A stretch of DNA of 64,000 bases from an uncultured Ulvibacter sp. (GTDB lineage Bacteria; Bacteroidota; Bacteroidia; Flavobacteriales; Flavobacteriaceae). Of this stretch, positions 1-64,000 are shown piece after piece. The stretch lies in the NCBI GenBank assembly GCA_963974915.1, contig CAXBES010000014.1, positions 49,633 through 113,632 on the forward strand, given 5' to 3'. Both the position numbers and the translations under genes were made by a program. Below the pieces are notes generated by a model. The model had not been told where the DNA came from. It did not search any database and saw only the letters and a program-made list of their open reading frames with translations. Numbering within the stretch: the stretch's first letter is position 1; each line of letters begins with the position of its first letter.

Positions 1-1259
1 TTCAATCTGCCCAAAAATTCACTAGTGACCATCCTAATGCCAGAGGTATCTTACTAGACGTATTTAATGATCCCCAGCGAAGAGAAGCCGTTTCAAATAG
101 TGATCTGGTAATTTCTATGCTTCCTGCAAGATTTCATATAGAGGTTGCTAAAGATTGTTTAGAGTTTGGTAAACATTTAGTTACAGCTTCTTATGTTAGT
201 GACCAGATGCAAGTTCTACATCCCAAAGTAAAATCGAAGGGGTTGGTATTTATGAACGAAATAGGTCTGGACCCGGGCATAGATCATATGAGTGCAATGC
301 AAGTGATAGATCGAATTAGAGAAAAGGGTGGTAAAATGCTCCTTTTCGAATCTTTTACCGGCGGGTTAATTGCACCCGAAAGTGACAATAACCTTTGGAA
401 CTACAAATTTACCTGGAACCCAAGAAACGTTGTACTTGCCGGTCAGGGAGGTGCTGCCGAATTTATTCAGGAAGGTAAATACAAATATATACCGTACCAC
501 AGACTCTTTAGAAGAACTGAGTTTATTGATGTGGAAGGCTACGGGAAATTTGAAGTCTATGCGAATAGAAATTCGTTAAAATATCAATCGGTGTATGGAC
601 TCAACGACATCTTAACATTGTATCGAGGAACCATTAGGCGAGTTGGTTTCAGCAAAGCGTGGAACATGTTCGTTCAGTTAGGAATGACAGATGATAGTTA
701 CAGCATGCCAGATACGGAAAATCTTTCATACCGGGATTTTGTAAATTCATTTCTACCATATTCTCCTACAGATTCGGTGGAGCTGAAATTACGACATAAC
801 CTACGCATAGATCAAGACGATCTGATGTGGGAAAAATTGCTGGATCTTGATATTTTTAATAGCGAAAAAACCATAGGAATAAAAGACGCAACCCCGGCTC
901 AAGCCCTTCAGAAGATACTAATGGACAAATGGACCTTAGATCAAGATGATAAAGATATGATCGTGATGTATCACAAATTTGGGTACGAACTAAACGGAAA
1001 AAAATATCAAATAGATAGTAATATGGTTTCCATAGGTGACGACCAAACCTATACTTCTATGGCCAAAACCGTAGGCTTGCCTGTCGCTATCGCTGCCATA
1101 AAAATTCTAAATGAAGAGATCGTGACACCGGGAGTTCAACTCCCAATTACGAAAGAAGTTTATGAGCCCATTTTAAAAGAGTTGGAAAAATACGGAATCA
1201 CTTTTAAAGAGAACGAAACCACCTATCTAGGGTACAATCCGGATAATGTAATAGGTTAA
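1..1259 (+). CDS. saccharopine dehydrogenase family oxidoreductase (5' end outside window)
   Basis: The frame stays open upstream of the first ATG at 117 back to base 3. Sequence is typical of the saccharopine dehydrogenase family (…SDLVISMLPARFHIEVAKDCLEFGKHLVTASYVS…). Confidence 0.7.
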   Translation, partial: QSAQKFTSDHPNARGILLDVFNDPQRREAVSNSDLVISMLPARFHIEVAKDCLEFGKHLVTASYVSDQMQVLHPKVKSKGLVFMNEIGLDPGIDHMSAMQVIDRIREKGGKMLLFESFTGGLIAPESDNNLWNYKFTWNPRNVVLAGQGGAAEFIQEGKYKYIPYHRLFRRTEFIDVEGYGKFEVYANRNSLKYQSVYGLNDILTLYRGTIRRVGFSKAWNMFVQLGMTDDSYSMPDTENLSYRDFVNSFLPYSPTDSVELKLRHNLRIDQDDLMWEKLLDLDIFNSEKTIGIKDATPAQALQKILMDKWTLDQDDKDMIVMYHKFGYELNGKKYQIDSNMVSIGDDQTYTSMAKTVGLPVAIAAIKILNEEIVTPGVQLPITKEVYEPILKELEKYGITFKENETTYLGYNPDNVIG

Positions 1260-1263
1260 GCTA

Positions 1264-1887
1264 ATGAATCGAAAAAACTGTTTAACCAGTTTAGTTTTTC
1301 TCTTGTCCTGCCTTATTCATGCTCAGGAGAAAAAGACATATTATTTCAATGAAGTCTCAGATAGAATTACTTCGGTAGAATTCAAAAATGGTATAAACTA
1401 TCAATTCAATCTTCCTAGAACCGTAGAAAATGACACGGCAGTTTTCAATCTTCTTATTGCTCGACAAAGTTATGGGCAATTGAATTCAGAAGAAAGAAAA
1501 CAATTTTTCCAATTGCTTGAGAAAACCACAAACAATAAAGTAGATACCTCCACGACGGTAATCATCAATTTTTTCCATGGGGGTGAAGGAAAAAGTATAA
1601 AACATCACACTCGCGACAGGCCTTATATATCAAAAACCAGGAAGATAAAAGAACTAACTCAGTTCTTCATTACTGAAAAAGGATATTTTTACAGTCATAG
1701 AAAGCCTCCCGTATTTGAAGATGCCTACGATATTATACGCCGTCTATTCTTTCCAATTCACTTTCGGGGTGGAAACTACCTAATCATAAAACCCGACGGA
1801 AGTTTTTATAGATATTACGGCGAATATCCACAATCCGAGATCATTCCGAAGGCATTATCTACTTGGAAAACAACCGTTAAAAACTAA
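1264..1887 (+). CDS. hypothetical secreted protein (N-terminal signal peptide)
   Basis: 207-aa ORF with a hydrophobic N-terminus; no recognisable domain. Confidence 0.45.
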   Translation: MNRKNCLTSLVFLLSCLIHAQEKKTYYFNEVSDRITSVEFKNGINYQFNLPRTVENDTAVFNLLIARQSYGQLNSEERKQFFQLLEKTTNNKVDTSTTVIINFFHGGEGKSIKHHTRDRPYISKTRKIKELTQFFITEKGYFYSHRKPPVFEDAYDIIRRLFFPIHFRGGNYLIIKPDGSFYRYYGEYPQSEIIPKALSTWKTTVKN

Positions 1888-1894
1888 TACGCCC

Positions 1895-2584
1895 TTATCT
1901 TCTCCCCAGAAATACCGTAATAAAGTAGAGTAGAGTGGCCAATGAGCCTAAGGCTGCGACTACATAGGTTCGTGCCGCCCATTTTAAAGCATCTTTAGCC
2001 CCGGCATGCTCTTGCTGAGTCACCATATTATTTTGCTCCAACCAGGCCAGCGCACGATTACTAGCATCAAACTCAACAGGAAGTGTGATAAAGGCAAATA
2101 CCGTAGTAACTGCAAAAAGCAGAATTCCTATTAAGAACAGCGTATTTCCAATAAGTGACCCTGTGGCTGATAAAACCAACCCTGCCATGATCACAAAATT
2201 TGATAATTTACTAGACACCCCTACGGCTGGCACGATAGCCGAACGCATCTTTAACCAGCTGTAAGCCGTTGCATGCTGAACTGCATGTCCGCATTCGTGC
2301 GCCGCAACAGCTGCAGCAGCTGCATTTCGCTGGTGGTAGACCGGCTCGCTTAAATTTACCGTTTTATTGGCAGGATTGTAATGATCTGTAAGTTGTCCGG
2401 CAACCGAAATAACCTGAACATCAGAAATTCCGTTATCGGCCAACATTTTTTCTGCGATCTCCTTGCCGCTCATGCCATTTTGTAGTTGAACCTTTGAGTA
2501 ATGCTTAAACTTGCTTTTCAGCTTATTGCTAACATACATGCTAACAAGAAAAATAGCACCTGCAATTATATAATATCCTATCAT
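1895..2584 (-). CDS. putative neutral zinc metallopeptidase (YugP-like membrane peptidase)
   Basis: HECGHAVQH zinc-binding motif, two TM segments, length about 230 aa. The ATG at 2584 is a more likely start than the TTG at 2599. Confidence 0.7.
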   Translation of the reverse strand: MIGYYIIAGAIFLVSMYVSNKLKSKFKHYSKVQLQNGMSGKEIAEKMLADNGISDVQVISVAGQLTDHYNPANKTVNLSEPVYHQRNAAAAAVAAHECGHAVQHATAYSWLKMRSAIVPAVGVSSKLSNFVIMAGLVLSATGSLIGNTLFLIGILLFAVTTVFAFITLPVEFDASNRALAWLEQNNMVTQQEHAGAKDALKWAARTYVVAALGSLATLLYFITVFLGRR

Positions 2585-2658
2585 AGTATAGCCCACCAAA
2601 GTGGGTGATTTTATTTATTATTTACTGAAACAAAATATAGCAAATACTGTGCAAATTT

Positions 2659-5517
2659 TTATCCGACTATATTTACGATCTTCCCGGGTACAATTATTAT
2701 CTTTTTAGGTGTTCTACCCTCCAAATAATGCTGGGTTTTCTCATTTGACATAACGGCAGTTTCTATGTCATCTTTACTCATATCTAATGGTAATTCGAGC
2801 GTAAAACGCATTTTTCCATTAAACGATATTGGATATTCTTTACTACTTTCTATAAGATGTTTTTCTTCAAACTTCGGAAAGGCCGCCGTTGCAATACTTC
2901 CCGAATGCCCTAACTTGTTATAAATTTCTTCGGCAATGTGAGGTGCGTAAGGAGAAATTAAAATGATCAAGGGTTCTAAGATCTCTCGGGCGGTACATTT
3001 TTGTGCCGAAAGTTCATTGACAGCGATCATAAATGTTGAAACAGAAGTATTAAAACTGAAATTCTCTATATCTTCCTCAACCTTTTTTATGGTCTTATGA
3101 AGCGTCTTAAGATTTTCCTTTGAAGCAGCCTCATCACTCACATTAAAAGTCTCATCTACCCCTGTATGGTACAACTTCCACAACTTTTTCAGAAAACTAT
3201 GCACCCCAGTAATTCCGGCGGTACTCCATGGTTTTGCCTGCTCCAACGGACCTAAGAACATCTCGTACATACGCAAGGTATCGGCTCCGTATTGCTTACA
3301 AATATCGTCCGGATTGACGACGTTGTATTTCGATTTCGACATTTTTTCAACTTCTCGTGTAACCTTAAAAGTTCCGTCCTCCTCGGTAATAAAAGTTGCG
3401 TCCTTAAAATCTTCCCGCCACTTCTTAAACCCTTCTATATCCAGTTCATTAGACGCATTTACCAAAGAAACATCTACATGAATAAGTCTTCCTGTGTAAT
3501 TGCCTGAAACTTTTTTGGAAACGATCAAATTATCTTCATCCGAAAGAAAAACAAACGCACTCTCTCCCAGTATCATTCCCTGATTGATCAACTTTTTAAA
3601 GGGTTCGTCTACTTTTAAAAATCCGCGATCGTACAAAAATTTTACCCAAAACCTACTGTATAAGAGGTGTCCGGTAGCATGTTCGCTTCCTCCTAAATAC
3701 AGATCTACATTTTCCCAATAATCCATGGCTTCTTCCGAAGCTAAAGCTTTATTATTATTAGGATCCATATACCTGAACATATAGCAGCTACTTCCTGCCC
3801 AGCCGGGCATAGTGTTCAACTCTAACGGGAATACAGTCTCCTGATCAATTAATTTATTGCTAACCACTTCGTTTTTTACAGTATCCCATGCCCAAACCTC
3901 GGCACGACCTAAAGGTGGTTCTCCGGTTTCGGTAGGTAAATATTTTTCAACTTCCGGAAGACGTAAGGGTAAATGTTCCAGAGCGATCATTTGCGGCATT
4001 CCTTTTTTGTAATATACGGGAAACGGCTCACCCCAATAGCGCTGACGAGAAAATACAGCGTCTCTAAGGCGATAGTTTATCTTTCCTTTCCCGGCGTTTT
4101 TACTTTCTAAGGCTTCAATTGCCTTTTGCGTTGCTTCTTTATAGTTAAGACCATTCAGGAAATCGCTATTTGCAATGATCGTTTTTTCTTTATCAGCAAA
4201 AGCTTCTTCCGAAATATCCACCCCTTCAAAAACATTGGGTATCGCTATTCCGAAGTGCTTTGCAAAATCATAATCACGTTGATCCCCGCAAGGAACACTC
4301 ATTACAGCACCGGTTCCGTAGCCAGCCAAAACATAATCGCCAATCCAAATAGGAATATCTTCGCCGGTAAAGGGATGTACAGCATACGAACCTGTAAACA
4401 CACCACTAATGGTTTTTACATCGGCCATACGCTCTCTTTCACTTCTTTTTGCAGTAGCCTCGATATACTTTCCAACATCAATTCGTTGCTCGATAGTTGT
4501 AAGTCGGTCAACAAGATCGTGTTCCGGGGCCAGCGTCATAAAACTCACTCCGAAAATAGTATCGGGACGGGTTGTAAATACTTCAATTACCTCATCCCCA
4601 TTCTTTACCTTAAAGTGAACACTTGCTCCTTTAGAGCGACCAATCCAGTTAGTTTGTGAGTCAATTAAAGGTTGCGGCCAGTCTATCGTTTCTAAACCAT
4701 CCAGCAAACGTTGAGCGTAAGATGTAATTCGCATGCTCCATTGTGTCATTTTTTTGCGTACTACAGGAAAGCCCCCGCGTTCTGAAACACCATTGACAAT
4801 TTCGTCGTTTGCGAGTACGGTTTTTAATTGCGGACACCAATTTACTTCAGTTTCGGCTAAATAAGTAAGTCGGTACTTTAGTAAAACTTTTTCTTTCTTT
4901 TCTTCGGAAAAAGAATTCCATTGTTCTGCGGTAAAAATAGATGTGTCTATTTCACAAGACGCATTAATCCCTTCATTCCCCTCTTCAGAAAAAACCTTTA
5001 CCAATTCAGAAATAGGCAGTGCCTTTTCGTGTGTTTTGCAATACCAGGACTCGAACAGTTGGATAAAGATCCATTGTGTCCACTTATAATAGGCAGGATC
5101 GGAAGTACGAAGCTCTCTATTCCAATCGAATGAGAAACCTATTTTATCCAGCTGTTTTCTATATCCTTCAATTTCATTCCCCAGATTATCGATTCCACCC
5201 TCAATATTCACTTTGGTGGTTTGCGCAGGATGCTGACCCGTTTGTATCGCATATTGTTCTGCCGGCAAACCGAAGCTGTCATAACCCATGGGATGAAGAA
5301 CGTTAAAACCTTTGTGGCGTTTATAGCGTGCATAAACGTCGCTCGCAATATAACCTAACGGATGTCCAACGTGAAGACCGGCACCTGAAGGGTATGGAAA
5401 CATATCCAACACATAGTACTTGGGCTTTTCACTGGAATTTTCGGCTTTGAACGTATTATTTTTGGACCAATACTCTTGCCATTTGGCTTCAATTTCGTTA
5501 AAATGGTAATTGCTCAT
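2659..5517 (-). CDS. leuS: leucine--tRNA ligase
   Basis: 952 aa with an HVGH-type class I motif (PYPSGAGLHVGHPLGY), a KMSKS motif and a LeuS-typical N-terminus. Confidence 0.97.
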   Translation of the reverse strand: MSNYHFNEIEAKWQEYWSKNNTFKAENSSEKPKYYVLDMFPYPSGAGLHVGHPLGYIASDVYARYKRHKGFNVLHPMGYDSFGLPAEQYAIQTGQHPAQTTKVNIEGGIDNLGNEIEGYRKQLDKIGFSFDWNRELRTSDPAYYKWTQWIFIQLFESWYCKTHEKALPISELVKVFSEEGNEGINASCEIDTSIFTAEQWNSFSEEKKEKVLLKYRLTYLAETEVNWCPQLKTVLANDEIVNGVSERGGFPVVRKKMTQWSMRITSYAQRLLDGLETIDWPQPLIDSQTNWIGRSKGASVHFKVKNGDEVIEVFTTRPDTIFGVSFMTLAPEHDLVDRLTTIEQRIDVGKYIEATAKRSERERMADVKTISGVFTGSYAVHPFTGEDIPIWIGDYVLAGYGTGAVMSVPCGDQRDYDFAKHFGIAIPNVFEGVDISEEAFADKEKTIIANSDFLNGLNYKEATQKAIEALESKNAGKGKINYRLRDAVFSRQRYWGEPFPVYYKKGMPQMIALEHLPLRLPEVEKYLPTETGEPPLGRAEVWAWDTVKNEVVSNKLIDQETVFPLELNTMPGWAGSSCYMFRYMDPNNNKALASEEAMDYWENVDLYLGGSEHATGHLLYSRFWVKFLYDRGFLKVDEPFKKLINQGMILGESAFVFLSDEDNLIVSKKVSGNYTGRLIHVDVSLVNASNELDIEGFKKWREDFKDATFITEEDGTFKVTREVEKMSKSKYNVVNPDDICKQYGADTLRMYEMFLGPLEQAKPWSTAGITGVHSFLKKLWKLYHTGVDETFNVSDEAASKENLKTLHKTIKKVEEDIENFSFNTSVSTFMIAVNELSAQKCTAREILEPLIILISPYAPHIAEEIYNKLGHSGSIATAAFPKFEEKHLIESSKEYPISFNGKMRFTLELPLDMSKDDIETAVMSNEKTQHYLEGRTPKKIIIVPGKIVNIVG

Positions 5518-5613
5518 GGAAATTTTTTCAGGTAAAACAGGAACTCTTTGGCGAGTGCTTCAGAATTTAGCGACAAATTTAACATTTCTTGAAAGAAGAA
5601 CTATTCTATCTAT

Positions 5614-6474
5614 TTAAAAATTTGGATGTAATAACTTTCCCGAATACAAAACCCAGATCATTGATAAAATCGCGGATATGTTCATTGCAATTCCGAAGAA
5701 CTTCATTTGCTCTAAGCTGTACGGATTTCCTTTAAAAATGAAAAATACATCTATAAGCAACCAAACCGAAAAAACAGCTAGAAACCCTGCAAGCACAAGA
5801 TCATCGAACCAAAAATACAGGATGAAGACTTCAGAAATAAGTAGAAACAACATCAAATACTTTGTCTTTCTTCTTCCAATAAGTGTTGCAGTAGTTCTTT
5901 TCTGCGCAGCCAGATCGGGTTCAATATCCATTATTTCACCTGCAATATGTGCCTGAAAAGCAAACAGCGACAAATAGACGATCGTTTGCCAAGGAAGCAT
6001 TTCCAGGTCATTCAACACAATGCTAAAGAAAGCTGTAAAAACATATCCAACCTGAATAAAGATTTCGAACGGAGGTCTCTCTTTAAATCTAAAAGGTCTA
6101 AAATTGTAGCTAATGTTTATCAGGATCATAAATAGCAGGAGGAAAAACATTTTCCAGCCCGCCAGCATTGTAAAAAGGATGAGAAAGGGAAATAAAACAA
6201 AGGTAATTCTCTTCGGAATTGTCGCCAATTCAGCTTTAGAATAATTAGCTCCAAATAAAAAGTTGCCCTTTCTCTTGTTTAAAATGTCTGCCGAAACATC
6301 GTTATAATCGTTTAATCCATACACCAAATAATTTAGCGGAAAGGTTACAAAGGTAAGCCCAAGCCAAAACACTGGGTTGTTCCAAAAACCAGATTCGATG
6401 GTAAACGGAACTAAATAGATCCAAATAGTGGGAAACCACAATCCAGGACGCGAAATCTTTAAATCCTTTAGCAA
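5614..6474 (-). CDS. UbiA-family prenyltransferase (integral membrane)
   Basis: Polytopic membrane protein with an NDxxDxxxD motif (GLNDYNDVSAD). Confidence 0.6.
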   Translation of the reverse strand: MLKDLKISRPGLWFPTIWIYLVPFTIESGFWNNPVFWLGLTFVTFPLNYLVYGLNDYNDVSADILNKRKGNFLFGANYSKAELATIPKRITFVLFPFLILFTMLAGWKMFFLLLFMILINISYNFRPFRFKERPPFEIFIQVGYVFTAFFSIVLNDLEMLPWQTIVYLSLFAFQAHIAGEIMDIEPDLAAQKRTTATLIGRRKTKYLMLFLLISEVFILYFWFDDLVLAGFLAVFSVWLLIDVFFIFKGNPYSLEQMKFFGIAMNISAILSMIWVLYSGKLLHPNF

Positions 6475-6554
6475 ATTTTTGATAAGGTTTCCATTATGAG
6501 TTCTATCAAATTTAATCTTATTATAACAATGTTCAAACTTTAAACGTTACATAC

Positions 6555-6583
6555 TTGCAGAAATAAAAATCATTGTATTTTTG
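6555..6583 (+). promoter_or_regulatory. putative Bacteroidetes sigmaA promoter (TTG-N18-TATTTTTG) for ftsX
   Basis: TTG at 6555-6557, an 18-nt spacer, and TAnnTTTG at 6576-6583, about 40 bp upstream of the ftsX ATG. Confidence 0.3.
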
Positions 6584-6622
6584 TTAAAGCAACGACGTTA
6601 AGCAAAGCACAACAGAAATTTT

Positions 6623-7501
6623 ATGGCTTCATCTTTTGAAAAGTATCAAAAACGCAGATTGATCTCTTCCTATTTCTCTGTGGTGATTAGTATCTCGTTG
6701 GTATTGTTCTTATTAGGTCTGTTAGGGCTTTTAGTTTTAAACACGAAGAAAGTCGCAGATCACTTTAAAGAAAAAATTGCGCTTACCGTATATTTGAAAG
6801 ACACGGCCAAAGAGGTTGAGATCACACAGTTAAAACAGAGTCTGGCTCTCGCTGAGTATACTAAGTCGGCTACATTTATATCTAAAGAGCAAGCTGCAGA
6901 AGAACACAGTGCAACTATTGGTGAGAATTTTATGGAATTCTTAGGCTATAATCCTCTGCAAAACAGTATTGATGTTTATTTGTTAGCAGATTATGTTTCA
7001 CCTTCTAAACTAGAAGAAATTACCAACGAAATAATTACCAAAGACTTTGTAGAAGAAGTAATATACGACAAGCCATTAATTGCGCTTCTCAATGATAACG
7101 TAAAAAAAATAAGCTTTTGGGTGTTAATTATAAGTGGATTATTCACTTTTATCGCTGTACTGCTCATAAACAGTTCTATAAGGCTTTCGGTATATGCAAA
7201 GCGCTTTACGATCAAAACAATGCAGATGGTTGGCGCAACCAAACGTTTTATACGACGTCCTTTTATATGGAAAAGCGTTAAACTAGGGGTTTTGGGTGCT
7301 ATTCTTGCCATGATAGGCATGGCAATCGTACTTTATTACCTAAACAAAACCTTCCCCGAATTGCAGTTACTAAAAGATAAAGTCTTACTCATTTTACTTT
7401 TTGCATTTATCTTTTGCATGGGGCTGTTTATTACCTGGATTAGTACGTTTTTCGCAACACAACGTTTTTTAAATCTACGTACCGATGAACTATACTATTA
7501 A
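6623..7501 (+). CDS. ftsX: cell division protein FtsX-like permease
   Basis: 292 aa with an N-terminal TM, extracellular domain and 3 C-terminal TMs. Conserved flavobacterial synteny with DUF3098, uppP and truB. Confidence 0.8.
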   Translation: MASSFEKYQKRRLISSYFSVVISISLVLFLLGLLGLLVLNTKKVADHFKEKIALTVYLKDTAKEVEITQLKQSLALAEYTKSATFISKEQAAEEHSATIGENFMEFLGYNPLQNSIDVYLLADYVSPSKLEEITNEIITKDFVEEVIYDKPLIALLNDNVKKISFWVLIISGLFTFIAVLLINSSIRLSVYAKRFTIKTMQMVGATKRFIRRPFIWKSVKLGVLGAILAMIGMAIVLYYLNKTFPELQLLKDKVLLILLFAFIFCMGLFITWISTFFATQRFLNLRTDELYY

Positions 7502-7856
7502 ACCAATTGCATTACTCTGTTTATTCGCCTTTCTTCTGAATGGCTGTATGATCGTTGATCCAAGGCCTGAAGATTGTGATATAAAAGAAATAACGGTTTC
7601 TAAAATTTCTGAAGGTGGTGTAAAAGATATCGTTTTTACTGAAGAGAATGGAGATTTCTATTACATTAATAGAGGGCTTGAACAAGGCTTAACTCTTGAA
7701 CAAATGGAGGAAAATGTTTTAAATAAAACTGTTACCTTGCACCTTCCAAGGATTATAACAGGAACTTCAAATCATATTGCACAATTAGAAATTAGCGGCG
7801 ATATTGTATTTACTGAGTTTTCGAACAAGTTGGAATCTGCTATATTAAAAGATTAA
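7485..7856 (+). CDS. hypothetical lipoprotein
   Basis: Signal peptide with a Cys (LLNGCM). Overlaps the ftsX 3' end by 17 nt. Confidence 0.45.
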   Translation: MNYTIKPIALLCLFAFLLNGCMIVDPRPEDCDIKEITVSKISEGGVKDIVFTEENGDFYYINRGLEQGLTLEQMEENVLNKTVTLHLPRIITGTSNHIAQLEISGDIVFTEFSNKLESAILKD

Positions 7857-7861
7857 AGATC

Positions 7862-8119
7862 ATGGGAGAGAAAAAACGCAAAGAGGCTATTACGAAGAAC
7901 TTTGTATTTGAGCGTAAAAACTACAAATTCATGCTTATAGGAATCGCTTTTATAGCCCTTGGCTTTATTTTAATGACTGGAGGTGGAAGCGATGACCCCA
8001 ATGTTTTTAATCCTGAAATCTACAGCTGGAGACGAATTAGATTAGCTCCCGCATTGATTCTCATTGGTTTTGGAATTGAAGTGTACGCAATTTTGTTGAA
8101 TCCCAACAAGGAAAAATAA
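7862..8119 (+). CDS. DUF3098-like small membrane protein
   Basis: 85 aa with two TM helices. This gene typically precedes uppP in Bacteroidota. Confidence 0.6.
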   Translation: MGEKKRKEAITKNFVFERKNYKFMLIGIAFIALGFILMTGGGSDDPNVFNPEIYSWRRIRLAPALILIGFGIEVYAILLNPNKEK

Positions 8120-8122
8120 TTA

Positions 8123-8917
8123 ATGGACAGTCTTGATGCGATTATCCTTGGTATCATTCAAGGGTTTACCGAATTCTTACCCGTTTCTTCCAGTGGTCAC
8201 CTGGAATTGGGCAAGGCTATTTTAGGCGACACATCCATTCCGGAGGAAAGCTTGCTCTTTACTGTTGTTTTACACTTTGCTACTGCGTTAAGCACTATTG
8301 TAGTTTTTAGAAAAGACATCCGGGAGATCTTAAACGGTTTATTCAAGTTTAAATGGAATGAGGAAACAAAATTCATCGTAAAGATCATTATTTCAATGCT
8401 TCCCGCCGCGATTGTTGGAATTCTTTTTGAAGAACAACTTGAAGCCTTCTTTGGAGGAAATATCGCCTTTGTAGGTTTTATGCTAATTATAACGGCTCTG
8501 CTACTCTGGCTCGCAGATAGAGCCAAAAACACCGGCAAGCCCGTTAGCTACAACAATGCATTTATAATTGGTATCTCCCAAGCAATAGCGATGCTTCCGG
8601 GAATCTCACGAAGCGGTGCCACTATTTCTACCTCCGTTTTATTAGGGAATGACAAAAGTAAGGCGGCTCGCTTTTCCTTTCTTATGGTTGTACCTTTAAT
8701 TTTCGGCAAGATCGCCAAAGATATTTTAAGTGGAGATCTGGCTTCCGAAACTGCTAATTTTACGACCCTCGGATTAGGTTTTGCAGCAGCATTTATTTGC
8801 GGACTTATTGCCTGTACCTGGATGATAAAACTCGTTAAAAACAGTAAACTTTCCTACTTTGCAATTTACTGCCTGGTCATCGGACTGGTCGCAATTGGAG
8901 TAGGACTTTACATCTAG
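8123..8917 (+). CDS. uppP: undecaprenyl-diphosphate phosphatase
   Basis: FLPVSSSGHL and PGISRSG motifs characteristic of BacA/UppP. Confidence 0.93.
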   Translation: MDSLDAIILGIIQGFTEFLPVSSSGHLELGKAILGDTSIPEESLLFTVVLHFATALSTIVVFRKDIREILNGLFKFKWNEETKFIVKIIISMLPAAIVGILFEEQLEAFFGGNIAFVGFMLIITALLLWLADRAKNTGKPVSYNNAFIIGISQAIAMLPGISRSGATISTSVLLGNDKSKAARFSFLMVVPLIFGKIAKDILSGDLASETANFTTLGLGFAAAFICGLIACTWMIKLVKNSKLSYFAIYCLVIGLVAIGVGLYI

Positions 8918-8920
8918 CCA

Positions 8921-9610
8921 ATGACAGCAGAGGATTTTAAAGAAGGGAAAGTATTGCTAATTGATAAACCATTGGAGTGGACTTCCTTTCAAGTGGTAAA
9001 TAAAGTAAGATGGTTGATCAAGAGGCGATTTCAGCTAAAAAAAATAAAGGTAGGGCATGCCGGAACTTTAGATCCATTAGCCAGCGGATTATTGATTTTA
9101 TGTACCGGTAAATTCACAAAGCAAATTGAAACCTTCCAGGCTCAAGAGAAAGAATACACAGGAACAATTACACTTGGAGCCACTACACCAAGTTATGATC
9201 TTGAAACTGAAATTGACAAAACTTTCAGTATTGAAGGGATTACTTCGGAAAAAATAATCGCTACAGCCAAGCTTTTCACCGGGGAGATACTTCAGCAACC
9301 TCCCGTATTTTCAGCATTAAAAAAAGAAGGAAAACGCTTATACGAATTTGCCAGGGCCGGTGAAAGAGTTGATATTCCGAAGAGAAAAATAACTGTCTCA
9401 ACATTCGAAATCACTAAAATTGACCTTCCCGAGATCAACTTCAGAGTGGCCTGTAGTAAAGGAACTTACATTCGCTCTTTAGCTCATGATTTTGGTAAAG
9501 CCTTAGACAACGGCGCTCACCTTTCGGCTTTAAGAAGAACTAAAATTGGAGAATTTAATGTTGAAAATGCAATTTCAATCACCACTTTCGAAGATCGATT
9601 AAGCGAGTAA
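8921..9610 (+). CDS. truB: tRNA pseudouridine(55) synthase
   Basis: HAGTLDPLASGLL catalytic motif. Confidence 0.93.
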   Translation: MTAEDFKEGKVLLIDKPLEWTSFQVVNKVRWLIKRRFQLKKIKVGHAGTLDPLASGLLILCTGKFTKQIETFQAQEKEYTGTITLGATTPSYDLETEIDKTFSIEGITSEKIIATAKLFTGEILQQPPVFSALKKEGKRLYEFARAGERVDIPKRKITVSTFEITKIDLPEINFRVACSKGTYIRSLAHDFGKALDNGAHLSALRRTKIGEFNVENAISITTFEDRLSE

Positions 9611-9703
9611 ATTAAAATGATAACACCGTTAAAACGTTCTTAATCAACTGTAAATTTTCTGTAGTTGTGTGTATTTTCGCAATAAATTTCGGTTATTGTA
9701 TAC

Positions 9704-10435
9704 ATGAATTTCAACTATTCGTATAGAGCTCTATTAATTACCTCTCTACTTTTTGGCATACTTTTCTTGTTAATGACGAGCATTAATTTATCTAAGTATA
9801 AAGAAAAAGCAGAGGAAATAATTGATGTAGATTATACCATCGATGAGAGTATTCTTGAAGAGGAAGAGCCCGAAGATCTTGCAACTATTACAAATCCAAG
9901 AATTAGTCCGGAAACTCACAGAGCCTTTAATGAAGCCGAAAAATTTATTCAGGAGATTGAACAGGAACGAGAAGAACTCTCCGAAACCACCGAAGGTAAA
10001 TTAGAGGCTATAGACGCCGCAATTGAAGACTCTCAAATTTCGAATACTGGGGACGGTGTGACTGCTGCTGAAAAAGCCAAAATTAAAAAAGATAAAGACA
10101 AATCGGAAGGCACCAAGAAAACAGAAAAAGTGGCGACTATTAGATCTTCCAATAGAAATAGTACGAATAGTTACCGACTAGTGAATAGAAGTGCAATATA
10201 TTTTCCAAATCCGGTATACACCTGCGAAGGAGGAGGTAAAGTTGTAATTTCCATAGAAGTAAACGAATTTGGCTCAGTTAAAAAAGCTTCTTATAATCAG
10301 CGTCAATCTACCACCAGAAATCAATGTTTAATAGATAGTGCCTTGGAATATGCAGTTCTGGCAAGGTTTACTACAGATGCATCAAGAGACAAGCAATTAG
10401 GCACTATTACCTATAATTTTCCGGGACAGAATTAA
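9704..10435 (+). CDS. TonB-family energy transducer-like protein
   Basis: N-terminal TM, acidic/lysine-rich linker, and a C-terminal TonB_C-like block (GGKVVISIEVNEFGSV…LIDSALEYAVLARF). Confidence 0.5.
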   Translation: MNFNYSYRALLITSLLFGILFLLMTSINLSKYKEKAEEIIDVDYTIDESILEEEEPEDLATITNPRISPETHRAFNEAEKFIQEIEQEREELSETTEGKLEAIDAAIEDSQISNTGDGVTAAEKAKIKKDKDKSEGTKKTEKVATIRSSNRNSTNSYRLVNRSAIYFPNPVYTCEGGGKVVISIEVNEFGSVKKASYNQRQSTTRNQCLIDSALEYAVLARFTTDASRDKQLGTITYNFPGQN

Positions 10436-10477
10436 TAGGAAGGTCTTATATTTTTTATCTTTAAGTTCTAAAGAAAA

Positions 10478-11044
10478 ATGATGGAAAAAATAAGATGTCC
10501 GTGGTGTGGAAATGACCCATTATACATAAAATATCACGATACAGAATGGGGAGTTCCGGTTTATGATGACGACATCCTTTTCGAATTCTTAATCTTAGAA
10601 ACCTTTCAGGCCGGTTTGAGTTGGATCACTATTCTTAAAAAAAGAGACAACTTTAGGAAGGCGTTTAATAATTTTGACTTTCAGAAAATTGCCAATTACG
10701 ACGAGAAGAAAATTGAAGCGTTGTTAGAGGATTCTGGTATTATTAGAAATAAATTAAAAGTGAGATCTGCGGTTTCGAATGCGAAGGAGTATATAAAAAT
10801 TCGAGAAGAATTTGGGAGCTTCAGTAATTATTTCTGGAAATTTACTAACGGAAAACCTATAAAGAATTCGTTGCATTCTATGGATGATGCTCAGGCAACA
10901 AGCCCTTTAAGTGATGGTATTAGTAAAGATCTAAAGAAAAGAGGTTTTAAATTTGTGGGAAGTACAGTAATGTACGCGTATATGCAGGCTGTAGGTATGG
11001 TCAATGACCATCTCACAACTTGTTTTAGATATAATTTAGATTAG
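10478..11044 (+). CDS. tag: DNA-3-methyladenine glycosylase I
   Basis: CPWC…YHDTEWGVP N-terminal zinc motif and a length of about 190 aa. Confidence 0.88.
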   Translation: MMEKIRCPWCGNDPLYIKYHDTEWGVPVYDDDILFEFLILETFQAGLSWITILKKRDNFRKAFNNFDFQKIANYDEKKIEALLEDSGIIRNKLKVRSAVSNAKEYIKIREEFGSFSNYFWKFTNGKPIKNSLHSMDDAQATSPLSDGISKDLKKRGFKFVGSTVMYAYMQAVGMVNDHLTTCFRYNLD

Positions 11045-11397
11045 TTTTCTGCTGAACCACTAACAGATAAGTACTCATTCGGACTCACTTCAAGATCCAG
11101 CGCTTTCAAGGATTGCTTATAGCGATATTTAAGAGTAGCATCTGTTGGCTTTACCTCTTCAAATAATTTCTCATACCATTCTTTCGCCTTTCTGTAGTCA
11201 TTCTTGAAGTAATAGGCATTGGCTAGCCTTTCATATATAAATGGAGTTCCGTAACCTTCAACCACCACCTGTTCGTATACTTTAACTATATCCACACTGT
11301 GGTTAACGTCAATTTTTTTCTTTATTGAGTTTTGAGAATATGAGTCGATCGAGATAAATGCTAAAAGCACAAAAAAGACGAGGGAAAGCTTTTTCAT
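11041..11397 (-). CDS. hypothetical secreted TPR-like protein
   Basis: Signal peptide followed by a Tyr/Lys-rich helical repeat. Confidence 0.4.
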   Translation of the reverse strand: MKKLSLVFFVLLAFISIDSYSQNSIKKKIDVNHSVDIVKVYEQVVVEGYGTPFIYERLANAYYFKNDYRKAKEWYEKLFEEVKPTDATLKYRYKQSLKALDLEVSPNEYLSVSGSAEN

Positions 11398-11496
11398 TTT
11401 AAGGGATATTAAAATTTAGGAGATAAAAATAGGAAAAATCTTACAAATTACAAGATTTTTCCTACAAATAGTTCCTATTGTTAAGGTTTGTTGCCG

Positions 11497-11535
11497 TAAG
11501 AAACAAAAAAGACGGCAATTTTCAGCCGTCTTTTT
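11497..11535. terminator. bidirectional rho-independent terminator
   Basis: AAAAAAGACGGC-aattttca-GCCGTCTTTTTT. Confidence 0.6.
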
Positions 11536-11572
11536 TGTTAAATTTTTATGATTCCCTCAATAATAACGGGTC

Positions 11573-13327
11573 TTATCTAATAATTTTCTTATGAACCGTA
11601 CCAAACTCTCCACTGAACGTAACTAATAATGTTCCCGACCAGCTTTCATTTAAATCGAGTGTAATCACGCCGTTCCCATTTGTAAGACTCTCATTGTACA
11701 GTTGCTGTCCTAAGATATTATGAATAGAAATATCTATTGTACCATTGATGTTTGTTAGTCTAAATGATACTTTATCGGTCGCAGGATTTGGATATGGTGC
11801 CGAAATATTGTTTTCTGCATACTCGTTAATAGATAACAACCCTACGTCTATTGTCCAATATCCTTGAGGCGCAACGATTGGTCTTGCAATAGATTTACCC
11901 GAATTTGCTTCTGCCCAAATGTAATATTCAATATTAGTATTGGCAGTAGGCATGGTGATATTCGCTGTCCAGTTATCATCACTAACAAAGGTCATAGAAG
12001 TTTCGCTAAAATTAGTACTGCCTTCTTCTCTCCAAAATACTTTTGCGTTGCTAATGTCTGAGATATGTTTTATCATCGCGGTAATTTCCACAGTAGCACC
12101 CGGTGTAGATTCATCAACCGGTTGATGTACTATCCATAGAGGTTCATCAACTCCAATAGTATGGGTTATACAATGCAAAGCTCCCAGCTGAGAAATTAAA
12201 TTTTCTCCCGGATTGTCAACATCAATACCAACAATATTATATCCTGGCATCAATTCCTGATAATACGCTAGTGCCGGTGCATCTACTTCCGGTCTATAAG
12301 TAGGAACCATTATGGTTTTATTTACTATAACCGAATTACTAAACGTTCTATAATGTCCTCCGGTGTCCGGATAACTTCCCGAAGTACTTGGTGGCGCATC
12401 TATCCACTTTACATCGTAGGGTGTACCAAATGGAGACTGGAAATTGCTCAACACATAGTCGATGTTAGCTTCTATTTGTGGGCCATCTGCAACACCTTGA
12501 GGGTATTTGCTAACCAGTAAAGTTTCTTCATCCAGAAGTTTCATATGCATATCAATATGGTGAATCACATCGTATGGAAGCACATCCATTTTTATGTAAT
12601 TTTCAATTCCCATATACTCCTGCATGATCGCATCGATCTGTGCCTCGGTTTTTGGAGACACACCGTAAGGGTTTCCGGGCTCATTTTCATTTAAGATCAA
12701 ACTGGAGGCGAATGCATTTCCCAAACCGTCGCTCATATAATTCCCACCGGTATTCACCAAATCGTTTGTTCCGGTATTTGTAATGTAAATGGGTAGCCCT
12801 AATAACGAAGCATGTGCAGAAGGAATGGCATCATCATCGGGTCTTGGACGATTGTATATCCAATCAGTGATCGCTCTTTCACCAACATCATTCGAATAAA
12901 TGGTGTTTCCGGCGTAATCGCGAATCCAAATACTATTCCATGGAGCATCCATAAAAATGACATTGGTAAGATCTATACCTCCCGAAGTTAAATAATTTGA
13001 GACCGAAGTTTCATTTTCGGTCGTGATCACAACTTTACATTCGTTTACCCCTGCTGCGACAATCTGGCGTAAAATTCCTTGAAAATTAGGGTTCCAGGTT
13101 ACCACCAAATATTCAACTTCTTCCCACTCTGCAGCGGCTCGAACTGCTGTAGATGGTGGCGGCGTGATGCGATTACTCGTGAATTGAAAATCTGAAATTA
13201 AATCTTTTTCTGCTTCGGTTAATCCTTTTGGAAGATCGACCACTTCTTGAGCCATCATAAATGAAGCCTGAATAACGAGCAACAAAAGAAGAAGATACTT
13301 TGAATATTTTTGTGACATTTTATGCAA
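11573..13327 (-). CDS. Porphyromonas-type peptidylarginine/agmatine deiminase family protein with T9SS C-terminal sorting domain
   Basis: Signal peptide. Catalytic Cys context GALHCITH near the end of the deiminase domain. C-terminal about 80 aa resembles a Por secretion tail (YPNPATDKV…). Confidence 0.65.
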   Translation of the reverse strand: MHKMSQKYSKYLLLLLLVIQASFMMAQEVVDLPKGLTEAEKDLISDFQFTSNRITPPPSTAVRAAAEWEEVEYLVVTWNPNFQGILRQIVAAGVNECKVVITTENETSVSNYLTSGGIDLTNVIFMDAPWNSIWIRDYAGNTIYSNDVGERAITDWIYNRPRPDDDAIPSAHASLLGLPIYITNTGTNDLVNTGGNYMSDGLGNAFASSLILNENEPGNPYGVSPKTEAQIDAIMQEYMGIENYIKMDVLPYDVIHHIDMHMKLLDEETLLVSKYPQGVADGPQIEANIDYVLSNFQSPFGTPYDVKWIDAPPSTSGSYPDTGGHYRTFSNSVIVNKTIMVPTYRPEVDAPALAYYQELMPGYNIVGIDVDNPGENLISQLGALHCITHTIGVDEPLWIVHQPVDESTPGATVEITAMIKHISDISNAKVFWREEGSTNFSETSMTFVSDDNWTANITMPTANTNIEYYIWAEANSGKSIARPIVAPQGYWTIDVGLLSINEYAENNISAPYPNPATDKVSFRLTNINGTIDISIHNILGQQLYNESLTNGNGVITLDLNESWSGTLLVTFSGEFGTVHKKIIR

Positions 13328-13387
13328 TATAAGTTAAACCACGAAGATACTTATTTTTACATTGTTTATAATCAACCCCTTAAAAAC

Positions 13388-14029
13388 TTAACATTTTAAG
13401 TACGACAAGAACTCATTCCTTGAAATTTCTTCAGCTCCCAGGCTTTCGAGGTGATTTGTATATACCTGACAATCAATTAAGCTGTAATTTTGTGCTTTTA
13501 ATCTTTCAACCAAGTAGACAAAACCCACTTTAGAAGCGTTACTCACTTTAGCGAACATACTTTCACCGCAAAAAACTTTTTTTTCATGCAAATCGATGCC
13601 ATAGAGTCCTCCAACTAATCTTTCGTTTTCCCACACTTCAACAGACATTGCAAAACCCTTTTTGTGTAATTCTGTATAGGCTATTTGCATCTCGTCTGTG
13701 ATCCATGTACCTCTTTGTCCTTCTCTACTTATCGTAGCACAATTTTCTATTACTTCGGAAAAGCACTTATTAAAAGTTACCTGAAAGCGTTGTTGCCTGA
13801 TTATTCTCCTCAAACTTTTAGATATCTTTAATTTCTTCGGAAACAAAACCATTCTCGGATCCGGACACCACCATAAAATAGGTTGGTCATGATCGAACCA
13901 CGGAAAGATCCCCGAATTATAAGCAAGTAAAAGTCTTTCGGCAGACAAATCACCTCCTATCGCAATTATCCCTTCTTCTGAAGCTTCAGAAGGATTTGGA
14001 AACCATAATTTCTGGGACAAGAAATGCAT
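13388..14029 (-). CDS. aat: leucyl/phenylalanyl-tRNA--protein transferase
   Basis: 213 aa with typical Aat motifs (ILWWCPDPRMVLFP…GESMF). Confidence 0.88.
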   Translation of the reverse strand: MHFLSQKLWFPNPSEASEEGIIAIGGDLSAERLLLAYNSGIFPWFDHDQPILWWCPDPRMVLFPKKLKISKSLRRIIRQQRFQVTFNKCFSEVIENCATISREGQRGTWITDEMQIAYTELHKKGFAMSVEVWENERLVGGLYGIDLHEKKVFCGESMFAKVSNASKVGFVYLVERLKAQNYSLIDCQVYTNHLESLGAEEISRNEFLSYLKC

Positions 14030-14074
14030 ATTTAATTATCAAGTTTTATCGCTAGTATCGAATTTCCGAAGTGG

Positions 14075-15481
14075 TCATAAAAAATACAGACCGGTTAGAT
14101 AAACTACTACTCCAATTAACATCACCAGAATCGTATAGGGTAAGATCTCTTTCGCTTTTAATTTGGTGATTCCCAACAAGGGCAGAGCCCAAAAGGGTTG
14201 CAACATATTGGTAACCTGATCTCCGTATGCCAAAGCCATAATTGCTTTCGGTAACGGAACACCCAATTTTAGGGCAGATTCTATTACTATCGGACCTTGA
14301 ATTGCCCATTGACCACCTCCACTTGGTACAAAGATATTAACCAACCCGGCACTAAAAAAAGTGAAAATCGGGAGCGTTTGTGTAGTAGCAATAGAGACGA
14401 AAAAATCTGAAACCTGCACTACAAGACCACTTTCGCGCATAATCCCCATAATTCCGAAGTACAACGGAAACTGAATTAGAATTCCACTGGCTCCTTTAAT
14501 AGCTTCCTCTACCGCATTCAGAAAACTGGAAAAGCTACCGTGCAAAATGAGCGCTAAACCTAGCATAAAGAAATTGAGCAAATTTGGAGTGATAGCCAAA
14601 CTTTCTAAATTCTGGAAATATTGATAAAAGAAGGCGATGAGAATTAAAACTCCAAATCCAATTCCAAACACCTTCGAATTGTCAAGGCGTTCGGCACCTT
14701 TCAACTTGTTCGCTTCAAAAGTTTCACTGTGATAAATAGGTAAATTTGTTGGGGTCGCTTTAGCATTTCTTCCTAAAAAGTATAAAAACAGGGGAATGAT
14801 CAGTAATAAAATTCCGAAGTGCAACAGATTAAAACCGCTAAATATTGTATCGCTAAAGGGAATTAAATTTGGAAGAGTACTTGACATATTTACATCCCCA
14901 ATACCGGTCATTAAACTTGCCAAATGTCCGTTTTCGGCAACCTTTAAGGGCGCCGAACCACTAATTCCGCCATGCCACACCATAAAGCCAACATATCCTG
15001 AAGCACCTACCAGAGGATAGTTAATATCGAAATTACGTATTTGCGAAGCTTCCGCTACTTTTCTGGCGATAATAGCTCCAAAAATAAGTCCTAAGCCCCA
15101 ATTAAAAAAAGACACGATCATTGTAGTGCTACTTACTAACATTACTGCATTTGAAGTATTACTCACCAAGTTTGTGAGCTTTACAATTAGGGAGTTCATT
15201 GGTTTGCTTAGCACTAAAATGTGTCCCAGTACTAATATTAGCATCATTTGATACGCAAATACCAATAACGCATTGTTCCAAATTCCGCTTTCCCAAAATG
15301 ATAAAATTGCCAGAAAATGGTTTTCGTTCTTTGGCGCATCGGTTAAAAAAAGTGCCAAAAGCATCGTGACAACCGTTAAAATTATAGCGATCGCAAAAGG
15401 TGAAGGTAAATATCGCTTAAAGATGGTTTCGATGGTTGAAGTGATGTTCATAGGGTAAAAATAAGAAAAGCTTAATGACAC
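14075..15481 (-). CDS. atoE: short-chain fatty acid transporter AtoE family
   Basis: Strong similarity to AtoE over the full length (…VPSGGGQWAIQGP…ALAYGDQVTNMLQPFWALP…). Confidence 0.85.
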   Translation of the reverse strand: MSLSFSYFYPMNITSTIETIFKRYLPSPFAIAIILTVVTMLLALFLTDAPKNENHFLAILSFWESGIWNNALLVFAYQMMLILVLGHILVLSKPMNSLIVKLTNLVSNTSNAVMLVSSTTMIVSFFNWGLGLIFGAIIARKVAEASQIRNFDINYPLVGASGYVGFMVWHGGISGSAPLKVAENGHLASLMTGIGDVNMSSTLPNLIPFSDTIFSGFNLLHFGILLLIIPLFLYFLGRNAKATPTNLPIYHSETFEANKLKGAERLDNSKVFGIGFGVLILIAFFYQYFQNLESLAITPNLLNFFMLGLALILHGSFSSFLNAVEEAIKGASGILIQFPLYFGIMGIMRESGLVVQVSDFFVSIATTQTLPIFTFFSAGLVNIFVPSGGGQWAIQGPIVIESALKLGVPLPKAIMALAYGDQVTNMLQPFWALPLLGITKLKAKEILPYTILVMLIGVVVYLTGLYFL

Positions 15482-15550
15482 ATATCAAAAATGTGAAATT
15501 AAGCTTTAATTTATTGAGTGTTCGAATTACCTCAACAACACTTTTATCTT

Positions 15551-15885
15551 AGTTCGATTACGCAGATCAAAGATTTGCTATCTCGCAAAGACTTCCTGGG
15601 ACCCCGACGCTAGAGGTCGGGATTAGTTCGATTACGCAAATCAAAGATTTGCTATCCTGTGATGACTTCCTAAGACCCCGACGCTAAAGGTCGGGATTAG
15701 TTCGATTACGCAAATCAAAGATTTGCCATCTCACAAAGACTTCCTGAGACCCCGACGCTAAAGGTCGGGATTAGTTCGATTACGCAAATCAAAGATTTGC
15801 TATCCCGCAAAAACTTCCTGAGACCCCGACGCTAAAGGCCGGGATTAGTTCGATTACGCAAATCAAAGATTTGCTATCTCACTAA
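15551..15885. repeat. 74-bp tandem repeat array, about 4.5 copies, two conserved hairpins per unit
   Basis: Copies start at 15551, 15625, 15699, 15773 and 15847 (the last is partial). Each carries GCAAATC-aaa-GATTTGC and CCCGAC-gctaaag-GTCGGG hairpins separated by a 20-nt variable segment. Confidence 0.9.
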
Positions 15886-16260
15886 CTAAAAAGGGAGGTC
15901 GTCGTGATCTTCTTCGTTTAGATCATTTACAGGTTCAAAAGCATCTTCAGGAGGCATTGGAGGCATATTATTAGATACAGATTGATCAATATTTTCAATT
16001 CTCCAACCGGTTATAGAATTAAAATACTTCGTTTCACCCTGTGGATTAACCCATTCTCTACCGCGTAGATTGATACTAACTTTTACATTTTGTCCAACTT
16101 GATACGTATTTAACAGGTCGGTTTTATCCTGTACAAATTCTACTAAAATATGTTGTGGATATTGCTCTTCGGTAGTAATTACCATCTCTCTCTTTCTAAA
16201 ACCATTGTTTCCATAGGTCTTAGTTTCATCGATCATTTTTATTTTTCCTTGAATTTCCAT
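15886..16260 (-). CDS. DUF3127-like protein; SSB-like OB fold with SSB C-terminal tail
   Basis: 124 aa. The core resembles an SSB OB fold (…LRGREWVNPQGETKYFNSITGWRIE…). Acidic C-terminus ending DHDDLPF, compare ssb at 39484 ending DDDDLPF. Confidence 0.6.
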   Translation of the reverse strand: MEIQGKIKMIDETKTYGNNGFRKREMVITTEEQYPQHILVEFVQDKTDLLNTYQVGQNVKVSINLRGREWVNPQGETKYFNSITGWRIENIDQSVSNNMPPMPPEDAFEPVNDLNEEDHDDLPF

Positions 16261-16281
16261 GTTCCTATTATCTATAATTAA

Positions 16282-17109
16282 TTATTCCTTTATTAACATG
16301 CTCCAGGCTTCGCCTATCTTTCCATCACAGAGCATTTGTTGTGCTTTTTTATGAATTTCTTCGGAAGGGTTTACATATCCATTAAACTCTTTAGGAAATT
16401 GCTCAATATTTGCGAGCATCCCCAGATCATTACCTGTTAGAACTTTACTATTCCGAAGTACTGCAGGTAGCATATCAACTCCAATTCCTAGGGTGGACAG
16501 TGGTTTAGGCACTTCAAACATCCCTTCCTTTGATCTATTGTACCAATTTCCACCCATACGAGCAACGGTATCGATCTTTACAGGATCTATTTTACCCTCA
16601 GTATCTAAAATAGATTCGTCTAAATGTAATTTTACAACTTCACAAATTATAAGATTCCCGGCGCCACCTTCATCTCCCAGAGAAACAACCTCATTTATTT
16701 TGCATTCAAACTGAACCGACGCTTCTGCCACACGTGGTGGTTTTACCACTTCTGAAGCAATTTCGGTAAAACCGGCTTTCTTAAATTCATTGACTCCTTT
16801 CGCATACTCTGTAGAAGACAAAGACATTTGTTGAACCATTGCATAATTAACAATGTTGATCACAACTTCTTTGATTTCCAACGCATTTTCAAGCGTGTGT
16901 TTTGTTGTATTATCCCGAACTCTTCTCGCCGGAGAAAAAATAAGGATGGGCGGATTAGCACTAAAAACATTAAAAAAACTAAATGGCGATAAATTTACAT
17001 TCCCTTTGCCGTCTATCGTGCTTGCAAAAGCTATGGGACGAGGCGCAACAGCCCCAAGGAGATACCCATGTAATTTACCCGTACTTATGTCCTGTGGATT
17101 AATTGAAAT
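16282..17109 (-). CDS. flavin reductase-like FMN-binding domain protein
   Basis: Flavin_Reduct-like N-terminal region (…LGAVAPRPIAFASTIDGKGNVNLSPFSFFN…). The start at MISINP is preferred over the upstream ATG. Confidence 0.65.
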   Translation of the reverse strand: MSINPQDISTGKLHGYLLGAVAPRPIAFASTIDGKGNVNLSPFSFFNVFSANPPILIFSPARRVRDNTTKHTLENALEIKEVVINIVNYAMVQQMSLSSTEYAKGVNEFKKAGFTEIASEVVKPPRVAEASVQFECKINEVVSLGDEGGAGNLIICEVVKLHLDESILDTEGKIDPVKIDTVARMGGNWYNRSKEGMFEVPKPLSTLGIGVDMLPAVLRNSKVLTGNDLGMLANIEQFPKEFNGYVNPSEEIHKKAQQMLCDGKIGEAWSMLIKE

Positions 17110-17269
17110 CATTACTTGCAAATGTACCCAAACTACAAACGTTCTAAAAATTTGATTGCACAATAATATTAACATATTTCCATTATATTTATCGGATTGG
17201 TTATGGCCTTCTGTTTATAATTATCTAATTGTCGGGATGCCTCTAAACTGCTTGTCTTAATAAAAATCT

Positions 17270-18427
17270 ATGCTCAATAAAACTGCTTTAACGCGCTGGT
17301 TATTTATAATTGTTTCTATAATAATTGTTAGCTTGATTTTATGGAACACCTATGTGTTCTTTAATCAGTTAAAAGAGAATGAGCGCAGTAAAATGCAACT
17401 CTGGGCGACTGCACAAACCGAATTTCAAAAGGAAGACCTCAATGAGGGTAATGAGATCGTGCTTCAGGTGCTTCAAAGTAACACGACTACACCAATGATG
17501 GTGTATAGCTATAACGAAGACAGGTATGATGCCAGAAATATTCCCGAAAACCAATGGAACACACCAGAGAAAATTGAGAAGCTCATCTTAAAATTCTCTT
17601 CAGAATACAAACCAATTGACGTATCGTATAAAGATGAGGTCTTACAAACCATTTATTATGGAAATTCGCCCATTATCAACAAACTGAAATATTATCCCGC
17701 TGTTCTCATTCTAATTCTGTTTTTATTCATAACGGCTATATATTTCTTCAACAAAACGGCAAAATCTGCCGAACAAAACAGACTTTGGGCAGGAATGGCA
17801 AAGGAAACAGCCCATCAAATTGGTACTCCCCTTTCATCACTTGTAGGTTGGACCGAAATATTAAAAAGTGAGAACGTCAATGCCGAGTATCTTACCGAAA
17901 TGGAGAAAGACATAGACAGACTGGAAATGATCACCAATAGATTCTCTAAAATTGGATCTGTACCTACATTAAAAAGAAAAAATATCGTCGAGGAAACCCA
18001 AACTTCATTTGAATATTTAAAAAAGCGTAGCTCTAAATTGATCGATTTTGAAATTGATCTCCCTGAAAAACCTCTATATGTTGCGCTAAATTCGCAACTC
18101 TATAGTTGGACCATCGAAAATTTAGTTAAGAATGGTATCGACGCAATGAAGGGCAAAGGAACTATTCGTATTTCCTTAGAGCATACCAATAAGCATGCAT
18201 TGATCCAGATAAGCGATACCGGTAAAGGAATTTCCAAAAGAAACCATAAAAAGGTATTTACCCCGGGCTTTACCACCAAAAAAAGGGGCTGGGGACTTGG
18301 TCTTTCTCTGGTAAAACGAATTATAGAAGAATACCATAATGGTAGGATACGCGTTTTAAAAAGTAGTCCCGACAATGGCACAACAATGGAGATCGCATTA
18401 AAATTGTCTAAACTTCAGGAATCATGA
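17270..18427 (+). CDS. two-component sensor histidine kinase
   Basis: Two TMs flanking a periplasmic domain. H-box (HQIGTPLSSL) and HATPase_c N/G boxes (…DTGKGIS…GWGLGLSLVK). Confidence 0.85.
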   Translation: MLNKTALTRWLFIIVSIIIVSLILWNTYVFFNQLKENERSKMQLWATAQTEFQKEDLNEGNEIVLQVLQSNTTTPMMVYSYNEDRYDARNIPENQWNTPEKIEKLILKFSSEYKPIDVSYKDEVLQTIYYGNSPIINKLKYYPAVLILILFLFITAIYFFNKTAKSAEQNRLWAGMAKETAHQIGTPLSSLVGWTEILKSENVNAEYLTEMEKDIDRLEMITNRFSKIGSVPTLKRKNIVEETQTSFEYLKKRSSKLIDFEIDLPEKPLYVALNSQLYSWTIENLVKNGIDAMKGKGTIRISLEHTNKHALIQISDTGKGISKRNHKKVFTPGFTTKKRGWGLGLSLVKRIIEEYHNGRIRVLKSSPDNGTTMEIALKLSKLQES

Positions 18428-18762
18428 CGGAACACGTTTTACATATAGCAAAATTGAATAATAACTGTCCCGTATGTTACACTACAGATGGGTTAGAGAT
18501 ATCTTTTACTCAAAATGAAAAGGAAACGCGGTTTTATAATAAAGCCGACAAGGTAGTTTCTGAAACCATTTATTGTCATACTTGTAAAAATGTGATCTAC
18601 CCGGTAGACTGGAACTCAGACATTGAACGAATATACGATTACCATAAAAAACAGGTGACTCCTATAAATTCGATGTTTAAACCAAAACCGATCCTGTACC
18701 TGTCTATCCTAATTGTAGTCATTATCTTGGCAGGATTAGTTTATATTTTGGGAGCTTCTTAG
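18424..18762 (+). CDS. small zinc-ribbon membrane protein
   Basis: CPVC…CHTC pairs plus a C-terminal TM. Overlaps the kinase stop codon by 4 nt. Confidence 0.45.
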   Translation: MTEHVLHIAKLNNNCPVCYTTDGLEISFTQNEKETRFYNKADKVVSETIYCHTCKNVIYPVDWNSDIERIYDYHKKQVTPINSMFKPKPILYLSILIVVIILAGLVYILGAS

Positions 18763-19151
18763 ATAAAATTCTTCTGAATTTCCTCTGCAAGGGCGATAAA
18801 CTCTTCCGAAGTCATAGAAATCTTATGGTTAAAGGTCATTTCTTTCATCTCGTTCAACGGAATTAGATGCACGTGAACATGAGGAACTTCTAAACCAATA
18901 ACAGACATCCCTATGCGTTTACAAGAAATTGTTCGTTTTAGTGCTTTTGCAACCCTTCTCGAAAATTGCATTAATTCCAGATAGGTATCCTCATCCAGAT
19001 CAAAGATCTTATCCACTTCCTTCTTAGGCACACATAAAGTATGACCCTTTGCATTTGGATTGATATCTAACAATGCAATAAAATTATCATCCTCAGCTAC
19101 CTTATAACTTGGAAGTTCTCCTGTAATGATCTTTGTAAAGATGGAAGCCAT
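18759..19151 (-). CDS. HIT family protein
   Basis: Histidine triad HVHVHLIP. Confidence 0.88.
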   Translation of the reverse strand: MASIFTKIITGELPSYKVAEDDNFIALLDINPNAKGHTLCVPKKEVDKIFDLDEDTYLELMQFSRRVAKALKRTISCKRIGMSVIGLEVPHVHVHLIPLNEMKEMTFNHKISMTSEEFIALAEEIQKNFI

Positions 19152-19156
19152 AATGT

Positions 19157-19633
19157 TTAGTCTCTTGAGATTTCTATAATTTCAAATTTCATTACCCCAT
19201 TTGGCACTTGAATTTCGGCAATATCACCCACTTGCTTTCCTAATAATCCTTTTCCAATGGGAGAATCAACAGATATTTTACCCGTTTTAAGATCTGCTTC
19301 ACTTTGCGCTACCAACTTATAGCTCATTTCCATTCCGTTGGTCTGGTTCTTGATCTTTACATTAGAGTGCACTAAGACTTTAGAGGTATCTAACACAGAC
19401 TCATCTATTAAACGTGCATTGGCATAGGTTTCTTCCAATTTTGAAATTCGCATTTCTAACATCCCCTGAGCCTCTTTAGCGGCATCATATTCGGCATTTT
19501 CACTTAAATCACCTTTATCTCGAGCTTCGGCAATAGCCTTGGAAGCATTAGGGCGTTCTACATCCTTTAAATGATTAAGCTCATCCCTTAATTTTTTTAA
19601 ACCTTCGGCAGTGTAATAAGATACTTTACTCAT
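19157..19633 (-). CDS. greA: transcription elongation factor GreA
   Basis: 158 aa with a GreA N-terminal coiled coil and a C-terminal FKBP-like domain. Confidence 0.9.
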   Translation of the reverse strand: MSKVSYYTAEGLKKLRDELNHLKDVERPNASKAIAEARDKGDLSENAEYDAAKEAQGMLEMRISKLEETYANARLIDESVLDTSKVLVHSNVKIKNQTNGMEMSYKLVAQSEADLKTGKISVDSPIGKGLLGKQVGDIAEIQVPNGVMKFEIIEISRD

Positions 19634-19813
19634 AACTTCATCGTTTTAATCTAAACTGATATATACTCATATCGAAAAGTATATATACTAAGATTCCCGC
19701 CTTTTTTTCCCAAACAATGTGTTGAGGGGCAGGAATAGAAAAATCCCATACACGACGGGATTTTGTTATACAAATATACTAAAAAATAAGTTCACAAGTA
19801 TTTTATCGTACTT

Positions 19814-20272
19814 TTGAAAAGAAAATTTTGCACTTACATGAAAACTAAAATAGTACTTATTTTTGTCGTCTTTGCCATTATGTCCTGCAACAAAGATGAT
19901 AGTCCAAGAGACAATAACCCGAACCTGATTAGTCCGTTGGTAAATTTAAACCTCAACCTCAACTTACCTGAATACAATCCGTTGAAATTTCCCGGAAACA
20001 GTATCATTATCACACAGCAGGGAATTAAAGGCATCGTTGTGTACAATGTAAATAACGAACTTTATACGGCCTTCGAATTGAGTGATCCCAATCACACTCC
20101 CAGCAGTTGTTCAAAAATGACCATTTCCGGTATTATTGCGAGTTGTCCTTGTACTACAGATAGCAATGAATACGATATAGTTACCGGACAGCATCAAACA
20201 AATCAAAATCTATTCCCTATGCAGCAATATTTCACTCAGCGTAGCGGAGACATTGTCACTATTTCCAATTAA
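19814..20272 (+). CDS. hypothetical lipoprotein
   Basis: Lipoprotein signal (…AIMSCNKDD). Confidence 0.45.
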   Translation: MKRKFCTYMKTKIVLIFVVFAIMSCNKDDSPRDNNPNLISPLVNLNLNLNLPEYNPLKFPGNSIIITQQGIKGIVVYNVNNELYTAFELSDPNHTPSSCSKMTISGIIASCPCTTDSNEYDIVTGQHQTNQNLFPMQQYFTQRSGDIVTISN

Positions 20273-20273
20273 T

Positions 20274-22451
20274 TTAAAAACGAACTGTCGCACCTAATAA
20301 AAAATTGATCGTAGCCTGCGGATAATATCCTGCACCCTCAATTGTGGTGATAGTACCCGGATTACTAAAGTCGTCATCGTAAGTAAAAAAATATCCGTTA
20401 GAAACATACTTCGAATTAAAAATGTTATTTACCAATGCCGATAATACTACCGAATCTACCGCAGGGATATTATCCAGAGCATAAACAACATTCAGGTCAT
20501 TTACAAAGTAACTATCCAATTTAGATGCTTCACTATCTATATTCCCCATATATTGCGATCCCACAAACTTACTGAGAAGATTAAGTTGAAGTTTATTAAA
20601 AGCTAAAAACTCTAACCTATTCCCCGCAACGATCTCAGGTGAGAAGGAAATATTTGTGTTTCCTAAATTCACTAATTCCCCATCTCTGCTCGTAACGAAA
20701 TCTATGTTCTTATTCGTACTTAAGGCTACATTGGGGAAAGCCTTTAAATGCTTTAAAATTTTTATTTCTGAATCAATTTCTAACCCCAATCTATAACTTT
20801 CACCACTAGTTTCACGAATAGGAGCACCCACGTCGTCCAGTGCGCCTGTTAAAACCAACTGATCTTTATAATCCATATAAAATAAATTAGTATTCAGTTT
20901 AATTGCTTCAGAAGCAAAGCGCCAACCTAGTTCGTAATCATTTAATTTTTCTGCCGAAAATATATCTTGTTCCATGTCACTGCGCCTCGGCTCCCTGTTA
21001 GCTCTTCCGTAGGAGGCATACAACTGATTTCCATCGTTTATCTGAAGGGAGATCCCGGCCTTCGGATTAAAAAACGAATACTGCTCATCTACATTTAACA
21101 AAACCAGATCTGATGTTAAACCTGAAGTCCTATAACTAATAAATCTCCCTTGAAGATCACCGTAAACACTCCATGTATCATTAATTCGGTAAGTGGCTTT
21201 CGAGAATACAGTAAACTCATTTTTATCGCCATTCCCTGAATAATAACGATCCCTAATTTGTGATCCCCCGGCATTTTGTGCCCATATAACTTCTCCAAAA
21301 TGATCCCCACCGTAATAACTGTAAAAAGTTCCGGCAGTAATATCAATTGCAGAATTGGTATAGCTCACATTGGCATTAAGCGCATAAAAGTTGTTGTTTA
21401 GCCATCTACGACGCACTAGGTCTGTAGTATTAATGACCTCCCCCCCTATTTCAATGGGGTCGAAATTATAATCGGAAAAATCTTCATCTTCTTTATACTG
21501 CTCAAAATAACCACGTCCGTAGGTATAATTTAAAGCTAGATTAGTACTCCAACGGTTGTTAAAACGTTGATTCCACAACAATTGATAGTGGTCCTGCGAA
21601 TAATTATCTACTTCCTTATCATAAAACTGAATATTCCCATCCTCATCGTTGTACATACCTGACGGATTGAATGTGCGATCGTTTTCCAGTGTTTCAGCAT
21701 CGATCCCATTCCAGGCCTGATATGTTTCTTCCTGACCGCCAAAAGTGATCGCCTTGATCAAAGTTCCAGCATTTTTATAGGTTCCTTGCAGAAAATAAGA
21801 TTTAAGATCGGATGTAGCTCTGTCTATATACCCATCAGATTGAATAGAGGAGAGTCGGCCGCTAATTTCCACCCTGTCACGAAGCAGTCCTGTGCTAAAT
21901 TTCACATTATATCTATGCGTATTATAAGAACCTATTGATGCCGAAACCTCTCCAAAGGCTTCTTCGGAATACGCATCGGTAAGCATATTTAAACTAGCAC
22001 CAAATGCTCCCGAGCCGTTCGTGGATGTTCCTACTCCACGCTGCAACTGAAGGTTTTGAACCGATGAGGTAAAGTCGGGAAGGTTGACGAAAAATGATCC
22101 CTGACTTTCAGCATCATTAAAGGGGATTCCATTAAGCGTAACATTGATCCTGGAAGCATCGCTCCCACGAACCCTAAAATAAGTGTATCCAATTCCGGCG
22201 CCTGCATCGCTTGTGGTCACTACAGATGGAAGGTAGTTTAGCATATAAGGGATATCCTGACCCAGATTTCGCTCTTGCAGTTCTTCGTTATTGATGTTGG
22301 AATGGGTAATTGGAGAATCTGCATCTACTCGTACAGACTTTACCAGCACCTCTTCGAGGTTTTCAACCTTGGTCGAATCGGTTACTTTTTCTTGTGAGCT
22401 GGCAATTGTACAAGCCAGTAAAAAAATTGAAGAAAACAATACTTTTTTCAT
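20274..22451 (-). CDS. TonB-dependent outer membrane receptor
   Basis: Signal peptide, plug region, beta-barrel of about 700 aa, C-terminal aromatic residue (…TVRF). Confidence 0.85.
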   Translation of the reverse strand: MKKVLFSSIFLLACTIASSQEKVTDSTKVENLEEVLVKSVRVDADSPITHSNINNEELQERNLGQDIPYMLNYLPSVVTTSDAGAGIGYTYFRVRGSDASRINVTLNGIPFNDAESQGSFFVNLPDFTSSVQNLQLQRGVGTSTNGSGAFGASLNMLTDAYSEEAFGEVSASIGSYNTHRYNVKFSTGLLRDRVEISGRLSSIQSDGYIDRATSDLKSYFLQGTYKNAGTLIKAITFGGQEETYQAWNGIDAETLENDRTFNPSGMYNDEDGNIQFYDKEVDNYSQDHYQLLWNQRFNNRWSTNLALNYTYGRGYFEQYKEDEDFSDYNFDPIEIGGEVINTTDLVRRRWLNNNFYALNANVSYTNSAIDITAGTFYSYYGGDHFGEVIWAQNAGGSQIRDRYYSGNGDKNEFTVFSKATYRINDTWSVYGDLQGRFISYRTSGLTSDLVLLNVDEQYSFFNPKAGISLQINDGNQLYASYGRANREPRRSDMEQDIFSAEKLNDYELGWRFASEAIKLNTNLFYMDYKDQLVLTGALDDVGAPIRETSGESYRLGLEIDSEIKILKHLKAFPNVALSTNKNIDFVTSRDGELVNLGNTNISFSPEIVAGNRLEFLAFNKLQLNLLSKFVGSQYMGNIDSEASKLDSYFVNDLNVVYALDNIPAVDSVVLSALVNNIFNSKYVSNGYFFTYDDDFSNPGTITTIEGAGYYPQATINFLLGATVRF

Positions 22452-22837
22452 TCGTAAAAAATTTATTTACGAATAAAAGGGGCATTATTCTAAGTTTAAC
22501 ATTGAAAATTTTTCCTAGTCTATTATCGTATAGAGAAGAATTTGAAAAGTTCTATTCTACACTCTAACGGACCCCTAAAGATTTCTCATGAAATAGTCTT
22601 TAGGTTGTCCCTTGGCAGCATTACCTGCCCAGGTTCATTGGGTATAATCTCAGCCTTTCGATGAATGATTTCAGGAAATTTAAAGTTAGTTAAACTTTGT
22701 GTTTCCTTAAATCGCCATTCAATATCGATTAGCACCCCTTTGAGATGTGATGCAAAGTTACATATTTTATAAAACTCGCCTAATTTTTTATCATATGTAT
22801 TTTGGTTTTTCGTTTCAATTGTAGCTAACTTTATAAT

Positions 22838-25285
22838 ATGGCAACAGTTAAGGACAAGTTTACTTTTAAGATTATCCTAAGTTATTTGGTATTGGTAGCC
22901 TTAGCTGTTGTGATGAGTCTGTTTTTATATGCCGAATACAAAGGTTTTCTCGCTTCGGAAACAGAGGAAGACAAGAGTAAGAAGGCGATAGAAACCGGAA
23001 CTTTAATAAATACACTTTACGAAACGGATAGCTTTTCAAGAATAGCACTTCTCACTCAATCTGAAGAAGACTATCAACTGTACCTTTCAAAAGTAGACTC
23101 TTTGGAAGCCAAGATTGAAGAAATCAAAGATCTTAGCACAACACAAAGTCAGATACGCCAGCTAGACAGTGTTAAAGCACTTCTTGATGAGAAAAACAAC
23201 AACATTGAACAATTGCGACTATTAAAGCTAACCAGTAGAGAAGATGCTTCACTCGACAACATATTGAGGGAAATAAAAAAGCTTGAAATTTCTATGGGAA
23301 AGAATTCTCTGGAAACCATTATTAAGGATCCTTCAAAACTCTCGGCTAAAGAGCGTAGAGTCTGGAAATCTTACGTAGATCTGTTAAATAGTAACCTGCT
23401 TAAAGACAGTACTTCTATAAAACCGGCAACGGTAGATTCTATGCTAACGGCGTCCCGGTATATCGTTTCGGAAGCAAAGAGAGAAAATTCGCGCATTAGA
23501 AGGTCTTTACAACAAAAAGAGAATGAGCTTATTGAAAACGATCTCACCATTTCTGCACAACTCCGACAAATAATTGCGGCTTTTGATGCCGAAATTAACA
23601 GAAACAATGCCCGCGAAAAAGCGGTGCGGGAGGCTTCGGTAGAACGTACCAAAAAAATCTTCAGAAATGCGGGAATTATTGGTGCCCTTGTTGTTCTACT
23701 CTTTAGTTATTTAATACTCACAGATTTTTTCAGAGCAGAGAAATTCAGAAGAAACCTGGAAAAAGAAAAGCAGTATTCGGATGCCTTATTAAAAAGCAGG
23801 GAACAACTCATTTCAACAGTAAGTCACGATTTAAAGACTCCGTTAAACACTATAATTGGCTATACCGAATTAATTGAGAATACTTCTCTTACCGAAAAAC
23901 AAAAGTATTACAGTAGTCAGATCACCTCAAGTGCTCATTTTGTGTCCAAACTCGTAGACGACCTGTTAGACTTCTCAAAACTGGAAGCGGGGAAACTTCC
24001 TTTAGAAAGTGTTCCTTTTGCATTAGATAACCTGATAGAAAAGACTGCACATGCCATAAAGGAAATGCACTCGCATAAACCTATCCACCTTTCCGTAACT
24101 ATAGAAGAAAAACTCGAAGGTTCAATGTTTGAAGGGGATCCATTACGAATTCAACAGATCGTAAACAATCTAATTGGAAATGCTTTTAAGTTTACTGAAA
24201 AGGGAGAAATTTCTATCACGGTATCAGAAAAAAATCGCACCGCCAACACCTCTTTCGTGGAAATCCTGGTTCGTGATACCGGAATTGGTATTTCTAAAGA
24301 AAAACAAGAGCTTATTTTTCAGGAATTTACTCAGGCTGAAGCGGATACAGCTCATAAATTTGGGGGCAGTGGCTTGGGATTGGCGATTTCAAAAAAACTG
24401 ACAGAACTTTTGGGAGGTAGTCTAACAGTTTCCAGTATACCACAAAGAGGAAGTACATTTGAATTAAATTTACCTCTTAAAAGAACGAGTAGAATCGTCC
24501 AAAAACCTGCGGCTAAAGAATCAAAACGGTTAAAAAAATTATCGGCATTGATCATTGATGATGATCCGGCAATGGTCGCCTTGTTGAAAGAGCTCTTTCA
24601 ACAAAATTCGATGGATTGTCAGGCATTTACAGAACTTAAAAAACTAAAACAAGAGGTAAAACCAAATTTCGACTTTGTACTAACCGACATACAGATGCCC
24701 GAAATTAGTGGGTTTGAGGTGCTTTCAAGTTTACAGGCTAATGAGGTCTCCGGATATGAAGCTCAACCGGTTATCGCAATGACCGGCAGTAGGGAGTTGT
24801 CCCGGGAAGAATATATCGCAAAAGGCTTTGCCGATATGTTACCCAAACCTTTTTCAAAAAATCAGTTGTTCGATGTTTTAAGTACACTTTTTTCTGAAAG
24901 TGCCACTGTAGGAATAGCAAATAAAAGTGAATCGATTCAACCTGTTGAAGAGCACGAAACCTACAACCTTTCAATGCTTGCTTCCTTTGTGCAAAATGAT
25001 GCTGCGCTAGAAGAAATATTGAATGTCTTTTACGATCAAACCAAAAAGGATCTACTACAGATAAAAAGTGCTGTCTCAACGAAAAATTATAAAGAAATTG
25101 AAAATCTGGCACATAGAATGCTGACCATGTTTAGACAACTTGAAGCTAAAAAAGTAATACCTATCTTAGAGAAGCTTGAAACCACAAACTGGAAGATCTC
25201 AAACGAAGATACGTTAAACAAGGAACTTTCTAATCTCGACAAAGAGGTGGAAATTTTGTTAACTAATTTGCAGTCGAGACAATAA
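22838..25285 (+). CDS. hybrid sensor histidine kinase/response regulator with C-terminal HPt domain
   Basis: N-terminal TM, long coiled coil, HisKA (SHDLKTPLN), HATPase_c, REC (…LTDIQMPEISGFE…) and an HPt-like C-terminus. Confidence 0.85.
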   Translation: MATVKDKFTFKIILSYLVLVALAVVMSLFLYAEYKGFLASETEEDKSKKAIETGTLINTLYETDSFSRIALLTQSEEDYQLYLSKVDSLEAKIEEIKDLSTTQSQIRQLDSVKALLDEKNNNIEQLRLLKLTSREDASLDNILREIKKLEISMGKNSLETIIKDPSKLSAKERRVWKSYVDLLNSNLLKDSTSIKPATVDSMLTASRYIVSEAKRENSRIRRSLQQKENELIENDLTISAQLRQIIAAFDAEINRNNAREKAVREASVERTKKIFRNAGIIGALVVLLFSYLILTDFFRAEKFRRNLEKEKQYSDALLKSREQLISTVSHDLKTPLNTIIGYTELIENTSLTEKQKYYSSQITSSAHFVSKLVDDLLDFSKLEAGKLPLESVPFALDNLIEKTAHAIKEMHSHKPIHLSVTIEEKLEGSMFEGDPLRIQQIVNNLIGNAFKFTEKGEISITVSEKNRTANTSFVEILVRDTGIGISKEKQELIFQEFTQAEADTAHKFGGSGLGLAISKKLTELLGGSLTVSSIPQRGSTFELNLPLKRTSRIVQKPAAKESKRLKKLSALIIDDDPAMVALLKELFQQNSMDCQAFTELKKLKQEVKPNFDFVLTDIQMPEISGFEVLSSLQANEVSGYEAQPVIAMTGSRELSREEYIAKGFADMLPKPFSKNQLFDVLSTLFSESATVGIANKSESIQPVEEHETYNLSMLASFVQNDAALEEILNVFYDQTKKDLLQIKSAVSTKNYKEIENLAHRMLTMFRQLEAKKVIPILEKLETTNWKISNEDTLNKELSNLDKEVEILLTNLQSRQ

Positions 25286-26641
25286 TTATAGTTCGATCTG
25301 GTAGCTCTCGAGCTTATTATACAATGTTTTTCGGGTAATATTTAGAAGTTTTGCAGCCCGGGATTTATTGTAGTCGGCTTCTTTTAGTGCTTTAATGATC
25401 AACAACTTTTCGTTGGTATCTTTCGAAAAATCTATCTTTTCTATTTTTTCTTCGGAAGCTAACACAACTTCTCTTGGTATTGCGTCAATAGGAATCAAAC
25501 TTCCTGATGTTAAGAGTACAGATCTTTTGATCACGTTTTTGAGTTCTCTCAAATTTCCGGGCCAATTGTATTTCTTAAAGGCTACTTCTACCTCTTTCGA
25601 TAAACCCACGACTTGCTTGTTCAATGAAGCATTGGCTTGGTTTAAAAAATAATCGGTAAACAAAAATAAGTCCTCTTTGCGTTCATGTAAAGACGGTATT
25701 TGCACAGAAAACTCGTTTAATCTATGATACAGGTCTTCCCTGAATTTACCTTCCGCGACTCGCTCGAGCAGATTTTCGTTCGTAGCCGATAGAATTCGTA
25801 CATCCACTTCTATCTCTGTATTACTACCTACCGGCTTTATTTTTCTCTCTTGTAAAGCCCTTAATAATTGCACCTGATTTTCATAAGATAGGTTACCAAC
25901 TTCATCTAAAAAAAGAGTTCCATTGTGCGCTGCCTCAAAGTGCCCTTTTTTATCATTAATAGCCCCTGTAAAACTGCCTTTTACATGACCAAAAAATTCG
26001 CTGGAGGCTATTTCTTTAGGTATTGCGCCACAGTCTACTGCTACAAAACTTTCAGAACTCCTTTGACTAAAACCATGAATCGCCTTCGCAGCAACTTCTT
26101 TGCCCGTACCACTTTCTCCTTCAATAAGAACATTCATATCGGTTGGACCTACAAGCTTCAGATATTCATTGAATTTTTTTGAAATTTCGCTTACACCCGA
26201 AACGGCAACCGTTTGGTTTGGAGATCTCCGTTCGGCTTTAACGGTATTAGTTTCCGAAGCTATTGTACCCTTTTCCTTAACAGTTTCAAAAGCCTGTTGT
26301 ATCACCATCAATAACTCTTCGGGTCTAAATGGTTTTGAAATATAATCTAATGCCCCTCTTTTTATTGCTTCTACTGCGGTAGATACCTCGGCATATCCTG
26401 TTATAAGGATCATTTTAGTGTGGGGAGCAACATCTCTGGTGTAGTTGAGAAGGTCCAGACCACTGTCGTTTGGCAGTTTTAGATCGGTAATAAGAAGATC
26501 AAATTTATCTTCTTTTAGTTGTTGTCGTGCCTGAGCACCACCGTAACTTAGCGTTACTTTAAAATTATGTCGCTCTAAAAATGTGGTCAACATTTTGCCA
26601 AAAGCAACGTCATCCTCTACTATAATTATGTTCTGTGCCAT
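25286..26641 (-). CDS. sigma-54-dependent Fis-family response regulator (NtrC-like)
   Basis: REC domain, AAA+ sigma54 activator motifs (GESGTGKE, ESELFGH-like) and a C-terminal HTH. Confidence 0.88.
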   Translation of the reverse strand: MAQNIIIVEDDVAFGKMLTTFLERHNFKVTLSYGGAQARQQLKEDKFDLLITDLKLPNDSGLDLLNYTRDVAPHTKMILITGYAEVSTAVEAIKRGALDYISKPFRPEELLMVIQQAFETVKEKGTIASETNTVKAERRSPNQTVAVSGVSEISKKFNEYLKLVGPTDMNVLIEGESGTGKEVAAKAIHGFSQRSSESFVAVDCGAIPKEIASSEFFGHVKGSFTGAINDKKGHFEAAHNGTLFLDEVGNLSYENQVQLLRALQERKIKPVGSNTEIEVDVRILSATNENLLERVAEGKFREDLYHRLNEFSVQIPSLHERKEDLFLFTDYFLNQANASLNKQVVGLSKEVEVAFKKYNWPGNLRELKNVIKRSVLLTSGSLIPIDAIPREVVLASEEKIEKIDFSKDTNEKLLIIKALKEADYNKSRAAKLLNITRKTLYNKLESYQIEL

Positions 26642-26906
26642 AGTCGCTCGATCGGAACACAAAAATACAGTCTATAGGGCTTGAGAATATTTAAAGTTAT
26701 CATAAAAATTTAATCGCGTATCACAAATAAAAGAGCTCCTTTATCTAAAAAGTGTAAGAGCAAAAAGCACCCACAGTACTTTAGTTTTTGGAAGGGATGG
26801 GGATATTGGCTTAACTAAAACTACTAAACAATCCATTTCCAAATTTTCTTCATAAGTAGCAGATGAAGAAATACTCTTATTATTTTTAGATAAGGAGCTA
26901 ATTCCT

Positions 26907-26935
26907 TAAAAAAAGGGTGCCTAACAAGACACCCT
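26907..26935 (-). terminator. rho-independent terminator
   Basis: AGGGTG-cctaacaaga-CACCCT with a T-run on the minus strand. Confidence 0.5.
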
Positions 26936-26962
26936 AGGTATTGAATCTAAATAACCTGCATT

Positions 26963-27310
26963 TTACTGCTTCTTAATCCATTCACCTTTGCTGTTAAGGT
27001 AAACGGTTTGGCTCGCTTTTTTCATACCGTTTGAAGCGGTGGCGATAACCAATTTATATTCTCCTTTTTCATTTTTATATGCTTGTGTGATTGTCGCATC
27101 CTCAAATGTCTTTGCTACAGCGTCCTTAACCGGTTGCGGTAAATCTGTAGCTTTAATTTCCTTGTACTCTTGTACAGCAGCCATATCTTTGTTTACTACT
27201 GCTTCCACTTGTGTCTCTTCAGAAAGTGCAGGTTCTTTATCTTCCGTTTGAGCAGATACTGCAGTTACCATTCCTAATGCGAATACTGAGGCAAAAAAAT
27301 ACTTTTTCAT
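26963..27310 (-). CDS. hypothetical secreted protein
   Basis: Signal peptide (MKKYFFASVFALGMVTAVSAQ); lysine/glutamate-rich. Confidence 0.45.
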   Translation of the reverse strand: MKKYFFASVFALGMVTAVSAQTEDKEPALSEETQVEAVVNKDMAAVQEYKEIKATDLPQPVKDAVAKTFEDATITQAYKNEKGEYKLVIATASNGMKKASQTVYLNSKGEWIKKQ

Positions 27311-27463
27311 TGTTTTTTGTTTTGTAAAATTTATAATTGTTCTTTTTCTGAATAGCATATTGAAAATTTAATGCCAAAACAAAACACTAACGCTAATCGA
27401 TTATAAATGTCTGTAATAAAGCTATTTAATGAATTTTTATCTCAACAAACCATATAACGTGAC

Positions 27464-27500
27464 TGTATAATTACACAACTTTGTGTGTAATAATTACACA
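27464..27500. promoter_or_regulatory. candidate operator: 17-bp perfect palindrome TGTGTAATAATTACACA plus an upstream half-related copy
   Basis: 27484-27500 is a perfect palindrome. A related TGTATAATTACACA sits at 27464-27477. Confidence 0.3.
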
Positions 27501-27516
27501 GTTTTTGGGTAAGAGG

Positions 27517-27921
27517 TCAGTCTATGGATGGAGGACGTCTGTTTTTCTTTTTTAAAGCCTGTTCTTTCTTAGACTTTAGTCTTTTCTGAATAGCACTTTT
27601 AGAAGGTTTCGTTTTTTTTCTGGGCTTTGCAACCGTTAAACTCTGCTTCAGTAATTCTAGCATTCGTTCAAGAACGATGGCTTTATTACGATGCTGACTT
27701 CTGGTCTCTCCACATTGTAAAGTTAAAATGCCTTCCGAAGAAATTCTGTTACTGAGTTTTTGCTGTAACCTTTCCTTTTCCAGATCTGTAAAGGCTTCCG
27801 AAGAAATAATATCAAGAGAGATCTCAACTTTAGTGGCAGTTTTATTAACATGTTGCCCACCCGGACCACTACTTCTAACCGCCTTATACTGAAACTCTTT
27901 TATTACGACATCTGTTTGCAT
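27517..27921 (-). CDS. arfB: alternative ribosome rescue factor ArfB (peptidyl-tRNA hydrolase)
   Basis: GGQ motif (SGPGGQHVNKT) and a basic C-terminal tail, about 134 aa. Confidence 0.85.
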   Translation of the reverse strand: MQTDVVIKEFQYKAVRSSGPGGQHVNKTATKVEISLDIISSEAFTDLEKERLQQKLSNRISSEGILTLQCGETRSQHRNKAIVLERMLELLKQSLTVAKPRKKTKPSKSAIQKRLKSKKEQALKKKNRRPPSID

Positions 27922-30017
27922 TAAATACTGGGTCGGTGTTCTTTATTAAGCAAATCGTTAACCGTTTTTACCGGATTAAAAGTTTCGATCGGGACCTCAA
28001 TGCATACAGTGTTCCAATTGGCCATAGAACCATTCCATAGACCGGGACGTTCTAATGCCTTTAGCGGCTTGCCGTTTTCCGACTTGCTGGAAATTAAGCC
28101 TGCTTCCGGATCGATATAGTTTAGCAAATTGAATTTATCACCCTTGTAATCCCTAACCCCGCAAACAATATCTACCGGATTAAAATGCGTTGCTTCATTT
28201 ACTATTGCTTTTTGATGCGGATTGGAAGTATCTATTTGCACCATTTCTACAATTTGAAGTGATATGCGTCCATCTTTTCTAACCCAATACGGGCCACCAC
28301 CCGGGGCACCTGTATTTCTCACCATTCCACACACTCTAATTGGTCTGTTTAAAAGTGAGAAGAATGTAGAAGAATCGTAACTAATTTCCTTAATATTGAG
28401 TTCATTCCATAAAAAAGATTTTATCTCTTTCATTTGTTCCTCGTTCGGTTTCTCTTCTGAAAGAATTCTAAGATAATGAAAGATCTTTCCTTGTAACCAA
28501 AGAAGCTTACCAGCGAGTACTTTTTTATAAAATGCCACGCTTTCCACATAATCTTCGGTAACTACATTATCAATATTCTTAATAAAAATAAGATCTGCAT
28601 CGATCTCGTTTAAATTTTTAATGAGCGCGCCATGACCGGAAGGACGAAATACCAGCTCCCCTTTTTCATTTCTGAAGGGTTTATTCTCCGGCGTTACTGC
28701 AATGGTATCTGTAGCCTTATCCTGAAACGAATACGTAATATTAAAATTTGTTTTGGTCTTTTTACTCACTCTGTTTTTAATTCCTTCAAACTCTTCCTTA
28801 AAGAAGGGTAAATGTTTTTCAGAAAAAGTAAAGTGCAAATAAGCTTCATCGATTGAACACGCGTAAAAGGCGGTTTCATAAAGTTGTTCTTCAAAAGCGG
28901 TAGTCGCGTATTTAGAATACTTATGAAAAGGAATTAAACCTTTTGGAAGTTGTGAAAAGTTGAGACCTTCCTTATCCAACATGGTTTTTACAAAAACATA
29001 AGACCGCATTCCCTTGGTAGAGTGCTTATAGTCTGGATAATTTTCGCGAATTTTTTTCCGTACCATACTAACGAAAGCAAATTCTTTGATGGAACTCAAA
29101 AACCTGCTTAAAGCCGGATAGTTGCCTTTTTTCAGAAAGACATTCAGACTCTGCTTTTCGGGATCATAAAGTTCTAAGAAATTATGCAGAAACTTAAACA
29201 TCCGGGTTGCTGCTCCAGAAGCCGGGATAAACTTAACAAGATCGAGGTGCTCCTTTTTTTCTTCAAAGTGATCGACGAATTTTTGTTTATTATCTTCTGA
29301 AAGTACTTCTATACCATTGCCAACAGATGCCGAAGTAACAATATCTGCAAATGGGATCCCATCAACAAATGTATTTATTTGGTCAACAACTTTTTCTTTA
29401 GACAGCCCATACTCCTCAATTTGCTGTTCATCTTTTTTTGTTAACATACGCTTTGCCTCAATGAGTTTTTTAACGGTTTTAATAGCAATTGCCAGGCGCT
29501 CTTCTTTAGAGCCCTCTAACTTTTGAAAATTAAGGTGGTCGTATTTGTTTAGTTGAGTTTCAAAATTACAAAACAAATTCTCCCTATCATCGGGTCTATC
29601 ACGCAAATCGTCGAAAAAAAATGGCACATCTATGCCTGTAAGTAAGTAAAGTGCGTAAGAATTTTCTTTGGCGTACTTAGCTATCGGTTCCGGACAAAAG
29701 CCATTGTAATAATATTCTGAGTAAACTTTTAACTCCAATAAATTGGTGTCGCAAAAAAGGATGGTATCGGTTTTGGCTGCCGCTTCATTTTCAGCCTTCA
29801 TTTGTCCCACGGCTATAGGCATCAAATCATCTATGGTACATCTCTCCCTTTTGGTATCCCACTTTTCCTGAAGATATTCGCGCATATACTCGGGTACCCA
29901 TAATGTATTAAAATGCTCAGCCAGTTGCTTTGCCAAGGTCGTTTTACCGGTAGATTCGGGGCCGTATAAAACTACTTTTATGCAGCTACAGGGTTGTTGC
30001 TTAAGTGCTTCTTCCAT
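27921..30017 (-). CDS. fusion protein: N-terminal NadR-like P-loop kinase (AAA_28/ribosylnicotinamide kinase-like) + C-terminal DUF4301-like domain with UGPase-like nucleotidyltransferase motifs
   Basis: Walker A GPESTGKTT and an …FCDTNLLELKVYSEYY RNK-like block in residues about 1-190. The C-terminal ~500 aa carry FIPASGAATRMFK and RPSGHGALIKNL…DLIFIKNIDNV, resembling the UDPGP-family G-loop and PGHGD…NIDN motifs. Confidence 0.6.
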   Translation of the reverse strand: MEEALKQQPCSCIKVVLYGPESTGKTTLAKQLAEHFNTLWVPEYMREYLQEKWDTKRERCTIDDLMPIAVGQMKAENEAAAKTDTILFCDTNLLELKVYSEYYYNGFCPEPIAKYAKENSYALYLLTGIDVPFFFDDLRDRPDDRENLFCNFETQLNKYDHLNFQKLEGSKEERLAIAIKTVKKLIEAKRMLTKKDEQQIEEYGLSKEKVVDQINTFVDGIPFADIVTSASVGNGIEVLSEDNKQKFVDHFEEKKEHLDLVKFIPASGAATRMFKFLHNFLELYDPEKQSLNVFLKKGNYPALSRFLSSIKEFAFVSMVRKKIRENYPDYKHSTKGMRSYVFVKTMLDKEGLNFSQLPKGLIPFHKYSKYATTAFEEQLYETAFYACSIDEAYLHFTFSEKHLPFFKEEFEGIKNRVSKKTKTNFNITYSFQDKATDTIAVTPENKPFRNEKGELVFRPSGHGALIKNLNEIDADLIFIKNIDNVVTEDYVESVAFYKKVLAGKLLWLQGKIFHYLRILSEEKPNEEQMKEIKSFLWNELNIKEISYDSSTFFSLLNRPIRVCGMVRNTGAPGGGPYWVRKDGRISLQIVEMVQIDTSNPHQKAIVNEATHFNPVDIVCGVRDYKGDKFNLLNYIDPEAGLISSKSENGKPLKALERPGLWNGSMANWNTVCIEVPIETFNPVKTVNDLLNKEHRPSI

Positions 30018-30610
30018 GAAATATATCCAAAAATGGCTATAAAGGTAAATATAAGATATTGGAAGCTCGTAAAAGTAAACCCTTTATAAAAATAAAGTGG
30101 TACAGAAATCACATCCCCTACGATCCAATATATCCAATTCTCAATTTTTCGTTTGGCCATTAACCACATCCCCACAAAAAAGATCCCTGTAGTTATGGTG
30201 TCTACGTAAGCAGTCCAGTCGTTCCATTTGTCGAAGATCCGGTAAATAACAAATACGAATAAAAGTGTAGCAAGAAATATTAAGATCGAATATTGTTGCT
30301 CCCGTTTTGTGGTTTTCGAAATAGGGGTAACATGAGTCGCATCCACCTTACGAGTCCAAATAAACCAGCCGTAAACACTCATTATAAAATAATAAGCATT
30401 GATCATCATATCGCCCAGCAACGACCATTTTAAAAGTAAATACACGAAGATCGCGGTACTGATCATCCCCGTAGGGAAGACCCAAATTTTGTTCTCTTTA
30501 GAGAACCAAACAGATAAAAATCCAAAGATCACCGCAACGATTTCCAGAACAATATCCACCCTGTCGTAATCCTGATATTGACCAAATAAAAATTCAAAAA
30601 TGGGGCTCAT
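29978..30610 (-). CDS. pnuC: nicotinamide riboside (Pnu-family) transporter
   Basis: 210 aa, polytopic, with the conserved …SVYGWFIW motif. Confidence 0.85.
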   Translation of the reverse strand: MSPIFEFLFGQYQDYDRVDIVLEIVAVIFGFLSVWFSKENKIWVFPTGMISTAIFVYLLLKWSLLGDMMINAYYFIMSVYGWFIWTRKVDATHVTPISKTTKREQQYSILIFLATLLFVFVIYRIFDKWNDWTAYVDTITTGIFFVGMWLMAKRKIENWIYWIVGDVISVPLYFYKGFTFTSFQYLIFTFIAIFGYISWKKHLSNNPVAA

Positions 30611-30854
30611 ACTCGCTTCTGTCGGTTTTTACTATTTTTATATACAGCAATCCATTTTCGACGGCTTCTAAGGCTGTTTTCATTTCCTTCTGAAGTACTT
30701 TCATTACCTGATCATAATCACCGTAAACTTGGGTACTCAACGGATTCTCCAATACTGTTAGTCCCGAGCCTCGCAGTTGTTGAATGAAATTTATAATTGC
30801 AGGCTCAAAAGAATCCTGAAGTGGTGTTAATGTTAATTCTACAGAAATTTTCAT
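30594..30854 (-). CDS. MTH1187/YkoF-family small ligand (thiamine-type)-binding protein
   Basis: 86 aa with a ferredoxin-like fold signature of the YkoF/DUF77 family. Confidence 0.55.
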   Translation of the reverse strand: MKISVELTLTPLQDSFEPAIINFIQQLRGSGLTVLENPLSTQVYGDYDQVMKVLQKEMKTALEAVENGLLYIKIVKTDRSEYEPHF

Positions 30855-30863
30855 ATCCTATTC

Positions 30864-31565
30864 TTAAATTTGAGTTTCATAAACCGTTCCCATAACAACC
30901 ATATCTGCTCCGGCACCGTATGCCTTATTCATTTGTTCTTTTCTTCTAATGCCCCCACCAACGATCAACGGAATCGAAATTGCTTTCTTTACTTCAGAAA
31001 TAATACCTGGTAATACAGGAATTTGGGCTCCACTACCAGCTTCCAAATAGAGCAACTTCGCACCCATGTATTGCCCGGCCAATGCGGTACGAACAATTTG
31101 CAACACATCGTCTTGAGACATTGGGGCAGTGCCACTAACACGTGCAACCGAAGAATTATTCCCGCCATCTACCAATATATAACCTGTTGGGATCACTTCT
31201 AAATTAGTTTTAGATAGTTTTTCTACAGATTTCACCTGCTGACCAATAAGATACTCCGGATTTCGTCCGGAAATAAGGGACAAAAAGAGAAGTGCATCTG
31301 CTCTATCGGTAATTTGAGAATGATCTCCGGGAAAAAGAAAAACCGGTAATTTACAGTTTGCTTTCAGGGCTTTTACCGCCGTTTCTGTATGTCCATTAGC
31401 AACTGTACTTCCACCTACGAACAAATGTGTGGTTTCCTTCGGGATTTTCTTCAGAAAAGAAGTCACTTCAGAAATAGAAAATTTATCCGGATCTATTAAA
31501 ATAGCAAGGCATTTTTGTTTTTCAGAAATAAGTTTCAGAATAGAATTGTAATGCATTAATATCAT
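30864..31565 (-). CDS. geranylgeranylglyceryl/heptaprenylglyceryl phosphate synthase family protein (PcrB/GGGPS-like)
   Basis: TIM-barrel GGGPS signature (…LFVGGST…GADMVVMGT…). Confidence 0.7.
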   Translation of the reverse strand: MILMHYNSILKLISEKQKCLAILIDPDKFSISEVTSFLKKIPKETTHLFVGGSTVANGHTETAVKALKANCKLPVFLFPGDHSQITDRADALLFLSLISGRNPEYLIGQQVKSVEKLSKTNLEVIPTGYILVDGGNNSSVARVSGTAPMSQDDVLQIVRTALAGQYMGAKLLYLEAGSGAQIPVLPGIISEVKKAISIPLIVGGGIRRKEQMNKAYGAGADMVVMGTVYETQI

Positions 31566-31567
31566 TT

Positions 31568-32197
31568 TTATTGAAGTAATGCGTAGGCGCAAGTAAACTC
31601 GTCGAATTCCAGAAAACTAACATCATAATCAACTCTCACATCTTCAAAGCTAACATTGGCGGTGGTATCACTGGCTTCCAGTCTAAAATCTTCTACATAA
31701 ATATTCTGAATAAAACTCACCCCAGGGGTAGCGAAACTTTTATAGAGCGATTCTTTGGCGCACCAAACAATAGTTAGCTTTCGCATAATAGCATCGTCGT
31801 TGGCCAAAGTTCGGTATTCTTCAATTGGCGTAAATTTGTGAGCGATCTTTAAGATCTTTAATCGCTGTTTTTCTATATCAATCCCTACCTCCATATCACT
31901 TACGATGATAGCCGAAAAAATAAACGAATGAGTGATAGAAATATGTTTATCGTCCTTTAAATGCGGTTTCCCATGGTCGTCGTAATACAAATCGAAATCT
32001 GTATAACCCTCAAGAGCTAAAAGTTTCCTTACACTCATAAAACCCCGGCGATGCAGATCACTTTTCATTCCATCTACTCGCTCCCTGCAATGTGTAGTGA
32101 GCTCAACTCCCCGAGAGAGTTCATCAAACGATTCTTCTATCTTCCAAATGAGGACTTTAGTGCTTTTGTTAACTGTTATAGTTTTGTAAAGAGGCAT
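31568..32197 (-). CDS. 4'-phosphopantetheinyl transferase family protein
   Basis: PPTase motifs (…GIDIE… and W-C-A-K-E-S-L-Y-K). Confidence 0.7.
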   Translation of the reverse strand: MPLYKTITVNKSTKVLIWKIEESFDELSRGVELTTHCRERVDGMKSDLHRRGFMSVRKLLALEGYTDFDLYYDDHGKPHLKDDKHISITHSFIFSAIIVSDMEVGIDIEKQRLKILKIAHKFTPIEEYRTLANDDAIMRKLTIVWCAKESLYKSFATPGVSFIQNIYVEDFRLEASDTTANVSFEDVRVDYDVSFLEFDEFTCAYALLQ

Positions 32198-32283
32198 AAA
32201 TATGTTAGAGATATTACGTACTTTTGCAGTCGAAAAATTAATTTTAACAGATTCCCTGCTTATAGGGAATAAAGATAATAAAT

Positions 32284-33600
32284 ATGTCAACGAACACAGT
32301 ACCTTACACCGCTTATAAAGTAAAAGATATTTCCCTGGCAGATTGGGGACGTAAAGAAATTGAACTTGCCGAAGCAGAAATGCCCGGTTTAATGTCTTTA
32401 AGAGAAGAGTATAAAGATGAGCAACCGTTAAAAGGTGCTCGTATCGCCGGATGTCTGCACATGACTATTCAAACAGCCGTTCTTATTGAAACATTACAAG
32501 CCCTGGGAGCCGATGTTACCTGGAGTTCTTGTAATATTTTCTCTACACAAGACCAGGCTGCTGCTGCGGTAGCTGCTGCCGGAACACCCGTTTATGCCTG
32601 GAAAGGTATGACAGAAGAAGAGTTCGACTGGTGTATTGAACAAACTCTGTTCTTTGGTGAAGACCGTAAGCCATTAAATATGATACTTGACGATGGAGGT
32701 GACCTTACCAATATGGTTTTAGACAAATACCCTGAATTGACGTCAGGAATTAAAGGCTTGAGTGAAGAAACTACTACAGGAGTTCACCGTTTATATGAAC
32801 GAGTAAAAAAGGGAACTCTTCCTATGCCGGCTATTAATATTAACGATAGTGTTACAAAATCTAAATTTGATAATAAGTACGGATGTCGCGAAAGTGCTGT
32901 AGATGCGATTAGACGTGCAACCGATGTGATGCTTGCCGGTAAACGTGTTGTAGTTTGTGGTTATGGAGATGTTGGAAAAGGTACCGCTGCTTCGTTTAAA
33001 GGAGCCGGTTCTATTGTTACCGTTACCGAAATCGACCCGATCTGTGCACTTCAGGCTGCGATGGACGGATTTGAGGTTAAGCGTTTGGAAACCGTTGTTG
33101 GAAATGCAGATATCGTAATAACTACCACAGGAAACAAGGATATTGTTCAAGGAAAACATTTTCAGGCGATGAAAGATAAAACCATCGTTTGTAATATTGG
33201 ACATTTTGATAACGAGATCGCAGTTTCATGGCTTAACGACAATTACGGAAACACTAAGGTTGAGATCAAACCTCAGGTAGATAAATACACTATCGATGGA
33301 AAAGACATCATTCTTTTGGCCGAAGGTCGTTTGGTGAATTTAGGTTGTGCTACAGGTCACCCAAGTTTTGTAATGAGTAACTCGTTTACCAATCAGACGT
33401 TGGCACAAATTGAATTGTGGAAACACAGCGACAGATACGAAAATGAAGTTTATATGCTTCCGAAGCACTTAGATGAGAAAGTGGCACAATTGCACTTGGC
33501 AAAGATTGGTGTTGAGTTAACCGAACTTCGTGAAGATCAGGCAGAATACATTGGAGTTCCTGTAAAAGGTCCATTCAAGCCAGAGTATTATAGATACTAA
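32284..33600 (+). CDS. ahcY: adenosylhomocysteinase
   Basis: 438 aa with an NAD-binding GYGDVGKG motif; full-length SAHH similarity. Confidence 0.95.
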
Positions 33601-33961
33601 ATAGAAGAAATGTTACCTCGAACGTAGTGAGAGGTCTCATCCACTTATAAATTAAAGAAAAGCCTTTGCGTTAGTTGGGCAATTCCCGGACGCTCGCTAA
33701 CGCTCGGTCTGGATCGGGCTTTCGCTGCTAGTTTTGCAAAACCCCTTGTAGAAGTTTGACAAAAGCTATTCGCTCTATCCCTATTGCAAAAAGTAGAATA
33801 CTGAATTTCATTAGATGGTTTTAAGAAAGAGCATCAATATATATACCGACTTGAAGTGGAAAGTCTACCCTAAGGTTTACAAAGCGTCAGGAGTCGAGTA
33901 CGAAGTCGAAAGAAAAAAGAAAAGATGAGCGATGCGGGATATTAGTTTATGGTATAATTGT

Positions 33962-34372
33962 TTAGCGATCTTTCGTGCGATACACAAACTTCAATCCGCT
34001 CCAGTCCTTATCAATAGCCGCCACTTTAATATCAACCAAACCTACATTCAACAACATATAATCTCTCACAGCCTCTCTATGTATATCGGTTGCAATTTTA
34101 GAAGTACCCTTGGGCCAACTTACCCACAGCATTCCGGTCTTTTTAAGGAAGGATTTCAATGAAAGCGCCTGATTTTCAAGGCTGGAAATTGTGTTGCAAA
34201 AAAGATGTATAAAATCTAACGATTCGGTTTCAGGATTTTTAGCCAGTACGACATTCTCGGGGAAATCTGAAAAAAGACTAAAATAGTGCTTGGGTTGGTT
34301 GACCAACATTATGGAAAACCCGTCTTTAATTCCAAGTTTTCGAGCCAAAGGAGTTTTTGAGTAGCCTTGCAT
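33962..34372 (-). CDS. hypothetical protein (DUF-type, conserved in Bacteroidota)
   Basis: 136-aa ORF with no known motifs. Confidence 0.4.
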   Translation of the reverse strand: MQGYSKTPLARKLGIKDGFSIMLVNQPKHYFSLFSDFPENVVLAKNPETESLDFIHLFCNTISSLENQALSLKSFLKKTGMLWVSWPKGTSKIATDIHREAVRDYMLLNVGLVDIKVAAIDKDWSGLKFVYRTKDR

Positions 34373-34391
34373 GTGATTCTATTTAAGTTGA

Positions 34392-34724
34392 TCACTTCCG
34401 CTTTCTAAAAATATAGCTCATCCAAACAGGGTCGTTATCTTCTGAAACAACTGCTTGACGCTCTACAAACTCCCAATTATTAGCATTCATATAATTGAGC
34501 AGTGTCGATGTCTCTTCAATATCCTCGATTTCATCAACGGTGATATTCTTACCCACCAACGACTGTTGTTCTTCAACTTTTATTCTCTTAACTTTTCCGC
34601 GGTTATTTGCTTTTTGTACTACAATGATCTCTAAAAAATCATATTTGGTAATTTCCTGAGAATATACATTAGAAGAAAATAAAACACACAATGCGAATAA
34701 CAGTATAGGAGTTGCTTTTTTCAT
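34392..34724 (-). CDS. hypothetical secreted protein
   Basis: Signal peptide. Confidence 0.4.
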   Translation of the reverse strand: MKKATPILLFALCVLFSSNVYSQEITKYDFLEIIVVQKANNRGKVKRIKVEEQQSLVGKNITVDEIEDIEETSTLLNYMNANNWEFVERQAVVSEDNDPVWMSYIFRKRK

Positions 34725-34871
34725 GAAGGTGAATATATAGATGATTGTTTTATGAGTTGCACTAATTTACAAAAATTGTATGCAAACTGTATTAAATGAT
34801 CTATTGTGCATAGAAATAAAGTTCGCATAAGGAATCGGCCTACGGCAGAAAGACCCTATGACCATCCAAAT

Positions 34872-34906
34872 AAAAAACCCTCTCCGCAACTGCAAAGAGG
34901 GTTCTT
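34872..34906 (-). terminator. rho-independent terminator of the rplU-rpmA operon
   Basis: CCCTCT-ccgcaactgcaa-AGAGGG with a T-run on the minus strand. Confidence 0.6.
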
Positions 34907-34924
34907 AATATAATCTAAATAATC

Positions 34925-35188
34925 TTAAGCTTCTGCGTTAGGAACGATAGAAACGTACGATTTGTTATCCTTCTTTTTGGTAAATTTTACTACACCGTCT
35001 ACTTTAGCGTGTAACGTATGGTCTTTTCCACCGTATACATTCTCACCTGGATGGTGTGTATTACCTCTTTGTCTTACAATGATATTTCCAGCAATAGCAG
35101 ATTGACCACCAAATATCTTAACACCAAGGCGTTTCGATTCTGATTCTCTACCGTTCTTAGAACTACCAACTCCTTTTTTATGAGCCAT
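34925..35188 (-). CDS. rpmA: 50S ribosomal protein bL27
   Basis: [22 protein letters not shown]… N-terminus. Confidence 0.95.
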
Positions 35189-35223
35189 CTTGTTTCGGTT
35201 TTATATATTATACTTAAGCAGAA

Positions 35224-35967
35224 TTATTTTCTTCCGCCGTCTAACTTATCTTGTAATTCTTTAAGCTCATCCCACTTACCATCTGCAGCTAATTTTGCTT
35301 GCTCTGGCCATGTATCTGTCACTAAGTGAGCCATTCTAGAACTCGCTTCAGATAAAATAGTAGCAATTGCTTCCGGTTTTGCCTTTGCAACTTTTGCAAA
35401 AGTATCTAACCCCGCATTAATCATTGCCTCAGCAGCTTTTGGTCCAACACCTTCGATCTTTTTAAGATCATCTGCTTTTCCGCTTGCCTTCTTAGGAGCA
35501 GCTTTTTTCGCAGGAGCTTTAGTCTCAGCTTTAGCCTTAGGAGCAGCAGTTTTTGCTTCTTTCTTAGGCTCAGCTTTGGCTTTTGCCGGCGCAGCTTTTT
35601 CTTTAGTCTTTGTTGCTTTCGCCGAAGTAGACTCAGTTTTTGATTTTTTAGCTCCCGAAGAAACTATGCTTTCAATAACGATCTCAGAAAGAGACTGACG
35701 GTGACCATTCTTAACTCGGTAACCTTTTCTTCTTTTCTTTTTAAAGACAATAACTTTGTCACCTTTTAGGTGTCTAACGACTTTAGCTCCAACAAGAGCG
35801 CCGTTTATAGCCGGGGCGCCAAGAGTGATATTGTCACCATCACCAACAAGAAGCACATTGTCGAATTCGACTTTCTTACCTTCTTCTGTTGATAAACGAT
35901 TTACAAAAACCTTTTGGTCTTTTGCAACTTTAAATTGCTGCCCTGCTATCTCTACAATTGCGTACAT
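35224..35967 (-). CDS. rplU: 50S ribosomal protein bL21 with about 140-aa lysine/alanine-rich + HhH C-terminal extension
   Basis: N-terminal ~105 aa is canonical L21. The rest is a KAxK-rich region followed by an HhH-like DLKKIEGVGPKAAEAMINAGL. Confidence 0.85.
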   Translation of the reverse strand: MYAIVEIAGQQFKVAKDQKVFVNRLSTEEGKKVEFDNVLLVGDGDNITLGAPAINGALVGAKVVRHLKGDKVIVFKKKRRKGYRVKNGHRQSLSEIVIESIVSSGAKKSKTESTSAKATKTKEKAAPAKAKAEPKKEAKTAAPKAKAETKAPAKKAAPKKASGKADDLKKIEGVGPKAAEAMINAGLDTFAKVAKAKPEAIATILSEASSRMAHLVTDTWPEQAKLAADGKWDELKELQDKLDGGRK

Positions 35968-36102
35968 AGCGTAACGTTTATTAATTTAGTTAATATTACA
36001 ATCTCCCAATTTTAAAGGGCTAAGCCCTCCAATGCGAACAAGGTTCGCGTAGGGGGCTGCAAATATAATTCTTAATATGGAATTTACAAAGTGTTTATTT
36101 GC

Positions 36103-36561
36103 TTATTTTAAGGCATTTCGGTTTCCATCAGGAGTGTTCCAGGAAGTTTTGAGAAGCTGCATAAAAGCCAGAGTTAAAACGAGCGATGTAGAGATCCCCA
36201 TTATAAATATGGTTACAAGAACCATAAATGTCCCACTAGCATAATCGAGGTTCCAGGAATCAAGGATGCGAGTTGCAAACTCAGTATCTAATTGATACAT
36301 ATAAATTGCCATTAATATTGTAAAAATAACACTTGCCACAGCCCCTGTCATAAAACCAACCTGAAAGCCTTTTTGATATTTAAAGGAAGTTGCCTGAGAC
36401 TTATATTTTTTCATCGCCAAAAGAATACCTCCACCAAAAAACACTCCATTTAAAGCACTAAAAATTGGGTATTGATGTAATCCTATAAACTTTAACACGA
36501 TAAAATAAATGATAAGTGCAGTCGCGATGACTACTCCGTATTTTGTATATACTTTTCCCAT
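36103..36561 (-). CDS. DUF4199-like small membrane protein
   Basis: 4 TM helices, 152 aa. Confidence 0.45.
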   Translation of the reverse strand: MGKVYTKYGVVIATALIIYFIVLKFIGLHQYPIFSALNGVFFGGGILLAMKKYKSQATSFKYQKGFQVGFMTGAVASVIFTILMAIYMYQLDTEFATRILDSWNLDYASGTFMVLVTIFIMGISTSLVLTLAFMQLLKTSWNTPDGNRNALK

Positions 36562-36627
36562 AATACTTGTCTTTACTCATATAAATTTCGGGAAAAAAAT
36601 TTAAATGTGGCACTAATTAACAATACG

Positions 36628-37509
36628 TTAATTTCTCACCTTCCTTTTATTTGCCAAATAAACCCCTAATAATATGATGATTGCAGCTATGATCTGTAAG
36701 ATTCCAAAGCTCTCCCCATCAATAAAACCCCACATAACCGCCACAAGGGGCATGGTATAAGTGACAGAAGAAGCGAACACCGGACTCGCAATTTGAACTA
36801 ACTTATTAAATATAACCTTTGCTATAGCCGTTCCAAATAAAGATAGGATAGCAACATACACAAAAGAGGTTTGCATTGCCTGAGACTCCCAAATAGTTTT
36901 AAAAAATCCCGAAAAGTAAAGGATTAGCAAGGCAGGTAAAAAAATTAAAATAAAATTCCCTGTAGTTATTGCCAAAGCATTCACGTCACTTAAATACTTC
37001 TTAATGATATTCACATTGAAAGCATAACCAATTGTAGAAATGATGATCAAGGTACTATACCAATAATTCTGATTAGGGTTAATATCTGCGCCGGCAAATA
37101 ACAGAAGTAACGTGCCCACAAAACCAATCACTACTCCAAGCATTTGAAGCCTTGAACTCTTTAGACCCATAAATACCAAACCAGTTATGATTGTGCTTAA
37201 GGGCGTTAACGAGTTGAGAATAGAAGCAACAGAGCTGTCAATATGACTTTGTGCCAAGGCAAAAAAGAATGGAGGAAAAAAGGAACCGATAAAGCCCGTT
37301 ATTGCGATCCATTTCCAATGGTGCTTCTCTACCTTTCTCAGACTTTTAAATCCGACACTAAATAAAAAAACAGATGTTAGCACAATACGTAACGCTCCAA
37401 CTTCGAAAGCCGTAAGCCCAACCAGACCTTTTTTAATGAGTATAAATGAGCTTCCCCATATTGCAGAAAGCAGAATTAAATAAACCCATTTTAAACTGTT
37501 TGTACTCAT
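36628..37509 (-). CDS. EamA/DMT-family transporter
   Basis: 10 TM helices in two EamA-like halves. Confidence 0.7.
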   Translation of the reverse strand: MSTNSLKWVYLILLSAIWGSSFILIKKGLVGLTAFEVGALRIVLTSVFLFSVGFKSLRKVEKHHWKWIAITGFIGSFFPPFFFALAQSHIDSSVASILNSLTPLSTIITGLVFMGLKSSRLQMLGVVIGFVGTLLLLFAGADINPNQNYWYSTLIIISTIGYAFNVNIIKKYLSDVNALAITTGNFILIFLPALLILYFSGFFKTIWESQAMQTSFVYVAILSLFGTAIAKVIFNKLVQIASPVFASSVTYTMPLVAVMWGFIDGESFGILQIIAAIIILLGVYLANKRKVRN

Positions 37510-37595
37510 TGAGCATTTTGAATCGATAAAATTCGTAAATATTATCAGCTTTATATGCTCTTAATAATAGATTTTAAAAATAGAGGAATAGACAA

Positions 37596-38159
37596 CTAGT
37601 TCTTCCATTCTATGGTTTCCATAATGGAGCGCACGTCTTCTCTTAAATATACTACAGCCGGATAAATTGAATCGAAATTGGGTTTCGCTTCAAAATAAAC
37701 AGACCCAGTAATAAAGTGATTAATACTATCGGTTACATAGAACTGAGATTGTGTTGCCGCATTTCCGTCGATCATATAAAGCATTCCGAAGACCTTATTG
37801 ATAGAATCGACCCGTGGTTGTTCCAAAATAGACTGTGCTTTAATTGTATGGTCATAGGTTAGTTTCTGCGCATCATACAATAACGAATCCAGGTTTTGGT
37901 ACCTGATCTTTTGGTAGGTGAGGTAAATCGTGGCTTTCATATTGGGGTAGCGCAAGTTCATTCCGCAACCCTTTTTCTCTACCAGTTTGGCGCTCTCATT
38001 TTTCAGGAAAGTATAAGGACATTCTGTTTTAATTCGCTGGTAAGTAGCTTTCGGATATTCTAAACTAAGCTTAGCACTTGGTTTAACCACCAGATCATCT
38101 CCACAAGAACACAAAGAACAGCAAAAAAATAAGATAACCAGATAACGCATACTACTCAT
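37596..38159 (-). CDS. gldD: gliding motility lipoprotein GldD
   Basis: 187-aa lipoprotein (…CSLCSCG) immediately downstream of the gldE homolog. Synteny matches Flavobacterium johnsoniae. Confidence 0.7.
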   Translation of the reverse strand: MSSMRYLVILFFCCSLCSCGDDLVVKPSAKLSLEYPKATYQRIKTECPYTFLKNESAKLVEKKGCGMNLRYPNMKATIYLTYQKIRYQNLDSLLYDAQKLTYDHTIKAQSILEQPRVDSINKVFGMLYMIDGNAATQSQFYVTDSINHFITGSVYFEAKPNFDSIYPAVVYLREDVRSIMETIEWKN

Positions 38160-39462
38160 TTATAGAAAGTTTTATTTGTTTGATTCGTTTATTATCGAAC
38201 GCTTCAATAGTAAACGAATAATTATGGAATGATAGTATCTCGTCCTTCTTCGGAAAACCCTTAGAAATCTCAAGAAGAAAACCCGCTAAAGTTTCTGCTT
38301 CTCCTTTCTCTTCCTCAAAAATGCTCGTGTCTTCCAATTTTAGGACTTTGTAAAAATCTTTCAATGGAGTTTTTCCTTCAAAAACGAAAGTGTTGTCATC
38401 TAGTTTTGAAAACACCAGATCTTCATCGTCAAACTCATCACTAATTTCTCCAACGATCTCTTCAATTATATCCTCAAGCGATATTAAACCACTGGTGCCA
38501 CCATATTCATCAACAACGATCGCTAAATGCATTTTCATTTCTTTGAATTCGTTGAGAAGGTCATCTAATTTCTTGTTTTCGGGCACAAAGTAGGCCTCTC
38601 GCTTTAGTTTTTGCCAATCCAGAGTCTTTCGTTCTATAAAAGGCATAAGATCCTTTACATATAAAATACCTGTAATGTTATCTATACTGTCTTTAAAAAC
38701 AGGTATTCTGGAATAGCCATGGCTAATTATTTCGGGCATAATATCCTTAAAACTCAACTCTTCGTTAAGTGCGAAGATATCCATACGGTTCTTCATGACC
38801 TGCTTGGTATCAGTGTTTCCAAAAGTTACAATACCTTGTAAGATCTTGTGCTCTTCGTGCGTAGTATCATCTTCATTAGTAAGCTCTAAAGCTTGCGATA
38901 ATTGATCTACGCTCAGGTTCGATTTCTGCTTTCCGAACTTCTCATGAATATAGATAGTGGCTGCCCGCATTGGCATACTTATAGGTGTTAAAAGCGTATC
39001 CAAAACATTTAAGGGATAGGCCATTCTGGAAGCGAATTTCACATTATTTCTACTGGCATATATCTTAGGTAAGATCTCTCCAAAGAGTAAAATAATAAAG
39101 GTCACTACTCCAACTTCTACAATGAACCGAAGGTTGTATTGATCGGTAATCCCCGAAAACATCAATTCGGTAAGCGAATCAAAGAGAAGTACGATAGCAA
39201 TATTGATAAAATTATTTGCCACTAAAATAGTAGCCAATAACTTCTTGGGCTTTTCTAACAACTTCTCGACGATGACCAACTGTTTGGAAGGAGATTTATC
39301 GTTAGAATCTTCAAAATGGGTTGGAGAAAGCGAGAAAAAAGCCACTTCAGCTCCCGATATTAAAGCCGAACACAACAACAATATCAAGAGAAATGAAAAA
39401 CTAATGATATAGGTGTAATTTAATAAAGCTATAAAAAGTAAACTGGGAGGCTCTATATCCAA
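38152..39462 (-). CDS. gldE: gliding motility protein GldE (CNNM/HlyC-type, DUF21-CBS-CorC)
   Basis: N-terminal DUF21 TMs, a CBS pair and a C-terminal CorC_HlyC domain. Adjacent to ssb and mutY. Confidence 0.75.
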   Translation of the reverse strand: MDIEPPSLLFIALLNYTYIISFSFLLILLLCSALISGAEVAFFSLSPTHFEDSNDKSPSKQLVIVEKLLEKPKKLLATILVANNFINIAIVLLFDSLTELMFSGITDQYNLRFIVEVGVVTFIILLFGEILPKIYASRNNVKFASRMAYPLNVLDTLLTPISMPMRAATIYIHEKFGKQKSNLSVDQLSQALELTNEDDTTHEEHKILQGIVTFGNTDTKQVMKNRMDIFALNEELSFKDIMPEIISHGYSRIPVFKDSIDNITGILYVKDLMPFIERKTLDWQKLKREAYFVPENKKLDDLLNEFKEMKMHLAIVVDEYGGTSGLISLEDIIEEIVGEISDEFDDEDLVFSKLDDNTFVFEGKTPLKDFYKVLKLEDTSIFEEEKGEAETLAGFLLEISKGFPKKDEILSFHNYSFTIEAFDNKRIKQIKLSINE

Positions 39463-39483
39463 AATACCTGGTTTAGTTAGACA

Positions 39484-39942
39484 TTAAAAAGGCAGGTCGT
39501 CATCGTCACCTACATGCTCTTCCACCTGAGGTTCTACATTAGAAGATTTCGACACGGTTTGTTGCCCCTGATTAGAGTTGTTTTGAGGCATTGATCCGCC
39601 TTCCGACTTAGGAGAAAGGAAGGTGAAATCTGTACATTGAATTTCGGTACTATATCGATCCATTCCCTTTTCATCTTGCCATTTGCGCGTTTTTAATCTA
39701 CCTTCAATATAAACTTTATCACCTTTATTAAGGTATTTTTCGCAAATTTCTGCAGCTTTATTTCTAACTACAATATTGTGCCATTCGGTATTGCTTACCT
39801 TCTCGCCTGTTGTTCTGTTTGTATAGGTTTCATTTGTTGCAAGCGGAAATCTGCCAATACTCCCTCCCCCTTCAAAATAGTGCATTTTCACTTCATCACC
39901 TGTATGCCCAATTAGCATTACTTTGTTTAACGTACCACTCAT
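39484..39942 (-). CDS. ssb: single-stranded DNA-binding protein
   Basis: OB fold, Gly/Gln-rich linker, C-terminal DDDDLPF. Confidence 0.93.
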   Translation of the reverse strand: MSGTLNKVMLIGHTGDEVKMHYFEGGGSIGRFPLATNETYTNRTTGEKVSNTEWHNIVVRNKAAEICEKYLNKGDKVYIEGRLKTRKWQDEKGMDRYSTEIQCTDFTFLSPKSEGGSMPQNNSNQGQQTVSKSSNVEPQVEEHVGDDDDLPF

Positions 39943-40005
39943 TTTCTTTATTTTATATTTTTACAAAGGTATATTTTGTCTTTTAAATATAGCTATTTTT
40001 TTTAG

Positions 40006-41070
40006 TTAATTGAATTCTGAAAATTCCGCAATAAAATTCTCAATTAACACGGGTACAGCATACTGTCGAACCATACTTACAGGAATACTTTTTTCTGTAA
40101 TTTCTGAAACTTCTGCAATCCAGAAACGCGTGTACAGATGCTGATGTGATAGTTTATGTATCACAGGATCTTCATTAAATAAAATTAAACTTTCAATGTT
40201 ATAAGCCGCTTCCAACTCTTGATAGTCCTGTAAGTTTTTCAATTGTATCGCATCTACTTCGGTGGTGGTCTCAACAAGTGGAAACTCGTACAGTTTTTGC
40301 CAAATTCCACGTTCAGTTCGCTGTCTTAAAAGAGTTTGCTCATTTTCAGACAGAAAAACTATATAATTAAAGTATCGCTTTCTAACTTTCAGCTTTTTTA
40401 TCTTAACCGGCAACACAGAAACCTTACTTTCGGAGTAAGCGACACAGGAATCATTGAAAATACAATTCGAACAATTCGGATTTTGGGGTATGCAAAATCG
40501 AGCTCCAAATTCCATAATAGCCTGATTAAATGTTCCCGGCGAATCTTTGTCTATAAGTTGTTGAGCCAGAGCCTTAAATTCTTTAATCCCCTTAGAGCTG
40601 TTTATTGGGGTATCTATTCCGAAGAAACGAGAAAGAACACGATATACATTTCCATCAACCACCGCTGTGGGCTTATCAAAACAAATAGAGGCAATGGCGC
40701 TGGCCGTATAATCGCCTACCCCTTTTAGTTTTAGGAGATCATGAAATGTAGCCGGGAAATCTCCTTTTAATTCCCTACTTATATATTTTGCGGTAAAATG
40801 CAGGTTTCTGGCGCGGGAATAATAACCTAAACCCTGCCAAAGTTTTAAAATTTTATCTTCGGAAGCGTTCGCTAAATCATGAATTGTAGGAAAAGCCTTT
40901 GTAAATTTAAAATAATACGGAAGTCCCTGTGCTACTCGTGTTTGCTGAAGCATGATCTCAGAGAGCCAAATAAAATATGGGTCCTTTGTACTTCTCCAGG
41001 GCAGGTCGCGTTTATTTTGTAAGTACCACTTAATGAGTTTTTTACGGAAATATGAGGCTTGAATAGGCAT
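40006..41070 (-). CDS. mutY: A/G-specific adenine glycosylase
   Basis: HhH-GPD domain, 4Fe-4S Cys cluster (C…C..C…C) and a NUDIX-like C-terminus. Confidence 0.88.
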   Translation of the reverse strand: MPIQASYFRKKLIKWYLQNKRDLPWRSTKDPYFIWLSEIMLQQTRVAQGLPYYFKFTKAFPTIHDLANASEDKILKLWQGLGYYSRARNLHFTAKYISRELKGDFPATFHDLLKLKGVGDYTASAIASICFDKPTAVVDGNVYRVLSRFFGIDTPINSSKGIKEFKALAQQLIDKDSPGTFNQAIMEFGARFCIPQNPNCSNCIFNDSCVAYSESKVSVLPVKIKKLKVRKRYFNYIVFLSENEQTLLRQRTERGIWQKLYEFPLVETTTEVDAIQLKNLQDYQELEAAYNIESLILFNEDPVIHKLSHQHLYTRFWIAEVSEITEKSIPVSMVRQYAVPVLIENFIAEFSEFN

Positions 41071-41116
41071 TTCACAAATGTAACCTATATCTAATTATAT
41101 TTTAATGCATTACGAT

Positions 41117-41148
41117 TTGATTAATTGATTTTAAAATCCGTATATTTG
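41117..41148 (+). promoter_or_regulatory. putative Bacteroidetes sigmaA promoter for hup (TTG … TATATTTG)
   Basis: TAnnTTTG -7 motif at 41141-41148 with TTG 21 nt upstream. Confidence 0.3.
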
Positions 41149-41197
41149 CCCTCTTGAAAAAAAACCTATACTTTATTAATATTAAAAAAAAATTAGA

Positions 41198-41488
41198 ATG
41201 ACGAAAGCAGATATTGTAGCGAAAATTTCAGAAAAATTAGGAATGGAAAAAGGAGATGTTCAAGCTACTGTTGAGACCTTTATGGAAGAGGTTAAAACTT
41301 CTTTAGAAGGTGGTGATAATGTTTACCTACGTGGATTTGGAAGTTTTATCATTAAAACTAGAGCCGAAAAAACCGGTAGAAATATTTCAAAGAATACAAC
41401 TATTAAAATTCCTGCACACAACATCCCCGCATTTAAGCCTGCAAAGATATTTGTTGAAGGAGTTAAGACAAACGTTGAAGTAAAGTAA
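41198..41488 (+). CDS. hup: HU-family DNA-binding protein
   Basis: 96 aa; HU/IHF fold (…RGFGSF…ARxGRNxxT…). Confidence 0.9.
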   Translation: MTKADIVAKISEKLGMEKGDVQATVETFMEEVKTSLEGGDNVYLRGFGSFIIKTRAEKTGRNISKNTTIKIPAHNIPAFKPAKIFVEGVKTNVEVK

Positions 41489-41536
41489 TAACCCAGCCCT
41501 GTAGTTCGATCTACGGGGCATTATAAAAGATTAAGT

Positions 41537-41626
41537 ATGCCAAGTGGTAAAAAAAGAAAAAGACATAAGGTAGCGACGCATAAGCGTAAGAAAAGAAGAC
41601 GCGCTAACCGCCACAAGAAAAAGTAG
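41537..41626 (+). CDS. 29-aa ultra-basic peptide (MPSGKKRKRHKVATHKRKKRRRANRHKKK), probably a small ribosomal (bS22/THX-like) protein
   Basis: ATG at 41537, stop at 41624. Followed immediately by a strong rho-independent terminator. Composition resembles small basic ribosomal proteins. Confidence 0.45.
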   Translation: MPSGKKRKRHKVATHKRKKRRRANRHKKK

Positions 41627-41649
41627 GTACAACCTACTTTTTTCTTTTA
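41619..41649 (+). terminator. rho-independent terminator
   Basis: GTAGGT-acaa-CCTAC followed by TTTTTTTCTTTT. Confidence 0.7.
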
Positions 41650-41828
41650 CTAAAGAGAATAAAATCGTTCTTTGAAAATGAAATTGCTATATTTTTTACC
41701 TGAATTTTAGTGATTTCGACGGGTTACCCGCTTAAACTGCGGGATATTACAAAACCTGTAATAAATTATTGTTTAATCCATTTGTCCCGATGCTATAAAA
41801 AATTGGGATGGATAAAAATTAATGTTAA

Positions 41829-43379
41829 GTGAACTACGAATTATTTATTAGATCCAGTTCACGAGAAGTTGATTTTGCCCTTTTAAAAGATGGAAGACTA
41901 ATTGAACTAAATAAGGAAGAAGAGGACAACAAGTTTTCGGTTGGAGATATTTATCTCGCAAAGATCCGTAAAACTGTTCCCGGACTTAACGCAGCATTCG
42001 TTAATGTTGGTTATGAGAAAGATGCTTTTTTGCATTATCATGATCTAGGTCCAAAAGTACTTTCCTTATTGAAGTTCGTTAAACGTGTAAGTACAGGTAA
42101 ACTTAAAGATTATTCTTTAAAAGAATTCCCATTAGAAAAAGAGATTGATAAGAATGGAGGCATCAACGACGCCTTAAAATCTAATCAGTCTATTCTGGTA
42201 CAAATTGTTAAAGAACCCATTTCTACTAAAGGACCACGTATAAGTTCAGAGCTTTCCATAGCCGGACGATATATAGTATTGGTTCCATTTTCAGATCGAG
42301 TTTCTATTTCTCAAAAAATAGAATCGAAAGAAGAAAAAGAAAGGCTAAAACGCTTAATTACAAGCATCAAGCCAAAAGGATTTGGAGTAATTATACGAAC
42401 CGTAGCAGAGGGCAAAAAAGTAGCAGAACTGGATAGAGATTTACAAAATCTCACAGATCGCTGGACGGCGATGTGTAAAAAGCTACAAGGAGCGCACCAT
42501 CCTAGTAAGGTGTTAAGTGAATTAAGTAGAGGGTCTTCTATGATTCGAGATGTATTTAACGATCAATTTTCGGCAATACACATAGACGATGAAACCCTTT
42601 ATTTACAAATAAAAGATTATGTGCAGGAAATTGCACCTAACAAAGAGAATATCGTCAAGTTTTATGACTCTAAAGTTCCAATTTTTGAAAAATTCGGAAT
42701 TGAACGTCAGATTAAAACTTCCTTTGGACGAACCGTATCCGGAAGCAAAGGAACCTATTTAGTGATTGAGCACACCGAAGCCATGCACGTTATAGACGTG
42801 AATAGCGGAAACCGTAGCAATAAATCAAAAAATCAGGAAGACACCGCTCTCGAAGTAAATATAATTGCCGCAACCGAAGTGGCAAGACAATTGCGATTGA
42901 GAGATATGGGAGGAATTATAGTGGTAGATTTCATTGATATGGGATCTTCAGCTAATAGAAAGAAGCTCTACGACCATCTTCGAAACGAGATGAAAGACGA
43001 TAGAGCCAAACACAAGATTCTTCCGCCAAGTAAATTTGGCTTGATACAAATTACCCGCCAACGCGTGAGGCCTGAGATGAACATTAAAACCAGAGAGGAA
43101 GATCCCAGCAACGGGATTGGAGATGACGGTGAGATCGAAGCGCCAATTGGAGTGGTAGATAAAATTAATGAAGATGTAAAACGCCTCTTCAAAAAAGACT
43201 ATAAAAAGATCACATTAAACGCACATCCTTTTATAGCAGCTTATTTAATTAAAGGATTTCCATCTGTGCGAACCAAATGGTTCATGGAGCACAAAAAATG
43301 GGTAAAAATTCAACCTAGAGACGCTTACACGTATCTTGAATACCATTTCCACGACAAAAATGGCGAGGAAATTATTTAA
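41829..43379 (+). CDS. rng: ribonuclease E/G family protein (RNase G-like)
   Basis: S1 domain, DNase-I-like/RNase E catalytic core (…VIDVNSG…). GTG start at 41829. Confidence 0.85.
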   Translation: MNYELFIRSSSREVDFALLKDGRLIELNKEEEDNKFSVGDIYLAKIRKTVPGLNAAFVNVGYEKDAFLHYHDLGPKVLSLLKFVKRVSTGKLKDYSLKEFPLEKEIDKNGGINDALKSNQSILVQIVKEPISTKGPRISSELSIAGRYIVLVPFSDRVSISQKIESKEEKERLKRLITSIKPKGFGVIIRTVAEGKKVAELDRDLQNLTDRWTAMCKKLQGAHHPSKVLSELSRGSSMIRDVFNDQFSAIHIDDETLYLQIKDYVQEIAPNKENIVKFYDSKVPIFEKFGIERQIKTSFGRTVSGSKGTYLVIEHTEAMHVIDVNSGNRSNKSKNQEDTALEVNIIAATEVARQLRLRDMGGIIVVDFIDMGSSANRKKLYDHLRNEMKDDRAKHKILPPSKFGLIQITRQRVRPEMNIKTREEDPSNGIGDDGEIEAPIGVVDKINEDVKRLFKKDYKKITLNAHPFIAAYLIKGFPSVRTKWFMEHKKWVKIQPRDAYTYLEYHFHDKNGEEII

Positions 43380-43384
43380 ACCTT

Positions 43385-43425
43385 AAATCCCTTTTAGATG
43401 TATTTCCGAAAGGGATTTTTTTTTA
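43385..43425 (+). terminator. rho-independent terminator after rng
   Basis: AAATCCCTTTT…AAAGGGATTT followed by a T9 run. Confidence 0.65.
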
Positions 43426-43611
43426 CACCTTCAATATATTTTCGGTGCACTAGTAGGGCATTCGGTAAAGTAGAGCAAAGCTCACTTTACCGTCGCGCTT
43501 TCGGTGTTACGAGGTAACTTACCTCAATCCCTAATGCGGACCCCTCTCTGCCTTACGGCATCTCTCCCAAAGAGAGAGAAGATTTTCAAATTCATTACTT
43601 ACTTTTGCAGG

Positions 43612-44091
43612 GTGCGAGCCCACAAGACATACTCCGTAGCCGAAGCCACCCAACGCATGGAGCGTTATTGCGCTTACCAGGAACGGTGTCATAAAGAAGT
43701 TGAAACAAAATTGAAACAAATGCGAATGATACCCGAAGCGCGGGACCAGATCATCTATCATTTGCTTCAACATAATTTCTTGAACGAAACCAGATTTTCA
43801 CAGGCTTTTTCCAGAGGGAAATTTAGAACTAAGAAATGGGGAAAGAATCGCATCGTGAACGAACTAAAGCTTCGGAATATTTCTACCTACAACATTAAAT
43901 TGGCACTTAAAGAAATCTCGGAAGCTGAGTATTTAGAGACCTTCGATAAGCTTTCAGAAAAACGACTTTCACAGCTAGTTTCAGAAGAAAACATTCAGAA
44001 AAAAAGAAAAAAATTAGCAGATTACTTACTTTATCGGGGTTGGGAATCGCATTTAGTGTACGATAAAGTAAACGAACTGCTTAAATATTAA
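43612..44091 (+). CDS. recX: regulatory protein RecX
   Basis: …YCAYQERCHKEV… N-terminal RecX signature. GTG 43612 is the preferred start; the upstream in-frame extension is leader sequence. Confidence 0.75.
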   Translation: MRAHKTYSVAEATQRMERYCAYQERCHKEVETKLKQMRMIPEARDQIIYHLLQHNFLNETRFSQAFSRGKFRTKKWGKNRIVNELKLRNISTYNIKLALKEISEAEYLETFDKLSEKRLSQLVSEENIQKKRKKLADYLLYRGWESHLVYDKVNELLKY

Positions 44092-44596
44092 ACGATGCTC
44101 CTAGATTTACCGACACCTGATTGTGTAATTTTTCTGCCGGACTCAACACACCGGTATCATACTTAGCGAACGGCACGTTAAGTTCAGAAAAAACGCCAAA
44201 GCCGGAGGTGAAAAAGTACCTAACCCCAAGATGACCACCAAAATTCTTTAAACTTACATGCAATCCTGGATATACATCTAACTGCTCACTAACGTTTATA
44301 ACGTTGCCCAGATTAGCATTAAAGCGAGCCTTTACATCAAATCTATCCTGAAATTCAGCGAAAGGCTCTTCATCCCCATCAAGATTAATTACTTTCTCCA
44401 CACCCAAGAGGTAGGTTGATGCCACCCCAAGCGAAATATTTTCACCAAGACCAAAATCGAGACTACTCATTATTCCGGTTCCGTTTTGCTGTAAGTTGGC
44501 ACCTACTTGAAACTTTACGTCTCCCTTTCCGGTGAACGCTTGCGCGAAGATGAAGTGAGTAGATAAGAAGCTTAATAGTAGTATAAGTTTTTTCAT
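44081..44596 (-). CDS. outer-membrane beta-barrel (porin-like) protein
   Basis: Signal peptide, alternating hydrophobic beta-strand pattern, C-terminal …SFNI. Confidence 0.5.
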   Translation of the reverse strand: MKKLILLLSFLSTHFIFAQAFTGKGDVKFQVGANLQQNGTGIMSSLDFGLGENISLGVASTYLLGVEKVINLDGDEEPFAEFQDRFDVKARFNANLGNVINVSEQLDVYPGLHVSLKNFGGHLGVRYFFTSGFGVFSELNVPFAKYDTGVLSPAEKLHNQVSVNLGASFNI

Positions 44597-44631
44597 GATC
44601 TTCTTTATTTTCTACTACAAATATATTTCTT

Positions 44632-45489
44632 TTAGCTCACAATTTTATTTGTTCTTACAATTGCCTGCTCATTCTTCCAATCTATCCAGCGTTGCCCTTT
44701 TAACTTTCGCATCAAAATATCGAAATAACGCATAATAACTATATTGTAAATTGCCTTAGCCAAATTCTTTGGTCTCTTGGGTGTAGATCGTAAGCTCATA
44801 GAAAATCCGGGTGTGATATACCGCATATAATGCCAATAACCCTCGGGCATATACAAGATATTTCCATGTTCAAGATGCGTTTTAAAGCCTTCTGCCTGCT
44901 TAAGTGCCGGCCATTTATCAAAATCAGGGTTCGAAAAATCAATATCTTCTCTTGTAATTAAAGAATGAGGTACTTTGTATAAGAATTCATTCTGACTCTG
45001 ATCAAAGAGAATTGCTTCCTTTTTTCCGTTAAAGTGAAAGTGAAAAATGTTCGCAAGATCTATGTCGTAATGCATAAACGTGTACGAGTTCATACCCCCA
45101 AAGAAAAGCATGGGGAGTTTCTTCATAAGCTTTAATCCGAAGTCTGGATACGAAAAATCCTGTTGCAGTTCCGGAATTTCCTTCAGCATATTCCATAAGA
45201 AAATACGGTATTTTGTTGGCTCTTTTTTAAGCAACTCAATATAGTCGCTCATTTTCATACTGGAGTGAGGTTCGTTGAATCCGTCTTTATGGTCCACAGG
45301 CCGATTATCGTAGAGGGGAACGGTTTTGTCTCCCGCTACCTTAGCCATATAATCTAAGTCCCATTTTTCAAATGCAGGCCAATCTTTTATATAATTTTCA
45401 ATCACCACAGGTTTCTGTGGTTTAAAATAATTTTCAAGGAAATCTTCCTTACTAATCGTTTCTACTCTGTCAATTTCCCGTAATCTCAT
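44632..45489 (-). CDS. cupin-like/JmjC-domain protein
   Basis: Cupin_8-type His/Asp…His spacing (…HYD…HFHF…). Confidence 0.55.
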   Translation of the reverse strand: MRLREIDRVETISKEDFLENYFKPQKPVVIENYIKDWPAFEKWDLDYMAKVAGDKTVPLYDNRPVDHKDGFNEPHSSMKMSDYIELLKKEPTKYRIFLWNMLKEIPELQQDFSYPDFGLKLMKKLPMLFFGGMNSYTFMHYDIDLANIFHFHFNGKKEAILFDQSQNEFLYKVPHSLITREDIDFSNPDFDKWPALKQAEGFKTHLEHGNILYMPEGYWHYMRYITPGFSMSLRSTPKRPKNLAKAIYNIVIMRYFDILMRKLKGQRWIDWKNEQAIVRTNKIVS

Positions 45490-45601
45490 ACACTTATTGA
45501 AGTCAACAAATTTACGAAACTTATACGTTTTTGGTTTTTAAAATTAGTTAAAACAAAAGGCCGGTAAATTACCGACCTTTTTGCATTAATATGATAAAAT
45601 G

Positions 45602-46234
45602 TTACGGATTTGTGGTAACTACCAAAGCTTCCGAAAATTCACTTACCCCATCAGATCCACAGTTCGCTCTAACATAAATTTCATATGTTGTCCCGGGTGT
45701 TAGACCTGTTAGCGTGTACACATTTTGTGAGGTTGGAATCACATTCACACCGTTTGGTGTATACGGAGCTATTCCGAAGTCAATTTCCCAGGCGGTCTCA
45801 TTATTTTCAAGCCAGCTTAACTCAATTGAATTTGAAGTAATAAGCCCACGACTTAGATCGGTTGGTGTATTACAGGCAGGATTACCTGTAAGTGTTACAA
45901 ATTCTATTTTAATATGATCGCTATATCCTTGTGAGCCACAATTTGAACGAACATAGACTTCATAATTCGTTCCCGGTGTTAACCCATTAATAAGAAAACT
46001 TGTTTGTGAGGTCTGGATCACCGTACCATTGCCTAACGTAAATCCGGAAATACCGTATTCAATTTCAAATGCAGTTTCACCCCCATCGTTCCAGCTCACA
46101 CGTACTGATGTGGTATTTAATTGATCAACTTCTATGTTTGAGGGTTTTGCACAGTTATTATTGTTAGAATCGTCATCTTTATTACATGAGATTAAAGCAA
46201 TACTAAGGAATGCCAATAAAAAGATCTTTTTCAT
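45602..46234 (-). CDS. lipoprotein with two tandem fibronectin type III-like domains
   Basis: Lipobox (ISCNKDD). Two about 90-aa internal repeats (…SVRVSWNDGGETAFEIEYG… and …SIELSWLENNETAWEIDFG…). Confidence 0.6.
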   Translation of the reverse strand: MKKIFLLAFLSIALISCNKDDDSNNNNCAKPSNIEVDQLNTTSVRVSWNDGGETAFEIEYGISGFTLGNGTVIQTSQTSFLINGLTPGTNYEVYVRSNCGSQGYSDHIKIEFVTLTGNPACNTPTDLSRGLITSNSIELSWLENNETAWEIDFGIAPYTPNGVNVIPTSQNVYTLTGLTPGTTYEIYVRANCGSDGVSEFSEALVVTTNP

Positions 46235-46342
46235 CCGTATTTAATTTTTGTTTTTCACTTTAACGGAAAGAATCATAAAATATTTAATCTCTTATCAAAA
46301 TACTTCAATTTTTTTTATCTCGATCCTGTAGTGACAGACGAT

Positions 46343-46367
46343 AAAAACCGGCACGAAGCCGGTTTTT
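46343..46367. terminator. bidirectional rho-independent terminator
   Basis: AAAAACCGGC-acgaa-GCCGGTTTTT. Confidence 0.65.
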
Positions 46368-46393
46368 ATCTACGCCAATATTAAATTCATTAT

Positions 46394-47812
46394 CTATTCT
46401 TTTGAACTAGATGGATTTGAGGTCTCATCTGTCGTATCCTCATCTAATTTTTTACCTTGTAAATACTCCGGTAGTTGCATCCCCGCCATATTAAACATCT
46501 CCTGTAAAGGCGGTACCGAGCCATACATTCCTGAAATAAAATTAGAGGTGGCAGTTTTACCATCTTTACCTGCACCATTTTCCCATACTGTTACCTTATC
46601 AATCTTAATATTTTTTATTGCATCGGCTTGTAATGCCACCAATTCGGGTAATTTATCTGCAATTAGAAGTAATGCAGCGTCTTTCGAATTGTTACCTGCA
46701 GCCTTTACAATCCTGTCTAAACCTTCGGCCTGTTTGGTTAAAACCTCAAAAATTCCCTGAGCCTCCGCCTGCGCTTTAAATAAGATCGCATCTGCCTCTC
46801 CTTTTGCTCGTCTTCTAATTTTTTCGGCCTCAGCTTCGGCATCAATCTCAACTTTTTGCTTGTCAATTTCGGCAGGAACAATAATATCGGCAAGTTGAGT
46901 ACTACGTTCTCTTTCGGCTCTTGTCTTTTCTGCTTCTTTTTCGGCGATATAAGATTCTTCCAAAGCTTTAGCAGATTGTACTTTCTCTGAGGCGATGGCG
47001 ACACGTTCGGCTTCTGCTTCTCTTTGCCTACGAAGAGAATCGGAATTCGCAACTTCTATTTTCGCGATATTTTCTCCTTCAACGGCTTTTGCATTTGCTG
47101 CGGCCACCTGAGTTCTTTCATCCTGTAAGGCATTTGCTTCCCCAATGGAACCGTCTCTGTTCTTCTCTGCAACCGACTTTCGGGCAGCGTTGATAGCATG
47201 CGCCGCTGCTTCTTTACCAAGGGCTTCAATATATCCCGATTCATCTACGATATCGGTAATATTTACATTGATCAACTTAAGACCTACTTTTTTCAATTCA
47301 GATTCAACACTGTTAGAAATGTTGCTTAAAAACTTATCTCTATCCGAATTAATCTCTTCAATATCCATTGAAGCAACTACCAAACGCAGCTGTCCGAAAA
47401 TAATTTCTTTTGCCAATTCTTGAACCTGTTCCAGACCCTGCCCAAGTAATCTTTCGGCAGCATTCTGCATGATTCCGGGTTCGGTAGAAATACCAATTGT
47501 AAAGCGAGATGGCACATTTACACGAATATTTTGTTTACTTAATGCGTTTACAAGATTCACCTCTATTGAAATAGGGGTAAGGTCCAAATACTCGTAATCC
47601 TGTATTACCGGCCAGATAAAGGCTGCACCTCCGTGAATACATCTGGCCGAATTACCGGTCCCAACTTTTCCGTAGACTACCAATATCCTGTCCGATGGGC
47701 ATCGCTTATACCTTCGTATAAAGGTTATCAAGATTATAAAGACGAATAGAATTGCAAACCCTATCGCCAATAGTGGTGCAAATCCTTCAGTTTGTAGTGC
47801 AAAATTTATCAT
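46394..47812 (-). CDS. flotillin-like SPFH/band-7 protein (YqiK/FloT-like)
   Basis: N-terminal TM, SPFH domain, long EA-rich coiled coil. Confidence 0.8.
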   Translation of the reverse strand: MINFALQTEGFAPLLAIGFAILFVFIILITFIRRYKRCPSDRILVVYGKVGTGNSARCIHGGAAFIWPVIQDYEYLDLTPISIEVNLVNALSKQNIRVNVPSRFTIGISTEPGIMQNAAERLLGQGLEQVQELAKEIIFGQLRLVVASMDIEEINSDRDKFLSNISNSVESELKKVGLKLINVNITDIVDESGYIEALGKEAAAHAINAARKSVAEKNRDGSIGEANALQDERTQVAAANAKAVEGENIAKIEVANSDSLRRQREAEAERVAIASEKVQSAKALEESYIAEKEAEKTRAERERSTQLADIIVPAEIDKQKVEIDAEAEAEKIRRRAKGEADAILFKAQAEAQGIFEVLTKQAEGLDRIVKAAGNNSKDAALLLIADKLPELVALQADAIKNIKIDKVTVWENGAGKDGKTATSNFISGMYGSVPPLQEMFNMAGMQLPEYLQGKKLDEDTTDETSNPSSSKE

Positions 47813-47813
47813 G

Positions 47814-48389
47814 TTACGAATTGTGTTTTCTTACTATTAATATTCCGTTATCTGTTATATCTGAAACCGTGACAATGGTATTTTGTTCGAGGTTATCATT
47901 TTCATCTGTCATTGCATCTAACTCACGTAAACTACCCTGAACTTTAACCGAAACCTTACCTATGCTACTCCTATTGGCACCAATAGTTAAGTAAACCTCA
48001 CCCACCTGGTGTATTGCATTCTTCATTTGTAACGATCCACTGCTGTTGAGTTTGCCCAGGTAATAAAAAACTGATGCCATTATAAACATCATTAACAATC
48101 CACAGGCAACAGAAATTAACACTGTAATTGGCTTAGAAACTCCCTCCTCGATACAGGCAATACCCACCCAACCAAAAATGGTAAAGAAACCTATGAGGTT
48201 CTTAAAGGATAAAAATTGAAAACCAATACCGGTGTCCGCATCAATTTCGGCATCAACATCCCCCATGTCATCCACTTCTCCTCCTATAAAGGTTAAGATG
48301 AGCAGGACAACGAAAATCCCTGAAGCAACAATAGCAATTATCCAATATATTTTTTCAAAAAGCACTAAATCTGCGAACCAATCGGTCAT
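47814..48389 (-). CDS. NfeD/YqiJ-like membrane protein (flotillin partner)
   Basis: TM helices plus a C-terminal OB-like beta domain. Stop is adjacent to the flotillin start. Confidence 0.55.
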   Translation of the reverse strand: MTDWFADLVLFEKIYWIIAIVASGIFVVLLILTFIGGEVDDMGDVDAEIDADTGIGFQFLSFKNLIGFFTIFGWVGIACIEEGVSKPITVLISVACGLLMMFIMASVFYYLGKLNSSGSLQMKNAIHQVGEVYLTIGANRSSIGKVSVKVQGSLRELDAMTDENDNLEQNTIVTVSDITDNGILIVRKHNS

Positions 48390-48731
48390 AATAATCTGGT
48401 TTGTTAAAATCGGTGAAGTAATATAGGTACTTTTTATAAGTAGCACAATAAGCCATTTTGTTACTTAATAACAAATATACTAACAGTATTTCTTCACATG
48501 AATTCGATTCTAATACCTAGTAAAGCTAATATCGACAACAATTTATAAGGATTTCTGAAGAAGATTTTTTTAGTACCAAATCAACATCGTTATATTGCTT
48601 TATTTAATTATTACGATATTAAATCCAATAGAAAAACTATCAGCTTTGTATGGTATTTAAGTCCTTAATCATCGTTAAAAAGACAAACAGAACCACTTTT
48701 TAGCTAACTTGCAATCATTAATTTTTCAAAA

Positions 48732-49262
48732 ATGATAACCTATAAAGTCGCCACGTCACGAGAAGAATTACGGCAGATCCTTGATCTACAAAAAGCAAAT
48801 TTAGCGGCGGTAATTTCTTCCGAAGAAAAGGAAAAAGAGGGTTTTGTCACCGTAGAACATACATTCGAAATACTTAAAGCAATGAACGATATGTGTCCGC
48901 ATATAATTGCCGTAGTCAACAATACCGTTGTGGGTTATGCGCTGTGCATGCACCCTAAATTTGCCGATACAATCGAGGTTTTAAGGCCAATGTTTAATGA
49001 AATATTAGTAGCTATTGAAGTTAACGTGTCATGGATTGTTATGGGACAGATCTGTATTGATAAAGAATACCGGCAACAAGGTATTTTCAGGAATCTATAT
49101 AAAACTATGTTAGAAGAGATTACACCGCGATTCTCTACAATCATCACGGAGGTGGATGCTTCAAACTCAAGGTCTATAAACGCTCATTACGGTATTGGTT
49201 TTAGGAAACTCTCTACTTACAAAGCCGATGGAAGGCTGTGGGAATTGATCTATTTAAAGTAA
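48732..49262 (+). CDS. GNAT-family N-acetyltransferase
   Basis: Acetyl-CoA binding motif region (…QGIFRNLYK…). Confidence 0.6.
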   Translation: MITYKVATSREELRQILDLQKANLAAVISSEEKEKEGFVTVEHTFEILKAMNDMCPHIIAVVNNTVVGYALCMHPKFADTIEVLRPMFNEILVAIEVNVSWIVMGQICIDKEYRQQGIFRNLYKTMLEEITPRFSTIITEVDASNSRSINAHYGIGFRKLSTYKADGRLWELIYLK

Positions 49263-49382
49263 TAGTCATTTCGAAGGAGCTTACGACTGAGAAATTCTAT
49301 CACACTAATTTGTCTCACCGTGTGTGTTTTCTCCATTTATGGCAGACATACTTTAAAAAACATGGAAAAAAATAGTTAAAAC

Positions 49383-49417
49383 CAAAAACACCTCAATTAA
49401 GAGGTGTTTTTATTTTA
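49383..49417. terminator. bidirectional rho-independent terminator (GNAT gene / atpC)
   Basis: AAACACCTC-aattaa-GAGGTGTTTTTATTTT. Confidence 0.7.
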
Positions 49418-49436
49418 TTATATTATGATTAAGCCT

Positions 49437-49715
49437 TTAATCTGCCAACACAATTACTTTATTATTATTCATCTCCACGGTTCCACCATTGATCTCTAAA
49501 ACCCATTTACCTTTGTCATCTTTGGTAAATTTCTTTTCAAAACCTTCGGCTATAGTAGGATTTCCTTTGAATTTCACTTCGCCTGCTGTAAGTAACGAGA
49601 CAATAGCAGCGTGATTATTCAACATTTCAAAAGATCCTTCAACACCTGGTACCGTTACGCTTTCTACATCACCCGATACGATAGCTGCTTCCGGAGTTAC
49701 AATTTCTAAATACAT
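49437..49715 (-). CDS. atpC: F0F1 ATP synthase subunit epsilon
   Basis: Short (92 aa) epsilon beta-sandwich, immediately downstream of atpD. Confidence 0.85.
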   Translation of the reverse strand: MYLEIVTPEAAIVSGDVESVTVPGVEGSFEMLNNHAAIVSLLTAGEVKFKGNPTIAEGFEKKFTKDDKGKWVLEINGGTVEMNNNKVIVLAD

Positions 49716-49853
49716 AGTTAAACTTGTTTAACTACCCCCTCAAAGGAGAGTGTTTTATTATTTATAAAAGAGGCCCATTTTAAAAACCCTCTCTGCCCTT
49801 TGGGCATCTCACCCTAAGGGAGAGAAATATTATCAATTCTATTCAACTTATGG

Positions 49854-51374
<1,521 letters not shown>

Positions 51375-51587
51375 TTAGTACTATAGGAGTGCTTTAAGCA
51401 CCCTGATTTTCAACGGTGCAAAGATAGTTTTTTCTATTCTAATTTTGCAATGGAATTCTCTAAAAATTTACAGCTATTTTTATGGGGGCTTCTCTTTCGC
51501 TATACAGCCTTCTAAACCGAACTTCGATAAAGATGCCTCGCTTCAGAGAACCGCGCTTTCAGCGTTACACGCCTGCCAGCTCTAAGC

Positions 51588-51663
51588 CACAAGGCGAAGG
51601 CGGGGTAACCTGCTTCAATCACTGCCACAAGGCGAAGGCGGGGTAACCTGCTTCAATCACTGC
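51588..51663. repeat. perfect 2 x 38-bp tandem duplication (CCACAAGGCGAAGGCGGGGTAACCTGCTTCAATCACTG)
   Basis: Copy 1 at 51588-51625, copy 2 at 51626-51663, identical. Confidence 0.9.
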
Positions 51664-51797
51664 CCCAAGACCCCTCTGTCGCTAGTAGCGACATCTCCCC
51701 TAAGAGGAAGAAAAAACATTTTCATCCAAGACATCTCATATCATAAAATCATATGATCACGTCTGCCTTTTACCGAGAAATGCCACAGACGTTGAGA

Positions 51798-52691
51798 CTA
51801 AAGCGGCTCACAGTAGCCTCTAATCTTCTCCTTAAATAACTGCATGACCCTTTGCATTAAATCATTTTCTTTTGAAACCGACCGTCCGTCTATCTCCACT
51901 ACCGGCGTCAATTCACCCATAGTACCGGTTGCAAAGACAGCATCTGCATTAATAAACTCACTAAGCGACAAATCTGCTTCAACAATTTCGATTCCCTCTG
52001 CTTGGCACATTTCCATCACCGTATTTCTGGTAATTCCCGGTAAGCAGGCGTGTGCATAAGGTGTAAAAACCTTACCGTTCTTCGTCATAAAGAGATTACT
52101 CCCGTTTAGCTCTGCTACAAACCCTCTTTCATCTAACATCAACCCGGCATCTTTACCGGCTACATTCGCCTGGATCTTTGCTATAATATTATTCAACAAA
52201 TTATTATGATGGATCTTACTATCTAAAAATTGTGGAGCATTGCGCCTCTGACTGCTACTTATTACTTTAATTCCGCTGTCATTGTCATACACCAACGGTT
52301 TCCATTCGGCCAAAACGATTAAACACGAGCCACTTTGGTTCAAGCGAGGATCCATCCCGCTGGTGATCTTTTCACCTCGTGTTAATGTTAGTCGGATATG
52401 GGTGTCGTCGTGCATTCCATTGGCATCCAGAGTTTGTTTAATCGCCTGTTTTATAAATTCTTTGGTAGGTATATCACCAAAGGCAAGGGTCTTAGCCGAT
52501 TCATGTAACCTGCATAAATGTTTATCTAAGCAAACAATTCCTTCAGGGTAAACCCGTAAGCCTTCCCAAACCGCATCCCCACCCTGAACACTACTGTCGA
52601 ATACCGAAATTTTCGCTTCATTACGAGGATAGAGTCGGTCCTTAATATAAATTTGAATAGTATCGTTCTTGGGATTAGATTGTTGTAGCAT
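51798..52691 (-). CDS. class IV aminotransferase (branched-chain/D-amino acid aminotransferase or aminodeoxychorismate lyase family)
   Basis: Fold type IV PLP signature of about 297 aa (…E(R/L)GF…). Confidence 0.65.
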   Translation of the reverse strand: MLQQSNPKNDTIQIYIKDRLYPRNEAKISVFDSSVQGGDAVWEGLRVYPEGIVCLDKHLCRLHESAKTLAFGDIPTKEFIKQAIKQTLDANGMHDDTHIRLTLTRGEKITSGMDPRLNQSGSCLIVLAEWKPLVYDNDSGIKVISSSQRRNAPQFLDSKIHHNNLLNNIIAKIQANVAGKDAGLMLDERGFVAELNGSNLFMTKNGKVFTPYAHACLPGITRNTVMEMCQAEGIEIVEADLSLSEFINADAVFATGTMGELTPVVEIDGRSVSKENDLMQRVMQLFKEKIRGYCEPL

Positions 52692-52692
52692 A

Positions 52693-53418
52693 TTAATCGT
52701 TTTTTAGTATATGTTCTCGCAAGGTTTCGTAATAAGGTAGTGCCTCTTGTAACAAGGGTGAAAGTCTTTCAGACAAAGGCTCAGAGCTGCTTTTCTGTAG
52801 TGCAAATCCTTCAGAATTATGAACATTCTTATACCAATGTGGTGCCCAAACTCCGTCCTGAGGTATTCCTCCTTTGTTCCAGCTAAGCATTTCTTCAGAA
52901 TAAGACAAGTCTAATAAACCGCAAAGCTTCTTTAGATAACTTGACGGTGCTTTTAACAGCTCATCGCTATCAATAACTATTGGTGTTCTATTGCTTTCCT
53001 TCAGAAATAAAAACAATTCCGAAGCCTTTTTAACACCAATATCATCGAGTGTTGGGTTTTCTATCACTTTTGAAAATGAAGCGATCAACTTTTTAGGGTG
53101 ACGTATTAAAATTACATTCTCCCATTGGGTTATATATTTGGGGTCATTAGACAAATAGTGATGTGCCATTCCCTTTACGAACACATTTTTACCTGTCGCC
53201 AAACTATTTATTTGTGCAACGATATTATCTTCTTGCTGCTCCATCGTATTTAGGATCGCATCATGAGCCGGGTGGTTTATTATTACATTCGCATTCTTTA
53301 GATAAAAGGCATAAAAAGGTTCGTCTAAAACTTCAAAATCGGCGCGTTGTGCAAAGGAATACATTATTGCCGTCGAAAGATTTCTGGGCCCCGAAATGAG
53401 ATTAACGACTTTGTTCAT
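52693..53418 (-). CDS. sulfotransferase-like P-loop protein
   Basis: [10 protein letters not shown]-loop-like 5'-PSB motif. The start at MNKVV (53418) is preferred. Confidence 0.4.
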
Positions 53419-53469
53419 GTCTATAAAAGTAAGCGAAAAATTTAGAAGTCTGGAGTCAAAAGTCAAGAG

Positions 53470-53562
53470 ACGGGAGTCGGGAGACGGGAGTTGGGAGTTG
53501 GGAGTTGGAAGTTGGGAGTTGGGAGTTGGGAGTTGGGAGTTGGGAGTTGGGAGTTGGGAGTT
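53470..53562. repeat. heptanucleotide microsatellite (GGGAGTT)n, about 13 units (minus strand AACTCCC)
   Basis: Direct reading: GACGGGAGTC GGGAGAC then GGGAGTT x ~10 with one GGAAGTT variant. Confidence 0.95.
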
Positions 53563-53640
53563 TAATAAGTATAAATATAAAAGACCCAAACATTACTGTC
53601 TGAGTCTTTCTACTTTAAAATTTGATCTTTTTCTTTAGGT

Positions 53641-55488
53641 CTACTCTACAGTAACCGATTTTGCCAGATTACGTGGCTGATCTACGTTTCTATTTAGCAT
53701 AACCGCAATGTGATACGACAATAACTGCAATGGAATAGTAGTCACCAATGGAGTAAGCGTTTCCGGAGTATTAGGCACTTCCATAATATAGTCTGCCATT
53801 TCTCTAACAACGGTATCCCCTTTAGTCACTACCGCGATGATAACCCCTTTTCTGGATTTAATTTCCTGAATATTACTTACCACCTTATCATAATGATTAC
53901 TATTTATAGCAACCACTACCACCGGCATGTTTTCGTCGATCAAAGCAATTGGTCCGTGCTTCATTTCGGCAGCGGGATATCCTTCGGCGTGAATGTATGA
54001 GATCTCCTTTAGCTTTAGTGCTCCTTCAAGGGCAACCGGGAAATTGTAACCTCTTCCAAGATAAAGGAAATTAGATGCATCTTTAAATACCTCGGCAATT
54101 TCTTTAATCTTATCGTTACTCTTTAACGCCTCTTCCACATGCCCCGGAATCATTTCCAGTTCTCTAAGGTGCATAACATAATCGCTTTGCGAAATGGTAC
54201 CTTTTACCTTTGCAAGTTTAAGCGCTATCATTGTAAGTACAGTGATCTGTGTAGTAAATGCTTTAGTTGAGGCAACCCCGATCTCTGGACCTGCATGAGT
54301 ATATGTCCCACTGTGTGTCTCCCGAGAAATGGTAGATCCTACCACATTGCAAATTCCGTAAACGAAGGCTCCTTTAGATTTTGCCAGCTTTATCGCAGCG
54401 AGGGTATCTGCAGTTTCACCACTTTGTGAAATAGCGATTATTACGTCCTTTTCGGTAATAATTGGGTTTCTATATCTGAATTCGGATGCGTATTCTACCT
54501 CAACCGGGATTCTTGCCCAATCTTCAAAGATATATTCGGCCACTAAACCGGCGTGCCATGAAGTACCGCAAGCAACTATGATTATACGATCGGCATTGGT
54601 AAATTTCGATATGTAATCTTCTAAACCACCTAATTTAATAATCCCTTTTTCTGCTAATAGGCGTCCTCGATAGGTATCTTTAATAACCGAAGGTTGCTCG
54701 TAGATCTCCTTTAACATAAAGTGGTCGTAACCCCCTTTTTCAATTTGTTCAATATTCAGTTTTAATTCTTGAATATTTGGAAGAACAAGACTGTCACTTT
54801 TTATTTTACGAACCTTTACGTCTCTCCCTCTTCTAATAATAGCCATTTCTTCGTCTTCCAGATATATGGCATTATTTGTGAATTCGATAAATGGGGAAGC
54901 ATCACTGGCTACGAAAAATTCGTCATCTCCAATTCCGATGGCTAACGGACTCCCCAATTTAGCCACTACTATTTCGTCTGGCTTTCTTCTGTCGAATAAA
55001 GCGATAGCATAAGCGCCAACCACCTGATTTAATGCTATCTGAACAGCTTTTCCAAGCTTCACATTTTCCTGCTTTTTGATCTCTTCTATCAAATTCACAA
55101 GGACTTCTGTATCTGTATCAGAAGTAAAGGTATATCCTCTGTTTAAAAGTTCCTTTTTGATAGAAGCGTAATTTTCTATGATCCCATTGTGAATGATCAC
55201 AAGATCTCCGCTATTAGAATAATGTGGATGAGAATTTACATCGTTAGGAACTCCGTGTGTCGCCCAACGTGTATGCCCAATTCCTAAGGTTCCCTTGGTC
55301 TCGATCTCTTTGGCTACTCGTTTCTCTAGGTCAGCTACTTTTCCCTTTGTTTTACTTAATTGAATATCTGTTCCATCAAAAAGTGCAATTCCCGCACTAT
55401 CATATCCTCTGTATTCTAAACGCTTTAAACCGTTGATAATTATAGGAAAGGCTTCTCTATTACCAATGTAACCAACTATTCCACACAT
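53641..55488 (-). CDS. glmS: glutamine--fructose-6-phosphate aminotransferase
   Basis: MCGIVGY N-terminal Ntn Cys and two SIS domains; 615 aa. Confidence 0.97.
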   Translation of the reverse strand: MCGIVGYIGNREAFPIIINGLKRLEYRGYDSAGIALFDGTDIQLSKTKGKVADLEKRVAKEIETKGTLGIGHTRWATHGVPNDVNSHPHYSNSGDLVIIHNGIIENYASIKKELLNRGYTFTSDTDTEVLVNLIEEIKKQENVKLGKAVQIALNQVVGAYAIALFDRRKPDEIVVAKLGSPLAIGIGDDEFFVASDASPFIEFTNNAIYLEDEEMAIIRRGRDVKVRKIKSDSLVLPNIQELKLNIEQIEKGGYDHFMLKEIYEQPSVIKDTYRGRLLAEKGIIKLGGLEDYISKFTNADRIIIVACGTSWHAGLVAEYIFEDWARIPVEVEYASEFRYRNPIITEKDVIIAISQSGETADTLAAIKLAKSKGAFVYGICNVVGSTISRETHSGTYTHAGPEIGVASTKAFTTQITVLTMIALKLAKVKGTISQSDYVMHLRELEMIPGHVEEALKSNDKIKEIAEVFKDASNFLYLGRGYNFPVALEGALKLKEISYIHAEGYPAAEMKHGPIALIDENMPVVVVAINSNHYDKVVSNIQEIKSRKGVIIAVVTKGDTVVREMADYIMEVPNTPETLTPLVTTIPLQLLSYHIAVMLNRNVDQPRNLAKSVTVE

Positions 55489-55498
55489 AGTTTTCTAT

Positions 55499-57088
55499 TT
55501 AATTAGGTTCTGTATAATAAATTTGAAGTTTTAGTCTTTTCTCAGGGTTCGGACTATTATTACCGTGCAGGATAGTTCCCTGGTGTGAGATCACACCACT
55601 TGCAGGTACCGATTCTACTCCGGGATCCAGCATTTCTTCTAAACTTTGGAAATCTGGCGTAGTAACATTTTGCGATACGATCAAACCTAATGGAACATTT
55701 GTAGAATCTTTGTTGATCAAGTTACTGATATGATGGGTAATTTTAATTTTATAGTAATCCCCAATTTCATCGGTCCCACGTTCTAAAATACCCAAATGCT
55801 CGTTTAAGGCTTCGTAAGGAGAAAGACCTGCGGTAATATCAAGAGAGTAATCTACCAAAGCATTACTATTTTGAGCATCATAGATAATAAGTCTTTCCGG
55901 CTCTGAATCTCCGCCTGCAATCATACTTTGATCTACGTAAAAAATAAGATTTGCTTCATTTACCAACCATTTTTGATCTCTAAGAGTTTCCAACTCATCT
56001 GCAACTCCATTGTCATCCAGATCTTCTCCAAAGAGCTCAATTATGGATACAATTCCTTCTCCCCCTCTAACGTAAAGGTTTTCTTCTCCTTCAACTGTAT
56101 TTGGTTCAGAAAGTGCGCTCTCGATTGGTCCCGGAAGTGAAGTTTCATAGACATTAACAGCAACAGGACCTAAAGATATTCCAAGATCGCCCGGGCTATT
56201 TTCGGTAATAACATTTCCGTCTTCATCGGTATAAGTGATTTCAGACTGGTAGTACATCGTGATTTTGCTCTCTTCCAGATCGAACAAGAAAAGGTTATCA
56301 CCCGCATTTCCTTCAACATCAAAATAGATACCTCTAAAATACTCTCTGAAATTATTATTGTTTATTAATGAAACTGTTCCCTCTTGCGCCATGATCTTCT
56401 GAAGAAAGAAGTCCAGCGGTAATTTTACACGTAAACCGGGAGCTAATACAACCTCATCGGGTTCATCACCTTCATCATCTCCGTCTTCTACTAAAGTTAC
56501 TATTCCTTGGTTACTAGGTACGAAGTCGTTAATGAGCGTAATCAGTCCTTCTTGGCTATCTACTAAATAGCTTTCAAATAGTGGGCCTTGATTAGAGTAA
56601 TATTTTTGTTCCTCCTGAAAACCTGTGTCGGGATCCAAATCTCTCAAAAAGTAATTAGATTCATATACCGTGATGTTTATTGGGTTGCTTCCATAAACGG
56701 AATCTAACTCAAAGGTGGTAACGTCTCCATCTACGGTTTCTTCACTGTAAAATGGCATATAAAGCACTACACTATCCAGAACAGGGTTGGTACCGAAAAC
56801 AGGAGCAGTATCATCTAAAAACACCTGAGTAAGGAGATTTACGGTAGATTTTCCGTAAACAGGATCGTTATACACTCCTAATTGATAGGTAGGTAAACCG
56901 TTGGTTTGAACTCCATTTAATTTTCTGCTATAACTTATAACAGAATTACTTTCGTACAAGGTTGCGTTAATATTCTGATCTCCAATAATATTAGTTCCTA
57001 TTGTACTAAAATCTTCTTCACAGGATGCAAATCCAATTATTAAAAATAATATTGCCGCAAGTTTTGGCAATGTATTCTTTATTTTCAT
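55499..57088 (-). CDS. DUF4270-like lipoprotein
   Basis: Lipobox (GFASCEED). Conserved position between glycogen synthase and glmS in Bacteroidota. Confidence 0.55.
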   Translation of the reverse strand: MKIKNTLPKLAAILFLIIGFASCEEDFSTIGTNIIGDQNINATLYESNSVISYSRKLNGVQTNGLPTYQLGVYNDPVYGKSTVNLLTQVFLDDTAPVFGTNPVLDSVVLYMPFYSEETVDGDVTTFELDSVYGSNPINITVYESNYFLRDLDPDTGFQEEQKYYSNQGPLFESYLVDSQEGLITLINDFVPSNQGIVTLVEDGDDEGDEPDEVVLAPGLRVKLPLDFFLQKIMAQEGTVSLINNNNFREYFRGIYFDVEGNAGDNLFLFDLEESKITMYYQSEITYTDEDGNVITENSPGDLGISLGPVAVNVYETSLPGPIESALSEPNTVEGEENLYVRGGEGIVSIIELFGEDLDDNGVADELETLRDQKWLVNEANLIFYVDQSMIAGGDSEPERLIIYDAQNSNALVDYSLDITAGLSPYEALNEHLGILERGTDEIGDYYKIKITHHISNLINKDSTNVPLGLIVSQNVTTPDFQSLEEMLDPGVESVPASGVISHQGTILHGNNSPNPEKRLKLQIYYTEPN

Positions 57089-57223
57089 CTATTCTATATG
57101 TTTTCTAAAAGGAAGATACCCACCTGGTGTTAGCGCAGGAAACGTCATTAAATCATATCCTTTGTCGTTTTGTTGTATGCTAATGGGGCATTTCAAAAGC
57201 ATTCTTCTTGTATTCTATTTACG

Positions 57224-58030
57224 TTAAAGTACTTTAGTCTCGTAAAAGTCTAAATAAGCCTGTGAAAAATCATCAAAATTATGATACTTTAACACAGGTT
57301 TGTCGAGATTGTTAAGAAACTCTTCCAGTTCTTCAGGAATTTCTTCGGAACCAACAATAACAGCATCCGAATTATTAATCGCAACCTTCATGACATTCTC
57401 ATAACTCGGTGTCTCTAAAGGTGCAATAACATCTTCTTCGATCGCGTCAAATCTAATTTTATCAATAGTTGTATTATCTAACGTACCGGTGAAGCCTTGA
57501 TTGTATACAGAAGTAACTATTTTACTATTTTCGAATAAGGGTTCGTTTCCGTAGTAATTTCTCAGGTAAAGTGGCAAAAACGAAGCCAACCATCCATGAA
57601 CATGGATAATATCTGGTGACCAATTCAGCTTTTTCACAGTTTCTATTACCCCTTTTGCGAAGAAAATAGCACGTTCATCGTTATCCGGAAAGAAAACTCC
57701 ATCTTCATCGGCGTACGTTGCTTTGCGTTTAAAATAATCTTCATTATCTATAAAGTATACCTGCATTCTTTCCTTCGGAATTGACGCTACTTTAATGATA
57801 AGTGGCATATCAAGATCGTTAATCACAAGATTCATCCCCGAAAGGCGAATCACTTCGTGTAGTTGGTGTCGACGCTCATTAATATTGCCATAACGTGGCA
57901 TAAAAATTCGAATTTGCCCGTTATTGTTGTTTACCATTTTAGGGGCTTCAAACGACATTGAAGAAATCTCGGTCTCCGGTAGGTATGGAATAACTTCAGA
58001 AGACACGTACAAGACTCTCTTATCTTTCAT
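57224..58030 (-). CDS. glgA: glycogen synthase-like protein (GT5 N-terminal domain only, short form)
   Basis: Starch-synthase catalytic-domain N-terminus (…VSSEV…P…K…GGL-like), only 268 aa. Confidence 0.6.
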   Translation of the reverse strand: MKDKRVLYVSSEVIPYLPETEISSMSFEAPKMVNNNNGQIRIFMPRYGNINERRHQLHEVIRLSGMNLVINDLDMPLIIKVASIPKERMQVYFIDNEDYFKRKATYADEDGVFFPDNDERAIFFAKGVIETVKKLNWSPDIIHVHGWLASFLPLYLRNYYGNEPLFENSKIVTSVYNQGFTGTLDNTTIDKIRFDAIEEDVIAPLETPSYENVMKVAINNSDAVIVGSEEIPEELEEFLNNLDKPVLKYHNFDDFSQAYLDFYETKVL

Positions 58031-58134
58031 AAATCAGTACTTTATTGGCTTTCAAATTAAAAACACGCAAAATTACGAAAATTTATGAAGATTGCGCTTA
58101 ATTTATTAAGTTAGCTGGTTATTAATTCTACTTT

Positions 58135-58986
58135 ATGGGTATCTATACCAATCGGGAATTACTTTCCGAAGCAATTTCTAAAAATTTTAAAGGTAAAAAG
58201 ATAGGTTTTGTTCCCACCATGGGCGCCTTACACAAGGGACATTTATCATTGGTGAAAAGAGCTCTGCAGGATAATGATGGAGTCGTAGTAAGCATTTTTG
58301 TAAATCCGACGCAATTTGACAATGCAACCGACCTGGACAAATATCCGCGTACCCTTGAGAATGACGTGAGCTTACTGAAAAGTATAAAAGGGAAAGTGCT
58401 GGTGTTTGCTCCCAATGCTTCAGATCTCTATAATGGGAAGGTGGTTTCTAAAAAATACAACTTCGGAAAGCTCGAAAATGAAATGGAGGGTAAACATCGG
58501 AAAGGACATTTCGACGGAGTTGGTACAGTGGTAAATCTTTTACTTCGTGCAGTAGATCCCGATAAAGCATATTTTGGAGAAAAAGATTTTCAGCAATTAC
58601 AAATTGTAAAAAAACTATTAGAAATAGAGGGTCTTTCTGTAAAAATAATTGGCTGCCCCATTGTTCGTGAATCCAATGGTCTCGCAATGAGTTCTCGGAA
58701 TAAACGACTTACAAAAGAACAGTTTGATGAAGCCGCATTTATATATAAAACTCTTTCAGAAGTAAAAAATAAATTTAATACACATTCCATCACTCAACTC
58801 ACGCGCCATGTTCACAAAGTGTTTTCTGAAAATAAGATGCTCACTCTCGAATATTTTGAGATCACCAACGAAAAAAATCTGAAAACGGCGATCAGGAAAC
58901 GTGATGGAAATACATACCGCGCTTTTATAGCTGTTTTTGCCGGCGATGTACGATTAATCGATAATTTATCGCTTGGAAAATGGTGA
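58135..58986 (+). CDS. panC: pantoate--beta-alanine ligase
   Basis: GFVPTMGALHKGH HIGH-like motif; 283 aa. Confidence 0.95.
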   Translation: MGIYTNRELLSEAISKNFKGKKIGFVPTMGALHKGHLSLVKRALQDNDGVVVSIFVNPTQFDNATDLDKYPRTLENDVSLLKSIKGKVLVFAPNASDLYNGKVVSKKYNFGKLENEMEGKHRKGHFDGVGTVVNLLLRAVDPDKAYFGEKDFQQLQIVKKLLEIEGLSVKIIGCPIVRESNGLAMSSRNKRLTKEQFDEAAFIYKTLSEVKNKFNTHSITQLTRHVHKVFSENKMLTLEYFEITNEKNLKTAIRKRDGNTYRAFIAVFAGDVRLIDNLSLGKW

Positions 58987-59080
58987 TCGGCAATAAATGA
59001 TTATACCAGCTATTTTCGTCTTAATTCAGATTTCAGACTTTACACTTTAGAAATTTTGAAATAAGAAGTATCTTTGCGCC

Positions 59081-59431
59081 ATGTTAATACACGTAGTAAA
59101 ATCTAAGATTCACAGAGTAAAAGTTACAGGTGCAGACCTTAACTACATTGGAAGTATCACGATCGATGAAGATTTGTTAGATGCCGCAAACATTACCGAA
59201 GGTGAGAAAGTTCAAATCGTAAATAACAATAACGGTGAACGTCTTGAAACGTATGCAATTCCCGGGCCACGTGGGAGTGGTGAAATTACTCTTAATGGAG
59301 CAGCGGCTCGTAAAGTAGCTCCCGGCGATATCCTTATTCTAATTACATACGCTTTAATGAGTATGGAGGAAGCCAAGAAATTTAAGCCTGCATTGGTGTT
59401 TCCAAATGAGGAAAATAATCTCCTAACCTAA
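59081..59431 (+). CDS. panD: aspartate 1-decarboxylase
   Basis: …[21 protein letters not shown]… with Gly-Ser processing site context. Confidence 0.93.
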
Positions 59432-59432
59432 T

Positions 59433-60419
59433 TTGAAAAAATCTGTTTCAAAGTTTTTATCAATTTCCATCCCTCTGGGATTAGGGGTCTTTTTGATCTG
59501 GTACATCTACAATTCATTTACGGCCGAACAACTAGCCGAAACCAAGGCTTACTTTAGCAACGCAAATTACGGTTTTGTCCTCCTGTCGGTTGTCTTTAGT
59601 GTTCTAAGCCATTTATCGCGTGCTTACAGATGGTCATTTATGCTGGAGCCTCTGGGATACCGCCCAAAATTAGCCAATAATTTTATGGCGATCTCTGTCG
59701 CTTATTTAATGAATATCTTTATTCCGAAAAGTGGAGAATTCTCCCGCGGAATCATCCTCGACAAATACGAAGGAGTCCCATTTGAAAAGGGATTCGGCAC
59801 CATAATTTCTGAAAGGGTCATCGATCTAATATTCCTGCTTGCTTTCACTTTATTAGCGCTCTTTTTAAAATTTGACGTTCTTTTTGATTACTTATCGGAA
59901 ACTATTCCCCTCTCAACTGTTTATAAGATAATTGGTGGTTTAGTGTTCGTTGGGCTTATATCATTACTGTTTCTGAAATTTTCGAAGTCTAATATCAATA
60001 AAAAGGTAAAACAATTTGTAATTGGCTTAAAAGACGGACTTTTCAGTATTGTTAAAATGAAGAAAAAGGGAGCCTTTATATTTCATAGTTTCGTAATCTG
60101 GGGACTCTATATTTTATCGTTTTACACCGCCCTTTTTGCCCTGCCCGAAACCTCGTCTATTGGCTTCGGAACAATTATTATAACCTTCGTTGTAGGTAGT
60201 TTTACATTCGCCTTTACTAACAGCGGATTTGGAACCTACCCGGCAGCGATCGCAGGAATTATGACCATATTTGGAATTTCCAAAACCGTAGGTGTCGCTT
60301 TTGGATGGATCGTTTGGACCTCGAATATTGCTTCTATCTTATTCTTTGGAGTCGTTTCGCTTTTATTACTTCCCATCTATAATCGCAGAAAAAGTAGAAT
60401 TTCTAATTCTGAAAGCTAA
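59433..60419 (+). CDS. lysylphosphatidylglycerol-synthase-TM-like (flippase-like) membrane protein
   Basis: 8 TM helices with an LPG_synthase_TM-type N-terminus. Confidence 0.6.
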   Translation: MKKSVSKFLSISIPLGLGVFLIWYIYNSFTAEQLAETKAYFSNANYGFVLLSVVFSVLSHLSRAYRWSFMLEPLGYRPKLANNFMAISVAYLMNIFIPKSGEFSRGIILDKYEGVPFEKGFGTIISERVIDLIFLLAFTLLALFLKFDVLFDYLSETIPLSTVYKIIGGLVFVGLISLLFLKFSKSNINKKVKQFVIGLKDGLFSIVKMKKKGAFIFHSFVIWGLYILSFYTALFALPETSSIGFGTIIITFVVGSFTFAFTNSGFGTYPAAIAGIMTIFGISKTVGVAFGWIVWTSNIASILFFGVVSLLLLPIYNRRKSRISNSES

Positions 60420-60462
60420 CAATTCTAAATTTTGCTATCTTTCGGCTTCCAAAATCTATTTT

Positions 60463-61611
60463 ATGAAAAAATTACTTCTCCTTACGTGCTGTGTTTTTTT
60501 TAGCGTTGCAGCCTCAGCTCAAATTATTTATGAAGAATTCAATTCATCGAAACTAGGTGAATCACGAAGACTTAAAATTCAACTCCCAAGAAATTACGAA
60601 AACAATATAGATAAGGTGTATCCAATTGTTTTAGTGTTAGATGCAGATTATCTTTTCGAACCTGTAGCCGGAAACGTAGATTATTTCAGCTACTGGGAAG
60701 ATATGCCCGAATCTATCGTTGTGGGAATCATGCAAGGAGACGGAAGATACGATGATTGTAACTATGATGATACCAATTTTGTTCCCGCTGAAAAAGGGGC
60801 AGATTTCTTTGAGTTTATAGGTTTAGAACTTATTCCGCACATTGATGACACGTATAGGACAGCAAAATTTATAATCGCAGTGGGTCACGATTTTACTGCG
60901 AACTTTATTAATTACTACCTTTTTAAAGACCCTCCATTATTTAATGGATATATTAATCTAAGTCCGGACCTCGCGCCTATGATGGAACAGCGACTCCCTG
61001 AAAGAATTCCATCTGTAGAATCGAAAATTTTCTACTATATGGCTACCGGAACCGATGATATTAAAGGGCTTATGGAAAGTACAGAAGCTCTTAACCGCTC
61101 ATTAAAAGGACTACAAAGCGATAACTTTAATTATTATTACGACAATTTCGAAGGAGCAACGCACTACTCGCTGGTTGGGCGTGGTATTCCTAATGCATTG
61201 GAGAAAATATTTTCGGTATATAGACCAATTAGTAAAACAGAATACAAAGATGTTCTACTTAAAATGGAAACACCAATTCACGAATATCTCGTGGAAAAAT
61301 ATAAAACTATTGAAGATCTCTTCGGACTCACGAATCCAATTAGAGTAAACGATTTTATCGCTACGAGTACCGCAGTAGAGAAGAAAAAGCAATGGGAATC
61401 TTTAAGAGAATTAGGTACGATGGCTAAAAAACAATATCCCGATACTGTATTGGGAGATTACTATCTAGGGCGTTATTATGAAGAAATTGGTGAGCCAAAA
61501 AAGGCAATGCGTACCTTTCAGGGGGCTTTCGATAAAGAGGAAGTTGATTTTATAACTATTGATCTTATGTTAGACAGAGCCGATAAGATAAAAACCGATT
61601 TTGGTTATTAA
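60463..61611 (+). CDS. secreted alpha/beta-hydrolase (putative esterase family) with C-terminal TPR-like region
   Basis: Signal peptide MKKLLLLTCCVFFSVAASAQ. Esterase block (…PIVLVLDADYLFE…). The ATG at 60463 is preferred over the upstream ORF start. Confidence 0.6.
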   Translation: MKKLLLLTCCVFFSVAASAQIIYEEFNSSKLGESRRLKIQLPRNYENNIDKVYPIVLVLDADYLFEPVAGNVDYFSYWEDMPESIVVGIMQGDGRYDDCNYDDTNFVPAEKGADFFEFIGLELIPHIDDTYRTAKFIIAVGHDFTANFINYYLFKDPPLFNGYINLSPDLAPMMEQRLPERIPSVESKIFYYMATGTDDIKGLMESTEALNRSLKGLQSDNFNYYYDNFEGATHYSLVGRGIPNALEKIFSVYRPISKTEYKDVLLKMETPIHEYLVEKYKTIEDLFGLTNPIRVNDFIATSTAVEKKKQWESLRELGTMAKKQYPDTVLGDYYLGRYYEEIGEPKKAMRTFQGAFDKEEVDFITIDLMLDRADKIKTDFGY

Positions 61612-61837
61612 AATGTTTTCTTCGGAAAAAACCCTCCGTCGCCAGAGCTAAGGAGGGATTTTGGTTAGCTATTAAATTGAAAAGCTTCTGTCTGCAATAA
61701 CTCTTGCAGTGTTTCTTTAAGTCTTTCTGAAGGAGTTGATGGCTTATCTTGTTTCATATTCTTAAGACTTGCTTCGGAAAGTTCTTTTAGTTCTAACTTA
61801 CTTTTGCCGTATAGTTTTTTTCTGAAAGTATCCATCC

Positions 61838-64000
61838 CTATTCTTTTATAAGTTTTTTGAAAACAATTCCTTCCGAAGTAAAAATCGAAACGAAATATGT
61901 GCCGCTCTGTTCTGCCTTAAGAGCAAGTTGAATGGTGGTTTCATCAAGAAACAGTTCAGACTGGACGATACGACCCAGCATATCTCTAATTTCAACTTTT
62001 TGTATCGCATTTGTTAAAGAAGAAACTGTTATCGTGCCTTTGGTCGGGTTGGGGTAAAGTGCAACGGTATTTATATTATGATTCGCATTATTTAAAACTA
62101 GTTCCGGAGTAAACTGAAGCGTGAATCGATTGTCGTAAATTCCCTTTTCGCTCACGAAAGTATAGTTACCCGAACTTAGATCTACTATCGAATTATTATG
62201 CGAATCGATCAGGTAAACAGTAGCATTCTCAAGATTTAAGCCTATTATATTCTCTATGGAGATCGTATAACTAATTCTTTCATCTATCAAGGTAGCAAAA
62301 CCCATAGAGATTTTCATGCCTTCATCAAAACTGCCCAACGCCTGAATCCCAAGTTGATCACTTCCATCCCTTAAATGAGAATACAAAGAAACATTGGTCG
62401 CCAAGCGTTTGGCATCGTAACCGGGGTCTATTTGTTCACTAGCCTGGGCTAGAAATCCTATCAACGCTGTACTATTCAGATCATATCGGTCGCTTTGAAC
62501 GTTTAGCCAGATTCTGTCATTATCTAAACTACGAAGTGTGGTATTTCCACTGGTTCTTCGCATTACATTCGAAAAACTTACATCTCCAGCTGCCAATGCT
62601 TTAATTCCAAATCCCTGAGCTGTCGCAATAACACCATTGGGCATTGTGGATGGATCTGAACCGGCAGCTGCGGTTCCCCCGGTAAGATTGTAAATAGAAA
62701 TATCTTCCATCGTATAATCTAATCCGTAAGGTCCGGGATTTCCTGAATTCGGACTGGTTCTATGCTCCCAGAAATATACTGCATCAACAATTGTAGCATT
62801 ACTGTTTATAAAATCATCTGCCAGTATTGGAGACGCATAGGGATTGGCAATGATATTCGGACTGCTATTCTGGTCTGCATTAAACGTAGCTGAATATGTT
62901 ATGAGTCCGTTATTCAAAGTACCCTCGTTATATGAAAGATTTAACGCAGTAGCCGGTCCTGTTACACTGCGCATGATCATATACCCTTCACCCGGATTAA
63001 TCGATCCGGCATATACCGGCCAATCGTCACCTTCTTCATCCAACCAGTTTCCTGCACCGGGAGAAGTAGCCGCGACAGCCACATTGGGCGTAAAATTTTC
63101 AGTAAGGTGGTTTCGAACTCTTTCTACCCCATTAAGGACACCTGTAGTAGTCTCGGCAGACATAGGGCTCCCCATTAGCATAAAATCCCGACCATCTAAT
63201 TCTGGTGTCGTAACCACCACATTGATTGCACCATTATTGAGCGTTACCGAAGCATCATCTCTTTGTACCAAACTAGCCTCATGCTCTACATTTAGGGTGC
63301 CATTTACATCAATATTAAATGCGACCTCAACAAAATCTCCAGAATTGATCGTTAAAAATGTGGATGCATCAATTGCTAATGAACATGCGCTAAAGCTTCC
63401 ATGGGTGGAAGTGTTATAATTTGATCTAATTATCGCATTGGTTGTCATATTGGGCAACCCGTTATCCCAGGTACCACCTACAAACTGAGTTGTTGTAGCA
63501 CACGGCGCTAAAGGCGCTTCGATTGCCTGAATTCGAAAAGTGATGATATCTGCATATATGTCTCGTTTTGAAGAGCGCAGATAATATGTAGTTCCAGAAG
63601 TCAATCCGAAGAACAATCCGTTACCGTCAAAACAGTCAAGCTCCGTTCCTGCACATCCATCGAAGAGTGAAACTCCATCTAAACCACCAATATTTGAGAT
63701 TTCAATATTACCATTTACCGGCATTACAAATTCATACCATAAATCGAGATTAATTTGACTCGCATTATCACAACTAGCGTCTATACTTTCGCTTGCCTTT
63801 CTGTGATCTTGTGTAACCTCTGTATAATCAACGATTCCTACATTTATATAGGTCGCATTGAGACAATCATCATTTTCTGCCGATTCGAACGCTTGTATAT
63901 CAAAATCCACAATGTCTGCATATATACTCCTTCTGGCAACCCTTAAAACATAGGTCGTTGCTGCCGTTAGATTATATGCAAAGTCATTACCGTAAAAGCA
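61838..64000 (-). CDS. large secreted protein with T9SS C-terminal sorting domain (N-terminus beyond window)
   Basis: C-terminal Por-secretion tail (…LYPNPTKGTITVS…). The frame stays open to the window edge. Confidence 0.65.
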   Translation of the reverse strand, partial: CFYGNDFAYNLTAATTYVLRVARRSIYADIVDFDIQAFESAENDDCLNATYINVGIVDYTEVTQDHRKASESIDASCDNASQINLDLWYEFVMPVNGNIEISNIGGLDGVSLFDGCAGTELDCFDGNGLFFGLTSGTTYYLRSSKRDIYADIITFRIQAIEAPLAPCATTTQFVGGTWDNGLPNMTTNAIIRSNYNTSTHGSFSACSLAIDASTFLTINSGDFVEVAFNIDVNGTLNVEHEASLVQRDDASVTLNNGAINVVVTTPELDGRDFMLMGSPMSAETTTGVLNGVERVRNHLTENFTPNVAVAATSPGAGNWLDEEGDDWPVYAGSINPGEGYMIMRSVTGPATALNLSYNEGTLNNGLITYSATFNADQNSSPNIIANPYASPILADDFINSNATIVDAVYFWEHRTSPNSGNPGPYGLDYTMEDISIYNLTGGTAAAGSDPSTMPNGVIATAQGFGIKALAAGDVSFSNVMRRTSGNTTLRSLDNDRIWLNVQSDRYDLNSTALIGFLAQASEQIDPGYDAKRLATNVSLYSHLRDGSDQLGIQALGSFDEGMKISMGFATLIDERISYTISIENIIGLNLENATVYLIDSHNNSIVDLSSGNYTFVSEKGIYDNRFTLQFTPELVLNNANHNINTVALYPNPTKGTITVSSLTNAIQKVEIRDMLGRIVQSELFLDETTIQLALKAEQSGTYFVSIFTSEGIVFKKLIKE

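What the first reader, a model, noticed from the sequence alone, without database searches (positions are those of the whole stretch)
15551..15885. 74-bp tandem repeat array with two conserved stem-loops per unit, upstream of atoE and downstream of the DUF3127 gene
Four full units and one partial unit, period exactly 74 bp. Each unit has a GCAAATC-AAA-GATTTGC hairpin and a CCCGAC-GCTAAAG-GTCGGG hairpin that are perfectly conserved. The 20-nt segment between them drifts: TCTCGCAAAGACTTCCTGGG / CCTGTGATGACTTCCTAAG / TCTCACAAAGACTTCCTGAG / CCCGCAAAAACTTCCTGAG. Drift in the linker while both stems are conserved suggests selection on structure, for example an RNA element array, a protein-binding array or a structured 5' leader of the atoE-like transporter. 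It is not CRISPR-like because the 'spacers' are near-identical, and it has no U-run so these are not simple terminators.
Basis: seen in the sequence. Interest (0 to 1): 0.6.

Follow-up and report, generated by a model that had tools for sequence, protein, structure and literature searches.

The report
Copy-variable tandem two-hairpin repeat cluster
The 74-bp repeat between two flavobacterial genes is a strain-variable pile-up of a small two-hairpin element that also sits beside RNase P RNA and tmRNA genes in other bacteria. It therefore looks like a REP-like repeat, not a regulator of the neighbouring transporter, although its near-identical core in two phyla is unexplained.

Summary
The array is real: 4.5 copies of a 74-bp unit at 15549-15878, between a DUF3127 gene and an SCFA_trans/atoE gene, both on the minus strand. 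The hairpins are not perfectly conserved.

About 90 related Flavobacteriaceae keep the same gene pair. Their spacers are mostly 48-150 nt and hold only a terminator, so the array is a lineage-specific addition. A terminator-like hairpin still lies between the array and the atoE start.

Same-species strains (97.7-99% identical) carry 1.5, 2.5 or 4.5 copies.

Each unit has two parts:
- a 43-nt irregular hairpin "module" (P1 / GA·GA loop / P1b / bulge / P2);
- a GC-rich second hairpin.

The module occurs in unrelated places: just 3' of RNase P RNA genes (period 79), abutting the 5' end of tmRNA genes on the opposite strand, and in a Synergistaceae contig. Its core is nearly identical everywhere, and its stems covary.

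Best reading: a cluster of REP/BIME-like extragenic palindromic elements, expanded and contracted by recombination or slippage. An atoE leader, a CRISPR array and a type III antitoxin are rejected. A new structured RNA is not excluded. How the element spreads is unknown.

The parts
15548..15886 (-). Whole cluster: five modules and four second hairpins, with the 74-bp unit repeated 4.5 times. It starts at the last base of the DUF3127 stop codon.
   Evidence: TRF 15549-15878, period 74, 4.5 copies. Model R1 hits. Sequence.
15844..15886 (-). Module 1, the only copy with an intact outer stem. Layout: P1 TTAGT (15885-15881) / ACTAA (15849-15845); GA·GA loop; P1b GAT/ATC; P2 GCAAATC (15874-15868) / GATTTGC (15864-15858); loop TTT.
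   Evidence: R1 score 71.4 bits. RNAfold structure. Covariation counts.
15770..15812 (-). Module 2, an internal copy. The P1 5' strand is degenerate (TTTGC).
   Evidence: R1 score 53.5 bits. Unit listing.
15696..15738 (-). Module 3, an internal copy. The P1 5' strand is TTTGT and the loop base changes from A to G (GAGATGGC).
   Evidence: R1 score 59.4 bits. Unit listing.
15622..15664 (-). Module 4, an internal copy. The P1 5' strand is lost (ATCAC), so the model aligns only the core, 15628-15656.
   Evidence: R1 score 42.8 bits, model positions 9-37. Unit listing.
15548..15590 (-). Module 5, the terminal half unit. P2 carries an A·C mismatch on this strand, which is a G·T pair on the plus strand.
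   Evidence: R1 score 49.3 bits..
15824..15844 (-). Second hairpin, copy 1: CCCGGC-CTTTAGC-GTCGGG, with a G·U pair on the minus strand.
   Evidence: Pattern match with 1 mismatch. Fold.
15750..15770 (-). Second hairpin, copy 2: CCCGAC-CTTTAGC-GTCGGG.
   Evidence: Exact match.
15676..15696 (-). Second hairpin, copy 3.
   Evidence: Exact match.
15602..15622 (-). Second hairpin, copy 4, with loop variant CTCTAGC.
   Evidence: Pattern match with 1 mismatch.
15457..15507 (-). Native spacer feature, not part of the repeat: a terminator-like hairpin (arms 15507-15491 and 15483-15467) plus the T-rich tail TCTTATTTTT. It is homologous to the terminator that directly precedes atoE in relatives. TATTTTTA at 15463-15456 resembles the Bacteroidetes -7 box.
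   Evidence: Inverted repeat I1. Comparison with 20 relatives. The promoter reading rests on my own knowledge of the TAnnTTTG consensus and was not tested.
15886..16260 (-). Upstream gene, DUF3127 family, 124 aa. Its TAG stop codon abuts P1 of module 1.
   Evidence: PF11325, E = 2.4e-31.
14075..15451 (-). Downstream gene, a short-chain fatty acid transporter family protein (atoE-like), 458 aa from ATG 15451.
   Evidence: PF02667, E = 8e-107. The start matches the 458-aa gene calls in L006 and L010.

Best explanation
The array is a cluster of a small extragenic palindromic element, amplified in tandem. It behaves as a fast copy-number polymorphism (VNTR).

The 74-bp unit has two parts:
- a 43-nt irregular hairpin 'module': P1 of 5 bp, a 2x2 GA/GA loop, P1b of 3 bp, a 1x3 loop, P2 of 7 bp and a 3-nt loop;
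- a GC-rich second hairpin with loop CTTTAGC, plus a short tail.

The element belongs to a small family found at gene boundaries in unrelated contexts and in two phyla. I therefore read it as a REP/BIME-like repeat, not as a locus-specific regulator.

Shown:
- the structure and its covariation;
- the unrelated contexts;
- the absence of the element from orthologous spacers;
- the copy-number differences between strains.

Inferred:
- The element spreads as a folded single strand handled by a trans-acting enzyme (HUH/Y1-transposase-like or similar).
- Once two modules lie in direct orientation, unequal recombination or replication slippage between them expands and contracts the array. This explains the 'n + 0.5' layout ending in a module.
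- At this locus the array would be transcribed as the 3' UTR of the DUF3127 mRNA, upstream of the native terminator. At most it would act as a set of stabilising or pausing hairpins.
For: 1. Lineage-specific addition. 75 of 80 Flavobacteriaceae species keep DUF3127 next to atoE, and most have a 48-150-nt spacer consisting of a terminator, a T-run and the ATG. Among the closest relatives, only the window species and lineages L105 and L109 (HisK 88-90% identical), plus the more distant L012, carry a module at the stop codon.

2. Copy-number polymorphism. There are 4.5 copies in the window and in L002, which is 100% identical over 12.4 kb. There are 1.5 copies in L001, L004, L005 and L006 (98-99% identical) and 2.5 copies in L010 (97.7%). 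The 1.5- and 2.5-copy alleles carry junction variants absent from the 4.5-copy allele, so they are not assembly collapses.

3. Same module elsewhere.
- It lies directly 3' of RNase P RNA in L095, L097, L099 and L119, tandem with period 79.
- It abuts the tmRNA 5' end on the opposite strand in L093 and L118.
- It occurs in a Synergistaceae contig, L098, and in L091.

4. Structure. 15 pairs are 98% paired. Four pairs show compensatory double changes, and 0 of 500 shuffles reach the observed covariation score. RNAalifold predicts the same fold independently.

5. Tandem amplification recurs at each type of locus, with different periods: 74, 79 and about 111 nt.

6. [quoted passage not shown] It also describes Bacteroidetes Y1 transposases with atypical hairpins that have 3-nt loops (PMC6006769).

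7. Precedent. E. coli K-12 has 3.5 copies of a 113-bp hairpin-bearing repeat at the 3' end of rnpB.
Against: - No second locus was found in the 64-kb window, nor in about 790 kb from 90 other loci. High copy number, a hallmark of REPs, is therefore not shown.
- No transposase, integrase or Y1/RAYT gene is present among the 50 ORFs of at least 150 aa in the window.
- There is no GTAG or CGTC tag.
- REPs are normally species-specific. Here a core of about 31 nt is nearly identical in Flavobacteriaceae and Synergistaceae.
- The whole 79-nt unit is 100% identical between L095 and L099, whose flanking spacer is only 81% identical. Variant V2 keeps pairing through three compensatory changes. Both facts point to constraint, which fits a functional RNA or DNA site as well as it fits a selfish element.
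- Two of the five kinds of locus abut stable-RNA genes within 0-7 nt. That is more than chance would suggest.
Confidence: 0.5

Rival explanations
1. The module, with or without the second hairpin, is a previously undescribed functional structured RNA. It could be a protein-binding or processing element in 3' trailers, or a small RNA. On this reading the arrays are multi-copy versions of it.
For: - The three helices covary.
- The internal-loop nucleotides are nearly invariant across phyla.
- The 79-nt unit is 100% conserved between L095 and L099 despite 81-92% identity in the flanks.
- The module lies directly 3' of a co-oriented gene at the DUF3127, rnpB and L098 loci.
- The element persists at rnpB and ssrA in several related species.
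Against: - No Rfam family matches at gathering or permissive thresholds.
- Orientation relative to transcription is inconsistent. The module is antisense and upstream of tmRNA in L093 and L118, lies between convergent genes in L099, and lies between divergent genes in L091.
- G·U versus A·C substitutions do not favour one strand: three favour the plus strand and two the minus strand.
- The distribution is sporadic. The module is absent from most close relatives.
- Internal array copies lose the outer stem.
Confidence: 0.22
2. The palindromes are double-stranded DNA binding sites for a dimeric protein (operator, partition or nucleoid sites), and the array is a multi-site binding platform.
For: - The module as a whole is an imperfect 20-bp palindrome, and P2 is a perfect 7-3-7 palindrome.
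- No strand bias is seen in wobble substitutions.
- The position is independent of the direction of transcription.
Against: - The outer and middle stems change by compensatory pairs (UA/AU/CG and GC/AU). This preserves pairing but not sequence. That is expected for a folded strand, not for sequence-specific duplex recognition.
- The two arms are asymmetric (GAGATA versus TCGATTAC).
- No regulator gene is linked to the element at any locus.
Confidence: 0.07
3. The array is a structured 5' leader, riboswitch or attenuator controlling the atoE-like transporter.
For: - The array is upstream of atoE on the same strand.
- The array folds better than shuffled sequence, with z = -3.4.
Against: - It is absent from about 90 orthologous atoE leaders.
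- A terminator-like hairpin and T-run conserved in relatives lie between the array and the ATG.
- The same element occurs with no atoE nearby.
- The sister lineage L109 keeps a decayed module even though atoE is deleted.
- The plus strand folds equally well, with z = -3.7.
Confidence: 0.03
4. The array is a purely local, neutral minisatellite produced by chance duplication of native spacer sequence, with no relation to any element family.
For: - The copy number varies between strains.
- Contigs L007-L009 and L105-L108 end inside the array, as is typical of tandem repeats in short-read assemblies.
Against: - The module is found at unrelated loci and in another phylum with a near-identical core.
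- Variable sites are strongly clustered, not spread evenly.
- Arrays recur at other loci.
Confidence: 0.05
5. The array is a degenerate CRISPR-like mini-array, or a type III antitoxin (ToxI-like) repeat array.
For: - The layout is repeat-'spacer'-repeat and ends in a repeat.
- The module resembles a hairpin-type CRISPR repeat in size.
- Tandem repeats followed by a terminator and an ORF recall toxIN. This comparison rests on my own knowledge.
Against: - The 'spacers' are copies of one sequence.
- There are no cas genes and no ToxN/AbiQ-like gene in the window.
- The downstream ORF is a conserved transporter that is present without repeats in relatives.
- The metagenome scan found no long array with this repeat.
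Confidence: 0.02

Closest known systems
REP / BIME clusters (repetitive extragenic palindromes, mobilised by RAYT/TnpA-REP Y1 transposases)
   Same: - It is a short imperfect palindrome that folds into a hairpin.
- It is extragenic and hugs the 3' ends of genes.
- It occurs singly or in clusters in which the palindrome is reiterated in tandem with flanking DNA (PMC3733652).
- Stem variants keep their pairing.
- Bacteroidetes Y1-transposase subclass 2.6 has atypical hairpins with 3-nt loops (PMC6006769).
   Different: - There is no GTAG or CGTC tag.
- All copies are in direct orientation, whereas head-to-tail dimers are rare in REPs.
- Only one locus was found per 64 kb.
- No RAYT gene was seen.
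- The core is nearly identical across two phyla, whereas REPs are usually species-specific.
113-bp tandem repeats at the 3' end of E. coli rnpB (Reed and Altman 1983, cited from my own knowledge; re-derived here)
   Same: It has an n.5 copy number (3.5 copies). Each unit carries a hairpin. The repeats start at the 3' end of the RNase P RNA gene. The 79-bp arrays in L095 and L099 occupy the same position.
   Different: The sequence is unrelated. The E. coli unit includes the last bases of rnpB itself and a canonical U-tailed terminator. It is not known from other loci.
MIRU-type VNTRs of mycobacteria and BOX elements of pneumococci (from my own knowledge)
   Same: These are intergenic repeats of 40-100 bp between co-directional genes. 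Their copy number varies between strains. BOX elements have a modular structure with a variable number of internal boxB units.
   Different: Those families have tens to hundreds of loci per genome and are restricted to one genus. MIRUs carry small ORFs that overlap the flanking genes. No sequence similarity was found.
Ends of IS200/IS605-family elements and their miniature derivatives (PATEs)
   Same: Both have a subterminal hairpin of 20-25 nt plus short flanking bases that pair with each other (guide/cleavage-site logic, PMC6006769). Insertion leaves no direct target duplication. Here too the flanks of the module are inverted and not direct repeats.
   Different: No transposase or TnpB remnant is adjacent. 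The pairing here is an ordinary 5-bp Watson-Crick stem separated from the hairpin by loops. The mechanism is untested.

Membership tests
REP/BIME | Short (about 20-65 nt) imperfect palindrome able to form a hairpin | tested here: met
   The 43-nt module folds at -12 kcal/mol (z = -3.5). Its 15 pairs are 98% conserved as pairs.
REP/BIME | Extragenic, typically just downstream of coding or RNA genes | tested here: met
   The module starts at the DUF3127 stop codon. It lies 0-5 nt after RNase P RNA. It is intergenic in L091, L093 and L098.
REP/BIME | Many dispersed copies within one genome | tested here: inconclusive
   Only one locus was found in the 64-kb window, and none in 790 kb of other loci apart from those already known.
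REP/BIME | Conserved GTAG (or CGTC) tetranucleotide at one end | tested here: not met
   The sequence 5' of the hairpin foot is GAGATA or GAGACA. There is no GTAG or CGTC at either end.
REP/BIME | Cognate Y1 transposase (RAYT) gene flanked by copies | not testable with these tools
   No such gene is present among the 50 window ORFs. The rest of the genome is not available.
VNTR / minisatellite | Head-to-tail repeats whose copy number differs between strains | tested here: met
   Strains that are 97.7-100% identical carry 1.5, 2.5 or 4.5 copies, each with allele-specific junction variants.
MITE | Terminal inverted repeats plus a direct target-site duplication | tested here: not met
   The flanking pentamers are inverted complements (TTAGT/ACTAA, TAAGT/ACTTA, TTCAAT/ATTGAA), not direct repeats.
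CRISPR array | Identical repeats separated by unique spacers, with cas genes nearby | tested here: not met
   The inter-module segments are copies of one sequence. No cas domain was found in the window ORFs.
Type III toxin-antitoxin (ToxI-like repeats) | Repeat array followed by a terminator and a ToxN/AbiQ-type toxin gene | tested here: not met
   The downstream gene is an SCFA_trans transporter. It is conserved without repeats in relatives.
Riboswitch or 5' leader of atoE | Conserved upstream of orthologous genes, with no terminator between it and the start | tested here: not met
   It is absent from about 90 orthologous loci. A terminator-like hairpin intervenes. No Rfam family matches.
Integron attC site | R''/R' core sites RYYYAAC and GTTRRRY closing the folded strand, with intI or cassettes nearby | tested here: not met
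   The P1 sequences TTAGT/ACTAA and their variants lack the AAC/GTT cores. No integrase is present in the window. The consensus is quoted from my own knowledge.

The most novel reading that the evidence does not exclude
The module plus second hairpin (about 75 nt) is a previously undescribed family with four properties:
- a core of about 31 nt that is nearly identical in Bacteroidota and Synergistota;
- an outer stem that differs at each locus while always staying paired;
- a preference for the exact boundaries of genes, notably the 3' end of RNase P RNA and the 5' end of tmRNA;
- a built-in tendency to amplify in tandem.

It would then be either a new kind of tiny mobile hairpin element, with an unknown (possibly HUH-type or rolling-circle) mobilising enzyme and base-pairing-guided target choice, or a new horizontally spread structured RNA.
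Probability: 0.3. Interest if true: 0.65.

Novelty: new variant of a known kind. Interest (0 to 1): 0.42.

Why it matters
For this locus the result is mostly deflationary. The array is not a regulator of the transporter. It is a fast-evolving repeat that breaks short-read assemblies, and it could serve as a strain marker for an uncultured marine flavobacterium.

The wider point is the element itself. A 43-nt hairpin keeps a near-identical core in two phyla, has covarying stems, and sits flush against RNase P RNA and tmRNA genes. It matches no Rfam family and no described REP class. If it is mobile, it would be one of the smallest such units and would point to an unidentified mobilising enzyme. 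If it is an RNA, it is a new motif.

Tried and rejected
- **Genome-contig scan with GATTTGCGTAATCGAACTAA: 0 hits.** In hindsight the 20-mer was too strict. Other lineages end in ...CTTA or ...ATTA.
- **Viral contig scans with two patterns: 0 hits.** Plasmid and phage BLAST gave only chance-level hits. The Vibrio plasmid hit lies at the record start and matches the covariance model only weakly (23.7 bits); I read it as chance.
- **L092, L094 and L096 from the metagenome scan are a chance match.** By my own translation of the sequence, the match lies in the reverse-strand coding sequence of a PP-loop ATPase-like gene (SGGVDS motif).
- **Full-text search for the hairpin sequence: no papers.** Searches for rnpB tandem repeats, flavobacterial MITEs and DUF3127 found nothing useful.
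- **tRNA-like unit (74 nt): ARAGORN found nothing.**
- **A third stem between GUCUC after hairpin 2 and GAGAU of the next module.** The observed 5 of 7 paired junctions is the modal outcome of permutation, so this stem was rejected.
- **Promoter reading of the reverse strand (AAGATTTG versus the Bacteroidetes -7 box TAnnTTTG) upstream of tmRNA.** The match is only partial and there is no -33 element at the right spacing. This is my own inspection and was left as a remark.
- **Strand of function from G·U versus A·C changes.** The count is 3 to 2, which is uninformative.
- **Protein-space trick.** I searched a profile of the antisense peptide FDYANQRFAISL against 5.8e9 proteins. It found only 4 proteins, all at locus types already known.

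Full report
**1. The observation**

Tandem Repeats Finder reports one array at 15549-15878 with period 74, 4.5 copies, 91% matches and no indels. The repeat finder gives start-to-start spacings of exactly 74. Neither occurs elsewhere in the 64-kb window, and chance expectation is 0.43 and 0.00 matches.

They are not 'perfectly conserved'. One hairpin-1 copy reads GCAGATC. One hairpin-2 copy has a loop change and another has a stem change.

The flanking genes are as stated and both lie on the minus strand:
- DUF3127 (15886-16260);
- an SCFA_trans/atoE-type transporter (14075-15451).

In gene orientation the array therefore follows the DUF3127 stop codon and precedes atoE.

**2. What the spacer normally looks like**

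A protein-guided scan of one genome per species returned 80 Flavobacteriaceae loci, with at best 80% AtoE identity. In 75 of them DUF3127 lies upstream of atoE. The spacer is usually 48-150 nt and consists of a GC hairpin, a T-run, a TATTTTTA-like box and the ATG.

The window keeps the homologous terminator-like hairpin (15467-15507) and T-run directly before the atoE ATG. The array is thus an addition of about 330 nt between the stop codon and the native terminator. It is not a leader adjoining atoE.

No Rfam family matches at gathering or permissive thresholds. ARAGORN finds no tRNA. All 50 ORFs of at least 150 aa in the window are housekeeping genes, with no cas, transposase or integrase genes.

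**3. Copy number varies between strains**

The identical DUF3127 protein is encoded on 21 public contigs from marine metagenomes.

| Record(s) | Identity to window | Copies |
|---|---|---|
| L002 | 100% over 12.4 kb | 4.5 |
| L001, L004, L005, L006 | 98-99% | 1.5 |
| L010 | 97.7% | 2.5 |

L003 (98.7-99.0% identical) has a scaffold gap inside the array, so its copy number is unresolved. L007-L009 end inside the array.

The short alleles carry junction variants (GCTAGATAGC and TTTAC) that do not occur in the 4.5-copy allele. They are therefore real alleles and not collapsed assemblies.

**4.

A pattern scan of metagenome contigs found the hairpin-1 region in unrelated settings, with about 10 conserved bases on either side. 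Comparing these copies shows an outer stem that changes from locus to locus but always pairs:

| Locus | Outer stem |
|---|---|
| window | TTAGT / ACTAA |
| L091, L098, L119 | TAAGT / ACTTA |
| L093, L118 | TTCAAT / ATTGAA |
| L095, L097, L099 | TTAAT / ATTAA |

RNAfold gives the following layout: P1 (4-5 bp), a 2x2 GA/GA loop, P1b (GAU/AUC), a 1x3 loop, P2 (GCAAAUC/GAUUUGC) and a 3-nt loop.

Variant V2, found in a sister lineage (L105-L108 and L111), reads TGAGACAGTAAATCTTCGATTTACGAGGTCGAAC. It keeps the fold through compensatory changes in P1b (U-A to C-G) and P2 (C-G to U-A).

On seven sequences, 15 pairs are 98% paired and four pairs have changes on both sides. None of 500 shuffles reaches the observed covariation score. 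RNAalifold predicts the same helices independently, and it adds the base of a second, GC-rich hairpin. The loop motif (C)TTTAGC or CGTAGC of that second hairpin recurs in the window, L106, L093 and L118 on different stems.

In the window, only the first module has an intact P1. Internal copies carry TTTGC, TTTGT or ATCAC in its place. Ten of the 13 variable columns fall in this junction (P about 8e-5).

**5. Where the element occurs**

- Directly after the DUF3127 stop codon. This holds in the window species and in its two closest sister lineages: L105 (variant V2, a second module about 111 nt on, and all five contigs break there) and L109 (decayed variant V3, with atoE deleted). It also holds in the more distant L012 (V4). 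It is absent from all other relatives examined.
- 0-5 nt after the 3' end of RNase P RNA in L095, L097, L099 and L119. There it is tandem with period 79 and has 2-3 modules.
- On the opposite strand, abutting the 5' end of tmRNA in L093 and L118. A spurious ORF, P0244, suggests 2-3 tandem diverged modules at such a site.
- In L098, whose ribosomal protein L1 is 80-82% identical to Synergistaceae proteins, and in L091 beside a TRAP transporter operon. L091 and L098 share only about 58 nt. L119 shares their P1 variant and a downstream CCCCATCAGA motif.

Covariance model R1 finds no further copy in the window or in 790 kb of other loci. A profile of the module's antisense peptide found only four proteins among 5.8 billion, all at these same locus types.

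**6. Signs of constraint**

L095 and L099 are orthologous loci. Identity between them is as follows:

| Region | Identity |
|---|---|
| genes | 85-92% |
| post-array spacer | 81% |
| rnpB | 96% |
| aligned module-cargo-module (about 115 nt) | no differences |

The core (GAGATAGCAAATCTTTGATTTGCGTAATCGA) is identical or one base different in the Flavobacteriaceae, the other Bacteroidota contigs and the Synergistaceae contig. Yet the window's sister lineages carry diverged but still paired variants. Substitutions that would distinguish an RNA strand (G·U versus A·C) split three to two, which is uninformative.

**7. Interpretation**

*Shown:*
- The array is a lineage-specific, strain-variable tandem amplification of a two-hairpin element.
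- The element belongs to a family that occurs at gene boundaries regardless of the neighbouring gene or its orientation.

*Inferred:*
- The family behaves like REP/BIME elements, which are extragenic palindromes that cluster by tandem reiteration with flanking DNA (PMC3733652). Bacteroidetes are known to have Y1 transposases with atypical short-loop hairpins (PMC6006769).
- Arrays ending in a module ('n + 0.5') are what unequal exchange or slippage between two direct modules would give.
- Recurrence of arrays at three locus types, with different periods, suggests that amplification is a property of the element.
- E. coli K-12 offers a precedent. It has 3.5 copies of a 113-bp hairpin unit at the 3' end of rnpB.
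- At this locus the array would be 3'-UTR cargo of DUF3127, upstream of the native terminator. Any effect on atoE is likely to be indirect.

*What does not fit a plain REP:*
- There is no GTAG or CGTC tag.
- All copies are in direct orientation.
- Apparent copy density is low.
- No transposase is in view.
- The core is identical across phyla.
- The element lies flush against rnpB and ssrA.

For these reasons I give the REP-like reading 0.5 and keep a new structured RNA at about 0.2.

**8. Rejected readings**

- *atoE leader or riboswitch:* the element is absent from orthologues, a terminator intervenes, and it occurs without atoE.
- *CRISPR-like array:* the 'spacers' are one sequence and there are no cas genes.
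- *ToxI-like antitoxin:* the downstream gene is a conserved transporter.
- *tRNA-like unit:* no ARAGORN hit.
- *Purely local minisatellite:* contradicted by the other loci.
- *MITE:* the flanks are inverted repeats, not direct ones.

**9. Limits**

My first genome-collection pattern was too strict, and the capped scans were then exhausted. Copy number per genome, which is the key discriminator, is therefore untested. No expression data were available. All relatives are metagenome assemblies, and some of them break in the array.

Noticed in passing
window 53472-53562: The heptamer AACTCCC (minus-strand reading) is repeated 13 times. It lies in the spacer between the glmS-like gene (53641-55488) and a sulfotransferase-domain ORF whose likely ATG is at 53418. 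This is a classic candidate for slipped-strand length variation upstream of a gene.
   Followed up: no
window 51360-51797: A 438-nt GC-rich spacer lies upstream of the ATP synthase beta gene. It contains a 38-nt tandem repeat of 2.2 copies (51586-51669) and the palindrome GTCGCTACTAGCGAC. It looks like a different small repeat element.
   Followed up: no
L109 2876-3160; L114 and L117 2376-2670: In several close relatives the atoE/SCFA_trans gene between DUF3127 and the Leu/Phe-tRNA protein transferase gene is missing. L109 keeps a decayed module followed directly by a remnant of the atoE C-terminus, so the deletion starts next to the element.
   Followed up: partly
L112 2876-3074 (also L113): A different insert of about 130 nt (GTCACATTGAGCGTGTCGAAAT...GTCTACGCTCAGCACAGG) sits inside the loop of the DUF3127 terminator hairpin. 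This spacer therefore seems to be a recurrent landing site for small repeats.
   Followed up: no
L011-L049, just upstream of position 4001; window 15452-15507: Nearly all Flavobacteriaceae relatives have the DUF3127 terminator, a T-run and a TATTTTTA-like box only 3-5 nt before the atoE start codon. This implies that atoE has either a very short leader or none, or is expressed by read-through. The promoter reading rests on my own knowledge.
   Followed up: no
L093 9512-10756: A tyrosine-recombinase-like ORF (my own reading of the sequence; no domain search was run) starts about 240 nt after the 3' end of the tmRNA gene. That is the usual position of an integrated element. The hairpin module is on the other (5') side of the same tmRNA gene.
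   Followed up: no
L091 about 230-330 (reverse strand): A truncated IS3-type orfA remnant (MTKTTRRVFDAEFKRKAVEL...) lies about 100 nt from the module and diverges from it. The identification is my own reading of the sequence.
   Followed up: no
L120 847-1239 (E. coli K-12, 3' of rnpB): There are 3.5 copies of a 113-bp repeat, each with a terminator hairpin, overlapping the last bases of rnpB. The RefSeq record has no annotated feature there.
   Followed up: partly
window 15508-15547 (minus strand): The segment GTGTTGTTGAGGTAATTCGAACAC lies just after the last module. It is itself palindromic, and it contains GGTAATTCGAAC, which resembles the 3' loop of the module (GTAATCGAAC, or GAGGTCGAAC in V2). 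It may be a relic of an older copy.
   Followed up: no

What the first reader, a model, noticed from the sequence alone, without database searches (positions are those of the whole stretch)
27921..30017. NadR-like P-loop kinase fused to a UGPase-like nucleotidyltransferase (DUF4301-type) domain, next to PnuC
A single 698-aa frame joins two domains. The N-terminal part is an AAA_28/ribosylnicotinamide-kinase-like P-loop kinase (GPESTGKTT; FCDTNLLELKVYSEYY). The C-terminal ~500 aa carry a glycine-rich loop (FIPASGAATRMFK) and an RPSGHGALIKNL…IFIKNIDNV block. These look like the nucleotide-binding loop and the PGHGD/NVDN motifs of UDP-glucose-pyrophosphorylase-family nucleotidyltransferases. A kinase followed by a nucleotidyltransferase is the logic of NadR (NR -> NMN -> NAD), but here the second domain is a different fold, the order is reversed, and the gene overlaps pnuC by 40 nt. 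It could be a non-orthologous NadR analogue, or a two-step activator (X -> X-P -> NDP-X) of another imported substrate.
Basis: partly seen in the sequence, partly recalled or inferred. Interest (0 to 1): 0.7.

Follow-up and report, generated by a model that had tools for sequence, protein, structure and literature searches.

The report
Nicotinamide-riboside kinase fused to DUF4301 enzyme
A genuine 698-residue gene joins a nicotinamide-riboside-type kinase to DUF4301, a widespread but unstudied Bacteroidota enzyme with the fold and catalytic motifs of sugar-nucleotide pyrophosphorylases, directly behind a vitamin-transporter gene; this suggests, but does not prove, a structurally new enzyme for the last step of NAD salvage.

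Summary

The fusion is real. It recurs in independent assemblies and both halves are under purifying selection (dN/dS 0.08 and 0.04). It is also rare: in most Flavobacteriaceae the two genes are separate but overlapping, within a conserved ThiBP-pnuC-kinase-DUF4301 cassette. Fusion arose in at least four lineages, always behind pnuC.

DUF4301 also occurs alone, with no pnuC or kinase nearby, in 80/80 Bacteroidales-type loci. I found no literature on DUF4301 function.

Best reading (confidence about 0.4): PnuC imports nicotinamide riboside, the kinase makes NMN, and DUF4301 replaces the missing NMNAT half of NadR. Serious rivals are activation of another imported compound and a housekeeping UDP-sugar pyrophosphorylase. 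Biochemistry is needed to decide.

The parts
27921..30017 (-). Fusion ORF, 698 aa: RNK-like kinase joined to DUF4301
   Evidence: Purifying selection on both halves. Fused orthologues P0001 and P0002.
29496..29978 (-). Kinase domain (res 14-174), AAA_28 / NadR-RNK type. Motifs: Walker A GPESTGKTT 29937-29963, EYMREY 29874-29891, Walker B FCDTN 29742-29756, LID DDLRDRPDDR within 29583-29621.
29430..29459 (-). Fusion junction ...EAKR|MLTKKD. The ancestral DUF4301 start codon (Met191, 29445-29447) is retained in frame.
   Evidence: In L001 the same ATG lies 14 nt before the kinase stop codon, in another frame.
27933..29441 (-). DUF4301 domain (res 193-695), UGPase-fold nucleotidyltransferase. Motifs: glycine loop FIPASGAATRMFK 29193-29231, LPKGLIPFH 28923-28949, RPSGHGAL 28623-28646, FIKNIDNV 28563-28586, NTGAPGGGPYW 28284-28316, THFNPVD 28170-28190, ERPGLWNGSMANW 28014-28052, FNPVKTVNDLL 27948-27980.
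29978..30610 (-). PnuC-family transporter, 210 aa. Overlaps the fusion by 40 nt. Carries the WxxWxxxD motif (WIYWIVGD).
   Evidence: Present next to DUF4301 in 77/84 Flavobacteriaceae loci and directly upstream of every fused lineage looked up.
30594..30854 (-). Small 86-aa protein of the Thiamine_BP / MTH1187 (UPF0045) family. Overlaps pnuC by 17 nt. An accessory member of the cassette.
   Evidence: Pfam E 2.6e-07. PDB 2ibo at 7e-4. Present in 65/84 Flavobacteriaceae loci but absent from L085, L171 and L172.
27517..27921 (-). ArfB-like RF-1 domain protein. Its start shares one base with the fusion's stop (TAATG). A syntenic neighbour, probably not functionally linked.
   Evidence: Present in 63/84 Flavobacteriaceae loci and absent from L085.

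Best explanation
The ORF is a true gene fusion of two genes that are normally separate but translationally coupled. They belong to a conserved Flavobacteriaceae cassette: small ThiBP-like protein, pnuC, RNK-like kinase, DUF4301.

Proposed mechanism:
1. PnuC lets nicotinamide riboside (NR) diffuse into the cell (inferred from family membership and from the partner kinase).
2. The N-terminal domain phosphorylates NR with ATP to give NMN, which traps it (inferred from close structural and motif similarity to biochemically validated NadR kinase domains).
3. The C-terminal DUF4301 domain is a UGPase-fold nucleotidyltransferase with its catalytic motifs intact. It transfers a nucleotidyl group, most likely AMP from ATP, onto the phosphate of NMN to give NAD+ and pyrophosphate. 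It would thus stand in for the NMN adenylyltransferase half that NadR has and this cassette lacks (inferred from position, fusion and chemistry; not shown).

Stand-alone DUF4301 in other Bacteroidota would act on endogenous NMN.

Shown here: the domain identities, the folds, that the fusion is real and recurrent, and its linkage to pnuC. Not shown: any substrate.
For: Kinase is RNK-type:
- A family profile hits NadR kinase domains over the full domain: 9x6f 5.5e-25, 1lw7 2.4e-18, 8x7f 3.4e-18.
- 16 of 19 checked RNK motif positions are kept.
- 9x6f is Bas30_86, an experimentally validated NR kinase/NMNAT that works with a PnuC (PMC13464706).

No NMNAT domain in the cassette:
- Only the RNK part of the nadR models matches.
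- The closest kinase homologues are AAA_28-only proteins of about 190 aa.

DUF4301 is a nucleotidyltransferase:
- Foldseek's top 30 hits are all UGPase/UAP (E 3e-11 to 2.5e-6).
- Collinear motif counterparts include the catalytic-lysine block PVKxxxDLL.
- The motifs are at least 95% conserved across 151 sequences.
- The same superfamily contains enzymes acting on non-sugar phosphates, such as IspD, LicC, CobY and MobA.

Functional coupling:
- Kinase and DUF4301 overlap or lie within 30 nt in 45 of 49 resolvable split loci.
- Fusion occurred in at least four lineages.
- pnuC lies directly upstream in the fused lineages with different flanks (L085, L171, L172).
- In L173 pnuC abuts DUF4301 with no kinase between them.
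- Both halves are under purifying selection.
Against: - No substrate evidence of any kind was obtained.
- In 80/80 Bacteroidales-type loci, and in L087-L090 and L174, DUF4301 has no pnuC or kinase nearby. Its core role is therefore independent of NR import.
- To my knowledge every known NMNAT has a different, HIGH-motif Rossmann fold. The nearest structural relatives of DUF4301 all use sugar-1-phosphates, and positions aligned to sugar-region Asn and Glu residues in UGPase appear retained.
- Bacteroidetes carry GT3-family glycogen synthases, the family that uses UDP-glucose in heterotrophic eukaryotes (PMC11046441).
- The ThiBP-family neighbour hints at a thiamine-like ligand.
- No NAD-related gene, regulator or riboswitch was found near DUF4301.
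- The window's own kinase has D122A, the equivalent of D275 in Bas30_86 whose D275A mutant is impaired, and W133F.
- DUF4301 is not used by phages in NAD-restoring cassettes.
Confidence: 0.4

Rival explanations
1. Two-step activation of a different imported compound. The Pnu-family transporter and the RNK-like kinase act on a substrate other than NR, such as a thiamine-related compound, another nucleoside or a vitamin-like molecule. DUF4301 then converts the phosphorylated product X-P into NDP-X.
For: Pnu transporters of different specificities share the same motifs, and specificity is usually inferred from the partner kinase (PMC5749112). The window transporter has D in WxxWxxxD, as PnuT does, where the solved NR transporter has N. 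A Thiamine_BP-family gene is translationally coupled to pnuC in 65/84 loci. The window kinase deviates at two positions conserved in NadR kinases. The kinase-then-nucleotidyltransferase logic holds whatever the substrate.
Against: The kinase's closest characterised relatives by sequence profile and by structure are NadR NR-kinase domains, with a clear gap to other kinases. No TPP riboswitch was found in the window or in 10 related loci. The ThiBP gene is absent from three fused lineages that keep pnuC. DUF4301 occurs without the transporter in many lineages, so X-P must also be an endogenous metabolite, which NMN is.
Confidence: 0.25
2. DUF4301 is a housekeeping sugar-1-phosphate nucleotidyltransferase of Bacteroidota, for example the UDP-glucose pyrophosphorylase that feeds the GT3 glycogen synthase, or another UDP-sugar pyrophosphorylase. 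Its link to pnuC and the kinase in Flavobacteriales would then reflect something other than consecutive reactions.
For: The best structural matches are UGPase, UAP and USP. 34 of 48 members touch Pfam UDPGP. The motif map includes positions aligned to UGPase sugar-region residues. DUF4301 is a widespread stand-alone gene with varied neighbourhoods and 0/80 Pnu or kinase linkage in Bacteroidales-type loci. Bacteroidetes carry GT3-family glycogen synthases, the family that uses UDP-glucose in heterotrophic eukaryotes (PMC11046441). The protein is expressed in rumen Prevotella (PMC7035244).
Against: At least four independent fusions to an NR-kinase-like domain, plus tight translational coupling, are hard to explain for unrelated functions. 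pnuC adjacency persists in unrelated genomic contexts. The UGPase LETAAGAA segment is replaced by an invariant ELPGLWNG..W segment, and an insertion of about 85 residues separates the glycine loop from the PK motif. No glycogen-synthase-type or GlmS gene lies within about 6 kb in 175 loci. The Pfam UDPGP score is below threshold.
Confidence: 0.2
3. DUF4301 is a non-catalytic nucleotide-binding or regulatory module that senses a nucleotide and modulates the kinase or the transporter. Some eIF2B subunits are precedents for this fold without catalysis.
Against: Counterparts of the catalytic Arg, His, Asp and Lys motifs are at least 95% conserved across a family 37-50% identical to the window. The family is mostly stand-alone, with no partner to regulate.
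Confidence: 0.05
4. The fusion is an assembly or sequencing artefact: a one-base error joined two overlapping genes.
For: Most relatives have two genes overlapping by a few bases, so a single indel would fuse them.
Against: The same 698-aa frame is found at 99% and 82% identity in independent assemblies on several contigs. dS is above 1 with dN/dS 0.04-0.08 across the junction-spanning gene. Further fused lineages exist.
Confidence: 0.02

Closest known systems
NadR (bifunctional NMN adenylyltransferase / ribosylnicotinamide kinase, working with PnuC); includes the phage NARP3 pair Bas30_86/87
   Different: There is no HTH domain and no HIGH-motif Rossmann NMNAT domain. The second domain has an unrelated fold (GT-A/UGPase type). 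The domain order is reversed, with the kinase first. In most species the two activities are separate genes. The NMN to NAD step is not demonstrated.
Eukaryote-type UDP-glucose / UDP-GlcNAc / UDP-sugar pyrophosphorylases (Pfam UDPGP, PF01704)
   Different: Sequence identity is only 11-20%, and Pfam UDPGP scores below threshold. An insertion of about 85 residues follows the glycine loop. The ETAAGAA segment is replaced by an invariant PGLWNG..W segment. The glycine loop carries Arg, as in UAP and bacterial transferases. The family is confined to Bacteroidota in my samples, and the substrate is unknown.
[not shown]
   Same: The logic is X to X-P to NDP-X, with a nucleotidyltransferase of the same broad superfamily. 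The pair is sometimes fused and often sits next to an uptake gene.
   Different: The kinases in those systems belong to the GHMP or APH families and phosphorylate sugars or choline. Here the kinase is a P-loop nucleoside-type kinase and the transporter is a Pnu vitamin facilitator.
MobA and CobY (dinucleotide-cofactor-forming guanylyltransferases with the same core fold)
   Different: They are much smaller single-domain enzymes, act on different substrates, and share no specific sequence relationship with DUF4301.

Membership tests
Pfam DUF4301 (PF14134) | Full-length match to the family HMM above the gathering score | tested here: met
   665.5 bits against a cut-off of 27; model positions 1-507 of 507.
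Pfam AAA_28 / NadR-type ribosylnicotinamide kinase (RNK) domain | HMM match plus the RNK fold | tested here: met
   [not shown]
Pfam AAA_28 / NadR-type ribosylnicotinamide kinase (RNK) domain | Conserved RNK motifs: GxESxGK[ST], EYxRxY, Walker B DT[DN], Y/F-D, WxxDxLR, Arg of the LID | tested here: inconclusive
   16 of 19 checked positions are kept. The window and its fused clade have A/N122 in place of D (the D275 equivalent of Bas30_86) and F133 in place of W. E76 is shared only with the phage enzyme.
Pfam AAA_28 / NadR-type ribosylnicotinamide kinase (RNK) domain | Phosphorylates nicotinamide riboside | not testable with these tools
   Requires an enzyme assay.
NadR (TIGR01526 / NF005988) | N-terminal NMN adenylyltransferase domain (HIGH-motif Rossmann fold), with or without an HTH | tested here: not met
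   Only model positions 164-323 of 325 (the RNK part) match. 89.3 bits against a cut-off of 341; NF005988 gives 56.4 against 201. It is not a NadR.
UDPGP family (PF01704; UGPase/UAP/USP) | Sequence match above Pfam's gathering score | tested here: not met
   15.7 bits against a cut-off of 22, covering only res 478-504 of the domain. 34 of 48 relatives hit at E of 1 or better, best 4.9e-08.
UDPGP family (PF01704; UGPase/UAP/USP) | Three-dimensional fold | tested here: met
   [not shown]
UDPGP family (PF01704; UGPase/UAP/USP) | Catalytic motifs: glycine-rich nucleotide loop, PK, PxGHG, NxDN, PVK lysine | tested here: met
   There is a collinear hhalign alignment (E 0.005, weak on its own) and a C-terminal block alignment. 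The motifs are at least 95% conserved in 151 sequences. The glycine loop was matched by eye.
UDPGP family (PF01704; UGPase/UAP/USP) | Uses a sugar-1-phosphate and UTP | not testable with these tools
   Requires an enzyme assay.
PnuC (NR transporter) | Family HMM above cut-off, and the WxxWxxxD/N motif | tested here: met
   TIGR01528 107.6 bits against 42.45. 4QTN at E 3.1e-09 and the motif WIYWIVGD. The motif is described in PMC5749112.
PnuC (NR transporter) | Specificity for nicotinamide riboside rather than thiamine or riboflavin | not testable with these tools
   Inferred only from the partner kinase and from the absence of a TPP riboswitch.

The most novel reading that the evidence does not exclude
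DUF4301 is a previously unrecognised class of NMN (pyridine-nucleotide) adenylyltransferase built on the UGPase/GT-A nucleotidyltransferase fold. It would be an analogous enzyme unrelated to all known NadD/NadM/NadR/NMNAT proteins. It would be used across Bacteroidota, including gut Bacteroidales, to turn NMN into NAD. In Flavobacteriales it would be coupled, and repeatedly fused, to an NR kinase and PnuC to form a NadR-like salvage module by non-orthologous replacement.
Probability: 0.3. Interest if true: 0.8.

Novelty: new variant of a known kind. Interest (0 to 1): 0.6.

Why it matters
DUF4301 is a large family: at least 1301 clusters at 50% identity score E ≤ 1e-30. It is strongly conserved, found across Bacteroidota in marine, gut and rumen samples, and detected as protein in the rumen. 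I found no functional study of it.

This window offers a Rosetta-stone clue. The family is repeatedly fused to an NR-kinase-like domain and coupled to a Pnu transporter. That converts "domain of unknown function" into a short list of testable reactions.

If the product is NAD, it would add a structurally new solution to an essential step of cofactor metabolism. It would also change how NAD salvage is reconstructed in Bacteroidota genomes and gut-microbiome vitamin-B3 models. It would correct widespread mis-annotations too: kinase-only proteins are named "NadR type nicotinamide-nucleotide adenylyltransferase", and some DUF4301 proteins are named "NAD metabolism ATPase/kinase".

If it instead proves to be a UDP-sugar pyrophosphorylase, the recurrent fusion to an NR-type kinase would itself need explaining.

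Tried and rejected
- **Sequence searches of DUF4301 against PDB.** A single sequence, a family profile and a member carrying a UDPGP hit all gave nothing significant. The fold had to be established from a predicted structure.
- **hhalign of the narrow alignment against one UGPase.** It recovered only the C-terminal block. Global mode failed. Local mode with the diverse alignment gave a collinear but statistically weak alignment.
- **Riboswitch or other RNA regulation.** There were no Rfam hits in the window. Ten related loci gave only tRNAs and one Flavo-1 RNA.
- **Promoter and terminator scan.** It was uninformative: counts were at chance level, and Bacteroidota promoters are not covered.
- **Defence-system profiles (PADLOC).** Only trivial P-loop hits.
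- **Phage-borne NAD-restoring cassette idea.** There was no DUF4301 in IMG/VR, and only three short unannotated faecal-virome contigs in the phage set.
- **Conserved partner in Bacteroidales-type loci.** The commonest neighbour is a divergently transcribed RelA/SpoT (33/84 loci), followed by a PdxB-like dehydrogenase (7). I see no pathway logic in either.
- **Glycogen or amino-sugar neighbourhood test.** No hits.
- **Full-length fusion model.** MAFFT aligned the stand-alone kinases onto the DUF4301 region (A4), so I did not submit that alignment.
- **afdb50 fold library.** Unavailable.
- **Literature.** "DUF4301" appears in one paper, as a table row; PF14134 and IPR025393 appear in none. Two older NAD papers could not be retrieved.
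- **Whole-genome profiles.** Presence or absence of NadD, NadM, PncC, GalU and GlmU could not be examined with these tools.
Full report
**Observation.** The minus-strand ORF 27921-30017 is real: 698 aa with an ATG start. Pfam splits it into AAA_28 (res 14-174, E 1.5e-35) and DUF4301 (res 193-695, E 7.4e-200, full model length). The gene lies in a tightly packed minus-strand run: ACPS, PcrB/GGGPS-like, an 86-aa Thiamine_BP-family protein, PnuC, the fusion, and ArfB. Three overlaps link the last four genes: ThiBP/pnuC 17 nt, pnuC/fusion 40 nt, and fusion/arfB sharing one base.

**Is the fusion genuine?** Yes. A 99%-identical and an 82%-identical 698-aa protein come from other assemblies with the same synteny. 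Codon comparison with the 82% orthologue gives dN/dS 0.077 for the kinase and 0.043 for DUF4301, at near-saturated dS. The frame has therefore been kept for a long time and both halves are constrained.

The fusion is nevertheless the exception. In Ulvibacter antarcticus the same cassette has a 196-aa kinase and a 509-aa DUF4301 overlapping by 14 nt. The DUF4301 ATG lies inside the last kinase codons in another frame. In the window that ATG (Met191) is in frame.

Across the 82 loci that have both genes, 9 are fused, representing 6 distinct lineages. In the species-level genome sample only 2 of 74 are fused. Of the 49 split pairs whose start could be placed, 30 overlap (most often by 4 nt) and 15 lie within 30 nt.

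Nearest-neighbour comparison shows the fused proteins are polyphyletic. P0039's closest relatives are unfused (85% identity). P0126 with the Flavobacterium loci, P0133 and P0182 form further separate lineages in which the internal Met has been lost. This rests on nearest-neighbour identities, not a formal tree.

Bas30_86 is an experimentally validated NR kinase/NMNAT that works with a PnuC (PMC13464706). Of 19 RNK motif positions checked, 16 are kept. The window's fused clade uniquely carries D122A/N and W133F. D122 is the equivalent of D275, whose mutation impaired Bas30_86. D occurs in 94/120 relatives and W in 119/120, and all three NadRs have both. I cannot explain this.

The closest homologues are AAA_28-only proteins of about 190 aa. 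Pipelines often name them "NadR type nicotinamide-nucleotide adenylyltransferase" although they have no such domain.

**DUF4301 half.** Sequence searches against PDB found nothing. An AlphaFold model from a 48-sequence alignment is confident (pLDDT 90.3, pTM 0.90).

34 of 48 family members touch Pfam UDPGP, below threshold. Using the genuine A. thaliana UGPase sequence printed by the PDB search, hhalign gives a collinear but weak alignment (E 0.005). It pairs PK, PxGHG, NxDN, (K/G)GG, LQxxE, FN, the E..(PG/AA) segment and PVKxxxDLL. DUF4301 also has an insertion of about 85 residues after the glycine loop. These motifs are at least 95% conserved in 151 sequences that are only 37-50% identical to the window.

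DUF4301 is thus very probably an active nucleotidyltransferase with one strict substrate.

**Family and context.** The family is large: 3318 clusters at 50% identity with E ≤ 1e-3, and 1301 with E ≤ 1e-30. Nearly all members are stand-alone proteins of about 500 aa.

- In 84 Flavobacteriaceae loci, PnuC is present in 77, the kinase in 78 and ThiBP in 65. These are lower bounds, because some contigs are cut.
- The linkage is not mere synteny. In L085, a distant Bacteroidota MAG with completely different flanks, and in L172, pnuC is still directly followed by a fusion; L171 shows the same in a Flavobacteriales-like context. In L173 pnuC abuts DUF4301 with no kinase between them.
- In 80 Bacteroidales-type metagenome loci, none has PnuC, the kinase or ThiBP nearby. 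The same holds for five sampled distant loci.
- The only frequent neighbour in those loci is a divergent RelA/SpoT (33/84), followed by a PdxB-like gene (7).
- A few Flavobacteriaceae (L067, L071, L073) keep DUF4301 but lack pnuC and the kinase.

DUF4301 is therefore the core gene, and the transporter and kinase are lineage-specific feeders. Its substrate should be an endogenous metabolite that can also be made by phosphorylating an imported compound.

**Mechanism.** NMN fits that description. It arises endogenously, for example from NAD-dependent DNA ligase (established knowledge), and it is the product of NR kinase. In canonical systems the kinase is fused to an NMNAT (NadR). Here the NMNAT is missing and DUF4301 occupies the neighbouring position, repeatedly fused.

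I therefore favour this sequence: PnuC imports NR, the kinase makes NMN, and DUF4301 makes NAD. My confidence in the whole chain is about 0.4.

- Shown: the domain identities, the folds, motif conservation, a real and recurrent fusion, and the pnuC linkage.
- Inferred: all substrates and the product.

**Rivals.**
1. **A different imported substrate (0.25).** Support comes from the ThiBP neighbour, the transporter's D-type motif and the kinase substitutions. Against it are the kinase's specific similarity to NR kinases and the absence of a TPP riboswitch.
2. **A housekeeping sugar-1-phosphate pyrophosphorylase (0.2).** Support comes from the nearest structural relatives, the Pnu-independent distribution, and the GT3-family glycogen synthases of Bacteroidetes (PMC11046441). 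Against it are the recurrent fusion to a nucleoside-type kinase, the replaced sugar-region segment, and the lack of glycogen or amino-sugar neighbours.
3. **A non-catalytic regulator (0.05).**
4. **An artefact (0.02).**

**Comparison with known systems and novelty.** The protein works like NadR in layout, pairing a kinase with a nucleotidyltransferase beside PnuC. It fails NadR membership because it has no NMNAT domain and no HTH. Its second domain is a structural relative of the UDPGP family but fails Pfam membership by sequence. DUF4301 and the fused architecture already exist in public databases. I found no functional literature. I rate it a new variant of a known kind, with a realistic chance (about 0.3) that it is an NMNAT on a new fold.

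Noticed in passing
window 29646-29660 (res 120-124) and 29583-29621 (res 133-145): The window's kinase and its fused clade carry A/N122 and F133. Most relatives (94/120 and 119/120), all other fused lineages and three NadR kinase domains have D and W at these positions. D122 corresponds to D275 of Bas30_86, whose mutation impaired that enzyme. The kinase is still under purifying selection (dN/dS 0.077).
   Followed up: partly
window 30594-30854 (-): An 86-aa Thiamine_BP / MTH1187 (UPF0045) family protein is translationally coupled to pnuC (17-nt overlap). It is conserved in 65/84 Flavobacteriaceae loci but absent from other pnuC-fusion loci. Its ligand and role are unknown.
   Followed up: partly
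L173 2-184 and 142-1773: The C-terminus of a PnuC directly abuts and overlaps a 543-aa DUF4301, with no kinase gene between them, followed by arfB. The contig is short, so a kinase elsewhere cannot be excluded.
   Followed up: partly
L091-L170 (e.g. L106 3642-6170, minus strand): In Bacteroidales-type loci the commonest neighbour of DUF4301 is a divergently transcribed RelA/SpoT (p)ppGpp synthetase/hydrolase (33/84 loci, 26 of them within 300 nt). A PdxB-like dehydrogenase lies directly upstream on the same strand in 7 loci.
   Followed up: partly
proteins P0097, P0100, P0271, P0302, P0297 and others: Database names are inconsistent and probably wrong. Stand-alone DUF4301 proteins are called 'NAD metabolism ATPase/kinase'. 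Kinase-only proteins of about 190 aa are called 'NadR type nicotinamide-nucleotide adenylyltransferase' or 'HTH-type transcriptional repressor of NAD biosynthesis genes'.
   Followed up: no
window 57224-58030 (-): A 268-aa ORF consists only of the GT5 starch/glycogen-synthase catalytic domain (PF08323, E 7e-51). This matches the 'GlgA-GT5 fragment' that a review says Bacteroidetes retain alongside a GT3 glycogen synthase.
   Followed up: partly
window 53472-53562: A tandem array of 13 copies of the 7-nt unit GGGAGTT (94% matches). It lies at the 5' end, or just upstream, of a sulfotransferase-domain ORF (52693-53589, minus strand), where it reads as NSQLPTP repeats. It is probably intergenic or a phase-variable start region.
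   Followed up: no
window 30864-31592 (-): A PcrB / geranylgeranylglyceryl-phosphate-synthase-family gene (NF003198, 269 bits, above cut-off) sits 9 nt upstream of the ThiBP gene. It is present in only part of the related loci.
   Followed up: no
L171 3641-3707 (-): A Flavo-1 RNA (RF01705, 47.7 bits against a gathering score of 42) lies in the ahcY/ACPS intergenic region of a related locus. No Rfam family reached threshold in the window itself.
   Followed up: no
phage records MT839125.1, MT837672.1, MT837181.1 (hits H1-H3): Three short (4.5-7.5 kb) unannotated 'Bacteriophage sp.' contigs from human faecal viromes encode DUF4301 at 43-56% identity. They are probably bacterial DNA carried over into virome data.
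   Followed up: no

What the first reader, a model, noticed from the sequence alone, without database searches (positions are those of the whole stretch)
27517..32197. Tight six-gene minus-strand operon: PPTase - GGGPS-like - YkoF-like - PnuC - kinase/nucleotidyltransferase fusion - ArfB
All six genes overlap or are separated by 10 nt or less: 31568/31565, 30864/30854, 30610/30594, 30017/29978 and 27921/27921. That implies co-transcription and translational coupling. The combination of a 4'-phosphopantetheinyl transferase, a prenylglyceryl-phosphate synthase homologue (archaeal-type ether-lipid enzyme family with an unresolved role in Bacteroidota), a YkoF/MTH1187 small ligand-binding protein, a Pnu-family vitamin transporter and a kinase-nucleotidyltransferase does not match a textbook pathway. 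It may define an uncharacterised uptake and activation pathway (vitamin/nucleoside salvage linked to prenylated or phosphopantetheinylated product formation).
Basis: inference. Interest (0 to 1): 0.6.

Follow-up and report, generated by a model that had tools for sequence, protein, structure and literature searches.

The report
Conserved flavobacterial vitamin-B3 salvage operon
Six tightly packed genes form an operon-like cluster (transcription not measured) kept across the Flavobacteriaceae; its core looks like a nicotinamide-riboside uptake-and-trapping unit joined, and often fused, to an uncharacterised sugar-nucleotide-pyrophosphorylase-like enzyme (DUF4301), while the lipid, carrier-protein and ribosome-rescue genes look like unrelated passengers.

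Summary
Six minus-strand genes lie at 27517-32197 with junctions of +2, +9, -17, -40 and -1 nt, and every family assignment holds.

The order AhcY(divergent) | PPTase - [GGGPS] - [UPF0045/YkoF-like] - PnuC - RNK - DUF4301 - [ArfB] recurs in 80 Flavobacteriaceae genomes, and the gene overlaps are conserved.

The cluster is modular rather than one pathway:
- GGGPS, the YkoF-like gene and ArfB are each missing from a quarter to two fifths of loci.
- Opposite-strand genes split the PPTase from GGGPS in several Flavobacterium species.

The core is PnuC plus a NadR-type ribosylnicotinamide kinase, which is textbook nicotinamide-riboside uptake and trapping. It is followed by DUF4301. A confident model shows DUF4301 has the eukaryote-type UDP-sugar pyrophosphorylase fold.

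The kinase and DUF4301 are one polypeptide here and in 20 of 74 loci, spread over at least seven clades. The equally tight neighbouring junctions are never fused.

My best guess (confidence about 0.4) is a NadR analogue in which DUF4301 nucleotidylates the kinase product. Against this, DUF4301 is a solitary gene in 88 other Bacteroidota loci, so an ordinary UDP-sugar pyrophosphorylase remains a strong rival.

The link to prenylation or phosphopantetheinylation is not supported.

The parts
31568..32197 (-). Sfp-type 4'-phosphopantetheinyl transferase (209 aa). It is the first gene of the cluster and is always divergent from ahcY.
   Evidence: PF01648 scores 44.4 bits against a cut-off of 25. 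The motifs VGIDIE and WCAKESLYK are visible in the translation. The gene is present at the head of the cluster in essentially every locus whose contig reaches that far.
30864..31565 (-). Group II geranylgeranylglyceryl-phosphate synthase (PcrB/GGGPS family, 233 aa). It is a variable member of the cluster.
   Evidence: NF003198 scores 269 bits (cut-off 247), TIGR01769 173 (161.6) and PF01884 118.8. It is present in about 47 of 80 loci. Inserted opposite-strand genes separate it from the PPTase in L016, L017, L021, L022 and L077.
30594..30854 (-). UPF0045/DUF77 (MTH1187/YkoF-like) small ferredoxin-fold protein (86 aa). Its last 17 nt overlap the pnuC start.
   Evidence: PF01910 scores 30.9 bits (cut-off 24.9). 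The AF2 model has pLDDT 70.5 and a beta-alpha-beta-beta-alpha-beta topology. Its best fold matches are 2ibo, 1vk8 (TM0486), 2eky, 1yqh, 1lxj and 1lxn. It is 81-88% identical across genera. The -17 nt overlap is kept in 48 of 53 loci. It is absent from all 6 loci that lack the kinase.
29978..30610 (-). Pnu-family facilitator (PnuC, 210 aa), the predicted nicotinamide riboside transporter.
   Evidence: PF04973 scores 181.8 bits and TIGR01528 scores 107.6 bits (cut-off 42.45). It aligns to the N. mucosa PnuC structure 4QTN and carries WIYWIVGD, an instance of the WxxW(x)3D/N motif (PMC5749112). Its 40-nt overlap with the kinase gene is conserved in 67 of 74 loci as -40 or -46 nt.
29448..30017 (-). 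N-terminal domain (about aa 1-190) of the 698-aa protein: a NadR-type ribosylnicotinamide kinase (AAA_28). It lacks the NadR NMNAT domain.
27921..29447 (-). C-terminal DUF4301 domain (about aa 191-698): an uncharacterised nucleotidyltransferase with the eukaryote-type UDP-sugar pyrophosphorylase fold. The ancestral start Met is retained at the fusion point (..EAKR-MLTKKD..).
27517..27921 (-). ArfB, the alternative ribosome-rescue peptidyl-tRNA hydrolase (134 aa). It is the last gene, a variable member and a likely passenger.
   Evidence: NF006718 scores 123.5 bits (cut-off 100) and PF00472 also matches. The translation shows the GGQ motif (SGPGGQHVNKT) and a basic C-terminal tail. The gene is present in about 53 of 80 loci and is never fused to DUF4301 (0 of 53).
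32198..32283 (.). 86-nt divergent control region between the PPTase gene and ahcY. It carries Bacteroidetes-type -7 boxes (TAnnTTTG) in both directions and a 7-bp inverted repeat.
   Evidence: In the operon sense, TATATTTG in relatives and TATCTTTA here lie next to the ahcY ATG. On the ahcY-sense strand, TACTTTTG lies about 25 nt from the PPTase ATG. Both positions are conserved across loci. That TAnnTTTG is a promoter element is established knowledge of Bacteroidetes promoters, not something tested here.

Best explanation
This is a conserved, probably co-transcribed Flavobacteriaceae operon built from separable modules.

**The constrained core** is UPF0045 - PnuC - RNK - DUF4301.
- PnuC lets nicotinamide riboside diffuse in.
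- The NadR-type kinase phosphorylates it to NMN, which traps it in the cell. This step follows from homology to NadR and PnuC.
- The DUF4301 domain is fused to the kinase. It has a UDP-sugar-pyrophosphorylase fold and keeps the family's conserved motifs.
- I infer that DUF4301 transfers a nucleotidyl group from an NTP onto the kinase product, giving NAD or a related dinucleotide. It would then play the part that the missing NMNAT domain plays in NadR.
- The small UPF0045 protein is translationally coupled to PnuC. I infer that it is a cytoplasmic ligand-binding accessory of the uptake module.

**The passengers** are the PPTase, GGGPS and ArfB. They look like housekeeping genes that share the promoter but not the pathway.

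Shown here: gene identities, folds, conserved order and overlaps, and recurrent fusion restricted to the RNK/DUF4301 junction.

Inferred: co-transcription, the substrates of PnuC, RNK and DUF4301, and any role for UPF0045.
For: Family assignments and folds.

The order and overlaps are conserved in 80 genomes across many genera.

RNK is immediately followed by DUF4301 in 74 of 80 loci. The two are a single ORF in 20 of those 74.

Fused forms fall in at least seven separate clades of an NJ tree. These include the whole Flavobacterium genus sample and this window's lineage. Independent assemblies confirm the fusion (P0001-P0003).

An internal control supports a specific link. Equally tight junctions are never fused: DUF4301/ArfB 0 of 53, PPTase/GGGPS 0 of 38, YkoF/PnuC 0 of 53, PnuC/RNK 0 of 74.

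The kinase lacks the NadR NMNAT domain, because only the C-terminal part of TIGR01526 matches. A nucleotidyltransferase partner is therefore 'missing'.

Kinase plus nucleotidyltransferase fusions that act in sequence are an established theme (NadR, RibF, HldE, Bacteroides FKP). This rests on general knowledge.

Evidence that the cluster is modular:
- Some Aquimarina have lost YkoF, PnuC and RNK together while keeping PPTase-DUF4301 (L064, L065 against L032, L039).
- The YkoF-like gene is absent from all six kinase-less loci but present in about 54 of 74 loci with the kinase.
- GGGPS and ArfB are variably absent.
- Unrelated genes are inserted between the PPTase and GGGPS.

No TPP or NAD riboswitch was found, and no internal TAnnTTTG box lies before a gene start.
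Against: - DUF4301 is a large family found across Bacteroidota: 1104 clusters at 50% identity with E<=1e-30, including Bacteroidales and Cytophagales.
- In 88 loci outside the Flavobacteriaceae it has no PnuC, RNK, PPTase, GGGPS, UPF0045 or ArfB within about 6 kb.
- Its invariant residues are the same in kinase-linked and unlinked members. This implies one general activity that does not depend on nicotinamide riboside uptake.
- DUF4301 is kept in six Flavobacteriaceae loci that have lost the kinase.
- Every characterised structural relative uses UTP and a sugar 1-phosphate. There is no precedent for NMN as acceptor in this fold.
- No gap in Bacteroidota NAD metabolism is known to me that needs a new NMNAT.
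- Co-transcription and all substrates are untested.
Confidence: 0.4

Rival explanations
1. DUF4301 is simply the Bacteroidota housekeeping UDP-sugar pyrophosphorylase (a UDP-glucose or broad UDP-sugar pyrophosphorylase) with no role in NAD metabolism. In Flavobacteriaceae it happens to sit downstream of a standard PnuC-RNK salvage pair in a mixed housekeeping operon. NMN then goes to NAD by the usual routes: deamidation by PncC, then NadD and NadE. The fusions are tolerated accidents of a 4-nt ATGA overlap.
For: - The fold and all closest structures are UTP:sugar-1-phosphate uridylyltransferases, and there are weak PF01704 hits.
- It is a solitary gene with a phylum-wide distribution and no salvage genes nearby.
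- It is kept where the kinase is lost.
- The same invariant residues occur everywhere.
- The Prevotella ruminicola DUF4301 protein is detectable in a rumen metaproteome (PMC7035244).
- Bacteroidetes carry a eukaryote-like GT3 glycogen synthase, a class that uses UDP-glucose (PMC11046441). A UDP-glucose source is therefore needed.
- Other clearly unrelated genes in this operon are just as tightly packed.
Against: - It does not explain why fusions arise and persist only at the RNK/DUF4301 junction (20 of 74) and never at the comparably overlapping DUF4301/ArfB or PPTase/GGGPS junctions.
- It does not explain why a whole genus keeps the fused form.
- Whether Bacteroidota lack a GalU-type enzyme was not testable here.
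Confidence: 0.33
2. One reading: all six genes serve one uncharacterised pathway in which an imported vitamin or nucleoside is activated and joined to a prenylated (GGGPS) or phosphopantetheinylated (PPTase) product.
For: The six-gene arrangement with tight junctions is found in 26 of 80 genomes. PPTase/GGGPS spacing is usually -4 to +1 nt. The function of GGGPS in Bacteroidetes is unknown (PMC7888582).
Against: - GGGPS is missing from the locus in about 33 of 80 genomes and ArfB in about 27.
- Opposite-strand regulator and globin genes, or a large secreted-protein gene, split the PPTase from GGGPS in several Flavobacterium species.
- No carrier-protein gene and no further lipid gene is in the cluster.
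- Outside the family DUF4301 never neighbours GGGPS or the PPTase.
- Synteny also covers unrelated flanking genes.
Confidence: 0.05
3. The module handles thiamine or a thiamine precursor rather than nicotinamide riboside. On this view a PnuT-like transporter works with a thiamine/HMP-binding UPF0045 protein, a divergent kinase and a nucleotidyltransferase that makes an adenylated or uridylated thiamine derivative.
For: The UPF0045/YkoF family is annotated as thiamine-binding, and TM0486 (1vk8) is among the best fold matches. The transporter has Asp in the WxxW(x)3D/N motif, as in PnuT of S. woodyi, where N. mucosa PnuC has Asn (PMC5749112).
Against: - The kinase is specifically NadR-RNK-like in sequence and fold.
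- To my knowledge, no known thiamine kinase has this fold.
- No TPP riboswitch occurs in the window or in five related loci.
- The D/N position is not diagnostic. A second Pnu paralogue that sits next to a TonB-dependent receptor in L059 has Asn.
Confidence: 0.05

Closest known systems
PnuC-NadR nicotinamide riboside salvage (Haemophilus influenzae, Salmonella, Lactococcus lactis)
   Same: A Pnu-family facilitator is encoded next to, and here overlaps, a NadR-type ribosylnicotinamide kinase that traps the substrate. The kinase is joined to a second, nucleotidyltransferase-type domain in one polypeptide (PMC5749112, PMC7221760).
   Different: - The HIGH-motif NMNAT domain and the HTH domain of NadR are absent.
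- The partner domain is a roughly 510-aa UDP-sugar-pyrophosphorylase-fold DUF4301 placed C-terminal to the kinase, whereas the NMNAT domain sits N-terminal to the kinase in NadR.
- The partner is a separate gene in most relatives and a solitary gene elsewhere in the phylum.
- Its activity is unknown.
Eukaryote-type UDP-sugar pyrophosphorylases (UDPGP family, PF01704: UGPase, UAP/AGX, USP)
   Different: - Sequence similarity is below Pfam's threshold (best 21.2 bits against 22; no PDB hit by HMMER).
- The motifs are altered: PASGAATRM instead of the GGLGT.MG I recall for UGPases, and GHGA instead of GHGD.
- The family is confined to Bacteroidota and is sometimes fused to a nucleoside kinase.
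- Its substrates are untested.
Bifunctional kinase/nucleotidyltransferase salvage enzymes (RibF, HldE, Bacteroides fucokinase/GDP-fucose pyrophosphorylase FKP)
   Same: The architecture follows the same logic: a kinase domain and a pyrophosphorylase-type domain in one chain act on one imported small molecule. This comparison rests on general knowledge.
   Different: The domains are not homologous to those enzymes. Consecutive action is only inferred here.
MTH1187/YkoF/UPF0045 (DUF77) small ligand-binding proteins, some linked to thiamine/HMP transport
   Same: It passes the Pfam PF01910 cut-off and has the ferredoxin-like fold. It is encoded next to a vitamin transporter gene.
   Different: It is partnered with a Pnu facilitator and a NadR-type kinase rather than an ABC/ECF thiamine-precursor transporter. 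It is unusually well conserved (81-88% identity across genera). Its ligand is unknown.

Membership tests
NadR (bifunctional NMNAT / ribosylnicotinamide kinase) | C-terminal RNK domain with a P-loop and NadR-specific motifs | tested here: met
NadR (bifunctional NMNAT / ribosylnicotinamide kinase) | N-terminal HIGH-motif NMN adenylyltransferase domain | tested here: not met
   TIGR01526 matches only model positions 164-323 of 325, scoring 89 bits against a cut-off of 341. The kinase starts at residue 14 of the protein, so no NMNAT domain is present.
NadR (bifunctional NMNAT / ribosylnicotinamide kinase) | Phosphorylates nicotinamide riboside | not testable with these tools
   An enzyme assay is needed.
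Pnu transporter family (PnuC) | Family HMMs above the curated cut-offs, plus the WxxW(x)3D/N motif | tested here: met
   PF04973 scores 181.8 bits and TIGR01528 scores 107.6 bits against 42.45. WIYWIVGD aligns to the TM6 motif of 4QTN (PMC5749112).
Pnu transporter family (PnuC) | Substrate assigned from the co-located kinase (nicotinamide riboside if the kinase is a NadR-type RNK) | tested here: met
   The kinase gene overlaps pnuC by 40 nt, and the overlap is conserved in 67 of 74 loci. This is a context rule, not a transport assay.
UDPGP family (PF01704, UDP-sugar pyrophosphorylases) | Pfam gathering threshold | tested here: not met
   The window protein has no PF01704 hit. The best hit among 30 distant DUF4301 proteins scores 21.2 bits against a cut-off of 22, and 18 of the 30 give weak hits. 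HMMER finds no PDB match.
UDPGP family (PF01704, UDP-sugar pyrophosphorylases) | Catalytic-domain fold | tested here: met
UDPGP family (PF01704, UDP-sugar pyrophosphorylases) | Conserved nucleotide-loop, GHG, N.DN and C-terminal Lys motifs in equivalent positions | tested here: inconclusive
   Invariant PASGAATRM, RPSGHGAL, KNIDN and FNPVKTVNDLL occur in the expected order. Their equivalence to UGPase motifs rests on my reading and memory, because no residue-level structural alignment was available.
UDPGP family (PF01704, UDP-sugar pyrophosphorylases) | UTP + sugar 1-phosphate -> UDP-sugar + PPi activity | not testable with these tools
   An enzyme assay is needed.
Geranylgeranylglyceryl phosphate synthase (group II, PcrB family) | Family HMMs above the curated cut-offs | tested here: met
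   NF003198 scores 269.3 bits (cut-off 247), TIGR01769 173 (161.55), TIGR01768 155.8 (113.25) and PF01884 118.8.
Sfp-type 4'-phosphopantetheinyl transferase | ACPS-superfamily domain, a length of about 200-240 aa, and the G.D and W..KE(S/A)..K motifs | tested here: met
   PF01648 scores 44.4 bits. The protein is 209 aa, and VGIDIE and WCAKESLYK are in the translation. That these are the defining motifs rests on established knowledge.
ArfB (alternative ribosome rescue factor B) | Equivalog HMM above its cut-off, a GGQ motif and a basic C-terminal tail | tested here: met
   NF006718 scores 123.5 bits against 100. The translation shows GPGGQ and the KKKNRRPP tail.
UPF0045 / MTH1187 / YkoF (PF01910) | Family HMM above its cut-off and a ferredoxin-like fold | tested here: met
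   PF01910 scores 30.9 bits against 24.9. Foldseek matches 2ibo at 4e-7, and 1vk8, 2eky, 1yqh, 1lxj and 1lxn at about 1e-5. The model is of only moderate confidence (pLDDT 70.5).
UPF0045 / MTH1187 / YkoF (PF01910) | Binds thiamine or HMP | not testable with these tools
   A binding assay is needed.
Operon (single transcription unit) | Same strand, short or negative spacers, conserved across genomes | tested here: met
Operon (single transcription unit) | One promoter upstream, none inside, and a terminator after the last gene | tested here: inconclusive
   - A conserved TAnnTTTG-type box lies upstream of the PPTase gene (TATCTTTA here, an exact match in relatives).
- No such box precedes an internal gene start.
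- No convincing intrinsic terminator follows arfB. The first strong one lies after the next gene, at 26935-26914.
- No transcript data are available.

The most novel reading that the evidence does not exclude
The RNK-DUF4301 pair, or fusion, is a NadR analogue in which a UDP-sugar-pyrophosphorylase-fold enzyme replaces the HIGH-motif NMN adenylyltransferase. DUF4301 would then be a new, non-homologous class of NMN nucleotidyltransferase. It would make NAD or possibly a non-adenine nicotinamide dinucleotide, and it would be present across Bacteroidota. The conserved UPF0045 protein would be a new cytoplasmic accessory of Pnu-type vitamin uptake.
Probability: 0.3. Interest if true: 0.8.

Novelty: new variant of a known kind. 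Interest (0 to 1): 0.5.

Why it matters
DUF4301 is a large protein family found across the Bacteroidota, with more than 1100 clusters at 50% identity. It occurs in gut Bacteroidales, soil Cytophagales and marine Flavobacteriaceae. In the library I could search, it has no assigned function and only one incidental mention.

This locus gives DUF4301 a fold, a set of candidate catalytic motifs and a specific, testable partner, the NadR-type kinase.

- If DUF4301 acts on NMN, it would add a third, unrelated enzyme class to a central step of NAD synthesis in a dominant gut and ocean phylum.
- If it is a UDP-sugar pyrophosphorylase, it would identify a eukaryote-type route to UDP-sugars in bacteria that also carry a eukaryote-like glycogen synthase.

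Either result removes a widespread DUF. The analysis also shows that GGGPS and the PPTase are not tied to this module. This narrows the search for the still unknown role of bacterial GGGPS.

Tried and rejected
- **Riboswitch or other RNA control.** Rfam gave no hit at gathering threshold in the whole window or in five related loci. This rules out TPP and NAD riboswitch control as far as known families go.
- **Sigma-70 promoter and terminator scan.** It found no more sites than in shuffled sequence for promoters, and it does not cover Bacteroidetes promoters. I replaced it with a TAnnTTTG search.
- **Sequence-level link of DUF4301 to solved structures.** HMMER profiles found none, only the kinase part. 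The link needed structure prediction.
- **AFDB fold library.** It was not available.
- **Recurrent neighbours of DUF4301 outside the family.** The only one was a divergent RelA/SpoT-like gene in 30 of 85 loci. This probably reflects lineage synteny and says nothing about function.
- **Phage and viral collections.** DUF4301 is essentially absent. The three short 'Bacteriophage sp.' fecal contigs are likely bacterial.
- **The D/N position of the Pnu motif as a specificity marker.** I rejected it, because a paralogue next to a TonB-dependent receptor has Asn.
- **NrtR regulation.** The NrtR paper assigns Bacteroidetes NrtR to pentose regulons, not to pnuC (PMC2330246).
- **Literature on GalU in Bacteroidota.** Nothing decisive was found.

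Full report
**1.

The region 27517-32197 carries six minus-strand ORFs at exactly the stated positions. Reading the sequence gives these junctions:
- PPTase stop TAA (31570-31568), 2 nt, then the GGGPS ATG at 31565.
- GGGPS stop, 9 nt, then the ATG of the 86-aa gene at 30854.
- A 17-nt overlap of that gene with pnuC.
- A 40-nt overlap of pnuC with the 698-aa gene.
- A 1-nt overlap (TAATG) with arfB.

The chosen ATG starts are supported by homologue alignments that begin at residue 1 and by the register of the NCBIfam alignment.

A rough ORF call shows that 16 of 46 same-strand junctions in this window are 10 nt or less. A run of five is therefore the longest in the window but not remarkable by itself. 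Conservation across genomes is the real test.

**2. Gene identities**

Pfam and NCBIfam confirm every label above the curated thresholds:
- An Sfp-type PPTase (PF01648).
- A group II GGGPS (NF003198, TIGR01769).
- A UPF0045/Thiamine_BP protein (PF01910).
- PnuC (PF04973, TIGR01528).
- ArfB (NF006718, with GGQ and a basic tail).

The 698-aa protein consists of AAA_28 (residues 14-174) plus DUF4301 (residues 193-695).

The N-terminal domain is specifically the ribosylnicotinamide-kinase domain of NadR.
- A profile search of the PDB finds four NadR structures at E-values of 1e-22 to 1e-11, with the P-loop, the WVPEY.REY motif and Walker B aligned.
- The NMNAT domain of NadR is absent.

The divergent neighbour at 32284-33600 is S-adenosylhomocysteine hydrolase. 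Downstream lie a small secreted protein, an NtrC-type sigma-54 activator and a hybrid histidine kinase.

**3. What DUF4301 is**

Only one paper in the searchable library mentions DUF4301, and only as a protein detected in a rumen metaproteome. HMMER profiles find no solved relative.

An AlphaFold2 model built from 51 sequences is confident (mean pLDDT 88.8). It matches eukaryote-type UDP-glucose, UDP-GlcNAc and UDP-sugar pyrophosphorylases:
- Foldseek gives E-values of 3e-10 to 3e-8 and probability 1.0.

At the sequence level, 18 of 30 distant members give sub-threshold PF01704 hits.

These stretches are invariant in both Flavobacteriaceae and other Bacteroidota: PASGAATRM, PKGL.PFH, RPSGHGAL, KNIDN, CGMV.N.G.PGGGP.W, THFNPVD and FNPVKTVNDLL. 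By my reading they correspond in order to the nucleotide loop, GHG, N.DN and catalytic-Lys motifs of UGPases. That equivalence rests on inspection and memory, not on a residue-level superposition.

**4. Synteny**

I anchored on DUF4301 and fetched 80 loci from species-representative genomes, all Flavobacteriaceae. I then located homologues of each window gene by tblastn.

The order AhcY(divergent) | PPTase - [GGGPS] - [UPF0045] - PnuC - RNK - DUF4301 - [ArfB] recurs in Flavobacterium, Winogradskyella, Maribacter, Flagellimonas, Aquimarina, Dokdonia, Gramella, Algibacter, Olleya and others. The complete six-gene form seen in the window occurs in 26 loci.

Spacing is conserved as well:
- UPF0045/PnuC is -17 nt in 48 of 53 loci.
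- PnuC/RNK is -40 or -46 nt in 67 of 74 loci.
- RNK/DUF4301 is mostly -4 or -1 nt where the genes are split.
- DUF4301/ArfB is mostly -1 to +2 nt.
- PPTase/GGGPS is mostly -4 to +1 nt.

The refutation condition 'synteny unique to this genome' therefore fails.

**5. The cluster is modular**

- GGGPS is missing from the locus in about 33 of 80 genomes, ArfB in about 27 and UPF0045 in about 26.
- In several Flavobacterium species, 0.9-2.3 kb lies between the PPTase and GGGPS. It carries opposite-strand genes for a Crp-like regulator, a truncated-globin-like protein and a small membrane protein, or a large secreted repeat protein. Other unrelated genes sit between GGGPS and UPF0045 in Dokdonia and Gramella.
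- Two Aquimarina genomes have only AhcY | PPTase - DUF4301. They have lost UPF0045, PnuC and RNK together, while other Aquimarina keep them.
- UPF0045 is absent from all six loci that lack the kinase.
- Synteny continues into the unrelated downstream secreted-protein and NtrC genes in many genera. This shows that inherited gene order contributes to the pattern.
- Because ArfB and the PPTase/GGGPS pair are packed as tightly as the core, tight spacing in this operon cannot be taken as evidence of a shared pathway.

**6. The specific RNK-DUF4301 link**

RNK and DUF4301 are one ORF in 20 of 74 loci and two adjacent ORFs in 54. Independent assemblies confirm the fusion seen in the window (P0001 to P0003).

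In the window the ancestral DUF4301 start survives as an internal Met (..EAKR-MLTKKD..). In split relatives the gene begins MLTEKD or MLTKKD.

On an NJ tree of the DUF4301 part, fused forms fall in at least seven separate clades:
- all sampled Flavobacterium with a kinase
- the window's lineage
- P0003
- a Maribacter
- the Flagellimonas/Croceivirga/Croceitalea group
- P0047
- a Winogradskyella-group protein
- a Xanthomarina

As an internal control, no fusion occurs at any other tight junction: DUF4301/ArfB 0 of 53, PPTase/GGGPS 0 of 38, UPF0045/PnuC 0 of 53 and PnuC/RNK 0 of 74. These counts are not phylogenetically independent, but the contrast is clear.

**7. DUF4301 outside the family**

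- The family has 1104 clusters at 50% identity with E<=1e-30. It includes Bacteroidales and many Cytophagales.
- In Spirosoma, a Bacteroidales MAG and Flexithrix it is a solitary gene among unrelated neighbours.
- In 85 loci (80 metagenome loci chosen to be close to a distant member, plus the five), none has PnuC, RNK, PPTase, GGGPS, UPF0045, ArfB or AhcY within about 6 kb.
- The only recurrent neighbour is a divergent RelA/SpoT-like gene, in 30 of 85 loci.
- DUF4301 therefore has a general role that does not depend on nicotinamide riboside uptake. Its association with the kinase is a Flavobacteriaceae feature.

**8. The other core parts**

PnuC carries the WxxW(x)3D/N ligand motif as WIYWIVGD (PMC5749112). 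Asp at that position resembles PnuT, but a second Pnu paralogue beside a TonB-dependent receptor in L059 has Asn. The position is therefore not diagnostic.

The accepted context rule assigns substrate by the co-located kinase (PMC5749112). It points to nicotinamide riboside.

No TPP or NAD riboswitch is present.

The UPF0045 protein is modelled at moderate confidence as a ferredoxin-like fold. It matches SP2199, TM0486, MJ1052, a Bacillus DUF77 protein, YBL001c and MTH1187. It is 81-88% identical across genera, more than its neighbours. Its ligand is unknown.

**9. Control region**

The 86-nt AhcY/PPTase spacer holds conserved Bacteroidetes-type -7 boxes in both orientations.
- The operon-sense box lies next to the ahcY start. 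It reads TATATTTG in many relatives and TATCTTTA here.
- The ahcY-sense box (TACTTTTG) lies about 25 nt from the PPTase start.
- The two 5' untranslated regions would therefore overlap.

No TAnnTTTG box precedes an internal gene start.

No convincing terminator follows arfB. The first strong one on that strand lies after the next gene.

Co-transcription is thus plausible but not shown.

**10. Interpretation**

The best-supported reading is a conserved housekeeping operon. Its core is a nicotinamide riboside uptake and trapping module (PnuC plus a NadR-type kinase) with two additions not described in the literature I could search:
- a translationally coupled UPF0045 protein, and
- a UDP-sugar-pyrophosphorylase-fold enzyme that is repeatedly fused to the kinase.

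I favour, at about 0.4, the view that DUF4301 nucleotidylates the kinase product. That would make it a NadR analogue.

The main rival, at about 0.33, is that DUF4301 is an ordinary UDP-sugar pyrophosphorylase that merely shares the operon. Four observations fit this rival:
- its solitary, phylum-wide distribution
- the UTP and sugar-phosphate specificity of all its structural relatives
- its detection in a Prevotella proteome (PMC7035244)
- the presence in Bacteroidetes of a GT3 glycogen synthase, a class that uses UDP-glucose (PMC11046441)

**11. Novelty and score**

PnuC plus ribosylnicotinamide kinase is known. GGGPS, the PPTase and ArfB are ordinary members of their families. What is new is the conserved and often fused pairing of the kinase with DUF4301, the fold assignment of DUF4301, and the coupling of UPF0045 to PnuC.

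I rate this a new variant of a known kind, with interest 0.5. It is not surprising as an operon, but it makes a large DUF directly testable.

Noticed in passing
window 32198-32283: The ahcY/PPTase spacer holds Bacteroidetes-type -7 promoter boxes in both directions. Each box lies near the start codon of the opposite gene, so the two 5'UTRs would be antisense to each other. There is also a 7-bp inverted repeat, ATTCCCT-n6-AGGGAAT, with compensated versions in L010 and L030.
   Followed up: partly
window 27464-27500 (minus strand, just downstream of arfB): An AT-rich palindrome, TGTGTAATTATTACACA, is followed by a near repeat, TTGTGTAATTATACA. They lie upstream of the small secreted-protein gene (26963-27358), which precedes an NtrC-type sigma-54 activator. 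They could be an operator or enhancer site, or a weak terminator. A TGGCAT..TTTCA stretch nearby loosely resembles a -24/-12 promoter.
   Followed up: no
window 26914-26935: The first strong intrinsic-terminator-like hairpin on the minus strand after the cluster (AGGGTGTC..GGCACCCT followed by a T run) lies after the 131-aa gene, not after arfB. The transcription unit might therefore extend one gene further.
   Followed up: no
L086-L165 (metagenome loci) and L082-L084: Outside Flavobacteriaceae, DUF4301 sits divergently about 135 nt from a 755-aa RelA/SpoT-like (p)ppGpp synthetase/hydrolase gene in 30 of 85 loci. This probably reflects lineage synteny.
   Followed up: partly
window 30594-30854 and proteins P0392-P0511: The 86-aa UPF0045 protein is far more conserved (81-88% identity across Aequorivita, Altibacter, Ulvibacter and Leeuwenhoekiella) than the neighbouring PnuC, kinase and DUF4301 (about 50-80%). 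An identical copy occurs on 16 contigs, including Tara Oceans data. The window therefore comes from a marine Flavobacteriaceae related to Aequorivita and Altibacter.
   Followed up: partly
L059 18443-21297: A second Pnu-family paralogue (198 aa, motif WVYWIILN) lies directly after a TonB-dependent receptor gene in Kriegella aquimaris. No TPP riboswitch was detected there. Its substrate is unknown.
   Followed up: partly
L077 and L079 (Flavobacterium sp. DGU99, F. proteolyticum); L058; L068: These loci have lost the kinase but keep pnuC directly next to DUF4301. In L079 the two genes overlap. A Pnu facilitator without its trapping kinase is odd, unless another kinase exists elsewhere in the genome.
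   Followed up: no
window 22838-26662: A hybrid sensor histidine kinase (815 aa, plus strand) and an NtrC-type sigma-54 activator (minus strand) converge, with their gene ends abutting (25285/25286). The same pair follows the cluster in many related genomes.
   Followed up: no

Follow-up and report, generated by a model that had tools for sequence, protein, structure and literature searches.

Contingency loci built on simple sequence repeats (SSRs) are classically those of host-adapted pathogens, and the genes that such repeats usually control are variable surface or restriction genes. In the Bacteroidota, DNA inversion is the usual means of phase variation. Heptamers form the most abundant class of long SSRs in most prokaryotic genomes examined (Mrazek 2007, as relayed in PMC4679880). 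Within the Flavobacteriaceae, Gramella forsetii and Aequorivita sublithincola carry long intergenic heptamer arrays, and their close relatives are without them (PMC4679880). An intergenic heptamer long SSR is therefore a kind of element already reported in this family. A heptamer that has been linked to gene expression is that of Haemophilus influenzae, where (ATCTTTC)n, equivalent to (TGAAAGA)n, is found in 13-38 copies 69-106 bp upstream of the hmw1A and hmw2A start codons (PMC2651432). There the repeat, located in the 5′-UTR, folds back on a G-rich arm further downstream; RNase III cuts the long hairpin that results, and hmw expression is inversely proportional to copy number (PMC12721329).

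Here we describe a heptanucleotide array in a 64-kb stretch of DNA (hereafter the window, meaning the whole stretch analysed) from an uncultured marine member of the Flavobacteriaceae that is present in Tara and other ocean metagenomes. We document how the array differs among conspecific contigs and related lineages, and weigh what its length could mean for the operon downstream.

Results

The array lies between the glmS terminator and a conserved gene pair

For brevity, the gene of the Sulfotransfer_5 family is referred to as ST, the class IV aminotransferase gene as AT, and the interval from glmS to ST as the spacer. Read along the minus strand, the glmS stop is followed by an intrinsic terminator, the array, a conserved promoter-proximal segment, the ST ATG and the AT gene (Table 1). 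The preliminary description of this DNA had placed about 13 tandem GGGAGTT units between the glmS stop (53641) and the ST ATG (53418), both on the minus strand, and our analysis bears this out in number and in place. Tandem Repeats Finder (TRF) reports 13.0 copies of a period-7 unit with the consensus GGGAGTT at 53472-53562 (94% matches, score 154), and gene coordinates and Pfam domains agree on the position. The unit reads GGGAGTT on the plus (template) strand and AACTCCC on the minus (coding) strand. Unit parsing extends the array to 17 in-register 7-mers on the minus strand, from 53562 down to 53444, of which ten are perfect AACTCCC and seven are variant or degenerate. A repeat-family search likewise detects a weaker 7-base periodicity down to about 53444-53442, which adds some 28 nt of array toward the downstream gene. 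The core is the part that differs among the alleles described below; the count and sequence of the six degenerate units are also allele-dependent.

Table 1. Features of the glmS-ST-AT region, in window coordinates.
Feature	Coordinates	Strand	Description and basis
glmS (glutamine-fructose-6-phosphate aminotransferase)	53641..55488	-	615-aa ORF; Pfam GATase_6/7 and two SIS domains
Intrinsic terminator hairpin of glmS	53579..53610	-	Terminator scan: 14 pairs, loop of 4, tail ATATTTATAC
Core microsatellite	53486..53562	-	11 units, (AACTCCC)7 AACTTCC (AACTCCC)3; TRF, unit parsing
Degenerate in-register units (six)	53444..53485	-	GTCTCCC GACTCCC GTCTCTT GACTTTT GACTCCA GACTTCT; unit parsing
Candidate -7 box 1, TAAATTTT	53437..53444	-	7/8 matches to TAnnTTTG; prediction only
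Candidate -7 box 2, TACTTTTA	53424..53431	-	5 nt before ATG; TAnTTTTA, invariant columns in alignment A1
ST, Sulfotransfer_5 family, first gene past the array	52693..53418	-	241 aa; Pfam PF19798, E 7.7e-48
AT, class IV (branched-chain/D-amino-acid type) aminotransferase	51798..52691	-	Pfam PF01063, E 1.8e-50

The array is far above chance expectation. With up to 2 mismatches allowed, a two-unit probe matched 13 times in the window (0.27 expected), a count reached in none of 100 shuffles. Eleven of these matches fall inside the array; the other two are isolated, carry 2 mismatches each and stay within the shuffle range (largest 2). This is the only heptamer array within the 64 kb; the many arrays per unit seen in Beggiatoaceae and Cyanobacteria genomes have no counterpart in the window. 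Rfam returned no match at gathering thresholds for the whole window and none at E<=1 for 51300-53700. The array consists of identical short units in tandem and is long enough for slippage, with a longest pure run of 49 nt in the window and of more than 55 nt in allele C. Its flanks are unique, with the terminator on one side and the TACTTTTATAGACATG region on the other. As a head-to-tail repeat of a 5-11-nt unit that is intergenic, sporadic and absent from close relatives, it falls within the class of long SSRs and heptamer direct-repeat arrays (Mrazek 2007; MacGregor 2015).

The first repeat unit begins 17 nt past the terminator stem and is directly abutted by the U-rich tail (53578-53563). 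In both minimum free energy (MFE) and centroid folds the terminator is the dominant stem, and a homologous hairpin is present in the sister lineage L233. Judged from these models, the glmS intrinsic terminator looks strong. The GlmS protein occurs as an identical copy on 18 metagenome contigs.

Downstream of the array, AT starts 1 nt past the ST stop codon and scores below all NCBIfam equivalog cut-offs. In 67 of 80 loci (L011-L090), ST and AT are same-strand neighbours, with AT downstream in 47 and upstream in 20, and the loci span Bacteroidota, Verrucomicrobiota, Proteobacteria, Actinomycetota and others. Because this adjacency is kept across phyla, the gene content points to a conserved two-gene module that is probably housekeeping-like, unlike the variable surface or restriction genes under SSR control elsewhere. 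Across these loci AT is better conserved than ST (65-82% versus 40-67% identity).

Conspecific contigs carry an allele series in 7-bp steps

Looking up the 241-aa and 298-aa forms of ST as exact proteins gave no match, because public gene callers shorten this ST copy to 223 aa. Conspecific contigs were instead found via the GlmS, AT and AtpD proteins and their cluster members. In these contigs ST and AT together are 97.7-100% identical and the 5.8 kb upstream 98.6-100%. Between conspecific haplotypes, ST and AT diverge by about 2.2-2.3% at the nucleotide level, versus 1.1-1.4% over the glmS-containing 5.8 kb (53641-59400).

Variation in tract length between isolates, as the preliminary description had supposed, is evident from these contigs. 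They carry five array alleles, and all differences among the resolved spacers are multiples of 7 nt, amounting to 14, 35 and 63 nt relative to allele A and also to 28 nt (Table 2). In addition, variant units are amplified in blocks, for example (AAATCCC)4 and (GACTCCC)4, a pattern that reads as a signature of slippage or unequal exchange. Given the multiples of 7 and the amplified blocks, the array has undergone slippage-type length change in whole 7-bp units. Among the alleles, pure runs comprise between 6 and at least 8 units. All five conspecific lineages retain at least 5 units in which 6 or 7 of the 7 bases agree with AACTCCC, and the array is lost in none. Selective retention of CCC in the variant units was not significant, with four of five variant types keeping it (P about 0.3, hand calculation).

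Table 2. Array alleles among the conspecific contigs.
Allele	Source	Spacer	Array
A	Window, Tara scaffold, metaSPAdes contig	222 nt	17 in-register units
B	Five assemblies	187 nt	12 in-register units
C	Three samples	Too long and pure to assemble	Begins AACTCCC (GACTCCC)4, then pure run > 55 nt
D	One contig	208 nt	15 in-register units; blocks (AAATCCC)4 and (GACTCCC)4
E	Two assemblies	159 nt	8 in-register units

Resolved alleles that were seen repeatedly are identical across assemblies (A in 2, B in 5, E in 2). An assembly artefact is ruled out for these three alleles, which were reproduced by different assemblers. Consensus assemblies hide minority length variants, and the identity of alleles across assemblies is accordingly one at the consensus level; at that level, the recurrence of identical alleles in 2-5 independent assemblies argues against very fast turnover. 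The assemblies of allele C all break in the array: SPAdes contigs end after exactly 55 nt of pure repeat, and the 100 N in the Tara scaffold (L002) are a placeholder. Logan contigs of the allele-B haplotype end after 31 nt of pure repeat. The exact end points in Logan and SPAdes contigs reflect k-mer limits. Public gene calls at these loci (equivalents of 5851-6072 in L003, L217 and L221; 2248-2448 in L231; 1-834 in L223 and L224) either cut ST down to 223 aa or let it run on across the repeat as far as the edge of the contig. They also place spurious ORFs of 66-73 aa inside the repeat on the opposite strand.

Related lineages have the same operon and no array

In the GTDB representative set, which does not include this species, the closest ST is 67% identical and belongs to an Altibacter metagenome-assembled genome (L011). 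A large protein collection holds one close ST cluster at 95% identity, and the next are at most 74% identical, under Aequorivita or Ulvibacter names. Two further lineages have ST proteins 74% (L233) and 72% (L234) identical to that of the window. The order glmS-ST-AT-atpD is kept in L233, L234 and Altibacter L011, with atpD only partly present on the short L233 contig. No tandem repeat was found in the spacers of these three lineages, which measure 124-151 nt. Alignment A1 shows the array inserted directly behind a conserved ...TTAACTC... just past the terminator tail. Short direct repeats of the ACTTTC type in the sister sequence are a plausible seed for the array, as far as sequence comparison can suggest.

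Two Aequorivita-like lineages have spacers of invariant length, 41 nt in 7 places and 431 nt in 9 places, among the matches listed, and no SSR was found upstream of ST in either of them among those matches. The array is thus absent from five related lineages, although the same operon and the proximal element are present. Since the spacers of L233, L234, L011 and the Aequorivita-like lineages are free of SSRs, the ST-AT operon does not appear to gain such repeats repeatedly.

Candidate promoters lie downstream of every repeat unit

Flavobacterial sigma-A promoters carry TAnnTTTG at -12 to -5, as determined by start-site mapping in F. psychrophilum, in which leaders have a median length of 24 nt and leaderless mRNAs make up 5.5% (PMC9723704). 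In the window, both candidate -7 boxes are situated downstream of all repeat units. Box 1 (TAAATTTT) would put the transcription start near 53432, for a predicted leader of 14 nt, and is only loosely conserved in the other lineages of alignment A1. In allele A only, a TTG at 53466-53464, within a degenerate unit, stands 19 nt upstream of TAAATTTT; under the box-1 model the alleles differ at the -33 position.

Box 2 is the better conserved element. TAnTTTTA-N5-ATG, a motif located past the array, does not vary among the lineages of alignment A1, and TAnTTTTA is found 4-5 nt before the ST start codon in all lineages examined (L011, L012, L233, L234, L235 and L242). Among the Aequorivita-like lineages, L235 carries TACTTTTA-N5-ATG and L242 carries TATTTTTA-N4-ATG. 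The -33 region of box 2 (GACTCCA) is the same in all alleles. We infer that box 2 functions as a promoter or a translation signal. As a sigma-A -7 box, TAnTTTTA could give an essentially leaderless ST mRNA, which would be unusual for a flavobacterium; alternatively, it could be a translation-initiation signal.

Relative to the predicted promoter positions, the variable core spans about -54 to -143 and stays 41 nt or more upstream of box 1. A proposal of the preliminary description, that unit number alters promoter spacing, does not survive this layout: because every unit is upstream of both predicted -7 boxes, unit number cannot alter the -33/-7 spacer of either candidate. What it would alter is the DNA upstream of about -40 or, under the box-1 model, the -33 sequence itself. 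A sigma-70-type scan of the region gave 4 promoter-like matches against 4.0 expected from shuffles. A promoter between the terminator and the array, which would place the repeat in the leader, is unlikely; the candidate found there was a weak sigma-70-like match overlapping the terminator. The array is most likely upstream of the transcription start.

Other repeats in the window and the same heptamer elsewhere

The window has a second intergenic tandem repeat at 15549-15918, between the minus-strand ORFs 14075-15481 and 15886-16260, with about 5 copies of a 74-nt unit. The first three repeats of the reference are 89-92% identical and the last 72%. Each unit contains two small hairpins (GCAAATC...GATTTGC and CCCGAC...GTCGGG), with an RNA fold z-score of -3.45, and this repeat yielded no Rfam match and no tRNA. 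Between the AT stop and the atpD start (51360-51797) is a GC-rich, strongly folding spacer of 438 nt (z -2.5) that includes an exact 38-nt duplication at 51586-51661, the copy number of which differs among conspecific haplotypes (438 versus 399/400 nt). Here alleles A and B are the same, E differs by the 38-nt copy only and C by a handful of substitutions. In allele C a hairpin is changed on both sides from GTCGCTACTAGCGAC to GTCGCCACTGGCGAC with pairing kept. The corresponding spacer in Altibacter L011 is only 142 nt. A search of the AT-atpD spacer against Rfam gave no match; the spacer is perhaps a structured RNA that has escaped annotation, or else an inserted element.

The heptamer AACTCCC in at least 3 copies is found on at least 120 metagenome contigs and 6 viral contigs. 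That AACTCCC arrays form a family with a shared gene setting was considered and rejected, as the 126 metagenome and viral contigs among the matches listed show every orientation and position; these arrays are uninformative about the function of the one in the window. Among high-GC contigs, many of which have names that point to soil or rhizosphere, an inverted GGGAGTT-like array is found within 200 nt in 35 of 90 arrays among the matches listed (L091-L216, for example L097, L099, L101 and L106), and the predicted hairpins of such inverted pairs, among the same matches, have -30 to -36 kcal/mol. On these folds, the paired arrays look like a palindromic intergenic element made of the AACTCCC heptamer. 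The array in the window has no inverted partner. A full-text search of a literature library for the AACTCCC repeat sequence found no paper.

Discussion

Our preferred reading, to which we give an even chance, is that the array is a lineage-specific, slippage-born heptanucleotide VNTR that is tolerated between a terminator and a promoter and has at most a graded effect on the operon. It would have arisen by slippage within the short stretch that separates the glmS terminator from the promoter-proximal region of the ST-AT operon, and would now act as an essentially neutral spacer upstream of the core promoter. Because the array is upstream of the predicted core promoter, its copy number would not serve as an ON/OFF switch of spacer length. 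Any influence would probably be confined to graded promoter tuning, in which the AT-rich upstream DNA of the relatives is replaced by a C-rich, quadruplex-prone tract; a longer array would also move the terminator tail further from the promoter. Several observations sit less easily with neutrality. The sole heptamer array in 64 kb adjoins a candidate promoter, at least 5 units are kept in all five conspecific lineages, the TTG at N19 is found in allele A only, and nearly all variant units retain CCC, a tendency short of statistical significance.

A phase-variation switch at the ST-AT operon is possible in principle. The array could be a contingency locus or "volume control", in which high-frequency slippage would alter ST-AT transcription through distance, helical phase or upstream DNA structure, as at nadA, or, under the box-1 model, through the altered -33 region. 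The length polymorphism in 7-bp steps directly upstream of a candidate promoter, the uninterrupted runs, 6 to at least 8 units long, an allele C long enough to break assemblies, the -33-like TTG of allele A and the precedents of upstream SSRs that modulate expression (PMC2791445, PMC2651432, PMC12721329) all speak for it. Yet the array is not between the -33 and -7 elements of either candidate promoter, the alleles are identical across independent assemblies at the consensus level, five related lineages have no SSR at this operon, the target gene pair is conserved across phyla and the host is a free-living marine flavobacterium. We therefore hold this explanation to be doubtful, while taking it seriously. 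Its fullest form, a true contingency locus in which a template-strand quadruplex-forming heptamer slips and tunes or switches ST-AT, with ocean populations holding mixed expression states, we consider improbable. The quadruplex could also matter in its own right: the plus strand, once unwound by transcription-driven supercoiling, would fold, with i-motifs on the C-rich strand, and block RNA polymerase on its template or alter promoter opening, and the same structure would drive the instability of the array. The canonical G3 tracts with 4-nt spacers noted in the preliminary description are present at the motif level, as all six overlapping (G3N1-7)4 motifs of the 38% GC window fall in the array (53472-53558, plus strand). 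With RNA parameters, the G strand has an MFE of -23.3 kcal/mol when quadruplexes are allowed versus -5.3 without them. However, the G4Hunter score of 1.21-1.27 barely exceeds the usual threshold of 1.2, tracts of three guanines with 4-nt loops would have moderate stability, and the prediction for duplex DNA in vivo is at the motif level. Related lineages manage without the element, and preferential preservation of G3 tracts among the alleles is not significant. As a functional element of its own, the quadruplex strikes us as very unlikely.

Other explanations invoke the RNA or the protein that the repeat could encode. Rho-utilisation sites are untranslated, unstructured stretches of RNA of about 70-80 nt or more in which C greatly exceeds G. 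Read-through RNA of the array, about 90-120 nt and C-rich, could be such a site, a back-up terminator or insulator that shields the ST-AT promoter. The 77-nt sense-strand core is 57% C with no G, the array RNA is wholly unpaired in MFE and centroid folds of the whole spacer, and the array is placed directly past a terminator and before the next promoter; if transcribed by read-through, it would be an ideal Rho loading site by these models. This is nonetheless a minor rival that we rate as quite unlikely, because related lineages have no C-rich tract here (one has a spacer of only 41 nt) and the upstream intrinsic terminator, with its 14 pairs and U-rich tail, looks strong already. Moreover, several alleles have G in many units (GACTCCC), and other AACTCCC arrays, among the matches listed, have no preferred orientation with respect to the ends of upstream genes. 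A hairpin in the 5′-UTR like that of hmw was rejected, as the repeat RNA is unpaired in the fold and the sense strand has no G-rich arm. Finally, the repeat might be translated, as an N-terminal extension of ST or a small ORF, so that unit changes would shift the reading frame. A 298-aa ORF with a TTG start (52693-53589) does span the repeat, and small ORFs are called on both strands. However, AACTCCC has no stop codon in any frame, so that frames left open by default are no surprise; in the 241-aa form the Pfam domain begins as early as residue 8, and the best 120 of 2261 ST homologues (E<=1e-40) are 238-256 aa long. The start-proximal region is also conserved among lineages (A1), and alleles that differ by 14, 28, 35 and 63 nt keep no common frame, the differences not all being multiples of 3. 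The coding interpretation is ruled out on domain start, homologue length and allele length, and we give it practically no credence; the NSQLPTP extension is an artefact, as the preliminary description had held.

The tolerated VNTR of our preferred reading would be of use even if it only drifts, as a strain marker for an uncultured marine lineage and as a documented source of broken contigs and wrong gene calls in metagenome assemblies. Should unit number tune the operon, the array would amount to an SSR rheostat in a free-living bacterium of the ocean. Were it a true contingency locus, SSR phase variation would extend beyond host-adapted pathogens and into the Bacteroidota.

Comparison with described systems helps to place the array. 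In mechanism, the H. influenzae hmw heptamer and the meningococcal nadA tract come closest. Like hmw1A and hmw2A, it has a 7-bp unit, an intergenic position and a copy number that varies between strains (PMC2651432); unlike them, it is upstream of both candidate promoters, and its target is not an adhesin. Moraxella catarrhalis uspA2 shares a strain-dependent copy number, with 6-23 AGAT repeats between promoter and gene (as relayed in PMC4679880). According to that account the AGAT repeats are within the transcript, in the 5′-UTR, whereas the array here is most likely upstream of the transcription start. The TAAA tract of Neisseria meningitidis nadA is alike in position, as an SSR upstream of the -35 element from which any effect would be exerted through the spacing of distal elements and not through the -35/-10 spacer (PMC2791445). 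It differs in its 4-bp unit, in the NadR operators and IHF site that flank it and in its host-adapted pathogen host, and no flanking operators are evident here. In description, the nearest relatives of the array are the heptamer arrays of Bacteroidetes and Cyanobacteria (TAACTGA and others; PMC4679880). As with these, the host is a member of the Flavobacteriaceae (Gramella and Aequorivita in the described cases), the array is long and intergenic, contigs break inside it and close relatives have shorter, repeat-free spacers. In contrast to them, the unit here is AACTCCC, a single array is present in 64 kb, and an allelic series is documented at the population level.
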